64,000 nt of DNA. It comes from Anaeramoeba ignava BMAN (taxonomy: Eukaryota > Protista > Anaeramoebae). The translations under genes and the position numbers were made by a program. Under the pieces are notes generated by a model, which was given only the letters and a program-made list of their open reading frames with translations, was not told the DNA's origin and ran no database searches. Location of the stretch: NCBI GenBank assembly GCA_028826165.1, contig JAPDFW010000075.1, forward strand, positions 310,001 through 374,000. The letters are read 5' to 3'. Below, piece after piece: positions 1 through 64,000 of this stretch. Position 1 is the first letter of the stretch. The number at the start of each line of letters is the position of its first letter.

Positions 1-960
1 GAAAATCAATTTCAAAATGAAAATCAATTACAAAATATAAATCAATTTCAAAATATAAATCAATTTCAAAATGAAAATCAATTACAAAATATAAATCAAT
101 TTCAAAATAAAAATCAATTTCAAAACAAAAATCAATTACAAAATGAAAATCAATTTCAAAACAAAAATCAATTTCAAAACAAAAATCAATTTCAAAACAA
201 AAATCAATTACAAAATGAAAATCAATTTCAAAATAAAAATCAATTTCAAAATAAAAATCAATTACAAAACAAAAACCAATTTCAAAATATAAATCAATTT
301 CAAAATGAAAATAAATTTCAAAACAAAAATCAATTTCAAAATGAAAATCAATTTCAAAATAAAAATCAATTTCAAAACAAAAATCAATTTCAAAATATAA
401 ATCAATTTCAAAATGAAAATCAATTTCAAAATAAAAATCAATTTCAAAATAAAAATCAATTTCAAAACAAAAACCAAAATATAAACAAAAATCAAAAACA
501 AAATATAAATCAATTACAAAATAAAAATCAATTACAAAATATAAATCAATTTCAAAATATAAATCAAAATATAAATCAATTTCAAAATGAAAATCAATTA
601 CAAAATAAAAATCAATTTCAAAACAAAAATCAATTTCAAAATGAAAATCAATTTCAAAACAAAAATCAATTACAAAATAAAAATCAATTACAAAATAAAA
701 ATCAATTTCAAAATAAAAATCAATTTGAAAATGAAAATCAATTTCAAAATGAAAATCAATTTCAAAATAAAAATCAATTTCAAAATAAAAACCAATTTGA
801 AAATGAAAATCAATTTCAAAATATAAATCAATTACAAAATAAAAATCAATTTCAAAATATAAATCAATTACAAAATAAAAATCAAAAACAAAATAAAAAT
901 CAATTTCAAAATGAAAATCAAAATGAAAATCAAAATGAAAATCAAAATGAAAATCAAAAT
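1..960 (+). repeat. Coding 18-bp tandem repeat (AATCAATTTCAAAATRAA) encoding NQFQN[K/E/I]
   Basis: About 50 near-identical 18-mers, visible directly in the sequence. Confidence 0.9.
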
Positions 961-1782
961 GAAAACTCGATTTGGAATTCAGAAAATATTAAAAAAATTT
1001 TACAAAATATTTATCAACTTAATAATCAACTAAAAGAACAAATTAAAGTTGAAAATTTTAACAAAGAAAAATGTTTGGAAATAAAACAAAAAATTCAAAA
1101 TCTAAAAAAACCATTTGAAGATTCTAAAAACATAAAGAAATTCCGTAGAAAAATTCTTAAAAGAAGAAGAAATTATCGATGGAAAAAAAAGCAAAAAGAA
1201 AAAATTCAAAATTCTAAAAAATTAGAAAATGAAAAAATTGATTTATGGTTAAAAAAAGAAATGGAAAAAAATAAAAAAGAAGAAATGGAACAAAAACAAA
1301 AAATGGAACAAATAAAAATTCAAAAAAAAGAGAAAAAAATTCAACAAAAAAAACAAAAAGAAAATGAAATATTTTCAAAATTATTACAATTAAGACAATT
1401 AAGAAGAGAAAAATTAAAAAAAAGAGGACATATTTTTATAGAAGAAGATGATGAATTTATATCAAAATTGCAAAATAAAATCAATGAAGAACAAAATGAA
1501 GAACAAAATGTAGAACAAAAAGTAGAACAAAAAGAAGAAGAACAAATAAATCTCAATATATTTGGTTTTCATAATAAAAATTTAAATTATTTTTATCATG
1601 TTTACACAAAATCTTCTAAATCACTTGATGATTTAAAACAAATTCGAACAGAATGGGATAATTTTTTAAATGATGAAAAAGGAACTCAAATACCAACTCA
1701 TTTTATTGAAGCTCCAAAACCTTCAAATATTTTTTGGAAACAATATTTACTTGAAAATTTTATAGAAAAGAAAAAGGATTAA
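1..1782 (+). CDS. PDCD7: PDCD7 / U11-U12 snRNP 59K-like protein (5' partial; N/Q-rich repeat N-terminus)
   Basis: Frame 1 appears open from base 1 (ENQFQN... repeats) to TAA at 1782. The C-terminus LRQLRREKLKKRGH...FYHVY..S...LDDLKQIRTEWDNFL....GTQIPTHFIEAPKPSNIFWKQYL matches the PDCD7/59K signature (YY.......L..IR.EWD.YL....GS.IP..W..PP.P....W...L). Confidence 0.8.
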   Translation, partial: ENQFQNENQLQNINQFQNINQFQNENQLQNINQFQNKNQFQNKNQLQNENQFQNKNQFQNKNQFQNKNQLQNENQFQNKNQFQNKNQLQNKNQFQNINQFQNENKFQNKNQFQNENQFQNKNQFQNKNQFQNINQFQNENQFQNKNQFQNKNQFQNKNQNINKNQKQNINQLQNKNQLQNINQFQNINQNINQFQNENQLQNKNQFQNKNQFQNENQFQNKNQLQNKNQLQNKNQFQNKNQFENENQFQNENQFQNKNQFQNKNQFENENQFQNINQLQNKNQFQNINQLQNKNQKQNKNQFQNENQNENQNENQNENQNENSIWNSENIKKILQNIYQLNNQLKEQIKVENFNKEKCLEIKQKIQNLKKPFEDSKNIKKFRRKILKRRRNYRWKKKQKEKIQNSKKLENEKIDLWLKKEMEKNKKEEMEQKQKMEQIKIQKKEKKIQQKKQKENEIFSKLLQLRQLRREKLKKRGHIFIEEDDEFISKLQNKINEEQNEEQNVEQKVEQKEEEQINLNIFGFHNKNLNYFYHVYTKSSKSLDDLKQIRTEWDNFLNDEKGTQIPTHFIEAPKPSNIFWKQYLLENFIEKKKD

Positions 1783-1799
1783 ATTGATTAAATTTATTG

Positions 1800-2245
1800 A
1801 TTAAATTTTATTTCAATTTATTGATTAAATTATTTCAAAATTATTTCAAAATTGTTTCAAAGTTATTTCAAAATTGTTTCAAAATTTATTTCAAAATTGT
1901 TTCAAAATTGTTAATTAAAATTGTTTCAAAATTGTTTCAAAATTTATTTCAAAATTTATTTCAAAATTGTTTCAAAATTGTTAATTAAAATTGTTTCAAA
2001 ATTATTTCAAAATTGTTTCAAAATTTATTTCAAAATTATTTCAAAATTATTTCAAAATTATTTCAAAATTATTTCAAAATTGTTTCAAAATTGTTTCAAA
2101 ATTGTTTCAAAATTATTTCAAAATTGTTTCAAAATTTGTTTCAAAATTATTTCAAAATTATTTCAAAGTTATTTTAAAATTATTTCAAAATTATTTCAAA
2201 ATTATTTCAAAATTGTTTTAAAATTGTTTCAAAATTGTTTCAAAA
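1800..2245. repeat. 11-12 bp satellite (TTTCAAAATTG/A)n between convergent gene ends
   Basis: Visible tandem repeat. ORFs 1797-2253 are translations of it. Confidence 0.9.
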
Positions 2246-2249
2246 TTTC

Positions 2250-3770
2250 TTAATTAAAATAACATTCCAATTCATCAATATCCCAATAACCATCTCCTCC
2301 AGCAAAATAATTTTTAGATTCTTTTGAATCTCTTCCAATTCCTTTTGGTAAATTAAAGCAATAACCAAAATTATAAGAACAACCTTTTTGCAAATCAGGA
2401 AAATAAACAGCCAAATCACTATAACCAAAATCAGGACCAAATTTAGAAAGATAATAAATTGCATGTTTTTCTTTTTTTTTGTAAATTGAAAATTTTTGAG
2501 GAGAATCTCCATTTGGATTAACCAAACTGAATAAAAAAGCTTTTGGATCTTTTATATATCTGTAATTTGCTCCTGAAATCCAACCAATTTCTGAATAACC
2601 TCCAAAAATACAATCATTTTTTGTTTTAATAATAAATAAAGTTTTTCCTTTATTATCACAAATATCATGAAAAGAAGCAGCAGAAGGTTCTTTTTTAGCT
2701 GAAAAAGCAAGTTTCATTTTATTGAAAAAAATATCATCATTGATCCATTCTTTTAATTTATAAAAAAATTCCACATTTTGAATAATTTTAGAATTTTGGA
2801 AAGCATGAGAAAAATTATCTTGAAATGACAAGATTTTTTGATTTTTCAAATTATATTTTTTTTGCTCTTTTTTTTGGAATATTCCTAAAATTTCTTTTGC
2901 TTTTCCAAAATTTGATTTGTTTTCAGTTTCAGTTTCATTTTGATTTTGATTTTCATTTTCATTTTGATTTTCATTTTGATTTTCGTTTTCATTTTCATTT
3001 TCAATTTCAATTTCATTTTGAATTCGATTATTGCTATTGTTATTATTGTTATTATTGTTATTATTGTTATTGTTATTATTATTGTTTTGATTTTGATTTT
3101 GATTTTGATTTTGATTTTGATTTTCATTTTCATTTCGATTTTGATTTTGATTTTCATTTTCATTTTCATTTTCATTTCCATTTTGATTTTCATTTCCATT
3201 TTCAGTTTGAATTTGTTTTGCATATTCAAAAACTGTCTGATTTTTTTCCTCAATTTGAATTTTTTGTTCAGATTCAAATTTTGATTTTTCTTTCTTAGAA
3301 AAAAAAGATTTTTTTCCTTTTTTTGATATTTCTTTAACATTTTGATGAAAAGTAGAAATTGCTTTTGATTCTAAAATTTTTGAAAGAAAATCCAATTTGA
3401 AATAATTTGCAGCGTTAAAAAATAAAGGGAAATTTTTTTTTGAAACTTGAGAAATTTCTCCAAAATAAATATATTTTAAAATAAATTCAATAATTTCTTT
3501 ATTAAATTGAAGAAGATGAATTTCTGATTGATTTTCTTGATTAAAAAATGAATGGAAAAATGGAGAACGAACAGATAAAATAACTTTGTGAACTTTAAAT
3601 TCAAAAGAATCTTTATTTCCTTTTACAAAAATTGAAAAATCTTGAAATTGATTTGATGAAAAAATATTTAAAAAATTTTGAAGTAAAAGATTTTGAGATT
3701 TGTTTTTATCTGTAAAAGAAAAAGTTATGAAGTTATTATTATTATTATTATTAGAATTAATTTGATTCAT
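2250..3770 (-). CDS. BTB/POZ + low-complexity linker + TLDc domain protein
   Basis: Likely start MNQINSN at 3770. BTB: FQDFSIFV..FKVHKVILSVRSPFF..ILKYIYFG..AANYFKLD. TLDc: FHDICDNKGKTLFIIKT..IFGGYS..AFLFSL..GPDFG..ELECY. Confidence 0.88.
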   Translation of the reverse strand: MNQINSNNNNNNNFITFSFTDKNKSQNLLLQNFLNIFSSNQFQDFSIFVKGNKDSFEFKVHKVILSVRSPFFHSFFNQENQSEIHLLQFNKEIIEFILKYIYFGEISQVSKKNFPLFFNAANYFKLDFLSKILESKAISTFHQNVKEISKKGKKSFFSKKEKSKFESEQKIQIEEKNQTVFEYAKQIQTENGNENQNGNENENENENQNQNRNENENQNQNQNQNQNQNNNNNNNNNNNNNNNNNSNNRIQNEIEIENENENENQNENQNENENQNQNETETENKSNFGKAKEILGIFQKKEQKKYNLKNQKILSFQDNFSHAFQNSKIIQNVEFFYKLKEWINDDIFFNKMKLAFSAKKEPSAASFHDICDNKGKTLFIIKTKNDCIFGGYSEIGWISGANYRYIKDPKAFLFSLVNPNGDSPQKFSIYKKKEKHAIYYLSKFGPDFGYSDLAVYFPDLQKGCSYNFGYCFNLPKGIGRDSKESKNYFAGGDGYWDIDELECYFN

Positions 3771-3905
3771 TATGAAAAAGAAAAAAATGAAAAAAATGAA
3801 AAAAAAAGAAAAAAAAATTGGAGAAAAATAAAATTGAGAAAAAAAAAAAGTTGGAAAAAATAATTTTTTCATTTTTCTTTTTGAATTTTTTTTTTGAGTT
3901 AACAA

Positions 3906-4118
3906 ATGGATTATCAATATGAATCTTGTCCTATTTGTAGGAATCTTTTGGAAGATGTTTGTCTTGAATGTACGGAAAACAACAAAACAGAAAATTGTCG
4001 AGTTGTTATTGGAAAATGTGGACATCCTTTTCATGAACATTGCATGAATCAATGGCTTGTGTCTCGTTCTTTTTGTCCGTTATGTAATGAAAATTGGGAA
4101 GTTGATCATTATAAATGA
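3906..4118 (+). CDS. Rbx1/Rbx2/Apc11-family RING-H2 protein, lacking the N-terminal cullin-binding strand
   Basis: CPICRN..EDVCLEC...C....GKCGHPFHEHCMNQWL....CPLCN..W follows the Rbx-family pattern. The protein is 70 aa. Confidence 0.85.
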   Translation: MDYQYESCPICRNLLEDVCLECTENNKTENCRVVIGKCGHPFHEHCMNQWLVSRSFCPLCNENWEVDHYK

Positions 4119-4239
4119 AGATTCAAAAGAAAAGAAAAGAAAAAAAAATTTTTTTTTAATTCAGTTCAACTTAATTCAATTTTTTTTCAATTCAATTTTG
4201 ATTTCTTAATTAAACCCGTTTTAAATTCGTTCTAACTTT

Positions 4240-5748
4240 TTTAATTAAATTTGTTTTAAATTTATTAATTAAATTTGTTTTAAATTTGTTTTAAATTTGT
4301 TTTAAATTTATTAATTAAATTTGTTTTAAATTTATTAATTAAATTTGTTTTAAATTTATTAATTAAATTTATTTTAAATTTATTAATTAAATTTGTTTTA
4401 AATTTATTAATTAAATTTGTTTTAAATTTCTTAATTAAATTTGTTAATTAAATTTATTTTAAATTTATTAATTAAATTTGTTTTAAATTTATTAATTAAA
4501 TTTGTTTTAAATTTATTAATTAAATTTGTTTTAAATTTGTTTTAAATTTATTAATTAAATTTGTTTTAAATTTGTTTTAAATTTATTAATTAAATTTGTT
4601 TTAAATTTGTTTTAAATTTATTAATTAAATTTGTTTTAAATTTATTAATTAAATTTGTTTTAAATTTATTAATTAAATTTGTTTTAAATTTATTAATTAA
4701 ATTTGTTTTAAATTTCTTAATTAAATTTATTAATTAAATTTATTAATTAAATTTGTTTTAAATTTATTAATTAAATTTATTTTAAATTTCTTAATTAAAT
4801 TTATTAATTGAATTTATTCCACTTTTTAATTAAATTTGTTTTTAAATTTCTTAATTGAATTTGTTTTAAATTTATTAATTAAATTTATTTTAAATTTGTT
4901 AATTAAATTTGTTTTAAATTTGTTTTAAATTTGTTTTAAATTTATTCCACTTTTTTTAATTAAATTTATTTTAAATTTATTAATTAAATTTGTTTTAAAT
5001 TTGTTTTAAATTTATTTTAAATTTATTAATTAAATTTATTCCACTTTTTTTAATTAAATTTGTTTTAAATTTATTAATTAAATTTGTTTTAAATTTATTA
5101 ATTAAATTTGTTTTTAAATTTGTTTTAAATTTGTTTTAGATTTATTAATTAAATTTGTTTTAAATTTGTTCCACTTTTTTTAATTGAATTTGTTTTAAAT
5201 TTATTAATTAAATTTGTTTTAAATTTATTAATTAAATTTGTTTTAAATTTATTAATTAAATTTATTAATTAAATTTATTAATTAAATTTGTTCCACTTTT
5301 TTTAATTGAATTTGTTTTAAATTTATTAATTGAATTTGTTTTAAATTTATTAATTGAATTTGTTTTAAATTTATTAATTAAATTTGTTTTAGATTTATTA
5401 CTTAAATTTGTTTTAAATTTATTAATTAAATTTGTTCCACTTTTATTAATTGAATTTGTTTTAAATTTCTTAATTAAATTTGTTTTAAATTTATTAATTA
5501 AATTTGTTTTAAATTTATTAATTAAATTTGTTTTAAATTTTTTAATTAAATTTATTTTAAATTTGTTCCACTTTTTTTAATTGAATTTGTTTTAAATTTA
5601 TTAATTAAATTTGTTTTAAATTTATTAATTAAATTTATTAATTAAATTTATTCCACTTTTTTTAATTAAATTTGTTTTAAATTTTTTAATTAAATTTGTT
5701 TTAGATTTTTTAATTAAATTTGTTTTAAATTTTTTAATTAAATTTATT
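4240..5748. repeat. AT satellite (TTAATTAAATTTGTTTTAAATTTA)n with interspersed TTCCACTTTT; resumes at 6853-6975
   Basis: Visible. The same unit lies on both sides of the 5753-6848 insertion. Confidence 0.9.
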
Positions 5749-5752
5749 TTAA

Positions 5753-6848
5753 GGGGCGAGTTTGAAAATCAAAAAAAACAACAAAAAAAATTTTTCGCTA
5801 AGAAAATTTTTTTTTCACAAATACTCCTGATACTCGCTCTTCTTTCTCAATAAAGATTGATTGAAAAAAAAATTTGTTTTTTTGTTATTTATTATTATGT
5901 TCTTATTGATTTTTTTGATTAAAATAATCTTGTTTTTTTTTGCTCTTCTTCTTTTCTCTTTTTTCTTCCTCTCTTTCAATTTTTTTTTTTAATTCTTCTT
6001 CTAAAGGAAGGTTTAATGCCTCGAGCATATCAGGAATATATGAGAATCCTCGATTCCATTTTAAGACTGAAACCCTATTTGAAGGTTATAATATTTCCAA
6101 AAATTACCAGCTTTAAGCGCGAATTTGTTAATCAAACGATTGAAGCTCTCATTAAACGTTGTTGTATATTAATGCACGATCTTTTTGCCAATTGATTGAA
6201 TGAATTCTCCTAATTTCACTTGTAAGAACTTTTGGGGCGATTGACGAACTGAGTTTGGAGAGAGATTTGACTTTTCCTGTTTCTCTTTTTCCTCATTGAG
6301 AAGGTTTTTTTTTCTTTTGGGTACATTTCAAATTCGATCTCCATTGCCAATTCCGTGTGTGAAGAATTTTTTTTTTGGTTTTTCTCATTTTTGATCAAAT
6401 CAATTGATTTTTCCCTTTTTGTGATCTTTTGGAAGATCTTTTTTCTTCCTTTTTTCTTTTCATCTTCAATTAGTTCATTCATTTTTTTTCCTTATAAATT
6501 TTTATTTGATTTGATTTGATGAATATTTATGAGATATTTCTGTTTCAAACAGAAAAATTTTAAAATAATTAACAGAAAAAAAAATTTTTCTTTTCTTATT
6601 GATCACACTTATATCCGATCGGATATGAGTCAGAAAAAAAAAAATACTTTCACAGTTCGATTTTGATAACATGCAGTGCATAGTGGAAATTTATTTTTAT
6701 ATTTCTTGAATTGAGAACTCTTCATTGAACCACAAAAAAAGCATTTAGTTCGTTTTATCGAGAACATTTGAAAAAAAATAAGAATGACAATGAAAATGAT
6801 AATTAAAATTTTATCTTTTATTTTTTTTTGTTAAACTAAACTCCAGCC
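5753..6848 (-). mobile_element. Internally deleted Kolobok-type DNA transposon with TTAA target-site duplication
   Basis: TTAA at 5749-5752 and 6849-6852. Termini GG...CC with imperfect TIRs (GGGGCGAGTTT / GGCTGGAGTTT on the opposite strand, each followed by CAAAAAAAA). Removing the element restores the satellite. Minus-strand relic KKIVH*YTTTFNESFNRLINKFALKAGNFWKYY...VLKWNRG fits the Kolobok (PF20700-like) T..xESFx...K..K...F..Y.......L.WN region. Confidence 0.8.
5790..6767 (-). pseudogene. Degenerate transposase gene: GATA-like zinc-finger exon (6767-6648), intron (6647-6540), K-rich segment, C-terminal DDE-region relic
   Basis: Exon 1 is MFSIKRTKCFFCGSMKSSQFKKYKNKFPLCTACYQNRTVK. The GTATTT...AAACAG intron joins it in frame to ORF 6482-6216 with one intervening TAA. 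Further stops and frameshifts lie downstream. Confidence 0.7.
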
Positions 6849-7087
6849 TTAAATTTATTAATTAAATTTGTTCCACTTTTTTTAATTAAATTTGTTCCAC
6901 TTTTTTTAATTGAATTTGTTTTGAATTTATTAATTAAATTTATTTTAAATTTGTTTTAAATTTGTTTTAGATTTTTTTTATTAGTTTTGTTTTTCTTTCG
7001 TTTTGTAAAAAAAAAAGAAGAAGAAGAAAAAGAAAAAGAAGAAGAAAGAAAGAAAGAAAAGAAAGAAAGAAAAGAAAGAAAGAAAAA

Positions 7088-10000
7088 TCAAATATTTCTT
7101 TGTTTAGTAGAAGATTTCTGAATTTCCTTATTAATCAAATGACTAGTTGATTCAATCAAAGAAGAAAGAGTATTAATTTGAGTTGACCATTCTTGGATAA
7201 TTTGAGTAGGTTCTTTTTTCTTAATAAAAGAAACATTGCCAAGCAAACGGTCAATTTTTGCAAATACTGTTTTTGAAGAGACAAGATCTGCCAAATGACG
7301 CTCGGCTTCATCAGTGTTCAAACACAATAATTCGCCAAGTCTTTTAAGTGTGATTCGTGAATAATATTTCTCAATAATTCTGATATTATGCTGAATTAAT
7401 CGCAGACGCAGTGTTTCCCATTCCTTGCCTTTTTCGCCTTCTTTGAAAATGGGATGATGAAGTAATTCTTCTGCGAATTTTTGGGTCAGCAATTGCCAAT
7501 CACAAATTTCATCGGTTAAAAATGATTTGAGTAAATTTTTCAAAGAAATTCCTTCCAAGTTATTTTTCTCCTGATAAATCCGATTTGCAATGTCAAATTG
7601 CTCAACGGAATGGGGGGATAAAATGGCATATATTATCATGTAACTGATTGCTGCTTTCCATTTTTGATCGTCTTTTTGGACGATCTCAGTGTTGTAAATA
7701 TCGTAAAATGCTCGGCAATTTTCAAGGTAATTATGATAATGTGAGTAGTATTCAGACATCAATTCGTAGAAGCGGATCTTGAGCTCCTGAATTGTGTCAT
7801 CTTCTAGTGATTTGCGAGTGATTTTTCTTGATATTATCATTGCTTTTGGGAAATCATTAATTTTCAAGCACAATCTAATTTGCTCCAAAATAAACTCGAT
7901 TTTTTCCTTTTTGGTCATTGCTCCAAATGTCTCGACTTGAAGATCTTGAAGCATCTCAGCTGCCTCTTCAACGTTTCCTTCTTCCTCCTTGATTTTTGCA
8001 TAGATCAGAGTCACAGTGGCTCGTTCAACTTCAACGTGAATTTTTCCTTCAGTTACTGTTCTTAATGTTTGAATTAATTCTATTTTTGTCTCTTTATCTG
8101 GTGTTCGATCTATTAAATTAATTGCTGCTTGGCATATTTTTTGTACTACTACTTTGCTTTGACTCCGTTTTTTGGATAGTATTTGTAGATTCTCGTTAAG
8201 TAACTTCCAGTTCTTTGTTAAATAAGATAACTCAATGATTTCAAGTGCTATTCTTGATGTTGCTGTTGCTTGCTCAGCCTATTCACATTAATTTTATTTA
8301 TTTAGAATTTAATTTATTTAGAAATTTATAATTTAATTTATTTTTAATTTATAATTTTATTTATAATTTTATTTATAATTTAATTTATAATTTTATTTAT
8401 AATTTTATTTATAATTTCATTTATAATTTTATTTATATTTTTATTTATAATTTAATTTATAATTTAATTTATAATTTTATTTATAATTTTATTTATAATT
8501 TTATTTATATTTTTATTTATTTAGAAATTTATAATTTAATTTATAATTTAATTTATAATTTAATTTATAATTTAATTTATAATTTAATTTATAATTTTAT
8601 TTATAATTTAATTTATAATTTTATTTATAATTTTATTTATAATTTTATTTATAATTTAATTTATAATTTTATTTATAATTTAATTTATAATTTTATTTAT
8701 AATTTAATTTATAATTTTATTTATAATTTTATTTATAATTTTATTTATAATTTAATTTATAATTTAATTTATAATTTAATTTATAATTTAATTTATAATT
8801 TTATTTATAATTTTATTTATAATTTTATTTATAATTTAATTTATAATTTAATTTATAATTTTATTTATAATTTTATTTATAATTTTATTTATAATTTAAT
8901 TTATTATTTTATTTATAATTTTATTTATAATTTAATTTATAATTTTATTTATAATTTAATTTATAATTTTATTTATAATTTATTTATAATTTTATTTATA
9001 ATTTAATTTATTATTTAATTTATAATTTTTATTTATAATTTAATTTATAATTTAATTTATAATTTAATTTATAATTTAATTTATAATTTAATTTATAATT
9101 TAATTTATAATTTTATTTATAATTTTAATTTATAATTTTATTTATAATTTAATTTTATTTATAATTTAATTTATAATTTTATTTATAATTTAATTTATAA
9201 TTTTATTTATAATTTTATTTATAATTTTAATTTATAATTTTATTTATAATTTTATTTATAATTTTATTTATAATTTAATAATTTATATTTTTATTTATAA
9301 TTTTATTTATAATTTTATTTATTATTTAATTTATAATTTTATTTTTATTTTTATTTTATTTTATTTATAATTTTATTTATAATTTTATTTATAATTTTAA
9401 TTTATAATTTTATTTATAATTTTTATTTATAATTTTAATTTATAATTTTAATTTTTATTTAATTTATAATTTTAATTTATAATTTTATTTATAATTTAAT
9501 TTATAATTTTAATTTATAATTTTAATTTATAATTTAATTTTATTTATAATTTTATTTATAATTTAATTTATAATTTTATTTATAATTTTAATTTATAATT
9601 TTTATTTATAATTTTATTTATAATTTAATTTTATAATTTAATTTATAATTTTTATTTATAATTTTTATTTATAATTTTATTTATAATTTTATTTATAATT
9701 TTATTTATAATTTAATTTATTATTTTATTTATAATTTTATTTATAATTTTATTTATAATTTTATAATTTATATTTATAATTTTATTTTATAATTTTATTT
9801 ATAATTTAATTTATAATTTTATAATTTATAATTTTTATTTATAATTTAATTTATAATTTTATTTATAATTTTATTTATATTTTTATTTATAATTTTTATT
9901 TATAATTTTATTTTATATTTTTATTTATAATTTAATTTATAATTTTATTTATAATTTTATTTATAATTTTATAATTTAATTTTATAATTTTATTTATAAT

Positions 10001-10502
10001 TTGATTTATAATTTTATTTATAATTTTATTTATAATTTTATTTATAATTTAATTTATAATTTTATTTATAATTTTAATTTATAATTTATTTATAATTTTA
10101 TTTATAATTTTATTTATAATTTTATTTATAATTTTATAATTTTATTTATAATTTTATTTATAATTTTATTTATAATTTAATTTATAATTTAATTTATAAT
10201 TTTATTTATAATTTTATTTATAATTTTATTTATAATTTTATTTATAATTTTATTTATAATTTAATTTATAATTTTATTTATAATTTAATTTATTATTTTA
10301 TTTATAATTTTATTTATAATTTTATTTATAATTTTATTTATATTTTAATTTATAATTTTATTTATAATTTTATTTATACAAGTCTTGATTGTTTTTCAAG
10401 TGCAAAAAGTCCATCTAAAGCAATTGAAAGATTTCCTTGTTTTAAAGCTAAATCTCTAAAATTTGGTATTTCTTGGTCACAAATTTTTTCATAATCAGTC
10501 AT
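7088..10502 (-). CDS. RPN5: 26S proteasome lid subunit Rpn5/PSMD12 (exons 10502-10380, 8278-7088)
   Basis: LFALEKQSRL|AEQ...SKKRSQSK...EGKIHVEVERATVT...LQDLQVETFGAM..KEKIEFILEQIRL...HNIRIIEKYYSRITLKRL (PCI domain). GT-AG intron at 10379-8279. Confidence 0.95.
8300..10377. repeat. Intronic ~12-bp A/T satellite (TTTATAATTTTA/TTTATAATTTAA)n
   Basis: Fills almost all of the 2.1-kb Rpn5 intron. Confidence 0.92.
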
Positions 10503-10747
10503 TTTATTAATTATTTTTTATTATAATTATTTTTATTTTTATTTTTATTTTTTAAAAGGAAAAAGAATGAATGGAAAAAAATGAAAAAAAAAAATGAAAA
10601 AAAAAATAAAAAATAAAAAGGAGAAATATTTATTTTTTTTTTTCTCCTTTTTAATTAATTAATTTTAATTAAAAAATGTTCGTTATTTTTATTCCACTTT
10701 TTTAAATTAAATTAAAATTAAATTTTTCATTTTTTTTTTAAAACAAA

Positions 10748-11650
10748 ATGACTTCAAATGATTTACTTCCAAAAATTAAACAAACTAAAACTTCTTTATA
10801 CAGACAAAGTTTAGTTACAAATTCAAAAATTATTAAACAAAAAAAACAAAAACAATCAAATCAAAACAAAAATTCAAATATTGAAGAATCAACACAAAAA
10901 ATTTATAAAAAATCTTATAATTCAAATAATTTGTAAATTAAAATTTTTAAATTAAATTTTTTTAATAATTTTTAATTTAAATTTTAATTTTTAAAAAAAG
11001 TCGAAATTCTAAAAAAAAAGCTCAAGAAACTAGAAATTTAAAAAATGAACTTTTAAAACAAAGAGAATTAAGAACACAAGAAATTAACGCTCAAAATGAA
11101 AAAGAAAAAGAATTAAAAGTGATTAAAAAATTTTAATTAATTAAAATAATTAAAAATTAAATTTTTCCACTTTTTTTTTAATAAAATAGACAAAATTATT
11201 TCAAATGAAACAAGAAATAGAAATAACAAAAATATCAATACAAGAAGAAATTAATAGTTTGAATGAAATGGAAAAAGAATGGAAAGGTTTAAATTTCGAA
11301 AAAAAAAATGTCAAAAAAAAATTAATCAATTAAATTTTTCTCTTTTTTTTTCTTTTTTAAAAGATAAAATAATTGATTTGGAACAAAAAATAAATCCTGA
11401 TGATCAAAAACAAATTGAATCAAATAATATCCAAATTAAATCTCTTGATAAAAAATTATCAAAAAATTTGGAAAATATTGAAAAACTTAAAAATTTTATT
11501 CAAGAAAAAAAAATTCCCGAAATTGATTTTAATCCTTTAATTTTTATTGATGAAATGGAAAAGAAAATTAATCATTTAATGGAAATAAGCAAAAAACAAA
11601 AAGAACAATTAATTTCTAATTTAGAATTGATTACAAATTTGGAAAAATAA
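10748..11650 (+). CDS. Coiled-coil protein of unknown function (3 introns: 10933-11000, 11119-11189, 11287-11363)
   Basis: GT-AG splicing gives one continuous frame: MTSNDLLP...NFRNSKKKAQETRNLK...EWKDKIIDLEQ...TNLEK*. Confidence 0.65.
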
Positions 11651-11685
11651 TTTTTCATTTTTTTCATTTTATTTTTATTTTTAAA
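11651..11685 (+). promoter_or_regulatory. Representative initiator-like TTTTCATTTT element (recurs upstream of most ATGs)
   Basis: Sense-strand TTTCATTT copies shortly before starts at 3906, 10748, 11686, 14046, 22969, 25853, 42336, 56438 and 62208, and as AAAATGAAAA on the + strand before minus-strand genes. Confidence 0.55.
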
Positions 11686-13962
11686 ATGGATCAAAATGAA
11701 TTAAAAAAAGTTTATGAAGAAATAAAAGTAAATAACACAAATTTTTTTAATAAAATTTCAACTTTGAAAACAACAGAACAATTTGAAAGGCAAAATGAAC
11801 CTTTTTTAAATTATGCTTTTGAAAATAAATCAAAATACGAAATTATTCAAAAACTTATTGAAAAAGAAACAAATTTAAATTGGATTGATAAAAACGGAAA
11901 TAATTCTTTGCATTCTTCTTTACTCAATGGAATTTCAAAAGAGATCATTGAATTATTAATTGAAAAAGGAATTGATGTCAATTCACAAAATAATTTAAAT
12001 GAAATAGCTTTAAATATTGCTTTTAGAAAAAAGCATCCAAAAGAAATTATTGAACTATTGATTTTAAAAGAATCTGATCTTAATTTAAGAACAAAATGGA
12101 ATCAAGAAACATTTTTACATGTTGCTTTAAAAAATCAATATCCAAAAGAAATTATTGAATTATTAATTGAAAAAGGAATTGATATCAATTCAAAAAATAA
12201 CCAAAATGAATTACCTTTGCATATAGCTTTAGAAAATCAAAATCCAAAAGAAATTATTGAATTATTGATTCAAAAAGGATCTGATATCAATCCAAAAAAT
12301 AAATGGAATGAAACATTTTTACATATTGCTTTGAAAAACAAAAATCCAAAAGAAATTATTGAATTACTGATTCAAAAAGGAATTGATGTTAATTTGCAAA
12401 ATAATCAAAATGAAATAGCCTTACATCTTGCTTTAAAAAAGAAAAACTCAAATGAAGTTATCAAACTATTGATTGAAAAAGGATCTGATACGAATTTAAA
12501 AAATAAATGGAATGAAACATTTTTACATCTTGCTTTAGAAAATGAATATCCAAAAGAAATTATTGAATTATTGATTGAAAAAGGATCTGATATCAATTCA
12601 AAAAATAATCAAAATGAATTACCTTTACATATAGCTTTAGAAAAAAAAAGTTCAAATGAAGTTATTGAACTGTTAATCTTAAAAGGATCTTATATTAATT
12701 TAAAAAATAACTCACAAGAATTACCTTTACATATTGCTTTATTATATCAATATCCAAAAGAAATTATTGAATTATTAATTTCCAAATCAATTGATATTAA
12801 TTTTCAAAATAACCGAAATGAAGCACCTTTACATGTAGCTTTGGGAAATAAAAACTCAAATGAAGTTATTGAACTATTGATTTCAAAAGAAGTTGATGTC
12901 AATTTGCAAAATAATCAAAAAGAAATACCTTTACATATTGCTTTGAGAAATAAGTATGCGAATGAAATTATTAAACTGTTGATTGAGAAAGGATCCGATA
13001 TCCATTTAAAAAACAACCAAAACCAATTAGCTTTTCATATCGCTTCTAAAAACAATTATCCAAATGAAATACAAATTCTATTGATGAGAGATTTGGATAT
13101 ATTCAAATTGAATAAAAAAGACATTAATCAAGAAATGATTGATTTATTTCCAAAAGTTTATTCATTTATTGATGATTTGAACAATTTTTTGAAATCAACT
13201 GATTTTAAGGATTTTGAAATTCAAAGTGAAGATGGATTGATATTCAAAGTTGATAAGCAACTTTTGTTAGCCAGATTTAACAATAATCAAACAAATTTAA
13301 TAAAATTTATCGATATTTGCAGAACAAAACCAAAAGATACTGTTAAATTTGCAATGAACTTTCTTTATACAGGATTTATTGATTTCGACAAATTTATTGA
13401 AAAATTCAAGCAATTTACCCAAAAAACAACGCCAAATTATTCAAGTTATCGAGTTAGGTTTTCAAATCAAATTGAAGAACAAAAAGAACAAGAAATCATT
13501 TTGAAAGAAATTGAAAAGCAAAATGAGCAGAATCAAAAAGGATTAGTTAATGCATTATTCAAAGAAATTGGATTTGATTCGAATTGGATTAAAGAAAAAG
13601 AAGGAATAAAAGGGATATTAAGAGATTTCCAAAAATTATATCAAGAAGAAGAAACGAAAGATTTTACAATAATTATTGAAGAAAAAGAAATCAAAGCTCA
13701 TAAATTAATATTATTTATAAGAAGTGAGTTATTCAAAGGAATGTTTTTAAGTGTTCAAGATTCATCAAATCAAGTTCATGATTATTCGGAAAAATCATTT
13801 GAAACAATTCAGCAATTAATCCATTTTATTTATCACGATGAAATTGATGGAACAAAAGTAAACAGGCAAAAAATTGAAGAATTTGAAGATTTGAAAGATT
13901 TTTATCAATTAAATCAAAATTCAATTTTTGATTTATTATTGAAAGATTTTTCTTCAAATTAA
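11686..13962 (+). CDS. Ankyrin-repeat (about 12) + tandem BTB protein
   Basis: NE.PLH.AL......EIIELLI.KG.DIN repeats. Two BTB-like domains (DFEIQ..; KDFTIII..KEIKAHKLIL..RSELFKGMF). Confidence 0.9.
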   Translation: MDQNELKKVYEEIKVNNTNFFNKISTLKTTEQFERQNEPFLNYAFENKSKYEIIQKLIEKETNLNWIDKNGNNSLHSSLLNGISKEIIELLIEKGIDVNSQNNLNEIALNIAFRKKHPKEIIELLILKESDLNLRTKWNQETFLHVALKNQYPKEIIELLIEKGIDINSKNNQNELPLHIALENQNPKEIIELLIQKGSDINPKNKWNETFLHIALKNKNPKEIIELLIQKGIDVNLQNNQNEIALHLALKKKNSNEVIKLLIEKGSDTNLKNKWNETFLHLALENEYPKEIIELLIEKGSDINSKNNQNELPLHIALEKKSSNEVIELLILKGSYINLKNNSQELPLHIALLYQYPKEIIELLISKSIDINFQNNRNEAPLHVALGNKNSNEVIELLISKEVDVNLQNNQKEIPLHIALRNKYANEIIKLLIEKGSDIHLKNNQNQLAFHIASKNNYPNEIQILLMRDLDIFKLNKKDINQEMIDLFPKVYSFIDDLNNFLKSTDFKDFEIQSEDGLIFKVDKQLLLARFNNNQTNLIKFIDICRTKPKDTVKFAMNFLYTGFIDFDKFIEKFKQFTQKTTPNYSSYRVRFSNQIEEQKEQEIILKEIEKQNEQNQKGLVNALFKEIGFDSNWIKEKEGIKGILRDFQKLYQEEETKDFTIIIEEKEIKAHKLILFIRSELFKGMFLSVQDSSNQVHDYSEKSFETIQQLIHFIYHDEIDGTKVNRQKIEEFEDLKDFYQLNQNSIFDLLLKDFSSN

Positions 13963-14045
13963 GAAAAATAAAAAGAATTTTTCATTTTTCATTCATTTAT
14001 TCTTTATTCATTTATTCTTTATTCATTGTAAGAAAAAAGAGAGAA

Positions 14046-15287
14046 ATGAGAAAAGGAAAAGAAAATTTACCCAAATCAATAAAAATAAATATAACAGGAT
14101 CAGCAAATTCAGGAAGAAATAGCATAGCAAGAAGGTTTTATTATGAAAATTTTTATGAAAGTGTTGCAATTATGCCATCAAAAGGAGAAAAAGAGATCCA
14201 AATCAATGATTTAAATATTTCAATTGAGACATTAGTGTCTCCAGCAGGAGAAGATTATTCCAATTTAATTCCACTTTATGCAATAGAAACAAATACAATT
14301 ATTTTTGCTTATTCAATTACTTCAAGTGATTCGTTTAAACAAATTGGATGGTATTTTGAGTTGATGGAAAAAGGGAATGTGAGAAAGGATGAGAAGGAAG
14401 AAAAGAATTCATTTGCAAGATTTCTTGTTGGAAATAAAATTGATTTGGAAGATCAAAGACAAGTTAGTTTTCAAGAAGGAGAAGAATTTGCCAAACGATA
14501 TGGAATGTTTTTTATGGAAGTTAGCGCGAAAAATAACGAGAATGTTGATGAGTTGTTTGAGTATGCGACTATTGAGGGATTAAAGAGTGCTGGTTTTTTA
14601 CCTGAACTTTTCCCTTTTATTCAAACTTTTCAAGAAGAAATGGTTCAATTTTTTGAGAGAAAGGAATTTACTGATTATTTATTAGTTTCGGGAATTCCGT
14701 TGCATTCGTTGATATTGAAATATCGAATGGGAGAGAATTATCAGCAAAAACTTGAAGAAATCAAGAATGAGAGAAAAGAAGATTTGATTTTGTTGATGAA
14801 ATTTATTTATTCTGGATTAAGCGAATTTAACGTTTCAAAAACACAAGAATTATGTGAGAAAATGGGGATTGAAAGTGAGAAGCATATTGGAAGAGAAAAA
14901 CTAGTTGGAGATATGGAAAAACTCTATTTGGATGAAGAAAGTAAAGATTTTTCGATAATTGTCAAAAAGAAGGAAATCAAAGTTCATAAAATTATATTAG
15001 CTTTAAGAAGTGAAGTATATCGAGAAATGTTCAAACAGGTTCAAGATGAATCGGGAAAGGTTTCAGATTATACAAATTCGAAGATCAAGACTATTCAAGT
15101 TTTAATTAGATTTTTTTATACAGATCTTATTGATGAAGAAATGATAACAAAAGAAATAATTGAAGAATTAAAAGAAGCAAAAGATTTTTATCAATTAAAT
15201 TTTAAATCTTCACTTCCATCAGAATTGGAATATTATTTACAAAAGAAAATTTTAAAAGAAGAAAAAGGAAAATGTTTAATTTTTTAA
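14046..15287 (+). CDS. Ras-like (degenerate) GTPase + tandem BTB + CaaX (RhoBTB-like architecture)
   Basis: G1 GSANSGRNS, G3 SPAG, G4 GNKID, G5 EVSAK. Two BTB regions. C-terminus KGKCLIF. Confidence 0.85.
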   Translation: MRKGKENLPKSIKINITGSANSGRNSIARRFYYENFYESVAIMPSKGEKEIQINDLNISIETLVSPAGEDYSNLIPLYAIETNTIIFAYSITSSDSFKQIGWYFELMEKGNVRKDEKEEKNSFARFLVGNKIDLEDQRQVSFQEGEEFAKRYGMFFMEVSAKNNENVDELFEYATIEGLKSAGFLPELFPFIQTFQEEMVQFFERKEFTDYLLVSGIPLHSLILKYRMGENYQQKLEEIKNERKEDLILLMKFIYSGLSEFNVSKTQELCEKMGIESEKHIGREKLVGDMEKLYLDEESKDFSIIVKKKEIKVHKIILALRSEVYREMFKQVQDESGKVSDYTNSKIKTIQVLIRFFYTDLIDEEMITKEIIEELKEAKDFYQLNFKSSLPSELEYYLQKKILKEEKGKCLIF

Positions 15288-15402
15288 TTTGAATTTTTTT
15301 GGAAATTTTTTTTTAATTAAAGATTTTGAAAGAAAAAAAAAAAATAAAAAGTGGAATGAAAATTAAAATTAAAATTGAAATTAAAAAAAAAAAAAACGGA
15401 AA

Positions 15403-18096
15403 TCAGAAAACAAAGAAAAGTAAGAAGAAAAGAGCGAAAAGAAGAGAAGAGAGACCGAAATGAATAAAAGAAGAAGCGTTCAATTTATCGATACAATGAG
15501 TTCTTGAAATAGAAGAGAACTGGTCGGAATCGCAAGCCAAGCATTGAGTAAGACCAGGATCAGGAGCGTAATAGAATCTTTGGCAATATAAGCAGTTATC
15601 CAAAGAAGAAGCAGCAGTATTAGGATTTACTCTACCAGGAGGGCATAAGGAGCAATTATCAGCAGAAATAGAGCCAAGATTGGGGTTATAAGTCCCGGCA
15701 ATACAATCAGTACATTGATTATTTCCAACGGAATCCTTGTAAGTGCCAACAGCACAAAGCTCGCAAAAGGAAAAGGCGTTTGGACGGTAACTGCCTTTGT
15801 CGCAAGGAGAGATTCTGATAATAAAACTGTCAAAAACACCGCCGAAGTATTCCCCAAAAGGACCTGATGTTGCGTTAAGAGAATCAGTTGTGGATCCAGT
15901 AACAAGAATGCCATTCGAAGAATACGCGTTCATGCTTGAGAAAAACTCACTGAGTTGCACAGTGTCAACAAGGGAGAAGAACACCTGATCAAACACCGCG
16001 ATGTAGCCTTTTGCGGTTGTGTTTGTGGCGGATGCGTTGAAGAAATTGTAGGAATCGGTGTATTGCGAGAAGCAATCACCATGTCCCGAAATGTAAACAA
16101 GATCGGTGGTTGTTGCAATTGAAGTTGAAGAGAAGCTCTGGCCTTGAGAAAAGTTGCCGTAGAGATATGAGAGATAGATAAGTCTGATGCCGTTATAGGA
16201 CAGCTTGAAGACAAGACCGGAAAAGAGATTGAGATTGTCTGAAAAAGCTTGTTGATAAGCGTCAGCCGTTGCCGGGAGATTGTCAGATTTTGTTGATCCA
16301 GAAACATATATATTTTCGTAAATATCTGTTGCTACATCCAGCGCGTAATCAAAACCGTTGCCTCCAAGTGCGCTTGTAAAGATGGTCGTCAGATCAGACC
16401 CGGATAGTTTCGCAACAAAGCAGTCTGTGTCTGTTCCTCGGGAATTGTAACCGTTGTTGATAATCGGAAAATCTGCTGAGTTAGTTGATCCAGAAACAAC
16501 GAGATTTCCTGCAGAAGTTAAGGTGATAGCATTAGCGACATCGTTATCAGATCCTCCGAAGCAATTAACTGCTGAGAAATCTGAACCGTCGGTTGTGAAT
16601 TTTGTGATGAAAACTTCTTCCGCGCCAGAATTTGCACATGTTTTCCCACTTGTGCTTAAATTGAAATTCCGAAAAAACTTCCAACAACAACGGGATAATC
16701 ATTAACAAGAACAAGGTCGTTAATATTTGCGGAGGTGTCTGCGCAGAGAAAACTTGACCATTCAAGAGCAGATCCATCGAGGTTGAATTTTGTTACAAAC
16801 CCAGTGACATTCGCATCACAATGTGTAATTATAGCTCCCGAAGTGGTTGGAAAAGGGGAAGGGCCATTTGCCATGTTGGTTGTTCCCGCAACAACAGGAT
16901 ATCCCGAACTATCGAGTTTGACGGCGACAATTTGGTCCTCGTCGTCTGAGCCGATAAACGTGGCCCAACTTATTCCGTTGCCTGTCGAGTTGATCTTCGC
17001 TAAAAATCCGTCGCTATTTCCGCTCAATGTCTCTGAATATGCACCTGAGGTCACAGGAAAATCTGCTGAGAATGTCTTTCCAGCAAGATAGATGTTGCCG
17101 TCTACATCTATCGCTGCTGCCATCCCCTCATCTTCATCAGAACCTCCGACATAAATCGAAAATTCGGGATCGATTAAAATTGCCTTGTTTTTCTCCAATA
17201 AATCCCCCTCAATCAAATAACTCACTACATTCTTCTCCACTTTATATTGTCCCTCAATTTCCCTTCCGTTTTGATAAATCAAAGGCGCTTTTTCACGGAA
17301 CTCAAATTGGCATCGCGAAATTTCTTCTTCTTCTGAACAACCGTCGCGATAGAAAATTTCGCCGTTATTTTGATCCTTTTTTATTTGATTTTCTCCGCTG
17401 TTTTTTGTCTGCATTTCGTACCGCGTTCGGATTTGTTCGTAGTTTCCGTTTCGCACAAGAAACTCACTTTTCAAATTCCCATTTTTTGAGACTGAAAAAT
17501 ACAAGTCAACATCTTTATAGACGTTTCTATAAACAATTCCCGAATAGCTTTTGATGTCGTGTTTCCACTGACTTTCGTCTTTTCCAATCATGGATGTGAT
17601 TTTAGTGTCTAGAGTCCCCTTTCCAATTGCTTCAACTTCTTCTAAATTTCCTTCTTCCATTTTTAACTTGATTAAATAATTTTTTGTAAAAAAATCAATG
17701 CTTTCCGTTGTAAAATATACTGTTGTTTTTCCTCTTCCTACGTTTCTTGCAATGTATTTCGTGTTGGGATAGTTTGTTAGTTTATCTTCGTTAGAAAGAA
17801 TTAAGATTGGAATTTTTGAATACGATATTTTTTTATGCAATTTGTTTTGATCACTTTTTTTTTGAATTTTAATTTAAAAATTAATTTTAATTTTTTTTTT
17901 TAATTTTTTTTTTAATTTTTTTTTTTGTTTACTTTTTTGATAAATTAATTGAAAAAGAATTAAAGATTTCTTTTGTTAAATTTGTTTCAAATTTTGTTTC
18001 AAATTTTGTTTGTTGTAAAAAGAAAATATCAATATCTGATGCAAAAATAATAAAAGCAGATCCAAAAACAATTAAAAGTATTGTTAAAGTCTTCAT
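15403..18096 (-). CDS. Secreted/GPI-type surface protein: bacterial-like N-terminal domain + SBBP beta-propeller repeats + Cys-rich (GCC2/ephrin-receptor-like) repeats
   Basis: Signal peptide MKTLTILLIVFGSAFIIFA; intron 17932-17854; IVYRNVYKDVDL..GNLKSEFLV..LIDP. Repeats YVGGSDED..AAIDVDGNIYLAGKT.SADFP, FGGSDND.., LGGNGFDY... Then C..C..GTY repeats and a hydrophobic C-terminus. One frameshift near 16670. Confidence 0.82.
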
Positions 18097-18239
18097 TTGT
18101 TGAAATAAAAATAAAAATAAAAAGTAAAAGGGAAAAAAAAAATGAAAAAGCAAAAAACAACAACAAAAAAAATATATTTTTCTCCTTTCTTTCTTTTTTT
18201 CTCCTTTTCTTTTAAACAAAATTAAAATTAAATTTAATT

Positions 18240-18965
18240 AAATTTAAAAAAGTGGAACATCTTTTATTTTAGATTAAAATTAAATTAAAATCAAATCAAA
18301 TCAAATCAAATCAATTTAAATTAAATTAAATCTAAATTAAAATCAAATCAAATCAAATCAAATTAAATCAAATCAAATTAAATCAAATTAAATTAAAAAA
18401 GTGGAACATTTTTTATTTTTGATTAAATTAAATAAATTAAATTTAAATTAAATCAAATTAAATCAAATTAAAATTAAATCAATTTAAATTAAAAAAGTGG
18501 AACATCTTTTATTTTAGATTAAAATAAAATTAAATTAAATTAAATTAAATCTAAATTAAATTAAATTAAATTAAATCAAATTAAATCAAATTAAATCAAT
18601 TTAAAAAAGTGGAACATCTTTTATTTTTGATTGAATTAAATTAAATCAAATTAAATTGAAATTAAATCAATTTAAAAAAGTGGAACATCTTTTATTTTAG
18701 ATTAAAATTAAATCAAATAAAATCAAATTAAATAAATTTAAATTAAAAAAGTGGATCATCTTTTATTTTTGATTAAATTAAATAAATTAAATTTAAATAA
18801 AATCAAATTAAATCAATTTAAAAAAGTGGAACATCTTTTATTTTTGATTAGATTAAAATCAAATTAAATCAAATAAAATTAAATAAAATCAAATTAAAAT
18901 CAAATTAAATTAAAATTAAATCAATTTAAATTTAAAAAAGTGGAACATCTTTTATTTTTGATTGA
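18240..18965. repeat. Eight copies of AAAAAAGTGGAACATCTTTTATTTT separated by variable (AAATY)n tracts
   Basis: Copies start near 18247, 18396, 18493, 18604, 18674, 18747, 18820 and 18935. Confidence 0.88.
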
Positions 18966-19988
18966 ATTAAAATTGTTGGTAAAATTTGAAAGAAAACCTT
19001 TTGTTTGATTTAGTTTGATTTTTTTTCTTTTTGAAACAAAGCTTTTAAAAAAAATTTTAATTATAAATCTAATTTTTCAATTATTTATCAATATCTTCTT
19101 TCTTTTAATCTTCAATCACTATCACTGTCGCTGCTATCATCGCTATTACTACTTTCTTTATCATCATCATCATCATCACTGCTATCACTTTCTTTATCAC
19201 TTTCTTTATCATCATCATCATCACTGCTATCACTTTTACTACTTTTTTTATCACTTTCTTTATCACTGCTATCACTTTCACTTGATTTTGGTTTTTGCTT
19301 TGATTTTGATTTTGATTTTGATTTTGATTTTGATTTTTGATTTTGGTTTAACTTCTTTTTTATTTTTAGTTTCTTTATCACTATCACTTTCACTTTTACT
19401 TTCACTTTCACTTTTACTACTTTCTTTTTTATCATCATCATCACTTTCACTTTTACTTTCATTTTCACTTTCACTTTTACTACTTTCTTTTTTATCATCA
19501 TCATCATCATCATCACTGCTATCACTTTCTTTATCACTTTCTTTATCATCATCATCATCATCATCATCACTGCTATCACTTTTACTACTTTTTTTATCAC
19601 TTTCTTTATCACTGCTATCACTATCACTTGATTTTATCTATCACTTGATTTTGGTTTTTGTTTTTGTTTTGATTTTGATTTTGATTTTGATTTTGATTTT
19701 GATTTTGATTTAACTTCTTTTTTATTTTTAGTTTCTTTATCACTATCACTTTCACTTTTACTTTCACTTTCACTTTTACTGCTTTCTTTTTTATCATCAT
19801 CATCACTTTCACTTTTACTTTCATTTTCACTTTCACTTTTACTACTTTCTTTTTTATTATCATCATCATCATCACTATCACTATCACTTGATTTTGGTTT
19901 TTGTTTTGATTTTGATTTTGATTTTGATTTTGATTTTGATTTTGATTTTTATTTAACTTCTTTTTTATTTTTAGTTTCTTTATCACTA

Positions 19989-20021
<33 letters not shown>

Positions 20022-20801
20022 CTACTTTCTTTTTTATCATCATCATCACTTTCACTTTTACTTTCATTTTCACTTTCACTTTTACTACTTTCTTTTTTAT
20101 CATCATCATCATCATCACTATCACTATCACTTGATTTTGGTTTTTGTTTTGATTTTGATTTTGATTTTGATTTAACTTCTTTTTTATTTTTAGTTTCTTT
20201 ATCACTATCACTTTCACTTTTACTTTCACTTTTACTGCTTTCTTTTTTATCATCATCACTTTCACTTTTACTTTCATTTTCACTTTTATTATTATCACTT
20301 TCATCTTCATTGCTGCTACTAGTATTACTTTTATTTACTTTGCTTTTACTTTTACTTTTATCTACTTTGCTTTTACTTTTACTTTTGCTTTGATGTTTGC
20401 TTTTGCTTTTGCTTTTGTCTTTGTCATCGTAATCGCTGTCACTCTGCTTTATTGGAGAGTTATCATTATCACTATCACTATCACTATCACTTTCTTTATC
20501 TTTATCACTGCTATCACTTTCACTTGATTTTGATTTTGGTTTAGATTTTGATTTTGATTTTGATTTTGGTTTAACTTCTTTATCACTATCACTTTCACTT
20601 TCTTTATCATTATCACTATCACTTTCACTTTCTTTATCATTATCACTATCACTTTCACTTTCTTTATCTTTATCACTATCACTTTCACTTTCTTTATCTT
20701 TATCACTATCACTTTCACTTGATTTTGGTTTTTGTTTTGATTTTGATTTTGATTTTGATTTTGATTTAACTTCTTTTTTATTTTTAGTTTCTTTATCACT
20801 A

Positions 20802-20834
<33 letters not shown>

Positions 20835-22803
20835 CTGCTTTCTTTTTTATCATCATTATCATCATCATCATCATCACTATCACTATCACTTGATTTTGGT
20901 TTTTGCTTTGATTTTGATTTTGATTTTGATTTTGATTTTGATTTAACTTCTTTTTTATTTTTAGTTTCTTTATCACTATCACTTTCACTTTCACTTTCAC
21001 TTTTACTTTTACTACTTTCTTTTTTATTATCATCATCATCATCACTTTCACTTTTACTTTCATTTTCATTTTCATTTTCATTTTCATTTTCATTTTCATT
21101 TTCATTTTCATTTTCATTTTCATTTTCATTTTCACTTTCACTTTCACTGCTTTCTTTTTTATCATCATCATCATCATCACTTTCACTTTTACTTTCATTT
21201 TCATTTTCACTTTTGCTTTCTTTTTTATCATCATCATCACTATCACTTTCACTTGATTTTGGTTTTTGCTTTGATTTTGATTTTGATTTTGATTTTGATT
21301 TTGATTTAACTTCTTTTTTATTTTTAGTTTCTTTATCACTATCACTTTCACTTTCACTTTCACTTTTACTGCTTTCTTTTTTATCATCATCATCATCATC
21401 ACTTTCACTTTTACTTTTACTTTTACTTTTACTTTCATTTTCATTTTCATTTTCATTTTCATTTTCATTTTCATTTTCACTTTCACTTTCACTGCTTTCT
21501 TTTTTTTTCTTTTTCTTTTTTTCTTTTTCTTTTTCTTTTTTTTCTTTTTTTGTTTTCATTTTTTCGATCTTCATCATTATTATATCTATCATCATCATCA
21601 TTTCATCATCATCACTGTCTTTTATCTTTATCATCATCATCATCATCTATATCTGTTTCATCTTTATCTTTTATCTTTCTTCTTTCATCTTTTTATTTTA
21701 TTTTTATTTTTATCTTTATCTTTATTTATCTTTATCTTTTATCTTTATCTTTATCTCTTCCCATCTTTATCTTTTATTATCATATGTTATCACTATTATC
21801 ACTATTATCACTTCCATCACTATTATCACTTCCATCACTATTATCACTATTATCACTATTATCACTGTTATCACTATTATCACTATTATCACTTCCATCA
21901 CTGTTATTACTGTTATCACTGTCACTTCCATCACTGTCATCACTTCCATCACTGTCATCACTATTATCACTGTCACTTCCATCACTGTCATCACTGTCAT
22001 CACTATCGTCACTATCGCTGTGATTTTCATTTTCATTTATATTTTCATTTTCATTTTCATTTTCATTTTCATTTTCATTTTCATTTTCATATTCATATTC
22101 ATATTCATCAGAAGAAACATTCAAATTACTATAAATTTCATTATAACTTTGGCTTTTCTTCTCTTCCTTTTGTTGCAAACTATCCAAAAAATTATTCTCA
22201 ACTTGAAAAACTTGTTGACTATCAGAACATTTGAGAATATTGAACTAGCAAATCATTATTCAAAGTTAAAAAATTATTACCCCATTTAAACTTTGACAAG
22301 ATGATATCAGCATCTTTTTTCAAGCCAACAATAAACAAAGCAGCAGCAAGAGCTTCAACACAAGAAAGCTTAAAAGGCTGACCGTAATGAGTAGGGTTTG
22401 CAGCAAGTAAATGGGGCAAAATACGGGAATTTTTATTGTGAATTTTGCCAATAGGAGTTTCATCGACTTTATTCCAAGAACAATCAATAACACCAAGTCC
22501 AACTCGAGACACAATATCAAGGTCTGCAGGCGATATTCTTGTTTGTGTGAAGGGCGTCAATAGGATTCCGTGAAACCGCGCTTTCATTGGGATTTGCTTG
22601 ATCATCTTGAATCGCGATAATTTGCATCCTGTACATCTTTTTATGTCACACTGATTGAAGAAATACATTATCATTTTTGTTGTCGGTTTTTCTTCAGCTC
22701 CGTTTTCTTCGACTTTTTCTTCTTGCTTCTCTTTTCTTACTCTTTCTTTTCCTTGAAATTTTCTACTTTTATAAAAAAAGTTTCTTCTTCTTGTTTTGGT
22801 CAT
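18960..22803 (-). CDS. TSR3: 18S rRNA aminocarboxypropyltransferase TSR3 with very long S/D/E/K tandem-repeat tail (frame breaks in the assembly; 3' end uncertain)
   Basis: FNQCDIKRCTGCKL..LLTP..ISPAD..GLGVIDCSWN..RILPHLLAANPTHYGQPFKLSCVEALAAAL..FKWG.NFL.LN. A frame switch near 22232 restores YSQCSDSQQVFQVENNFL and leads into the repeats. Confidence 0.9.
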
Positions 22804-22968
22804 TTTTATTTGTTTGTTTTATAAAAAAAATTTTTTTAAAATAATAAAAATAAAAAAATGAAAAGGAAAAAAAAGGAAAAAAAATGTTTTTCTCCTTTTA
22901 AAAATTTTCCAATTTTTTTTTTTTCATTTTTCTCCTTTTATTTTTTTATTTTTTATTTTATTATTAAA

Positions 22969-24324
22969 ATGGAAAATGATAAAAATCAACAATTAAGTCA
23001 TGTTTTAAAAGAAAGGGATGAATATAAAGAAAAATATTTAAAATTTCGACAAACAGCGTTAGCAATGACTTTTATTGGAGAAAAATTAAAACAAACACAA
23101 AATGGTATTTAAATAATTCTAAAAATATTTTATAAAAATTTTAACTTTAATTTTAATTTAGAATTGAAAAATAAACAAAGAGAAAATTATCAACTTTCAA
23201 GACAAATTGTTGCTTTACAAACAACAAGCGTTGGAAGTTTTATTGAAAATCAAATTACAGACAGTTTAAATTCTCTTAAAATTAATGTTGATAAAATTCA
23301 AGTTCAAAATGATTCTATCAATAAATCACTTAATATTTTAATTAAATATCAAAATGACATCATTAAGAATCAATCAGATTTTCAATTAAATAAATCAGAT
23401 AGTTTTTCCAAAATTCCAAAAAAAGATGAAAAAAATCATAATTCTCAATCATTTCTTTTCCAAAATCAAAATTTTAATGAAATTATTCAATTTCAAAATA
23501 ATAAGATTAAAGACTTGGAGTTGAAATTATATAATACTTTGAAAAGAGTAGAATCTCTTGAAAGTACTTATCAACATTTTCATAATAATGATAGTTTTGG
23601 ATATGAAGATTCACCTTATTATTCAAATTCTAATCAAGATTTTCAATTTCTCGAATCCAATAAAAAATCAAAAAAAAGTCGAAAAAAAAGAAAAAGTATT
23701 ATTGAAATGAATCAAAATGAAAACCAAAATCAAAATGAAAACCAAAATGTAAATATAAATATAAATGAAAATGAAAATGAAAATGAAAATGAAAATGAAA
23801 ATGAAAATGAAAATGAAAATCAAAATATAAATCAAAATGAATATCAAAATGAAAACCAAAATCAAAATGAATATGAAAATCAAAATCAAAATGAAAATCA
23901 AAATCAAAATGAATATGAAAATCAAAATCAAAATCAAAATGAATATGAAAATGAAAATCAAAATGAATATCAAAATGAAAATCAAAATCAAAATCAAAAT
24001 CAAAATCAAAATCAAAATCAAAATGAAAATCAAATTGAAAATCAAATTGAATATGAATATGAGAATGTAAATAAAAATCAAATTGAAAATAATTTAAGAA
24101 AGAAATTACAAAGTCAAGAAATAAATCAATTTCCTTCTATATTTGGAAATCAATTTGAAACAAATGAAAATATTAATTATTCTAAAAGTTTTTCTTTTAA
24201 TCAACCAAAAATATACTCAGAAAATGTACATTTAACAAATTCTATGTTTAGTCAAGAAGAAATTGAAACAATTAAAAAAGAAGAAATTGATGATTTTTTT
24301 CCTGAAGAAGATCATCATTTTTAA
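22969..24324 (+). CDS. Coiled-coil, N/E/Q-rich protein of unknown function (intron 23105-23161)
   Basis: MENDKNQQ...KQTQN|E joins ORF 23164-24324 in frame across GTATTT...TTAG. Confidence 0.7.
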
Positions 24325-24588
24325 AATTTTTTCCAATACAAAATAAATAAATTGAAAAGAAATCCAAAAAAAAAACAAAATTAAAATTGTTTTGATTTGA
24401 TTTGATTTGTTAAAATTAGATTTTTTTTTTTTAATTTTGTGAAACTTTTCAAAATAAAAATTGGAGAATAATTCAAAAAGGAAAACTTTGATTTCTTCTT
24501 TCCTTTTTATTATTATTTTTATTATCATTATCATTAAATCACTTTTTCTTTTGAAATTGATTGAACAATTTTTGGATTAAATTTTAAT

Positions 24589-25680
24589 TCAAATATTAAC
24601 GAAGTTTAAATTTCTTGGAGGAGGAGGAATTGGTGGTGCTTTTTTCTTTCTTTGAATCAAATTAAGTTCCACTTCAATATCTGATAATTCTTTTAATTCT
24701 TGAAGTGTTTCTTTTTCTTCCATTTTACCACCTAATAAAGCTCTAAAACAATCTACCCAAGTAACAAAATCCTTTTTAAATTTTAATTTTAATTTTAATT
24801 TTAATTTTAAATATTGATTTTAATTTTAATTTTAATTTTAATTTTAATTTTAATTTTAATTTTAATTTTAATTTTAATTTTAATTTTAATTTTAATTTTA
24901 ATTTTAATTTTAATTTTTAATTTTAATTTTAATTTTAATTTTAATTTTAATTTTAATTTTAATTTTAATTTTAATTTTAATTTTAATTTTAATTTTAATT
25001 TTAATTTTAATTTTATAAATGAATTTTAATTTTAATTTTAATTTTAATTTTAATTTTTAATTTTATAAATGAATTTTAATTTTAATTTTAATTTTAATTT
25101 TAATACATCCTAATTATTTAAATGAAAACTAATAAGCTTTTTTTATTGATTTATTTATTTACATTTCTATTTGATGCAATTAAATCAAGTGTTTTTTTTC
25201 CATCTTTAAAAATTAAAGAAAAAGTAAGCAAAATTTTTTCATCATCAAGTTTTTTGGCTTTAGATAAATTAATAGTAGCTCTTCCAGTTACAACATGAGA
25301 TAATTCCTCAATTTTTGCTAAAAAAATAATTAAGAATTTAATTTTAATTTAAATTTTTTTATTTTGTTTTTTTATTTTAAATTTTTTTATTTAAATTTTT
25401 ATTTAAATTTTTTATTTTGTTTACCAGCAACTTGTACTGCTGCTTTAGTTTGTGTTTGGCCACTTTTTGTTACATCAGAAATTAATATTTCTTGTCGATT
25501 TTCACTTAATTTAACAAATTTTGGATGATATTTTCCGGTTTTTGTTACTCTTTCTAATATTGCTCCTTGAATTAAATGAACCATTTTTTGTTCAAATACA
25601 ATTTCATGTACTTCTGGTTCAATTTGTAGTCGAATTTTTCTAATGTATTCTGGTTCTGTTTCTGTTTTTTCTGTTGTCAT
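24589..25680 (-). CDS. ELMO C-terminal-like PH domain protein with PxxP tail (2 introns)
   Basis: IRLQIEPEVHEIVFEQKM.HL.QG..FVKLSEN...I.ELSHVVTG...LTFSLI...TLDLIA...FVTWVD.FRALLG..M....T...L..L.DIEV.L.L....APPIPPPPRNLNF resembles the ELMO/CED-12 C-terminus. Confidence 0.72.
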
Positions 25681-25852
25681 TATTTTGAAAAATGAAAAAC
25701 AATTTTAAAAGAGAAAAAAATGGAAAAAAAAATGAAAAATTATTTTTTTTTAATTTTCATTTTTCATTTTTTTTTTCATTTTTCATTTATTAAAAAACAA
25801 AAACAAAAACAAAAAAAACAAAAACAAAAACAAAAACAAAAACAAAAACAAA

Positions 25853-28800
25853 ATGTTTAGTTCTTCAACACAAAAAGGTAAATAAAAAAAAAATTAAAAT
25901 AATAAAATTTAATGATTAAAAATTTTATATTCATTTGCCAAAAAAAAAATTTCTTTTAAAAATGCCAAAATGTCAAAAAAAATAAACAAAAAAAATAAAA
26001 AAACAAAAACATACTTTAAATGCCAAAAATAATCCAATTATTCAATGTCAATTTCAATTTTAAAATTTAAAGGTGAATTATTTGAAATCCAAACTAAATT
26101 ACAAGATCCAAAAACAGAAAAAAAAAAAGAAGGAGTTAAAAAAGTAATTGAATTAATGACACTTGGAAAAGATGTTTCAGCTCTTTTTACTGATGTTATG
26201 AATTGTATGCATACAACTGACATTGAAATTAAGAAACTTGTTTACATTTATTTAATGAAATATGCAAAATATAAACCGGATCTTGCTATTCTTGTTGTTA
26301 ATACTTTTGTTCAGGTTTAAAATCAATTTCAATTCAAAATTTATCTGAAATTTATTAACAAAATTTATAATTAAATTTATAATTAAATTTATAATTAAAT
26401 TTATAATTAAATTTATAATTAAATTTATAATTAAATTTATAATTATATTTATAATTATATTTATAATTATATTTATAATCAAATTTATAATTAAATTTAT
26501 AATTAAATTTATAATTAAATTTATAATAAAATTTATAATAAAATTTATAATAAAATTTATAATTAAATTTATAATTAAATTTATAATTAAATTTATAATT
26601 ATAATTAAATTTATAATTAAATTTATAATTAAATTTATAATTAAATTTATAATAAATTTATAATTAAATTTATAATTAAATATATAATTAAATTTATAAT
26701 TATATTTTATAATTAAATTTATAATTAAATTTATAATAAATTAAATTAAATTTATAATTAAATTTATAATTAAATTTATAATTAAATTTATAATTAAATT
26801 TATAATTAAATTTATAATTAAATTTATAATTAAATTTATAATTAAATTTATAATTAAATTTATAATTAAATTTATAATTAAAATTATAATTAAATATATA
26901 ATCATATTTATAATTAAATTTATAATTAAATTTATAATTAAATTTATAATTAAATTTATAATTAAATTTATAATTAAATTTATAATTAAATTTATAATTA
27001 AATATATAATTAAATTTATAATTAAATTTATAATAATATTTATAATTATATTTATAATTATATTTATAATTATATTTCAATCAAAAAAGGATACACAAGA
27101 TGAAAACCCTCTTATTAGAGCTTTAGCAATAAGAACAATGGGAAGTATAAGAGTTGAAAATGTTATAGATCATCTTTGTCAACCTCTTGGACTTTGTCTG
27201 AAAGTAAACAGAGAAAACAAAATAATGTTTTATTTATTTATTTATTTGTTTGAATTACTTTTCTAAAATTCAATTCATTATTAAATTTATTTAGGATCAT
27301 GATCCTTATGTTCGTAAAACTGCTGCATTATGTGTTGCTAAACTTTATGATACAAATCCAGAACTTGCAGAATCTAGAGGCTTTATTCAAAATTTAATTG
27401 ATTTAGTTTCTGATTCAAATCCTATGGTTGTTTCAAATGCAATTACAGCTTTAATGGAAATTAATCAATCAAAAAAAGAACCAGTTTTTCAAATTGATAA
27501 GAAAACTGCAGTGAATTTATTAAATGCACTTAGACAAGCTCCAGAGTAAATCAATTTTAATTCAATTTTATATCAATTTTAAATCAAATTTTAAATCAAT
27601 TTTAATTCAATTTTATATCAAATTTAAATCAATTTTATATCAAATTTAAATCAATTTTAAATCAAATTTTAAATCAATTTTATATCAATTTTATATCAAT
27701 TTTAAATCAAATTTTAAATCAATTTTAATTCAAATTTATATCAAATTTAAATCAAATTTAAATCAATTTTAAATCAATTTTAAATCAATTTTAAATCAAT
27801 TTTAAATTAATTTTAAATCAATTTTATATCAATTTTATATCAATTTTATATCAATTTTATATCAAATTTAAATTAATTTTAAATCAAATTTATATCAAAT
27901 TTATATCAATTTTATATCAATTTTAATTCAATTTTAAATCAATTTTAAATCAATTTTATATCAATTTTAAATCAATTTTAAATCAATTTTATATCAATTT
28001 TAAATCAATTTTAAATCAATTTAAATCAATTTTAAATCATTTTTAAATCAATTTTAAATCAATTTTAAATCAATTTTAAATCAATTTTATATCAATTTTA
28101 TATCAATTTTAAATCAAATTTATATTAATTTTAAATCAAATTTAAATCAATTTTAAATCAATTTCATATCAATTTTATATCAAATTTAAATCAATTTTAT
28201 ATCAATTTATATCAAATTTTATATCAATTTCATATCAATTTTAAATCAATTTTATATTAATTTTATAATGAAAAAAAATATAAAGATGGGGAGCTGCTTT
28301 TATTTTAGATAGTCTCTCAAAATATGTTCCTAAAAATTCTAAACAAGCAACAACAATTTCAGAACGAATTCTTCCAAGATTAAATCATAATAACTCTGCA
28401 ATTGTTTTATCAAGTGTTAGATTAATTCTTCATCTTTCTGGATTTATTGAAAACAAAGCAAACGCTGTTAATTTAATTACAAAAGTTGTTCCACCTTTAG
28501 TTACACTAATGGGAAACAAAAACGAAATTCGTTATTTAGCTTTGCGGAATATTAATTTAATCATCCAAAAATGGCCATCCATATTTTCGCATGAAATTCA
28601 GATATTTTTTTGTCGATACAATGACCCTATTTATATTAAACTGGAAAAACTTGAAATTCTTGTTCTTCTTGCTTCAGAAAAAAATATCAATCAACTACTT
28701 CATGAATTTCAAGAATATTCAATGGAAGTGGATGAACAATTTGTTCGTAAATCTATTCGTGCAATTTCAAGATGCGCAATCAAATTAGAAAAATCAGCAG

Positions 28801-31353
28801 AAATTTGCATTAATGTTTTAATAGATTTAGTAAAGAAAAAAATCAATTTTGTTCAAGAAGTTGTTGTTGTGATTAAGGTTTGAATGATTTTAAAAACAAA
28901 ATGAAGAAATTTATAAACTGATATATTTATCTAATAGGATATCTTTAGAAAATATCCAAGTCGTTATGAAAAAATTATTGGTCTTCTTTCTCAAAATTTA
29001 CCTACTTTAGATGAACCAGAAGCAAAAGCTTCTATGATTTGGATTATCGGTGAATATTCAGAACAAATCGATAATGCTCATGAACTTCTTGCTTCTTTTC
29101 TTGCTAGTTTTAAGGAAGAAAATACTGATGTTCAACTCCAAATTTTATCTTCTTTAGTTAAATTATTTTTAAGAAAACCTCATGAATCTGAAGAGTTATT
29201 ACAGCAAGTTTTAAAATTATCGACTGAGTCAGAAAATAATCCAGATCTTCGAGATCGAGCTTTCATTTATTGGAGAATTCTTTCTTCTGATGCAGATTTA
29301 TCTTCTGTATTTATAAAATTTATTTATAAAATTATTTATAAAATTATTTATAAAAATTATTTATAAAATTAAATATAAAAATTATTTATAAAATTATTTA
29401 TAAAAATTATTTATAAAATTAAATATAAAATTATTTATAAAATTATTTATAAAATTATTTATAAAATTAAATATAAAATTATTTATAAAAATTATTTATA
29501 AAATTTATTTATAAAATTTAATATAAAATTAATTATAAAATTAATTATAAAATTTATTTATAAAATTTATTTATAAAATTTATTTATAAAATTTATTTAT
29601 AAAATTATTTATAAAATTTATTTATAAAATTTATTTATAAAATTATTTATAAAATTTAATATAAAATTTAATATAAAATTTAATATAAAAATTAATTATA
29701 AAATTAAATATAAAATTATTTATAAAATTATTTATAAAATTAATTATAAAATTATATATAAAATTATATATAAAATTAATTATAAAAATTATTTATAAAA
29801 TTATTTATAAAATTATTTATAAAAATTATTTATAAAATTATTTATAAAAATTATTTATAAAATTTATAAAATTATTTATAAAATTTATAAAATTATTTAT
29901 AAAATTAAATATAAAAATTATTTATAAAAATTATTTATAAAAATTAAATATAAAATTTATTATAAAAATTATTTATAAAATTATTTAGAAAATCATTTAT
30001 AAAATTAATTATAAAATTAATTATAAAATTAATTATAAAATTATTTATAAAATTATTTATAAAATTATTTATAAAATTATTTATAAAATTTATTTATAAA
30101 ATTAAATATAAAATTATTTATAAAATTATTTATAAAATTAAATATAAAATTTAGAAAATCATTCTTACAGAAAAACCTAAAATTACAGAAAAATCTTTCC
30201 ATTTTGAACCTTCTGTTTTGGATGAACTTCTTCGTAACATTTCTTTCTTATCAAGTGTTTATCATAAAGTTCCAACATCTTTTCTCAATAGTTATCAAAT
30301 TACTCAAAACCATGAAGAAGATGAATTTGAAGATGAAAATGAGGATGAAAATGAAGATGAAAATGAAAAAGAAGAAAAAAATCCAAAAAATAAAAAAAAC
30401 ATAATTAAATCAGAAAATAATCAAGAAAAAAGCAACAATAACAATAACAATAATAATAATAATAGTAATAACAATAATGAAGATATGATTGTTTTAAATG
30501 AAAATGAGAATGAAAATCAAAATGAAAATGATGACATGAGCTTATTTAGTTTGAATGATATAATTTCAAACACAGTAAAAAAAACTCAAACTCAAAACAC
30601 TTTTAATTCACAACTTCAAGACTCAATTTTTGAAACACCCGTTATAATCAACAACGAACCAAGAAAACTTCTTTTGAATTCAGCACAAGGAAAAGGAATG
30701 GAAATTCTTGGATTGTTTAAAAGGAAAAATGACGATATTATTTTGGATCTTGAAATTAAAAATCAAACAAACCAAAAATTTTAGTGAACGCTTTAGTATT
30801 TAATAAAAATTTCTTTGGAATGAAGCCAACAGGCCAAAATATAGCATTAGCAATCAACCCAAAAACTTCCGCTGAAAAAGAAGTTTTGTGTCCAATTTCT
30901 GCAGATCATGTTGTTGAAGAACCAAAAACACTTTTAATTCAAACGGCAGTTCAAAATAATATTGGAATAATTTATTTTCAACACAAATTTCCAATTCAAT
31001 TATTTTTCTCTCAAAATTCCGTTTTAGACAAACTTAGTTTTACAAAAATTTGGAATGAATACTCTTCAAACTTAATTAATTTGCAATTGAATCTTAAAGG
31101 TTATTCAAAAGATTCCTTGAAAAACACTTTATTAGCAAACAATGTTTTTATTGTTTCAGAATCTCAAGAACAAAATTTACTTATTTTACTTCTTTCAGTT
31201 AAATTGTTCAATAATTATTATCTTCTTTCAACTGCTAAATTAAACACTATTAATTTGGATTGCAATTTTTCAACTTGTTGTCAAAAAGAAGGTTTTCCAA
31301 ATTTTTTCCATCAATTTTTGATTGAAAAATTCCCAAAAACTTCATTTTTTTAA
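25853..31353 (+). CDS. AP-1/AP-2 complex beta subunit (6 introns; frame break near 30780)
   Basis: [42 protein letters not shown]; [13 protein letters not shown]; DPYVRKTAA; [11 protein letters not shown]; MIWIIGEY; [13 protein letters not shown]; appendage FNKNFFG. Introns: 25878-26072, 26315-27089, 27204-27294, 27546-28285, 28878-28937, 29307-30154. Confidence 0.93.
26360..30150. repeat. Three different intronic satellites: (ATAATTAAATTT)n 26360-27075, (ATCAATTTTAWA)n 27550-28260, (TTATTTATAAAA)n 29310-30150
   Basis: Visible. Each is confined to one intron of the beta-adaptin gene. Confidence 0.9.
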
Positions 31354-31559
31354 ACTTTTAAAAAAAAAAATTTTTTTCTTTTTCTTTCTTTCTTTTTTAA
31401 TCAATTACTTAATTAATTAATTAAATCATTTTCAAAATAATAAAAATTTTTAACAAAAGAAATTTCAATTTTCTTTATTTTAAAAAAAAAGGAAATAAAA
31501 GAAAATTTTTTTTTAATTTTTAAATTATTTTTTATTTTTAGATTGTTTTAAAATTGTTT

Positions 31560-31812
31560 TTGTTGTAAATGTAAATGTAATTTGTAAATGTAAATGTAAA
31601 TGTAAATGTAAATGTAAATGTAAATGTAATTTGTTTTTGTAAATGTAATTTGTTTTTGTAAATGTAAATGTAAATGTAAATTGTAAATGTAATTTGTTTT
31701 AAATGTAAATGTAAATTGTTTTTGTTTTAAATTGTAAATGTAATTGTAAATTGTTTTTAATTTGTTTTTGTTGTAAATGTAAATGTAATTTGTTTTTGTA
31801 AATGTAAATGTA
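31560..31812. repeat. (TAAATG)n microsatellite 3' of eS30
   Basis: Visible hexamer repeat. Confidence 0.85.
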
Positions 31813-31814
31813 AT

Positions 31815-32006
31815 TTATCGATCTTGTGAATTTGGTCCCTTTTGTTTAACACCTGGTTTTTTAACTGCATTCAAATATCTTCTTGTGTAAAGCATTCTTT
31901 TTTTGGCTCTTCCTGTTGGTTTTTTACTTTTTGGTTGTTTTTCAATTTTTGGTGTTTGTCCTCGAACTTTTCCTGCTCTTGTTAAACTTCCGTGAACTTT
32001 TCCCAT
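31815..32006 (-). CDS. RPS30: 40S ribosomal protein eS30
   Basis: [37 protein letters not shown]...KGPNS. Confidence 0.98.
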
Positions 32007-32506
32007 TATTAAATTTTTTATTTTTTAATTTAAAAAAAATTTGAAATAAAAAAAATGAAAAAAAAAAAATTAAAAAAAATTTTTTTTTTATTTAAATAAT
32101 TTTATTACGTTTTGTTTATTAATTTTTTTAAATAATTATTCATTTTAATAAAAAATTTACTCATCTTTTTATTTTTTTATTTAATTAAAAAAAAAAAGAA
32201 AATTTTTAATTAGATTTGAATTGAATTTATTAAGTAAATTAATTCCAATTCAATTAAAAAGATTAATTTGAAATTAAAAATTAAAAAAAAAAGTGGAATT
32301 AGAAAAGCAAAAAAAAAAGTGGAATTTGATTTAAAATTGAAATTAAAATTAAAATTAAAATTAAAATTAAAATTAAAATTAAAATTGAAATTAAAATTGA
32401 AATTGAAATTAAAATTGAATTTGAAATTGAAATTGAAATTTAAAATTGAATTTAAAATTAAAATTAAAATTGAAATTAAAATTGAAATTGAAATTGAAAT
32501 TGTTGA

Positions 32507-35500
32507 TTAATTTTGATTGTTTGATAAAGATTTGGAATAAAAATCAAGTAAATAAGATCCTAAAATTGATTTTTGATTTAATTGATAAAATTCTTTTAAA
32601 TCAATAAATTCTGAAATATTTTCTTTGGTTAATTTTGTTTCATCAATTTTATCATTATAAAAAAAATAAATTAATTGTTGGATTGTTTCAAATGATTTTC
32701 TTGAATATTCATGAACTTGATTTGATAAATCATTAACATTTAAAAACATTCCTTTAAATAATTCACTTCTTATTTCTAATATTAATTTATGAACTTTAAT
32801 TTCTTTTTCTTCAATAATTATTGTAAAATCTTTAGTTTCATTTTCTTGATAAAATTCTTCAAAATCTTTTAATATTCCTTTTATTCCTTCTTTTTCTTTA
32901 ATCCATTTTAAATCAAATCCTGTTTCTTCAAATAAATCATAAATTATTCCTTTTTGAAATTCTTCATTTTGTTTTTCAATTTCATTTAAAATTAATTCTT
33001 CTTCTTTTTTTTGATTTTCAAATTCAATTTGATTTGAAAATAAAAATTGAAAATTTGAATCAATTTTTGTTTGATTTTGATTAAATTGATTATTAAATTT
33101 TTGAATAAATTTATCAAAATCAATAAATCCTGTATAAAGAAAATTTAATGAAAATTGAATAATTTCTTTTGATTTTCTTCTGCAAATATTAATAAATCTT
33201 GTTAAAATTTTTTGATTATTATTAAATCTAATTAATAAAATTTGATTATGAGCTTTAATTATTTCACCATCATTACTTTTAATTTCAATATCTTTAAATT
33301 CATTTGATTTCAAAAAATTATTTAAATCATCATTAAATGAATAAATTTTAGGAAATAAATCAATTATTTCTTGATTAATTTCATTTTCTTTCAATTCAAA
33401 AATATTCAGATCTCTTATTAATAAAATTATAATTTCATTTAGATTATTTTTCAAAGCAATATGTAAAGGTGTTTCATTTTCATTATTTTTTGAATTAATA
33501 TTAGAACCTTTGGAAATTAATAATTCAATAATTTCATTTGAATATTTATTTTTCAAAGCAATATGTAAAGGTATTTCATTTTGATAATTTTTTGAATTAA
33601 TATCAGATTCTTTGGAAATTAATAATTTAATAATTTCATTTGGATATTTATTTTTCAAAGCAATATGTAAAGGTATTTCATTTTCATAATTTTTTGAATT
33701 AATATCAGATTCTTTGGAAATTAATAATTCAATAATTTCATTTGTATATTGATTTTTCAAAGCAAAATGTAAAGGTATTTCATTTCTATCCATTTTTAAA
33801 TTGAGATTAGAACCTTTGGAAATTAATAATTCAATAATTTCATTTGGATATTTATTTTTCAAAGCAAAATGTAAAGGTATTTCATTTCTATCCATTTTTA
33901 AATTGAGATTAGAACCTTTGAAAATTAATAATTCAATAATTTCATTTAGATATTTATTTTTCAAAGCAATATGTAAAGGTATTTCATTCTGATTATTTTT
34001 TGAATTAATATCAGATCCTTTGGAAATTAATAATTCTATAATTTCATTTGAGTTTTTATTTTTCAAAGCAATATGTAAAGGTATTTCATTTTCATAATTT
34101 TTTGAATTAATATCAGATCCTTTGGAAATTAATAATTCAATAATTTCATTTGGATATTGATTTTTCAAAGCAAAATGTAAAGGTATTTCATTTCTATCCA
34201 TTTTTAAATTGAGATTAGAACCTTTGGAAATTAATAATTCAATAATTTCATTTGAATATTGATTTTTCAAAGCAATATGTAAAGGTATTTCATTTTGATT
34301 ATTTTTTGAATTAATATCAGAACCTTTGGAAATTAATAATTCAATAATTTCATTTGAGTTTTTATTTTTCAAAGCAAAATGTAAAGGTATTTCTTTCCAA
34401 TTATTTTTTGAATTAATATCAGATCCTTTGGAAATTAATAATTCAATAATTTCATTTGAATATTTATTTTTCAAAGCAATATGTAAAGGTGTATCTTTAT
34501 TCCATTTATTTTTTGAATTAAGATTAGAACCTTTGGAAATTAATAATTCAATAATTTCTTTTGGATATTTATTTTTCAAAGCAAAATGTAAAGGTATTTC
34601 ATTTCTATCCATTTTTAAATTGAGATTAGAACATTTGGAAATTAATAATTTAATAATTTCATTTGAATATTTATTTTTCAAAGCAATATGTAAAGGTATT
34701 TCATTCCAATTATTTTTTGAATTAATACCAGAACCTTTGGAAATTAATAATTCAATAATTTCATTTGAGTTTTTATTTTTCAAAGCAATATGTAAAGGTA
34801 TTTCATTTTTGTTATTTTTTGAATTAATATCAGAACCTTTGGAAATTAATAATTCAATAATTTCATTTGAATATTTATTTTTCAAAGCAATATGTAAAGG
34901 TATTTCATTCCAATTATTTTTTGAATTAATATTAGAATCTTTGGAAATTAATAATTCAATAATTTGATTTGGATATTTATTTTCCAAAGCAAAATGTAAA
35001 GGTATTTCATTTTCATTATTTTTTGAATTAATATCAGAACCTTTGGAAATTAATAATTCAATAATTTCATTTGAATATTTATTTTTCAAAGCAATATGTA
35101 AAGGTATTTCATTTAGTTTATTTTTTGAATTAATATCAGATTCTTTGGAAATTAATAATTCAATAATTTCATTTGAGTATTTATTTTTCAAAGCAATATG
35201 TAAAGGTATTTCATTTCCATTATTTTTTGAATTAATATCAGAACCTTTGGAAATTAATAATTCAATAATTTCATTTGAGTATTTATTTTTCAAAGCAATA
35301 TGTAAAGATATTTCATTTTGATTATTTTTTGAATTAATATTAGAACCTTTGGAAATTAATAATTCAATAATTTCATTTGTATATTTTTTTTTCAAAGCAA
35401 TATGTAAAGGTATTTCATTTTTGTTATTTTTTGAATTAATATCAGAACCATTGGAAATTAATAATTCAATAATTTCATTTGAGTTTTTATTTTTCAAAGC

Positions 35501-36331
35501 AATATGTAAAGGTATTTCATTTTTGTTATTTTTTGAATTAATATCAGATTCTTTGGAAATTAATAATTCAATAATTTCATTTGAGTTTTTATTTTTCAAA
35601 GCAATATGTAAAGGTATTTCATTCCATTTATTTTTTGAATTAATATTAGAACCTTTGGAAATTAATAATTTAATAATTTCATTTGGATATTTATTTTTCA
35701 AAGCAATATGTAAAGGTATTTCATTCCATTTATTTTTTGAATTAATATTAGAATTTTTGGAAATTAATAATTTAATAATTTCATTTGGATTTTTATTTTC
35801 CAAAGCAATATGTAAAGGTATTTCATTTAGTTTATTTTTTGAATTAATATCAGATTCTTTGGAAATTAATAATTCAATAATTTCATTTGGATATTTATTT
35901 TTCAAAGCAATATGTAAAGGTATTTCATTTTCATTATTTTTTGAATTAAGATTAGAACCTTTGGAAATTAATAATTCAATGATTTCATTTGGATATTTAT
36001 TTGAAAGAGCTGAATGTAAAGAATTATTTTTGTTTTTATCAATCCAATTTAAATTAGTTTCTTTTTCAATAAGTTTTTGAATAATTTCTTGTTTCGATTT
36101 ATTTTTAAAAGCATAATTTAAAAAAGGTTTATTTTCTTTTTCAAATTGTTGTGTTGTTTTTAAAGTTAAAATTGAATTAAAAAATTGAATATTATTTGTT
36201 TTTATTGCTTCATAAACTTGTTTTAATTGTTTTGTGTTTTGATTTATGTTTTGATTTGTGTTTTGATTTATGTTTTGATTTATAAATTGATTGAGATAAT
36301 GTTTTAACAATTGTTCTGTGCTTTGATTCAT
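32507..36331 (-). CDS. Ankyrin-repeat (26) + tandem BTB protein, 1274 aa
   Basis: Near-identical 102-bp/34-aa ankyrin units followed by a BTB-BTB C-terminus. Confidence 0.92.
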   Translation of the reverse strand: MNQSTEQLLKHYLNQFINQNINQNTNQNINQNTKQLKQVYEAIKTNNIQFFNSILTLKTTQQFEKENKPFLNYAFKNKSKQEIIQKLIEKETNLNWIDKNKNNSLHSALSNKYPNEIIELLISKGSNLNSKNNENEIPLHIALKNKYPNEIIELLISKESDINSKNKLNEIPLHIALENKNPNEIIKLLISKNSNINSKNKWNEIPLHIALKNKYPNEIIKLLISKGSNINSKNKWNEIPLHIALKNKNSNEIIELLISKESDINSKNNKNEIPLHIALKNKNSNEIIELLISNGSDINSKNNKNEIPLHIALKKKYTNEIIELLISKGSNINSKNNQNEISLHIALKNKYSNEIIELLISKGSDINSKNNGNEIPLHIALKNKYSNEIIELLISKESDINSKNKLNEIPLHIALKNKYSNEIIELLISKGSDINSKNNENEIPLHFALENKYPNQIIELLISKDSNINSKNNWNEIPLHIALKNKYSNEIIELLISKGSDINSKNNKNEIPLHIALKNKNSNEIIELLISKGSGINSKNNWNEIPLHIALKNKYSNEIIKLLISKCSNLNLKMDRNEIPLHFALKNKYPKEIIELLISKGSNLNSKNKWNKDTPLHIALKNKYSNEIIELLISKGSDINSKNNWKEIPLHFALKNKNSNEIIELLISKGSDINSKNNQNEIPLHIALKNQYSNEIIELLISKGSNLNLKMDRNEIPLHFALKNQYPNEIIELLISKGSDINSKNYENEIPLHIALKNKNSNEIIELLISKGSDINSKNNQNEIPLHIALKNKYLNEIIELLIFKGSNLNLKMDRNEIPLHFALKNKYPNEIIELLISKGSNLNLKMDRNEIPLHFALKNQYTNEIIELLISKESDINSKNYENEIPLHIALKNKYPNEIIKLLISKESDINSKNYQNEIPLHIALKNKYSNEIIELLISKGSNINSKNNENETPLHIALKNNLNEIIILLIRDLNIFELKENEINQEIIDLFPKIYSFNDDLNNFLKSNEFKDIEIKSNDGEIIKAHNQILLIRFNNNQKILTRFINICRRKSKEIIQFSLNFLYTGFIDFDKFIQKFNNQFNQNQTKIDSNFQFLFSNQIEFENQKKEEELILNEIEKQNEEFQKGIIYDLFEETGFDLKWIKEKEGIKGILKDFEEFYQENETKDFTIIIEEKEIKVHKLILEIRSELFKGMFLNVNDLSNQVHEYSRKSFETIQQLIYFFYNDKIDETKLTKENISEFIDLKEFYQLNQKSILGSYLLDFYSKSLSNNQN

Positions 36332-36459
36332 GTTTTGATTTATATCTTGATTTAAAAATTGTTTGAGATAATGTTTTAGTAATTAATTTATGTTTTAGTT
36401 AGTGTTTTTAAAATGAAAAAAAATGAAAAAAAAAATGAAAAAAAAAATTGAAAAAAAAA

Positions 36460-37262
36460 ATTAAAATTGAAATTGAAATTAAAATTGAAATTGAAATTGA
36501 AATTAAAAATTAAAAATTGAAATTGAAATTAAAATTAAAATTGAATTTGAAATTGAAATTGAAATTAAAATTAAAATTGAAATTAAAATTGAAATTAAAA
36601 TTGAAATTAAAATTGAAATTAAAATTGAAATTAAAATTAAAATTGAATTTGAAATTGAAATTAAAATTAAAATTAAAATTGAAATTAAAATCGAAATTGA
36701 AATTGAAATTGAAATTAAAATTAAAATTAAAATTAAAATTAAAATTAAAATTGAAATTGAATTTAAAATTGAAATTAAAATTGAAATTAAAATTAAAATT
36801 AAAATTAAAATTGAATTTGAAATTAAAATTGAAATTAAAATTAAAATTGAAATTGAAATTAAAATTGAAATTAAAATTGAAATTAAAATTGAAATTAAAA
36901 TTGAAATTAAAATTAAAATTGAAATTGAATTTGAAATTAAAATTAAAATTAAAATTAAAATTAAAATTAAAATTGAAATTGAAATTGAAATTGAAATTGA
37001 AATTAAAATTGAAATTGAAATTGAAATTGAATTTAAAATTGAAATTAAAATTAAAATTGAAATTAAAATTCATTTATAAAATTAAAATTGAAATTAAAAT
37101 TGAAATTGAAATTAAAATTAAAATTGAAATTGAAATTGAAATTGAAATTAAAATTAAAATTGAATTTGAAATTAAAATTAAAATTAAAATTAAAATTGAA
37201 ATTAAAATTGAAATTGAAATTGAAATTAAAATTGAAATTAAAATTGAAATTGAAATTGAAAT
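36460..37262. repeat. (AAATTR)n hexamer microsatellite spacer in the ankyrin-BTB array (also 32330-32500 and 40050-40282)
   Basis: Visible. It is the source of the spurious KL/NF ORFs. Confidence 0.9.
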
Positions 37263-37268
37263 TGTTGA

Positions 37269-39929
37269 TTAATTTTGATTGTTTGATAAAGATTTGGAAT
37301 AAAAATCAAGTAAATATGATCCTAAAATTGAATTTTGATTTAATTGATAAAATTCTTTTAAATCAATAAATTCTGAAATAATATTTTCTTGTGTTAATTT
37401 TGTTTCATCAATTTTATCATTATAAAAAAAATAAATTAATTGTTGAATTGTTTCAAATGATTTTTCTGAATAATCATGAACTTGATTTGATGAATCATTA
37501 ACATTTAAAAACATTCCTTTAAATAATTCACTTCTTATTTCTAATATTAATTTATGAACTTTAATTTCTTTTTCTTCAATAATTATTGTAAAATCTTTAG
37601 TTTCATTTTCTTGATAAAATTCTTCAAAATCTTTTAATATTCCTTTTATTCCTTCTTTTTCTTTAATCCAATTTAAATCAAATCCTGTTTTTTCAAATAA
37701 ATCATAAATTATTCCTTTTTCAAATTCTTCATTTTGTTTTCGATTTAGATATGAAGAGAAAAAATCTAAAACTGGTTTATATTTTGATTCTTTTTGAATA
37801 AATTGATTATTAAATTTTTGAATAAATTTATCAAAATCAATAAATCCTGTATAAAGAAAATTTAATGAAAATTGAATAATTTCTTTTGATTTTCTTCTGC
37901 AAATATTAATAAATTTTGTTAAAATTTTTTGATTATTATTAAATCTAATTAATAAAATTTGATTATGAGCTTTAATTATTTCACCATCATTACTTTTAAT
38001 TTCAATATCTTTAAATTCATTTGATTTCAAAAAATTATTTAAATCATCATTAAATGAATAAATTTTAGGAAATAAATCAATTATTTTTTGATTAATTTCA
38101 TTTTCTTTCAATTCAAAAATATTCAAATCTCTCATTAATAAAATTATAATTTCTTTTAGATATTTATTTTTCAAAGCAATATGTAAAGGTATTTCATCTT
38201 GATTATTTTTTGAATTAATATTAGAACCTTTGGAAATTAATAATTCAATAATTTCATTTGAATATTTATTTTTCAAAGCAATATGTAAAGGTATTTCATT
38301 TTCATTATTTTTTGAATTAATATCAGAACCTTTGGAAATTAATAATTCAATAATTTCATTTGTATATTTATTTTTCAAAGCAATATGTAAAGGTATTTCA
38401 TTCCAAAAATTTTTTGAATTAATATCAGATTCTTTGGAAATTAATAATTCAATAATTTCATTTGGATATTTATTTTTCAAAGCAATATGTAAAGGTATTT
38501 CATTTTGATTATTTTTTGAATTAATATCATAACCTTTGGAAATTAATAATTCAATAATTTCATTTGGATATTTATTTTCCAAAGCAATATGTAAAGGTAT
38601 TTCTTTTTCATTATTTTTTGAATTAATATTAGAATCTTTGGAAATTAATAATTCAATAATTTCATTTGGATATTTATTTTTCAAAGCAATATGTAAAGGT
38701 ATTTCTTTTTCATTATTTTTTGAATTAATATTAGAACCTTTGGAAATTAATAATTCAATAATTTCATTTGGATATTTATTTTTCAAAGCAATATGTAAAG
38801 GTATTTCATCTTGATCATTTTTTGAATTAATATTAGATTCTTTGGAAATTAATAATTCAATAATTTCATTTGAATATTTTTTTTTCAAAGCAATATGTAA
38901 AGGTATTTCATTTTGATTATTTTTTGAATTAATATCAGAATCTTTGGAAATTAATAATTCAATAATTTCATTTGTATTTTGATTTTTCAAAGCAATATGT
39001 AAAGGTATTTCATTTTCATTATTTTTTGAATTAATATCAGAACCTTTGGAAATTAATAATTCAATAATTTCTTTTGTATTTTGGTTTTTCAAAGCAATAT
39101 GTAAAGGTATTTCATTTTCATTATTTTTTGAATTAATATTAGAACCTTTGGAAATTAATAATTCAATAATTTCATTTGGATATTTATTTTCCAAAGCAAT
39201 ATGTAAAGGTATTTCATTTTATTTTTTGAATTAATATCAGATTCTTTGGAAATTAATAATTTAATAATTTCATTTGGATATTTATTTTTCAAAGCAATAT
39301 GTAAAGGTATTTCATTCCAATTATTTTTTGAATTAATATCAGAATCTTTGGAAATTAATAATTCAATAATTTCGATTTGGATAATTATTTTTCAAAGCAA
39401 TATGTAAAGGTATTTCATTTTGTTCATTTTTTGAATTAATATTAGAACCTTTGGAAATTAATAATTCAATAATTTCTTTTGGATTTTTATTTGAAAGAGC
39501 TGAATGTAAAGAATTATTTTTGTTTTTATCAATCCAATTTAAATTAGTTTCTTTTTCAATAAGTTTTTGAATAATTTCTTGTTTCGATTTATTTTCAAAA
39601 GCATAATTTAAAAAAGGTTTATTTTCTTTTTCAAATTGTTCTGTTGTTTTTAAAGTTAAAATTGAATTAAAAAATTGAATATTATTTGTTTTTATTGCTT
39701 TATAAACTTGTTTTAATTGTTCTGTGTTTTGATTTATGTTTTGATTTGTGTTTTGATATTTTGATTTATGTTTTGATTTGTGTTTCAGTTTGTGCCTTAT
39801 TTTATTTTTATTTTTATTTTTGATTTATATTTTGTTTATGTTTATGTTTTGATTTGTATTTTGATTTGTGTTTTGATTTATAAATTGATTGAGATAATGT
39901 TTTAACAATTGTTCTGTGCTTTGATTCAT
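37269..39929 (-). CDS. Ankyrin-repeat (14) + tandem BTB paralogue, frameshifted in the 5' part (assembly error or pseudogene)
   Basis: Same MNQSTEQLL start (ATG at 39929). Indels near 39758, 39374 and 39218. Intact ORF 39194-37269. Confidence 0.8.
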
Positions 39930-40288
39930 GTTTTGATTTATGTTTTGATTTATGTTTTGATTTAAAAATTGTTTGTGATAATGTTTTAGTAATTAATTTA
40001 TGTTTTAGTTAGTGTTTTTAAAATGAAAAAAAATGAAAAAAAAATTGAAAAATTGAAATTAGAATTGAAATTGAAATTAAATTTGAAATTTAAAATTAAA
40101 ATTGAAATTGAAATTGAAATTGAAATTAAAATTAAAATTAAAATTGAAATTAAAATTGAAATTAAAATTGAAATTGAAATTGAAATTGAAATTGAAATTA
40201 AAATTGAAATTGAAATTAAAATTGAAATTAAAATTAAAATTAAAATTAAAATTGAAATTGAAATTGAAATTGAAATTGAAATTGTTGA

Positions 40289-42157
40289 TTAATTTTGATT
40301 GTTTGATAAAGATTTGGAATAAAAATCAATTAAATAAGATCCTAAAATTGATTTTTGATTTAATTGATAAAAATCTTTTAAATCAGTAAACTCTGAAATA
40401 TTTTCTTTGGTTAATTTTGTTTCATCAATTTTATCATTATAAAAAAAATAAATTAATTGTTGAATTGTTTCAAATGATTTTTCTGAATAATCATGAACTT
40501 GATTTGATAAATCATTAACATTTAAAAACATTCCTTTAAATAATTCACTTCTTATTTCTAATATTAATTTATGAACTTTAATTTCTTTTTCTTCAATAAT
40601 TATTGTAAAATCTTTGGTTTCATTTTCTTGATAAAATTCTTCAAAATCTTTTAATATTCCTTTTATTCCTTCTTTTTCTTTAATCCATTTTAAATCAAAT
40701 CCTGTTTCTTCAAATAAATCATAAATTATTCCTTTTTTAAATTCTTCTTCTTTTTTTTCAATTTGATTTAAAATTAATTCTTCTTCTTTTTTTTGATTTT
40801 CAAATTCAATTTCATTTGAAAATAAAAATTGAAAATTTGAATCAATTTTTGTTTGATTTTGAATAAATTGATTATTAAATTTTTGAATAAATTTATCAAA
40901 ATCAATAAATCCAGTATAAAGAAAATTTAATGAAAATTGAATAATTTCTTTTGATTTTCTTTTGCAAATATTAATAAATTTTGTTAAAATTTTTTGATTA
41001 TTATTAAATCTAATTAATAAAATTTGATTATGAGCTTTAATTATTTCACCATCATTACTTTTAATTTCAATATCTTTAAATTCATTTGATTTTAAAAAAT
41101 TATTTAAATCATCATTAAATGAATAAATTTTAGGAAATAAATCAATCATTTCTTGATTAATTTCATTTTCTTTCAATTCAAAAATATTCAGATATCTCAT
41201 TAATAAAATTATAATTTCATTTGGATATTTATTTTTCAAAGCAATATGTAAAGGTGTTTCATTTTCATTATTTTTTGAATTAATATCAGAACCTTTAGAA
41301 ATTAATAATTCAATAATTTCATTTGGATATTTATTTTTCAAAGCAATATGTAAAGGTGTTTCATTTTCTTTATTTTTTGAATTAATATCAGATTCTTTGG
41401 AAATTAATAATTCAATAATTTCTTTTGGATATTTATTTTCCAAAACAATATGTAAAGGTATTTCATTCCAAAAATTTTTTGAATTAATATCAGAACCTTT
41501 GGAAATTAATAATTCAATAATTTCTTTTGGATATTTATTTTTCAAAGCAATATGTAAAGGTATTTCATTCCAATAATTTTTTGAATTAATATCAGAACCT
41601 TTGGAAATTAATAATTCAATAATTTCATTTGAATAATTATTTTCCAAAGCAATATGTAAAGGTATTTCATTTTGTTCATTTTTTGAATTAATATTAGAAC
41701 CTTTGGAAATTAATAATTCAATAATTTCTTTTGGATTTTTATTTGAAAGAGCTGAATGTAAAGAGGTATTTTTGTTTTTATCAATCCAATTTAAATTAGT
41801 TTCTTTTTCAATAAGTTTTTGAATAATTTCTTGTTTCGATTTATTTTCAAAAGCATAATTTAAAAAAGGTTTATTTTCTTTTTCAAATTGTTGTGTTGTT
41901 TTTAAAGTTAAAATTGAATTAAAAAATTGAATATTATTTGTTTTTATTGCTTTATAAACTTTTTTTAATTGTTTTGTATTTTGATTTATGTTTTGATTTA
42001 TGTTTTGATTTATGTTTTGATTTATGCTTTGATTGTTGTTTTGATTTATATTTTGATTTATGTTTTGATTTGTATTTTGATTTGTATTTTGATTTGTGTT
42101 TTGATTTATAAATTGATTGAGATAATGTTTTAACAATTGTTCTGTGCTTTGATTCAT
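40289..42157 (-). CDS. Ankyrin-repeat (6) + tandem BTB paralogue, 622 aa
   Basis: N- and C-termini near-identical to 32507-36331, with fewer repeats. Confidence 0.92.
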   Translation of the reverse strand: MNQSTEQLLKHYLNQFINQNTNQNTNQNTNQNINQNINQNNNQSINQNINQNINQNINQNTKQLKKVYKAIKTNNIQFFNSILTLKTTQQFEKENKPFLNYAFENKSKQEIIQKLIEKETNLNWIDKNKNTSLHSALSNKNPKEIIELLISKGSNINSKNEQNEIPLHIALENNYSNEIIELLISKGSDINSKNYWNEIPLHIALKNKYPKEIIELLISKGSDINSKNFWNEIPLHIVLENKYPKEIIELLISKESDINSKNKENETPLHIALKNKYPNEIIELLISKGSDINSKNNENETPLHIALKNKYPNEIIILLMRYLNIFELKENEINQEMIDLFPKIYSFNDDLNNFLKSNEFKDIEIKSNDGEIIKAHNQILLIRFNNNQKILTKFINICKRKSKEIIQFSLNFLYTGFIDFDKFIQKFNNQFIQNQTKIDSNFQFLFSNEIEFENQKKEEELILNQIEKKEEEFKKGIIYDLFEETGFDLKWIKEKEGIKGILKDFEEFYQENETKDFTIIIEEKEIKVHKLILEIRSELFKGMFLNVNDLSNQVHDYSEKSFETIQQLIYFFYNDKIDETKLTKENISEFTDLKDFYQLNQKSILGSYLIDFYSKSLSNNQN

Positions 42158-42335
42158 GTTTTGATTTATGTTTTGATTTAAAAATTGTTTGAGATAATGT
42201 TTTAGTAATTAATTTATGTTTTGGTTAGTGTTTTTAAAATGAAAAAAAAATGAAAAAAAAAATGAAAAAAAATATTTTTTGGAATTTTTAATTTTTCATT
42301 TTTTTTTTTTTGAAACAAAAGAAAAAAGAATAAAA

Positions 42336-45300
42336 ATGGCAACTTATCAAGTTAATCAAAAAATTCATTATCAAAATTCTAAAGGAACAATACAATTTAT
42401 TGGAACAACACATTTAGGTGAAGGACAATGGATTGGAATTGTTTTAGAAACACCAAGTAAAACAAATTAAATTAAATTAAAATAAATAAAATTAAATTAA
42501 AAAAATTAAATTAAAAAAATTAAATTAAAAAAATTAATAAATAAATAAAAATAAGCTGGCAAACATAATGGAATAGTTGATGGAAATGAATATTTTTCAT
42601 GTGAAAATCTTCATGGAATTTTAATTCCTGTAAAAGAATTAAATGAAAATCAGGAAAAGAGAAAAGAAGAAAATAAGCGAAAGTTAAGAATACTTTCTCA
42701 TCAGTTTAAATTACTTGCAAATGAAAGAACTCATTTGACACTTAAAATGGAAATGATGGAAAAAAGCATTGAAAAAAATGAAGAAATTGAAAATTTTAAT
42801 TTAAATGAGAAAGAAATGACAGAAAAAATTCAAGAAATAAAATCGATAATTGAGAAAAAAGAACAAGAAATAGAACAAAAAGAACAAAACCATCAACAGG
42901 CCCAGAAAAAGCTTCAGGTTTATAATTGAAAATTAAAATTAAAATCAAAATTAAAATTAAAATTAAAATCAAAATTAAAATCAAAATTAAAATTAAAATT
43001 AAAATTAAAATTAAAATCAAAATTAAAATTAAAATTCAAATTTAAAATAAAATTAAAATTAAAATTAAAATTAAAATTAAAATTAAAATTAAAATTAAAA
43101 TTAAAATTAAATATTAAAATTAAAATTAAAATTAAAATTAAAATTTAAAATTAAATATTAAAATTAAAATTTAAAATAGAAAGTAAAAAGTTTTCTTAGT
43201 GAAGATACTTTAAATCAACAACTTTTTGAAAAAAGTGAAAATTTAAAAATAAGATTAAAAGAATTAAAAAAAAATTATCAAGAAATTAAAGAAAAAAAAG
43301 AAGATTTTGAATTAAAACATCAAACACTTGAAAAAAATTTACCAGAACTTAAAAATTCATTTGAAAAATCAATTTGTAATTTTATTATAATTTTTTTGCT
43401 TTTTTTTAAAAAAAATTAAATAAGAAATTTATTTTTATTTGAATAAAAACCAAAAATTCAGATGAATTAAAAAAGAGAATATCAACAAAACAGCAACAAA
43501 TTGAAGATTTACAAAAAGATAAAAGTGAAATGTTAAATCAATTTGGTGTTTTTGATTTAAATACTCAAAGAGATATTGAACAATTAAAAAATGAAATTCA
43601 AAAATTACGTTTTGAATTGAAAAAAACTCGTAAAGAAATTCTTGATATTGAACTTAATAAAACAGAGCATGAAAAGGAAATTGAAAAAGGTTGATTTTAT
43701 TCTGAACAAAAATTAAAATTAAAATTAAAATTAAAATTAAAAATTAAAATTAGAATTAGAATTAAAATTAAAATCATAATTAATATTAAAATTAAAATTA
43801 AAATTAAAATTAAAAAATTAAAATTAAAATTAAAATTAAAATCGGATAAAAAATTAAAATTAAAAAATCTTTTTATTATCTTTTTTTAAAATAGTTCTTT
43901 ATTATGAAGATGGAACTGATAGATCAAATTGGTTAGCAAAAGTTATGACAAGACATCCTGAAATTAATAATTTAAGAGAAAGACTTACACCAGTTAATAG
44001 AGCAATATCTTTTGCTAGACTTTATAGTGGATCAAAAACAAAAGTAAAAGAAAGTCTTACTCGAGAAATGGTTTATCAATTAATAATGCAATATTTTGAA
44101 TTTGATGGAAAAAAAGATATTCAAGAATTTATTGAAGAATCTACAAGTGTGAAGTGTATGGAAAGAATTAGAATTAGAATTAGAATTAGAATTAGAATTA
44201 GAATTAAAATCAAAATCAAATTTAGAATTAAAATTAAAATTAAAATTAAAATTAAAATCAAAATCAAAATTATAATTAAAATTAAAATTAAAATCGAAAT
44301 TAAAATTAAAATTAAAATTAAAATTAGAATTAAAATTCAAATCAAATCAAAATTAAAATTCATTTATATAAATTAAAATTAAAATTAAAATTAAAATTAA
44401 AATAAAAAATTTAAAATTAAAATGGAAAAATTAAAATTAAAAATAAAATTAAAATTAAAATTAAAAATTAGAATTAGAATTAAAATTAAAATTAAAATTA
44501 AAATTAAAATTAAAATTAAAATTAAAATTAAAATTAAAATTAAAATTAAAATTAAAATTAAAATTAAAATTAAAATTAAAATTAAAATTAAAATTAAAAT
44601 TAAAATTAAAATTAAAATTAAAATTAAAATTAAAATTAAAATTAAAATTAAAATTAAAATTAAAATTAAAATTAGAATTAGAATCAAAAATTAAAATTAA
44701 AATTAAAATTAAAATTAAAATTAAAATTAAAATTAAAATTAAAATTAAAATCGAAATGAAAATTTTAGATCAAGATGTAAAACTTCAAGATAGTCGATTA
44801 GTTTCTTTATTAAAATTAGTTTTAAGAGATGTTGAAAGATTATGGGATTTAACAATGGGAGATGATTCTAGACATGGAATGACAAAAGAAAATCGAATGG
44901 ATTTAATTGAAGAACAAGTTTTTAATATGGGACTTGATTTATCAAGCAGTATAAATTAATTTAAAATTAAAATTAATTTTAAAATTAAAATTAATTTATA
45001 ATCCAAATTAATTTATAATCCAAATTAATTTATAATCCAAATTAATTTAAAATTAAAATTATTCAAATTATTTCAAATTATTATTTAAGTGGATGAAAAT
45101 GATGTTCCAATTTGGGAAGAACCAGAAGATAATCCTTCAAATATATTAATTGATGAATCAATTCCTGAATCAGATCTTTTAAATAGAATTGTTGGATCAA
45201 ATATTAATAAATTAATTGAATATTTAACATATGAAACAATTTCAGGTTAATTCAAAATCAAAATTATAATTAAAATTAAAATTAAAATTAAAATAAATTC

Positions 45301-46691
45301 ATTTTAAAATTAAAATTAAAATTAAAATTAAAATTAAAATTAAAATTAAAATCAAAATTCAAAATTAAAATTAAAATTAAAATTAAAATTAAAATTAAAA
45401 TTAAAATTGAAAATTAAAATTAAAATTAAAATTAAAATTAAAATTAAAATTAAAATTAAAATTAAAATTAAAATTCAAAATTCAAAATTAAATTTTAAAA
45501 TTAAAATTAAAATTAAAATTAAAATTAAAATTAAATTTAAATTTAAAATTAAAAGATACAAAATTTTTGGAAGCATTTTTAATGACATATCAATCTTTTA
45601 TGAAACCGGAACAATTTCTTTCCAAATTAATACAAAGATACAACGTTCCACCTAAAAAACCAGACGAAGATGAAAAAGAACATGCAGATAAAAAAAACAA
45701 AATCCAACTAAAAGTAACAATAGTATTATCCAAATGGTGGAAAAAATGCCCAGCAGATTTTGACACAAAATTACTTTCTGATTACGAATCATTCATCAAA
45801 AACTCAGTTCTATTTGATCTTCCAATTTCAGGAAGAAGAATGTTAGAAGAATTAAAAGAACACAAAGAATTCAAGACTGAAAAGAATATCAAAGCAGATC
45901 CACCTGAACCGAAAATTCCAAAAAATGTTTTCTCAGATTCTTTAACACTTGATGAAGTTGAAGAAGATGAATTTGCACGTCAATTCACAATTGTCAACTC
46001 AGAAATTTACCAGAAAATCCAACCTTCAGAACTAATTACACAAGCCTGGAGCAAAGCGCAATATCGACATCGAGCGCCAAATGTATTGAGGATGATCGAC
46101 TTATTCAACCAGTTTGTCGGTTATATTTCAACCAAAATTGTGGAACCCGAATCCATTCGTGAAAGAGCAAGAATGATCATCAGGTTCATTAAAATCGGTG
46201 ACTTTTTTGACAAGCTTCACAACTTTAATTGTTTGATGTCTATTGTTGCTGGTGTAAATAGCTCTTCCGTTAACAGATTAAAACACACTAAGGCAGAGGT
46301 TCCTCGTAGTTACTGGAAAATGTTCGAGGACTTCCAAAAGAAACTCTCAAGCGAACAAGGCTATAAAAACTACCGCACATTTTTGAACCACACAGATTTG
46401 CCTTGCATCCCTTATTTGGGTGTATATTTGACTGACTTGACTTTCATTTCTGATGGTTCGCCAAACAGACTTGAAGGAAATCTTATTAATTTTGCTAAGA
46501 GAAAATTGCTTTCAAATAAGATTTTGGAAGTTCAAGTTTTCCAAAGAATGAGTTATAATTTGGTCCCAATTCATCAAATCCAAAAATTAATGACTGATAA
46601 ACTTCCTGCTGCTGAAAGTGAAAAAGCTCTTTATAAGATTTCTTTAGTAAGAGAACCAAGAAATGCTGCTCGTTCTCAATTGGTTTATTAA
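42336..46691 (+). CDS. CAP-Gly + coiled-coil + LisH + REM/CDC25 RasGEF (7 introns)
   Basis: GTIQFIGTTHLGEGQWIGIVLETPT|GKHNGIVDGNEYFSC (CAP-Gly). TREMVYQLIMQYFEFDG (LisH). FLEAFLMTYQSF (REM). ARQFT..NFNCLMSIVAG..V.RLK.T..PCIPYLGVYLTDLTFI.DG.PN...LINF.K (CDC25). All junctions are GT-AG and in frame. Confidence 0.88.
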
Positions 46692-46899
46692 CAAAAAAAA
46701 AATGAGAACTTTTTTTTGTTCCACTTTTTTTCTTTTTTCTTTTTTCTTTTCTTTTTTGATAAAATTTATCAAAAAAAAAATAAGAAGAATTTAAAAATTT
46801 TTTTTCAAATTTTTAATTTTTTTCTTTTTCTTTTTGATAAAATTTATCAAAAATAAAAAAATTTAAAAATTTTAAATAAAAATTCAAATCATAATAATT

Positions 46900-49560
46900 T
46901 TTAATTTTCAATTTAACAAAAACAACTAAATTAAAATTGAAATTAATTAAATTAAAAATTGAAAAATAAATAAAAATAATTAAATCAAATTAATTAAAAT
47001 TATAATAATTAAAAATAATCAATTTAAAAACATTTTAAAAATAATTTAAAAAACAATCTAAATTAAAATTAAATTAATTAAATTAAAAAAATTGAAAAAG
47101 TTAATGATAAAAATAAAAAAAAAAAATTAAAATAATCAATTTAAAAATAATTTAAAAATAATCCAAATTAAAATTAAATTAATTAAATTAAAAAAATTGA
47201 AAAAGTTAATGATAAAAAATAATTTAAATAAAATTATAATAATTTAAAAATTAATAAAAATTAAAATAATCAATTTAAAAATAATTTAAAAAATAATTTA
47301 AAAAACAATCTAAATTAAAATTAAATTAATTAAATTAAAAAAATTGAAAAAGTTAAAGATAAAAAAAGAAATAAATTTAATTAAAATTATAATAATTTAA
47401 AAATTAATAAAAATTGAAATATTCAATTTAAAACATTTTAAAAATAATTTAAAAAATAATCTAAATTAAAATTGAAATTAATTAAATTAAAAAAATTGAA
47501 AAAGTTAAAAATAAAAATAATTAAAAATTAAAAGTTAAAAATTATAATAATTTAAAAATTAATAAAAATTAAAATATTCAATTTGAAAATAATTTAAAAA
47601 TAATTTAAAAACAATCCAAATTAAAATTAAATCAATTAAATTAAAAAATTGAAAAAGTTAAAAAATAATTAAATTTAATTAAATTTAAATAAAATTATAA
47701 TAATTTAAAAATTAATAAAAATTAAAATATTCAATTTGAAAATAATTTAAAAAATAATTTAAAAAACAATCTAAATTAAAATTAAATTAATTAAATTAAA
47801 AAAATTGAAAAATATAAAGATAAAAAAATAATTAAATTTGAATAAATTTAATCAAAATTATAATAATTTAAAAATTAATAAAAATTAAAATAATTAATTT
47901 AAAAATAATTTAAAAAATAATTTAAAAAATAATTTAAATTAAAATTAAATTAATTAAATTAAAAAAATTGAAAAAGTTAAAAAAATAATTAAATTTAATT
48001 AAATTTAAATAAATATAATTTAAAAATTAATAAAAATTAAAATATTCAATTTAAAAATAATTTAAAAATAATTTAAAAACAATCCAAATTAAAATTAAAA
48101 ATTAATTAAAAATAATTAAAAATAAAAAAATAAAAATTTTCAAAAATAATTTAAAATTAATAAAAATTAAAATAATCAATTTAAAAATAATTTAAAAAAT
48201 AATTTAAAAATAAATTAAATTAAAATTAAATTAATTAAATTAAAAATTGAAAAGTTAAAGATAAAAAGAAATAAATTTAATTAAAATTATAATAATTTAA
48301 AAATTAATAAAAATCAAAATATTCAATTTGAAAATGATTTAAAAAACAATTTAAAAATAATTTAAATTAAAATTAAATTAATTAAATTAAAAAAATTGAA
48401 AAATTAAAATAAAAAGTAAATTGTTAAAAAAATAATTTAAAAATTAATAATTTAAAAAAATTTAAAAACAATCTAAATTAAAATTAAATTAATTAAATTA
48501 AAAAATTGAAAAAGTTAAAGATAAAAATAAATAAATTTAATTAAAATTATAATAATTTAAAAATAAATAAAAATTAAAATAATCAATTTAAAAATAATTT
48601 AAAAAATAATTTAAAAACAATCCAAATTAAAATTAAATTAATTAAATTAAAAAAATTGAAAAAGTTAATTATGAAATTTTAATAATTTAAAATCACAATT
48701 TTTTTAAAAACTTTTAAATTAAAAATAATTTTTAATTTTTATTTTGAAATTTTTAATTATAAAAAGAAATAAATTTAATTAAAATTATAATAATTAAAAT
48801 AATCAATTTAAAAATAATTTAAAAATAATTTAAAAACAATCTAAATTAAAATTAAATTAATTAAATTAAAAAATTGAAAAAGTTAAAGATAAAAATAAAT
48901 AAATTTAATTAAAATTATAATAATTTAAAAATTTTATTTTAAAAATAATTTAAAAAATAATTTAAAAAACAATCCAAATTAAAATTAAATTAATTAAATT
49001 AAAAAAATTGAAAAAGTTAAATTTAATTAAAAATTAAAAAGTGAAAATTTAAAAAATCAATTTGAAAATATTTTAAAAATAATTTAAAAACAATCTAAAT
49101 TAAAATTAAATTAATTAAATTAAAAAATTGAAAAAGTTAAAGATAAAAAGAAATAAATTTAATTAAAATTATAATAATTTAAAAATTAATAAAAATTAAA
49201 ATCAATTTGAAAAAAAAAAAATTCAAAAACAAAAATTAAAAAAATAATTAAATTAAAAATTGAAAAAAATAAATAAATTTAATTAAAATGAAAAATTTAA
49301 AAATAAAAAAAATCAAAATTTAAAAAACAATCAAAATTAAATTGAAATTAATTAAATTAAAAATTGAAAAAGTTAAAGAACTTTCAAAATAATAAAAAAT
49401 CAATTTGAATCAAAAAAATAAAATTGAAAAATAAAAATAATTTAAAAAAAAAATCTAAATTAAAATTAAATTAAAAATTAAAAATTGAAAAAGTTAAAAT
49501 AAAAAGAAATAAAAATTAAAATTATAAAATTTAAAAATTAAAAATTAAAAATCAAAAAAA
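46900..49560. repeat. Degenerate ~105-160 bp tandem repeat (core AAAACAATCYAAATTAAAATTAAATTAATTAAATTAAAAAAATTGAAAAAGTT), about 18 copies
   Basis: The AATTGAAAAA(GTT) core recurs near 46958, 47090, 47195, 47342, 47494, 47647 ... 49483. Confidence 0.85.
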
Positions 49561-49802
49561 AATGATTTAAAAATAATTTAAAAAAATCCAAAAAAATTGA
49601 AAAAGAAAATGAAAATGAAATTGAAATTGAAAATGAAATTGAAAAAGAAACAAATTTTAAACAATCTCAATCTTCAATTAATTTAAAAAAGAATAATAAT
49701 TCAAAAAGTCAAAAATCAAGAAGAAAAAGAAAAAAAGAAGATATTCCTGATAAAATTATAGTTAAAAATAAAGTTGGAAATAAAATTGATTTAATTGGAA
49801 AA

Positions 49803-50827
49803 ATGTCAAAAGATGAATATGAACTTCTTAGTGAAGATCAAAAACAATTACGTAAAAAAGTAAAAAATAGAATAAATGCACAAATTAGTCGAGATCGAGC
49901 TAAACAAAAAGTTGAAACTTTAGAAAGTCAAATGGAAAAATTAAAAAAAAAAAACAAATTACTTTCAGTTAAACTTGAGAAAACAAATGAAGAGAATCAA
50001 GAACTTAGAGTAAATATTTAATTTTAATATTAATTTTATAAATGAATTTTAATTTTAATTTTAATTTTAATTTTAATTTTAATTTTAATTTTAATTTTAA
50101 TTAAATTTTAATTTTATAAATGAATTTTAATTTTAATTTTAATTTTAATATGAATTTTAATTTAAATTTTAATTTTATAATTTAATTTTAATTTAATCAG
50201 GAAAGAGTTAAAAGACTTGAACAAGAAAATACCAAAAAAGAACAAATTCAATTTACAGCTCAAAATAATTTCGTTTCAACAACAAAATCATTAGTTCAAA
50301 ATTGGATTAATATTCCATCAAAAAATCAAAAATTATTTCAAAAATCAAATGTTGGTTTAACAATGATGATTGTTTTATTTGTTTTTGGCTTGTTTTTCAA
50401 TTTTAGTAGATTTAATACTCAATCTTATGATTTTTCTTTAAATTCAAATTCAATTCCAAATTCAATTTCAAATTCAAATTCAAATTCAATCTCAAATCAA
50501 AATCAATTTGATTCACAATTTAATCAAAGAAAATTGAATCAAATTCAACAACCTTTAATGGATTATTTTGAACAAACTAATTTTAATGCTTTAAGTTTTA
50601 TTAATCATTTTTCAAATAATTCTTTAATTAACGAAAATTTGAATCAAACTCAAAATCAAAATGAAAATCAAAATGAAAATTTGAATCAAAATCAAACTTT
50701 GGGAAAAAATTCAAACTTTCAATTTATCCAAAAAAATTCCCAACAAGATATTATCCAAAAACCTATTCATTTATTGGTTTTGAGATACTTGATGATTCTT
50801 GAATCAAGAAAAAAAAGATATATTTAA
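49803..50827 (+). CDS. Membrane-tethered bZIP transcription factor (ATF6/bZIP28/CREB3-like layout); intron 50010-50200; start uncertain
   Basis: RKKVKNRINAQISRDRAKQKVETLE + leucine heptads. TM helix VGLTMMIVLFVFGLFFNF. Downstream QRKL. The frame is open upstream to 49566 without an ATG. Confidence 0.8.
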
Positions 50828-50990
50828 AAAACAAATTTTTTTGAAAACTTTTTGAATATTTTTTTTTTTAATTCTTCTTTTATTTTTCAAACAAATGTTT
50901 GTTTCCTTTTGAAATGAAGTTTTAACTAATCAATAAATGAAAAAAAAAGGAAATCAAATCATTTTAAAATTATTTTAAAATTATTTAAAA

Positions 50991-51827
50991 TTATTTAAAA
51001 AAAACTTCTAAAGTTTCAATTTCCCAAGTTGATTTTCCAGTAAAAAATTTTGGAGCTTCTTTTGAATTAATTCCTTTTGGATATTCATAAATTCCATAAA
51101 TATAACCTGAACTCCAACCTTTTTTTGAAGATAAATTCTTAATTCCAACATGTCCCCCACTTCCAAAATAAACGGAATAATTTGGATCTCGATAAATAGA
51201 ATCACCACTTTTATATTTGAATTTTGAAGGAGGATAATTTTTTGGATTTTTCAATGTGAAAATGAATGAATGAGAATCTGGATTTGAATATCCGCCTTTT
51301 GATCCAAAACCAATTTTAGTAAAACCCCCAAAAACAAATCCATTTGTTGTTTTAATAATTGCTAATGATTCTTTTTTTCCATCACATTTCTTATGAAATT
51401 TTTCATTTGAAAATCCATCATTTTTTGTTGAAAATCCAAGTTTCATTGAATAAAATAATTCATCGTTGGAAATGAAGTTTTTTAAATAATAGGCATATTC
51501 TGGATCATTAAGTATTGTGGATTGACTCAAAAGTGGAGGATGTAAAAATTCTTGTGAGAATTTTTGTTTTGCTTTTATTTTTTCAATTTGTTTTTCTTTT
51601 TCTTGTTTCATTTTGAAGTTTTCTTTTTCTTTTTCTTGAAGTTGTTGATCTCTTCTTAGAAGTTCTTGATAAAGTGCTTTATTTCTTTTGGAAAGTTTTT
51701 CAATTTTTAGATAAAGTGATTGAATTAATTCATCTTTTTCTTTTTATTTAAAAATTATTTAAAAATTAGAAATTAAATTAGAAATTAATTAATTATTTAT
51801 TTATTTACCTTGTAATTTCTTTTCCAT
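50991..51827 (-). CDS. Coiled-coil + TLDc domain protein (intron 51808-51740)
   Basis: MEKKLQ|EKDEL... then LGFSTKNDGFS..FH.KCDGK...IIKTTNGFVFGGFT..SFIFTL..EIETLEVF. Confidence 0.85.
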
Positions 51828-52054
51828 TTTGTTTTTTTAAAAAAAAATAAAAAAAAATAAAGATAAAAAGTGAATTTAAGAAAAAAAAATTCTTTTCTTT
51901 TAAATCCTCTCCAAAAAAAGAAAAAAAGGAAAAAAAAAAGGAAAAAAAAAAGAGGACTTTTTGATTATTTAAAAAAAAAAAGATAAATCGGAAAAAAAAA
52001 AAAAAAAAAAAAAATGTCCGAATTTAATTTTTAATTAATTTTGAAATTAAAATT

Positions 52055-55000
52055 TTAATTGAAAATATTATCAATATTTTCTTTGATAAAATCACTTAAC
52101 ATTTGGACAGTTGATAATAATAAATCGAATTTTGCTTGAATTGCAAGTAAATGATCCTTTTCTGATTCTTTTGCAATTTTAATATCTTCTTTGAGATCAT
52201 TAATTGTAATTGGAATATTTTTGAACAAAGGCTCAAAAAAAATGAGTTGAATTTCTTCATGAAATTGTTTTTTCCAAAAACCAAAAAAATGGTCATTTTG
52301 AAGATCAATTGTGAGAAGAAAACGATAAAAATTTGCAACAGACATAATGAAGTCAATCCAGTTTTCAACATCAGGTTTATCTTTCATATTAAGAAGAAAA
52401 GAACAAGTTGATAAAAGACGGTTAAAAAGATGATCATCAAATGATTTTTGGTTTAAAAAATGTTCTCGTAATATAACTGTTAATGCGAATTGAAGTAAAG
52501 AAATTAAAAGAGCAAGTATCATTTGAAATGGAGTGGAAACAATAAGATCCAAAATGAATGGGATTGCAACTTCCACTTTGAAAAGAGAAAAGAAGTGTTC
52601 AAACAATCCTTTCAATGAAGAAAATTCTTCTTGAGATCGACAACCAAGTAAATTATTAGCAATAAGTTTGAAAATTTCAACAAATTGAGTTTTATTTTCT
52701 TCAAAAATTTTTGCATCAAAGCTTTCTCCTTTTGTTTGTAATAATCCAAAAAATAAAAGTGTCATTCCTTTTGAATAAGATATTTCTGTGACTTCTTTTG
52801 GATCTGAAGAAACAATCAAAGGTTTCACGAGTTTTAATATAGTAAATAGATCGATTTGTTTGATTTTACTTGTGAAAAAATTTTCATATTTGAAATCCTG
52901 AATGTAAATTAGATAAAATAAATGGGAAATGCCAAGAAGAGGCCAAGGTGGGAGTTCTTCAGTTGAATTTGAAATGAGTTGATTTGAAGATTTTGTGTTT
53001 TCTTCGTTATTGTTTTTTATGTTTTGGGGTTGAGATGGATAATATTTTTCTAAATGTGCAAGTGTATCTTCTATATTGATTTTTGTTGATTTAATCAATA
53101 TCTTTTTTATAAGAATAATAATAAGATAAATAATTAATAATTTATATTTGGAAAAGTTTTATAAGAATAATAAGATAAATAATTAATAATTTATATTTGG
53201 AAAAAGTTTTATAAGAATAAATAAGATAAATAAGAAGATAATTTATATTTGAAAAAGTTTTATAAGAATAAATAATTAATAATTTATATTTGGAAAAAGT
53301 TTTATAAGATAAATAAGAAGATAAATAATTAATAATTTATATTTGGAAAAAGTTTTATAAGATAAATAAGTAAGGATTTATATTTGGAAAAGGGAAGTAT
53401 ATTTTTGTGTGTGAATTAATGATACCATAATTTTAAGAGTGAATCCGATCCAAAAATTTTGATTTAATTGATTTTCTTTTATTTCATGATCATGATTATG
53501 ATTAGTTATGTTCATGATTATGATTATGATTATGTTCATGATTATGTTCATGATTATGATTATGATTGTGATTGTGTTCGTGATCGTGATTGTGATCGTG
53601 ATTGTGATTGTGATGTTGAATTAATTGAATTTTTTGAGATAATAAAGGATTTTCTAAAAGTTGAAAAAGATAGAATAAAATGAGATGTTTGAATTCTTGA
53701 TTTTGTAAATATTTTTCTGTAACAAAAGGTTCAATAAAAGAAATTAAATGAGGTAAATAAATCAACCAAAATTCTGTTTCTTTGTTCTTTTTTTCTTCAG
53801 AATCATCATCACTTTCAAAATCACTTTCAAAATCACTATCATTTTCATTTTCATTTTGATTATCATTTTCTTCAATTTTTTCATGTTTAATTTTTTCTTC
53901 TAATTTTTTCAGTAATGAATCTGTTGTGAAAACAAAAAATAGTATAGTATGAAATGCATTTCTTGCAAAAGAAGCAATAAATTTTTCTGGAAGTGTTAAT
54001 AAAGTTTTTTGTAAAATTTGAAGGAGAGTAATTCTAATTTCTGATTCTTTATGTTTCTTGAGACAATCCATTAAAATAAAGAAGAGTTCCTGAAATTAAA
54101 TTAAATATTAAATTAATATTAAAATAAATATTGATTTAAATATTAATTTCCAAATCCAAATTAAATATTAATTTAAATATTAATTTAAATATTAATTTAA
54201 ATATTAATTTAAATATTTGATTTAAATATTTGATTTAAATATTGATTTAAATATTTTATTTAAATATTAATTTAAATATTGATTTAAATATTAATTTAAA
54301 TATTAATTTAAATATTAATTTAAATATTTGATTTAAATATTTGATTTAAATATTGATTTAAATATTTTATTTAAATATTGATTTAAATATTGATTTAAAT
54401 ATTGATTTAAATATTGATTTAAATATTGATTTAAATATTAAATTTAAATATTGATTTAAATATTAATTTAAATATTAATTTAAATATTAATTTAAATATT
54501 AATTTAAATATTAATTTAAATATTAATTTAAATATTTAAATATTAATTTAAGTATTTGATTTAAATATTGATTTTAAATATTTGATTTAAATATTGATTT
54601 AAATATTGATTTAAATATTTAATTTAAATAATTTAAATATTATTTTAAATATTGATTTAAATATTTAATTTAAATATTAATTAAAATATTGATTTAAATA
54701 TTAATTTTAAATATTGATTTAAATATTTGATTTAAATATTAATTTAAATATTAATTTAAATATTGATTTTAAATATTAATTTAAATATTGATTTGAATAT
54801 TAAATATTGATTTAAATATTGATTTAAATATTAAATTAAATATTGATTTAAATATTAAATTAATATTTAAATATTTGATTTAAATATTGATTTAAATATT
54901 GATTTAAATATTAATTTAAATATTAATTTAAATATTTGATTTAAATATTGATTTAAAATATTAATTTAAATATTGATTTAAATATTGATTTAAATATTAA

Positions 55001-56334
55001 TTTAAATATTGATTTAAATATTGATTTAAATATTTATTTAAATATTGATTTAAATATTAATTTAAATATTGATTTAATTTAAATATTGATTTAAATATTA
55101 ATTTAAATATTAATTTAAATATTAATTTAAATATTAATTTAAATATTGATTTAAATATTAATTTAAATATTGATTTAAATATTGATTTAAATATTTAATT
55201 TAAAATATTTTAAATTGATTTAAATATTAATTTAAATATTAATTTAAATATTGATTTAAATATTTGATTTAAATATTTGATTTAAATATTTGATTTAAAT
55301 ATTTGATTTAAATATTAATTTTAAATAAATTGATTTAAATATTAATCTAAATATTGATTTAAATAATTTAAATATTGATTTAAATATTGATTTAAATATT
55401 TGATTTAAATATTAATTTAAATATTTGATTTAAATATTAATTTAAATATTAATTTAAATATTAATTTAAATATTAATTTAAATATTGATTTAAATATTGA
55501 TTAAATATTGATTAAATATTAATTTAAATATTGATTAAAATATTGATTTAAATATTTGATTAAAATATTAATTTAAAATATTGATTTAAATATTAATTTA
55601 AATATTGATTTAAATATTTGATTTAAATATTGATTTAAAAATTGATTTAAATATTGATTTAAATATTAATTTAAATATTTGATTTAAATATTAATTTAAA
55701 TATTAATTTAAATATTAATTTAAATATTGATTTAAATATTGATTTAAATATTGATTTAAATATTGATTTAAATATTGATTTAAATATTTGATTTAAATAT
55801 TGATTTAAATATTAATTTAAATATTTGATTTAAATATTGATTTAAATATTAATTTAAATATTGATTTAAATATTAATTTAAATATTGATTTAAATATTAA
55901 TTTAAATAATTTAAATATTAATTTAAATATTAATTTAAATATTTGATTTAAAAATTGATTTAAATTGAAAATTGATTTAAGCACTTTTGCTGGATATTCA
56001 TTTTGAATAAGAATTAAAAGTTCGTTAACTTGATTTTTGATTTCTTCATTCTTATTGGTAATTTCAGAAATAATCATTTCAATTGAATTCCATTCTAAAC
56101 ATTTAATCCAATGATCTCCATTATTAATTTTAAAATCTTTAAGTTCTAATAATTTATTAAAACTTTGAATTGAAGAAGATGTAATTTTTTGATTAAATTC
56201 AACAATTTTATTCTGGAATTAAAAAAGAAAATATATTTTTAGTTTATTCAAAAATTTTAATTAAAAAATGAATTTGTTTTTTGTAATTTTTTTGTTTTAT
56301 TTTTTACAGATTCAAGAAGTTCTTTAAAATTCAT
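52055..56334 (-). CDS. Glomulin/ALF4 (YBP1-family) cullin-RING ligase inhibitor-like protein; exons 56334-56308, 56212-55985, 54089-53426, 53101-52055; frame break near 53503
   Basis: PAK|ELFFILMD (cf. PKELL..LLE), SKGMTLL, and DVENWIDFIMSVANFYRFLLTID..ND.FFGFW (cf. glomulin D.IMASLNLLRYL...D......GLW). Confidence 0.72.
54150..55950. repeat. Intronic (AAATATTGATTT/AAATATTAATTT)n satellite
   Basis: Fills the 1.9-kb glomulin intron 54090-55984. Confidence 0.92.
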
Positions 56335-56437
56335 TTAATTTTTTTAAATATTTTAAATTAAAAAAAATGAAAAAAAATGAAAATCAAAAAAATAATTTTT
56401 TTCCATTTTTTTTTTCATTTTTCTTTTTTTAAAAAAA

Positions 56438-59077
56438 ATGAATTTAGTTGTTTTTGAAAAACAAAATTGTTTTAATGAAAATCAAGAAACAAAAAAAGCT
56501 CTTCATAAATTACTTCATAATTTTTTAGTTTCAATTCCCAAAACAACATTTTCAGTTATTAAAATAAATCGGTTAAAAAATTTTAATTAAAAAAATTAAA
56601 TTATAAAAATTTAAATTAAAAATTTCAATTAAAAATTTAAATTAAAAATTTAATTAGATGGGGAAATTTTAGACCAAGAATTCTTCGTTTAACTGGATTT
56701 GGAATGCTAAATATTAGACCAAAAGAACAAATTTCAGAAAAACAAAAAAAAATATTAAATAAATTTTGTGACGAATCAGATTTTTTATTAGGAAATATTA
56801 CAGAATTTTTTCTTTATTCTGAAATTCAAAAAGTTACTCTTTTAGATCCTAAATTATTTATAATTGAATCCCAAAATAGACATCCTCATCGTTACTTTTG
56901 TGATATTGCCTTTTTTTTATCAAAAGAAATTGCAAGTCGTTGTTCTATTCAGTTTTATTTGTTTGATAGAAAAAATCCTTTTGTTTTTAAAACTATGACA
57001 AATTTAAAAGCTATGAATTATGTTACTCAAAAAAATCAAAATAAAAAAATTATTCAAACTGATTTTATTGATCTTACTCCTGATTCAATGCTTCCCAAAC
57101 AATCAGAAAATCAAAATCAAAATCAAAATCAAATTGAAAATGAAAATCAAAATCAAATTCAAAATCAAAATCAAAATCAAAATCAAAATCAAAATCAAAT
57201 TGAAAATGAAAATCAAATTGAAAATCAAAATGAAAATCAAATTGAAAATCAAAATCAAATTGAAAATCAAAATCAAATTGAAAATCAAAATCAAATTGAA
57301 AATCAAAATCAAATTGAAAATCAAAATGAAAATCAAAATGAAAATCAAAATGAAAATCAAAATCAAATTGAAAATCAAAATCAAAATCAAAATCAAATTG
57401 AAAATCAAAATCAAAATCAAAATCAAAATCAAAATCAAATTGAAAATGAAAATCAAAATCAAAATCAAAATCAAAATCAAAATCAAAATCAAAATCAAAA
57501 TCAAATTGAAAATCAAATTGAAAATCAAAATGAAAATCAAAATGAAAATCAAAATCAAAATCAAAATGAAAATCAAAATGAAAATCAAAATCAAAATCAA
57601 AATCAAAATCAAAATCAAAATCAAATTGAAAATCAAATTGAAAATCAAAATGAAAATCAAAATGAAAATCAAAATCAAAATGAAAATCAAAATCAAAATC
57701 AAAATCAAAATCAAAATCAAAATCAAAATCAAAATCAAAATCAAAATGAAAATCAAAATCAAAATCAAAATCAAATCAAAATCAAATTGAAAATCAAAAT
57801 CAAAATCAAAATCAAATTGAAAATCAAAATCAAAATCAAAATCAAAATCAAAATCAAAATCAAAATCAAAATCAAATCAAAATCAAATTGAAAATCAAAT
57901 TGAAAATCAAAATCAAATTCAAAATCAAAATGAAAATCAAAATCAAAATCAAAATCAAAATCAAAATCAAAATCAAAATCAAAATCAAAATCAAAATGAA
58001 AATCAAATTAAAAATCAAATTAAAAATCAAAATCAAAATGAAAATCAAATTAAAAATAAAATTCAAAATCAATTAAAAAAAAATCAAATTATCAAAATAA
58101 AAAAAGAAAATAACTTTAAATATCCACATTCAGAAGAACCAGAAGATAATCGTGATAGCCTTGATATAAGTTCACAAAGTATTCAATCAGATGATGAAAT
58201 TTTATATGCACAAAAATTAGTGATTAATTATGAATTTTATACATCAAAACTCGAGAAAGAAAATTATGGAATAATTAGTAAATTTGATTTCTTAATTCCA
58301 TGCACTTTGAAATTATTATCATTAAAAGGAATAGAACTTTCAGAAATTGTTTTGGAAAATAAACTTCTTGATATTATGTCTGAAAATTCAAAAAAGAAAA
58401 TTGAAAATTTTAAAAGAGATTTAAGAATAAATCAACAAAATATCTCAAATTTAAGTGTAAAAATTCGCAAATTTATTCAACAAATTAGATTTGAAACAAT
58501 AAAAAAATTAAAAGAAAAAGAAAATGAAACAGATTTAGAAAATATTGAAATAATAAATGCAATTCTTGAAAGATTATTAGAAGAAATGATCATTTCACCA
58601 AATTTTGATAAAATTAATGGATTTATCAAAAAGAAAAATGAATTAGAAGATCAAAAAATTCATGATCAAATCCAAAAATTGAAGAAAAAGAATTTTGATT
58701 ATTTTGGATTGCCAAATCAATTATCAAAAATTGATTGGAGTCTTTCTTCAAGAATTTTACGTACTTTTAATATTTGCAAACTTCCTTATGAATTTTTAAA
58801 TGTTCTTCTTACAACTGCTGATAGTGTTTTTCATACAATTAACTCTAATATTTTGAATCATGATATTCAAAGTGAACCTAATAAATTGGTTACTGGTGAT
58901 GATTTTCTTCCAATTTTTGTTTTTGTTCTTGTAAATTCTCAAATTGAAAATTTGGTTTCTATTTCAGAATATTTAATTGATTATTCAGATCCAAAAGAAA
59001 TGAATCATGAATCTGGTTATTATTTAACCACTTTTTGCTCTTCAATTCAGTTTATTAAAACTTCTGAAAATTTATAA
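56438..59077 (+). CDS. VPS9-domain Rab5-family GEF with N-terminal PH-like region and long NQ/NE repeat (intron 56572-56657; frame slips in the repeat)
   Basis: FSVIKINR|WGNFRPRILRLT near the N-terminus. C-terminal GDDFLPIFVFVLV......L.S...YL.DY.......ESGYYLTTFCSSIQFI is the VPS9 motif. Confidence 0.85.
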
Positions 59078-59149
59078 AATCAAAAAAGAAAACAAAAGAA
59101 ATTTTTATTAAATTTTCAAAAAAGATTTAATAAAGATTTTTAATTAATT

Positions 59150-61995
59150 TTACATTAATTTTGGAATAATATTTAATTAATAATTTATTAATAAATTTAT
59201 TTATAATTTAATAATTAAATAGATTTAAATTAATAATTAATATTTTATTATTAATTTAATTGATAATTTATATTTAATATTTTTTAATTAATTTTATATT
59301 AATTTTGAAATAATATTTAATTAATAATTTATTAATAAATTTATTTATAATTTAATAATTAAATTGATTTAAATTAATAATTAATATTTTATTATTAATT
59401 TAATTGATAATTTTTATTTAATATTTTTAATTAATTTTATATTAATTTTGAAATAATATTTAATTAATTATTTATTAATAAATTTATTTATAATTTAATA
59501 ATTAAATAGATTTAAATTAAATAATTAATATTTTTATTATTAATTTAATTGATAATTTATATTTAATATTTTTATTTAATTTTATATTAATTTTGGAATA
59601 ATGTTTAATTAATATTTTATTAATAAATTTATTTATAATTTAATAATTAAATATATTTAAATTTATAATTAATATTTTATTATTAATTTAATTGAGTAAT
59701 TTATATTTAATATTTTTAATTAAATTTATATTAATTTTGAAATAATATTTTATTAATAATTTATTAATAAATTTATTTATAATTTAATAATTAAATAGAT
59801 TTAAATTAATAATTAATATTTTATTATTAATTTAATTGATAATTTTTATTTAATATTTTTAATTAATTTTATATTAATTTTGGAATAATATTTAATTTAT
59901 TATTTATTAATAAATTTATTTATAATTTAATAAATAAATATATTTAAATTAATAATTAATATTTTATTATTATTAATTGATAATTTATATTTAATATTTT
60001 TAATTAATTTTATATTAATTTTTGAAATAATGTTTTATCAATAATTTATTAATAAATTTATTTATAATTTAATAATTAAATATATTTAAATTGATAATTA
60101 ATATTTTTATTTATTAATTTAATTGATAAATTTATATTTAATATTTTTAATTAAATTTATATTAATTTTGAAATAATATTTTATTAATAATTTATTAATA
60201 AATTTATTTATAATTTAATAATTAAATATATTTAAAATTAATAATTAATATTTTATTATTAATTTAATTGATATATTTTTAATATTTTTATTTAATTTTA
60301 TATTAATTTTGGAATAATATTTAATTTATTATTTATTAATAAATTTATTTATAATTTAATAATTAAATATATTTAAATTGATAATTAATATTTTATTATT
60401 AATTTAATTGATAATTTATATTTAATATTTTTAATTAAATTTATATTAATTTTGGAATAATATTTAATTAATAATTTATTAATAAATTTATTTATAATTT
60501 AATAATTAAATATATTTAAATTAATAATTAATATTTTATTATTAATTTAATTGATAATTTTTATTTAATATTTTTAATTAAATTTATATTAATTTTGGAA
60601 TAATGTTTAATTAATATTTTATTAATAAATTTATTTATAATTTAATAATTAAATATGATTTAAATTGATAATTAATATTTTATTATTAATTTAATTGATA
60701 ATTTATATTTAATATTTTTAATTAAATTTATATTAATTTTGAAATAATATTTTATTAATTATTTATTAATAAATTTATTTATAATTTAATAATTAAATAG
60801 ATTTAAATTAATAATTAATATTTTTATTATTAATTTAATTGATAATTTTTATTTAATATTTTTAATTAATTTTATATTAATTTTGGAATAATGTTTAATT
60901 AATAATTTATTAATAAATTTATTTATAATTTAATAATTAAATATATTTAAATTGATAATTAATATTTTATTATTAATTTAATTGATAATTTATATTTAAT
61001 ATTTTTAATTAATTTTATATTAATTTTGAAATAATATTTAATTAATAATTTATTAATAAATTTATTTATAATTTAATAATTAAATTGATTTAAATTAATA
61101 ATTAATATTTTATTATTAATTTAATTGATAATTTTATATTTAATATTTTTAATTAAATTTTATATTAATTTTTGGAATAATATTTAATTAATTATTTATT
61201 AATAAATTTATTTATAATTTAATAATTAAATAGATTTAAATTTATAATTAATATTTTATTATTAATTTAATTGATAATTTATATTTAATATTTTTAATTA
61301 ATTTTATATTAATTTTTAAATAATATTTAATTAATAATTTATTATTAAATTTATTTATAATTTAATAATTAAATAGATTTAAATTAATAATTAATATTTT
61401 TATTATTAATTTAATTGATAATTTATATTTAATATTTTTAATTAATTTTTATATTAATTTTGAAATAATATTTAATTAATTAATTTATTATTAAATTTAT
61501 TTTATAATTTAATAATTAAATATATTTAAATTGATAATTAATATTTTATTATTAATTTAATTGATAATTTATATTTAATATTTTTAATTAAATTTATATT
61601 AATTTTGAAATAATATTTAATTTTATTAATAAATTTATTTATAATTTAATAATTAAATTGATTTAAATTGATAATTAATATTTTATTATTAATTTAATTG
61701 ATAATTTTTATTTAATATTTTTAATTAATTTTATATTAATTTTGGAATAATATTTAATTTATTATTTATTAATAAATTTATTTATAATTTAATAATTAAA
61801 TAGATTTAAATTTAATAATTAATATTTTATTATTAATTTAATTGATAATTTATATTTAATATTTTTTAATTAATTTTATATTAATTTTGAGATAATATTT
61901 ATTAATTATTTTATTAATAAATTTATTTATAATTTAATAATTAAATAGATTTAAATTAATAATTAATATTTTATTATTAATTTAATTGATAATTT
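59150..61995. repeat. ~143-bp AT-rich tandem satellite, about 20 copies
   Basis: The TTTTGRAATAAT anchor recurs at about 59164, 59307, 59450, 59596, 59739, 59882 ... 61744, 61889. Confidence 0.92.
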
Positions 61996-62207
61996 TTTTA
62001 ATTGTTTTTATTTTAAGTTGTTTTTATCAATTTTTTGAAATAATAACGTTATTAAAAATTTAAATAAAAATAGAGAACAATAAAAAAAAGAAAAAATTTA
62101 ATTAAAAAATTTTTTTTTCATTTTTCATTTTTCATTTTTAATTTTTCTTTTAATTTTTATTTTTCATTATTGTTTTTATTATTTAAATATTATAAAAAGA
62201 GAAAAAG

Positions 62208-63062
62208 ATGTCTTTTAATTCAGATTCACCAGTTCCTATTTCAGATTCTGATAAAGCTTTACAATCTTTTGATAATTCATTTAATGGTAAAAAAATAAAA
62301 AAATTTAAAATAAAATAATAAAAAGAAATAATTAAATTTTTTTCCTTTTTTTATTCTTTTTATATTTTATAGTTGATCAACAGTAATTTATCTTTTTATA
62401 GATTTTTTTTAAATATAAATTTTAAATATAAATTTTTTTAATTTTTTAAAAACAGATCAAAATTCGCAGCTTTTGATTCTTTTGATTCAGATGATTATAT
62501 ATTTAATGAAATAATTGATTTTGATAATATAAAAGATATAGAATATGAAGAATTTATTCGAGAACAAAAGTAAAAAAAAATTAAATCTAAATCTAAATTA
62601 AATTAATTCCAAAAAAAAATTCTCATTTAAATTTTGAATTTAAACAAAAATATAAAAAGATTAATTGAAGAATTAATTTCTCTTCGTGAAGGAAATCAAG
62701 AACTTAAAAATCAAGAAAAAGAATTAATTAATTCAGTTAAAGAACTTAAAATAGAAATTAATAAAGAAAAACAAGTTCGAGAAAAACAAACAAAAGAACT
62801 TGAAAATCAAAGAGAAATGCTTGAATATTTAATCAATAAAATAACTGATGAAAATATAAATGCAGATACTCAAACTCCTGAATCTTGTTCTTTGGAAGAA
62901 ATTGAAGCTGATATGGCAACTTATTCTGCTCTTTTAAAAACTGAATATTTAAATCAACAAACAAAAATTCTTGAATATAAACATGAAATTCAACAACTTA
63001 AAAAAAGAAAAGAAAAAGCTGTCAACAAACCAAATCAAAATCTCAAAAAGAAAGCATTTTAA
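62208..63062 (+). CDS. Coiled-coil protein with a 10-nt micro-exon (62373-62382); 3 introns
   Basis: MSFNSDSPVP...FN|VDQ|QSKFAAFD...REQ|KLIEEL... The micro-exon is needed to keep the frame. Confidence 0.7.
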
Positions 63063-63280
63063 ATTATAATAATTTAAATTCAAACAAAAAAAAAATAAAC
63101 AAAAATTTGAAAATTTGGATTTCATGTAAAAGAAAAATAAACAATAATTGGAAAGTGGATTTCATGTAAAAAGAAAAAAAAATCATTTACAAATTATATT
63201 TTTTACTTGTTTTTGTTTTTTTAAATAAATTAAAAAAAGCATTTATTTATAATTTCTTTTTTACTTTTTTACTTTTTTAT

Positions 63281-63930
63281 TTAATTTCCTAAATCAAAAA
63301 TTAAAAGTAATTGTAAAATTCGAGAATTATGAAAAACAAGATCAAATATTTGATCAAGAGTTAAATCAAAATTTGTTTTTGTTTTTGAATATTGTTGACG
63401 AATTTCTTGAATTATTTTTTGAACCAAAGTTTTTGTTTCAGTTTGAGAAGAAGAAATTAAAGAAATCCAAACAGATAAAATTTTAGAAAAATCTTGACTT
63501 TTAATTAAATCAACAGATCCAAATAATTCTTGAAATAAAACTAAAATGATTTTGAAATTAAAATTTTAAAAAATAAAAATTGAATTGAATAATTTTTGTT
63601 TTAATCAATTAACTAACCTTTTATTTTTTCAAAAGGATGTCCTGATGAAATTATTATTAAGGATGTAAATAAATCAATAATTTGTATTTCGTTATTTGAA
63701 TCATGTTCAATAATTTCAATTAATTTTCTAATTATTCCTCTGTGTGAAAGAGTTAATCCAGAAAGAAATGAAACAATATCTTCAAATGATAAATTTGGTT
63801 TTTCATGATCTTCTTTCCATTCATCATATTTTGCTTTTAGTTGTATAGGTGTAAATATACTTAATCTTCGAAGTTCAACAACTTGTTTATGATTATAACT
63901 TAATAAATTTTCTTTTTTTTGTTCATTTCC
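63281..63930 (-). CDS. 3' exons of a gene with a degenerate NCS/calcineurin-B-like EF-hand region (5' end outside window)
   Basis: VVELRRLSIFTPIQLKAKYDEW...LSFEDI...IIRKLIEIIEHDSNNEIQIIDLFTSLIIISSGHPFEKIK|VLFQ. Intron about 63617-63541; TAA at 63283-63281. Confidence 0.55.
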
Positions 63931-64000
63931 CTTTTTAAATTTTTAAATAAATTTTAAAATAAATATTTAAAATAAATTTTTAAATCAATATTTAAATCAA

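What the first reader, a model, noticed from the sequence alone, without database searches (positions are those of the whole stretch)
5749..6852. Kolobok-type transposon carrying a spliced GATA-type zinc finger instead of the usual THAP domain
Seen in sequence: a 1096-bp insert bounded by TTAA|GG...CC|TTAA with imperfect TIRs, whose removal restores the host satellite. About 80 bp inside one end is an exon (6767-6648, absent from the ORF track) encoding CFFC-x17-CTAC (SSQF..PLCTACY, cf. GATA TPxWR..LCNAC). A GT-AG intron joins it in frame (one TAA) to a K-rich segment, followed by relic TTTFNESFNRLINKFALK..NFWKYY...LKWN. Established: Kolobok elements make TTAA TSDs, have RR..YY ends and a DDE transposase with this ESF-type third acidic motif, and are typically associated with THAP fingers. 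Inference: this is an internal-deletion derivative of a family whose transposase uses a GATA finger as its DNA-binding module. I do not know of this architecture having been described. Such a family could also spread GATA domains around the genome.
Basis: partly seen in the sequence, partly recalled or inferred. Interest (0 to 1): 0.85.

Follow-up and report, generated by a model that had tools for sequence, protein, structure and literature searches.

The report
Broken Kolobok transposon with GATA-like finger
A 1.1-kb broken jumping gene in the amoeba Anaeramoeba ignava recently copied itself into two places, one inside a peptidase gene, and begins with a small zinc finger resembling those of GATA gene regulators; no intact parent was found to show that the finger really aims the jumping enzyme.

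Summary
The element is real. It spans window 5753-6848 between TTAA duplications, with GG...CC ends. A second copy with the same ends interrupts an otherwise intact 802-aa acylaminoacyl-peptidase-like ORF; the scan had already noted that copy (s1-698223, probably s1-698247). The genome is Anaeramoeba ignava. The 3' relic (about 6310-5906) is the C-terminal part of a Kolobok/PF20700-type transposase, including the catalytic-Glu motif (44 bits, 0 of 2000 shuffles). Both Asp motifs and D/CxxH are gone, so it is non-autonomous and must be moved in trans. The 5' exon encodes a true C-x2-C-x17-C-x2-C finger (chance 6/20,000). Its best matches are GATA fingers, but weakly: PF00320 E=0.0028, below the cut-off, with the signature Trp and Asn replaced. 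The link from finger to transposase is not shown. The intron has no RNA support, needs a stop or a frameshift whichever acceptor is used, and no full-length copy or relative with this finger was found. 'Instead of THAP' is overstated, since the protist relatives have no THAP match either. Verdict: a new variant of a known kind; a GATA-finger transposase is a roughly even-odds lead.

The parts
5749..5752 (.). TTAA target-site duplication (3' end of the element in coding orientation)
   Evidence: sequence; the same TSD flanks copy C58
5753..5763 (.). terminal inverted repeat GGGGCGAGTTT
   Evidence: fits the GGnnnnAGT end seen in other Anaeramoeba TTAA elements
5906..6085 (-). transposase C-terminal tail (VSVLKWN..LEALNL..K/E-rich), 1 nt out of frame with the Glu segment
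   Evidence: 26.5 bits against a profile of 30 relatives, 0/2000 shuffles; alignment A2
6064..6309 (-). transposase segment with the third catalytic residue (KIVH-stop-YTTTFNESFN..K..NFWKYY); TAA at 6171-6169
   Evidence: 44 bits, 0/2000 shuffles; tblastn E=1e-7 with P0026; found genome-wide with P0001 at E=0.006
6219..6491 (-). K-rich open frame (ATG at 6482); the deletion breakpoint lies in or just after it; not assignable to any domain
   Evidence: no significant match to the D1-D2 core profile or to Pfam
6540..6647 (-). putative GT-AG intron (alternative acceptor at 6491); contains the 16-nt palindrome ATATCCGATCGGATAT
   Evidence: sequence only; no splice joint
6648..6767 (-). exon 1: 40 aa with a C-x2-C-x17-C-x2-C GATA-like treble-clef finger
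   Evidence: PF00320 E=0.0028, 17.7 bits, cut-off 26.8; gap-free to GATA3/GATA1 at E=0.23-0.45; chance 6/20,000
6838..6848 (.). terminal inverted repeat (GGCTGGAGTTT on the minus strand), 5' end in coding orientation
6849..6852 (.). TTAA target-site duplication
4221..6993 (.). host 24-bp AT satellite that received the insertion, between a RING-H2 gene (3903-4118, +) and an Rpn5-like gene (ends 7091, -)
   Evidence: gene names read from the sequence, not searched

Best explanation
A non-autonomous, internally deleted Kolobok-superfamily DNA transposon of Anaeramoeba ignava. Shown: TTAA duplication, GG..CC ends, two dispersed copies, a decayed transposase C-terminus with the catalytic Glu, and loss of both Asp motifs and D/CxxH. 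Inferred: it moves by cut-and-paste using a transposase supplied in trans, either from an unassembled parent or from another Kolobok family of this genome whose ends share GGnnnnAGT. It jumped recently, already broken, into a satellite and into a peptidase exon. Inferred with less certainty: in the parent, the first exon gave the transposase an N-terminal GATA-like treble-clef zinc finger that binds subterminal DNA, in the slot THAP fills in animal Kolobok. The confidence given is for this whole reading; the Kolobok-relic part alone is about 0.95.
For: Ends, TSD and second copy. Removing copy C58 restores an 803-codon frame with one terminal stop, and read contigs cross both of its junctions. 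Relic scores 44 and 26.5 bits against relatives. Those relatives hit PF20700 (11 of 30, best 1.5e-21), and two from A. flamelloides sit in TTAA|GG..CC|TTAA elements. The finger lies on the same strand as the relic, starts 81 bp inside the 5' end, and is followed by a host-like GT donor. GATA is the top family in Pfam, PDB sequences and, among named clusters, the Atlas. Other relatives carry different N-terminal Cys-rich fingers (P0017, P0035), so this slot varies.
Against: No full-length copy: only four exact termini in the genome, and only two hits for either protein piece. No homologue of exon 1 in protein, metagenome or viral collections. None of 33 transposase relatives has this finger. 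Joining exon 1 to the rest needs one lesion with either acceptor. No splice joint was seen, and one contig reads through the intron unspliced. Beyond the cysteines, likeness to 17 host GATA fingers is modest (27-66 of 2000 shuffles score as well).
Confidence: 0.5

Rival explanations
1. Same Kolobok relic, but the finger is a separate cargo or mini-gene (a captured, diverged host GATA exon or a short upstream ORF) that was never part of the transposase protein.
For: With the acceptor at 6491, whose upstream 50 nt are 16% GC like host introns, exon 1 splices to three residues and a TGA that overlaps the ATG at 6482. The host has an 11-member GATA subfamily ending WRK-x5-YCNAC that loosely resembles the finger. 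Other A. ignava transposons are reported by earlier readers to carry extra domains (unchecked notes).
Against: Identity to any host finger is only 20-34%, so a recent capture is excluded. One extra A in the 8-A run at 6489-6482 would put exon 1 in frame with the K-rich segment. The position at the extreme 5' end matches a transposase N-terminus.
Confidence: 0.22
2. The finger does belong to the transposase but is not GATA by descent. It is a shortened version of the variable Cys4 fingers of protist Kolobok N-termini, or of the zinc ribbon that precedes the core, and resembles GATA only through spacing.
For: Score under the PF00320 cut-off, with DUF7685 close behind (16.1 versus 17.7 bits) and LIM domains next in PDB. 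Trp to Phe, Thr-Pro to Ser-Gln and Asn to Thr changes at signature positions. P0002 has a C-x2-C-x18-C-x2-C ribbon. The top Atlas hits are unnamed or DUF4428.
Against: Exon 1 scores no better than shuffles against the pre-core ribbons (529 of 1000, five sequences only). It sits at residue 9, not about 90 aa before the first Asp. It keeps CG-T/S-x-S/T, the aromatic-basic-basic and LC-x-AC pattern of GATA without gaps.
Confidence: 0.23
3. The shortness and lesions are assembly errors, and a complete active element exists at this place.
For: The assembly is nanopore-based and polished with Racon, Nanopolish and Pilon (10.1101/2023.03.03.530753). Copy C58 shows 35 gaps and few substitutions, typical of unpolished consensus.
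Against: Run X1 holds all 119 sampled 31-mers of the window copy and X2 holds 97% (both may be the assembly's own sample), so the window version exists in short reads. Two loci show the same overall deletion.
Confidence: 0.05

Closest known systems
Kolobok superfamily of DNA transposons (PMC9587614; PMC6004289)
   Same: TTAA TSD, 5'-RR..YY-3' ends, DDE-type transposase C-terminus with the ESFN Glu motif
   Different: Only the Glu segment survives; the N-terminal finger is Cys4 with 17-residue spacing rather than the C2CH THAP of animal families; no KolX, nuclease or helicase ORF
PF20700 Mutator-like transposases of Anaeramoeba and other protists (P0001, P0002, P0004, P0026 and others)
   Same: KIxH-x-Y-x-T-x2-ES[FL]N-x7-K-x3-NF-x-K-x-Y region and the LxWN tail; ends of type GGnnnnAGT
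   Different: None of 33 has this N-terminal finger; the relic pieces alone do not hit PF20700
GATA zinc finger (PF00320; GATA1/GATA3, AreA; host A. ignava GATA factors)
   Same: C-x2-C-x17-C-x2-C spacing, gap-free alignment, a model built on a GATA alignment superposes at about 1.2 A
   Different: Below cut-off; W to F, TP to SQ, N to T; short basic tail; sits in a transposon
Transposase zinc-finger DNA-binding domains BED, WRKY-GCM1 and THAP (PMC1702500)
   Same: A zinc-chelating domain shared between transposases and transcription factors
   Different: GATA is not among the transposase domains listed in the passages of that paper that I read

Membership tests
Kolobok superfamily | TTAA target-site duplication | tested here: met
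   both copies; removal restores the satellite and an 803-codon ORF
Kolobok superfamily | termini 5'-RR and YY-3' (not piggyBac CC..GG) | tested here: met
   GG...CC; definition in PMC9587614
Kolobok superfamily | transposase homologous to Kolobok/PF20700 around the catalytic Glu | tested here: met
   44 and 26.5 bits against relatives, 0/2000 shuffles; relatives hit PF20700; Repbase itself was not available
Kolobok superfamily (autonomous element) | complete DDE triad with C/DxxH and the H2CH finger | tested here: not met
   no first or second Asp motif, DxxH or HxxGxHxxC in the coding frames; hence non-autonomous
Kolobok superfamily (animal type) | N-terminal THAP domain (C2CH, PWF, AVPTIF) | tested here: not met
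   no THAP in the element or in 30 scanned alignment members
GATA zinc finger PF00320 | C-x2-C-x17/18-C-x2-C spacing | tested here: met
GATA zinc finger PF00320 | score above the curated cut-off of 26.8 bits | tested here: not met
   17.7 bits; 20.3 bits for the C58 reading
GATA zinc finger PF00320 | T-P-x-W-R-R/K and C-N-A-C signature residues | tested here: not met
   S-S-Q-F-K-K and C-T-A-C
GATA zinc finger PF00320 | treble-clef fold | tested here: inconclusive
   the single-sequence model is uninformative; the model on a GATA alignment matches AreA/GATA at rmsd 1.2 A but is circular
GATA zinc finger PF00320 | binds WGATAR DNA | not testable with these tools
   WGATAR words lie 33 and 52 bp from the 5' end, unremarkable in AT-rich DNA
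GATA-finger transposase (proposed) | finger and DDE core in one open frame or spliced mRNA | tested here: inconclusive
   no full-length copy and no splice joint

The most novel reading that the evidence does not exclude
A Kolobok family whose transposase used a GATA-derived treble-clef finger as its N-terminal DNA-binding domain, adding GATA to the list of domains exchanged between transcription factors and transposases.
Probability: 0.4. Interest if true: 0.6.

Novelty: new variant of a known kind. Interest (0 to 1): 0.42.

Why it matters
BED, THAP and WRKY-GCM1 fingers are shared between transposases and transcription factors (PMC1702500). I found no paper in the searchable library describing a GATA finger on a transposase; that library lacks most subscription journals and Repbase Reports. 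If a full-length parent confirms the fusion, it would be a new DNA-binding module for Kolobok and a case of traffic between a transcription-factor domain and a transposon in a deep-branching protist. Even without that, the element shows recent Kolobok activity in A. ignava, including an insertion into a single-copy peptidase gene. As it stands the evidence is one decayed family with two copies.

Tried and rejected
Searches for a full-length parent all failed: whole-element DNA, exon 1 and relic proteins, terminus patterns, and PF20700 and profile searches, which found 12 or more other Kolobok-type loci. A genome-wide Cys4 codon pattern was too noisy and was cut at 100 of 416 rows; it showed none beside the Kolobok loci on C1, C13, C35 or C37. 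Exon 1 homologues: none among short proteins (limited to 36-115 aa), exact look-up (51), metagenomes (62) or viral contigs (63). The relic pattern found nothing in metagenomes. The profile search of the protein database was swamped by low-complexity words (45). The idea that the K-rich segment is the D1-D2 linker (SSxME) was rejected as not significant (101). PiggyBac was rejected by its ends, and Sola3 (also TTAA, from memory) by the PF20700-type homology. A second, empty APEH locus is not in the assembly (92), and no simple unit deletion explains the repeat variant seen in runs X3 and X4 (95). The T. vaginalis Kolobok paper is not held.

Full report
1. The observation. The inverted repeats are short and imperfect (8 of the first 11 bases). 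Removing the insert and one TTAA gives a junction that differs by 3 of 48 bases from another stretch of the 24-bp satellite. The satellite lies between two convergent host genes. A protein from this assembly is named Anaeramoeba ignava; the assembly has 42.8 Mb in 147 contigs.

2. A second copy fixes the boundaries. G000:C58:342246-343188 has the same two ends and TTAA on both sides. It interrupts a short coding repeat in an acylaminoacyl-peptidase-like gene (named from its sequence motifs). Taking it out restores 803 codons with a single terminal stop, and the gene has no second locus in the assembly. Contigs from short-read runs cross both junctions, and one 1870-nt contig runs from the gene 377 bp into the element. 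The two copies differ by one substitution over the first 393 columns, and that contig carries the window's base there. After that, C58 shows 35 gaps and few substitutions. Because the assembly is polished nanopore (10.1101/2023.03.03.530753) and run X1 holds every sampled word of the window copy, I read the C58 gaps as mostly consensus error and the copies as nearly identical. That is inference. Earlier readers of this scan noted the C58 copy (s1-698223, and probably s1-698247).

3. The relic is a Kolobok-type transposase end. The relic pieces alone do not hit Pfam, so I went through relatives. PF20700 finds another transposase in the genome (C37, protein P0001). P0001 finds the window relic genome-wide at E=0.006 and 32 relatives among 1.8 billion proteins, 11 of which hit PF20700 in a 30-row scan. 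A profile of the relatives' Glu region, built without window sequence, scores 6288-6064 at 44 bits and 6085-5906 at 26.5 bits, with 0 of 2000 shuffles reaching either. Pairwise matches reach back to about 6310, weakly 6363. Two A. flamelloides relatives sit in TTAA|GG..CC|TTAA elements, and the Anaeramoeba ends compared share GGnnnnAGT, one with an extra base. PMC9587614 defines Kolobok by TTAA duplications and RR..YY ends, so the filing holds. The first and second Asp motifs, D/CxxH and the H2CH finger are absent. The remaining frame has a TAA at 6171-6169, a TGA at 6330-6328 and a 1-nt frameshift near 6075. The K-rich segment 6491-6219 matches nothing significantly.

4. The finger. Exon 6767-6648 encodes C-x2-C-x17-C-x2-C; such a stop-free pattern appeared in 6 of 20,000 simulated elements. 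GATA is the nearest named family in three libraries, always weakly: PF00320 E=0.0028 at 17.7 bits against a cut-off of 26.8, with DUF7685 at 16.1; GATA3 and GATA1 gap-free at E=0.23-0.45, then LIM domains; and a mixed GATA cluster at 0.83 among named Atlas clusters. With the cysteines held fixed, 27 to 66 of 2000 shuffles score as well against 17 host GATA fingers. The signature Trp is Phe, Thr-Pro is Ser-Gln, and the Asn of CNAC is Thr. From my knowledge of GATA-DNA structures that Asn contacts bases, so canonical WGATAR specificity is doubtful. A model built on a GATA alignment fits AreA at 1.2 A, but this is circular; the single-sequence model was uninformative. 'GATA-like treble clef' is as far as the evidence goes.

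5. The link between finger and transposase is the weak step. The donor at 6647 looks like host donors. A second acceptor at 6491 follows 50 nt of 16% GC, typical of host introns; it gives three residues and a stop that overlaps the ATG at 6482, or an open frame if the 8-A run once had 9. No joint with GT..AG ends appeared in four runs, none of them recorded as RNA. The contig of run X4 that enters the element reads through the intron. It begins 6 nt before the peptidase ATG, so X4 may be RNA, but that is not on record. Only four exact termini exist in the assembly. No homologue of exon 1 turned up anywhere, and none of the 33 relatives has this finger. Some have other N-terminal Cys-rich fingers or a zinc ribbon before the core. 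The joined exon model was not searched; each exon was searched by reference.

6. How it most likely works. Shown: a deleted, decayed element with intact ends at two loci. Inferred: cut-and-paste into TTAA by a transposase acting in trans, from an unassembled parent or from one of the 12 or more other Kolobok-type loci. Both assembled copies lack the core and share the TAA at 6494-6492, so the last jump happened after the element was broken. Inferred at about even odds: the parent's first exon supplied an N-terminal GATA-like DNA-binding finger. The rivals are a separate cargo or upstream mini-gene (0.22), a non-GATA Cys4 finger of the transposase (0.23), and assembly error (0.05).

7. Against what is known. 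Animal Kolobok transposases usually have THAP, H2CH and DDE (PMC6004289). The protist relatives here show no THAP match, so the element did not obviously swap THAP for GATA. BED, WRKY-GCM1 and THAP are the zinc domains listed as shared between transposases and transcription factors in PMC1702500. I found no paper pairing GATA with a transposase, within a library that lacks Repbase Reports and most subscription journals. There is no sign that the element spread GATA domains: the other 18 GATA loci are host genes far from any Kolobok match.

8. Verdict. Observation confirmed, interpretation partly supported. New variant of a known kind, interest 0.42. The GATA-finger transposase reading has probability about 0.4 and would deserve about 0.6.

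Noticed in passing
L058:2254-5609 (G000:C58): A single-copy acylaminoacyl-peptidase-like gene is interrupted by the second copy. Runs X3 and X4 carry a different version of the 27-bp coding repeat just downstream (7 differences), and junction contigs are at about half the flank depth in X1: a hint of a second, possibly empty allele, unresolved.
   Followed up: partly
window 6610-6625: Perfect 16-nt palindrome ATATCCGATCGGATAT, holding two inverted GATA words, inside the putative intron of both copies.
   Followed up: no
L043-L053 (11 loci): Expanded host GATA subfamily with an atypical first knuckle, C-S/A/T-N-P-x-C, and a 16-residue loop (TPxWRK-x5-YCNAC).
   Followed up: partly
L056:3800-5420 (C37) and C77:181728-183071: Two near-identical copies of another Kolobok-type transposase with all three acidic motifs; NCBI names it 'protein networked 3a-related'. 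The C37 3' end is CCC|TTAA; the 5' end was not found.
   Followed up: partly
L057:3414-4865 (C122): A further Kolobok-type transposase with a pre-core zinc ribbon, downstream of a long (GATAAT)n-like repeat.
   Followed up: no
L067 (C126:763447-764434), L086 (C3:31255-32024), C114:49647-50548: Three more short TTAA|GG..CC|TTAA non-autonomous elements of 0.77-0.99 kb with perfect terminal matches; no Cys4 exon in the two that were read.
   Followed up: partly
L091:2560-10782 (A. flamelloides): An 8.2-kb TTAA element with a perfect 20-bp TIR and internal part-copies of the terminus at 3961 and 9585, apparently nested or composite.
   Followed up: no
L056:275-667 and 2234-2590: Near the C37 element: a MULE-like fragment (LFIDGTFK) that also carries a DGRFDS motif, and a USP-like His-box fragment.
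   Followed up: no
window 8279-10376: A 2.1-kb intron made almost wholly of a 12-bp satellite in an Rpn5-like proteasome gene.
   Followed up: no
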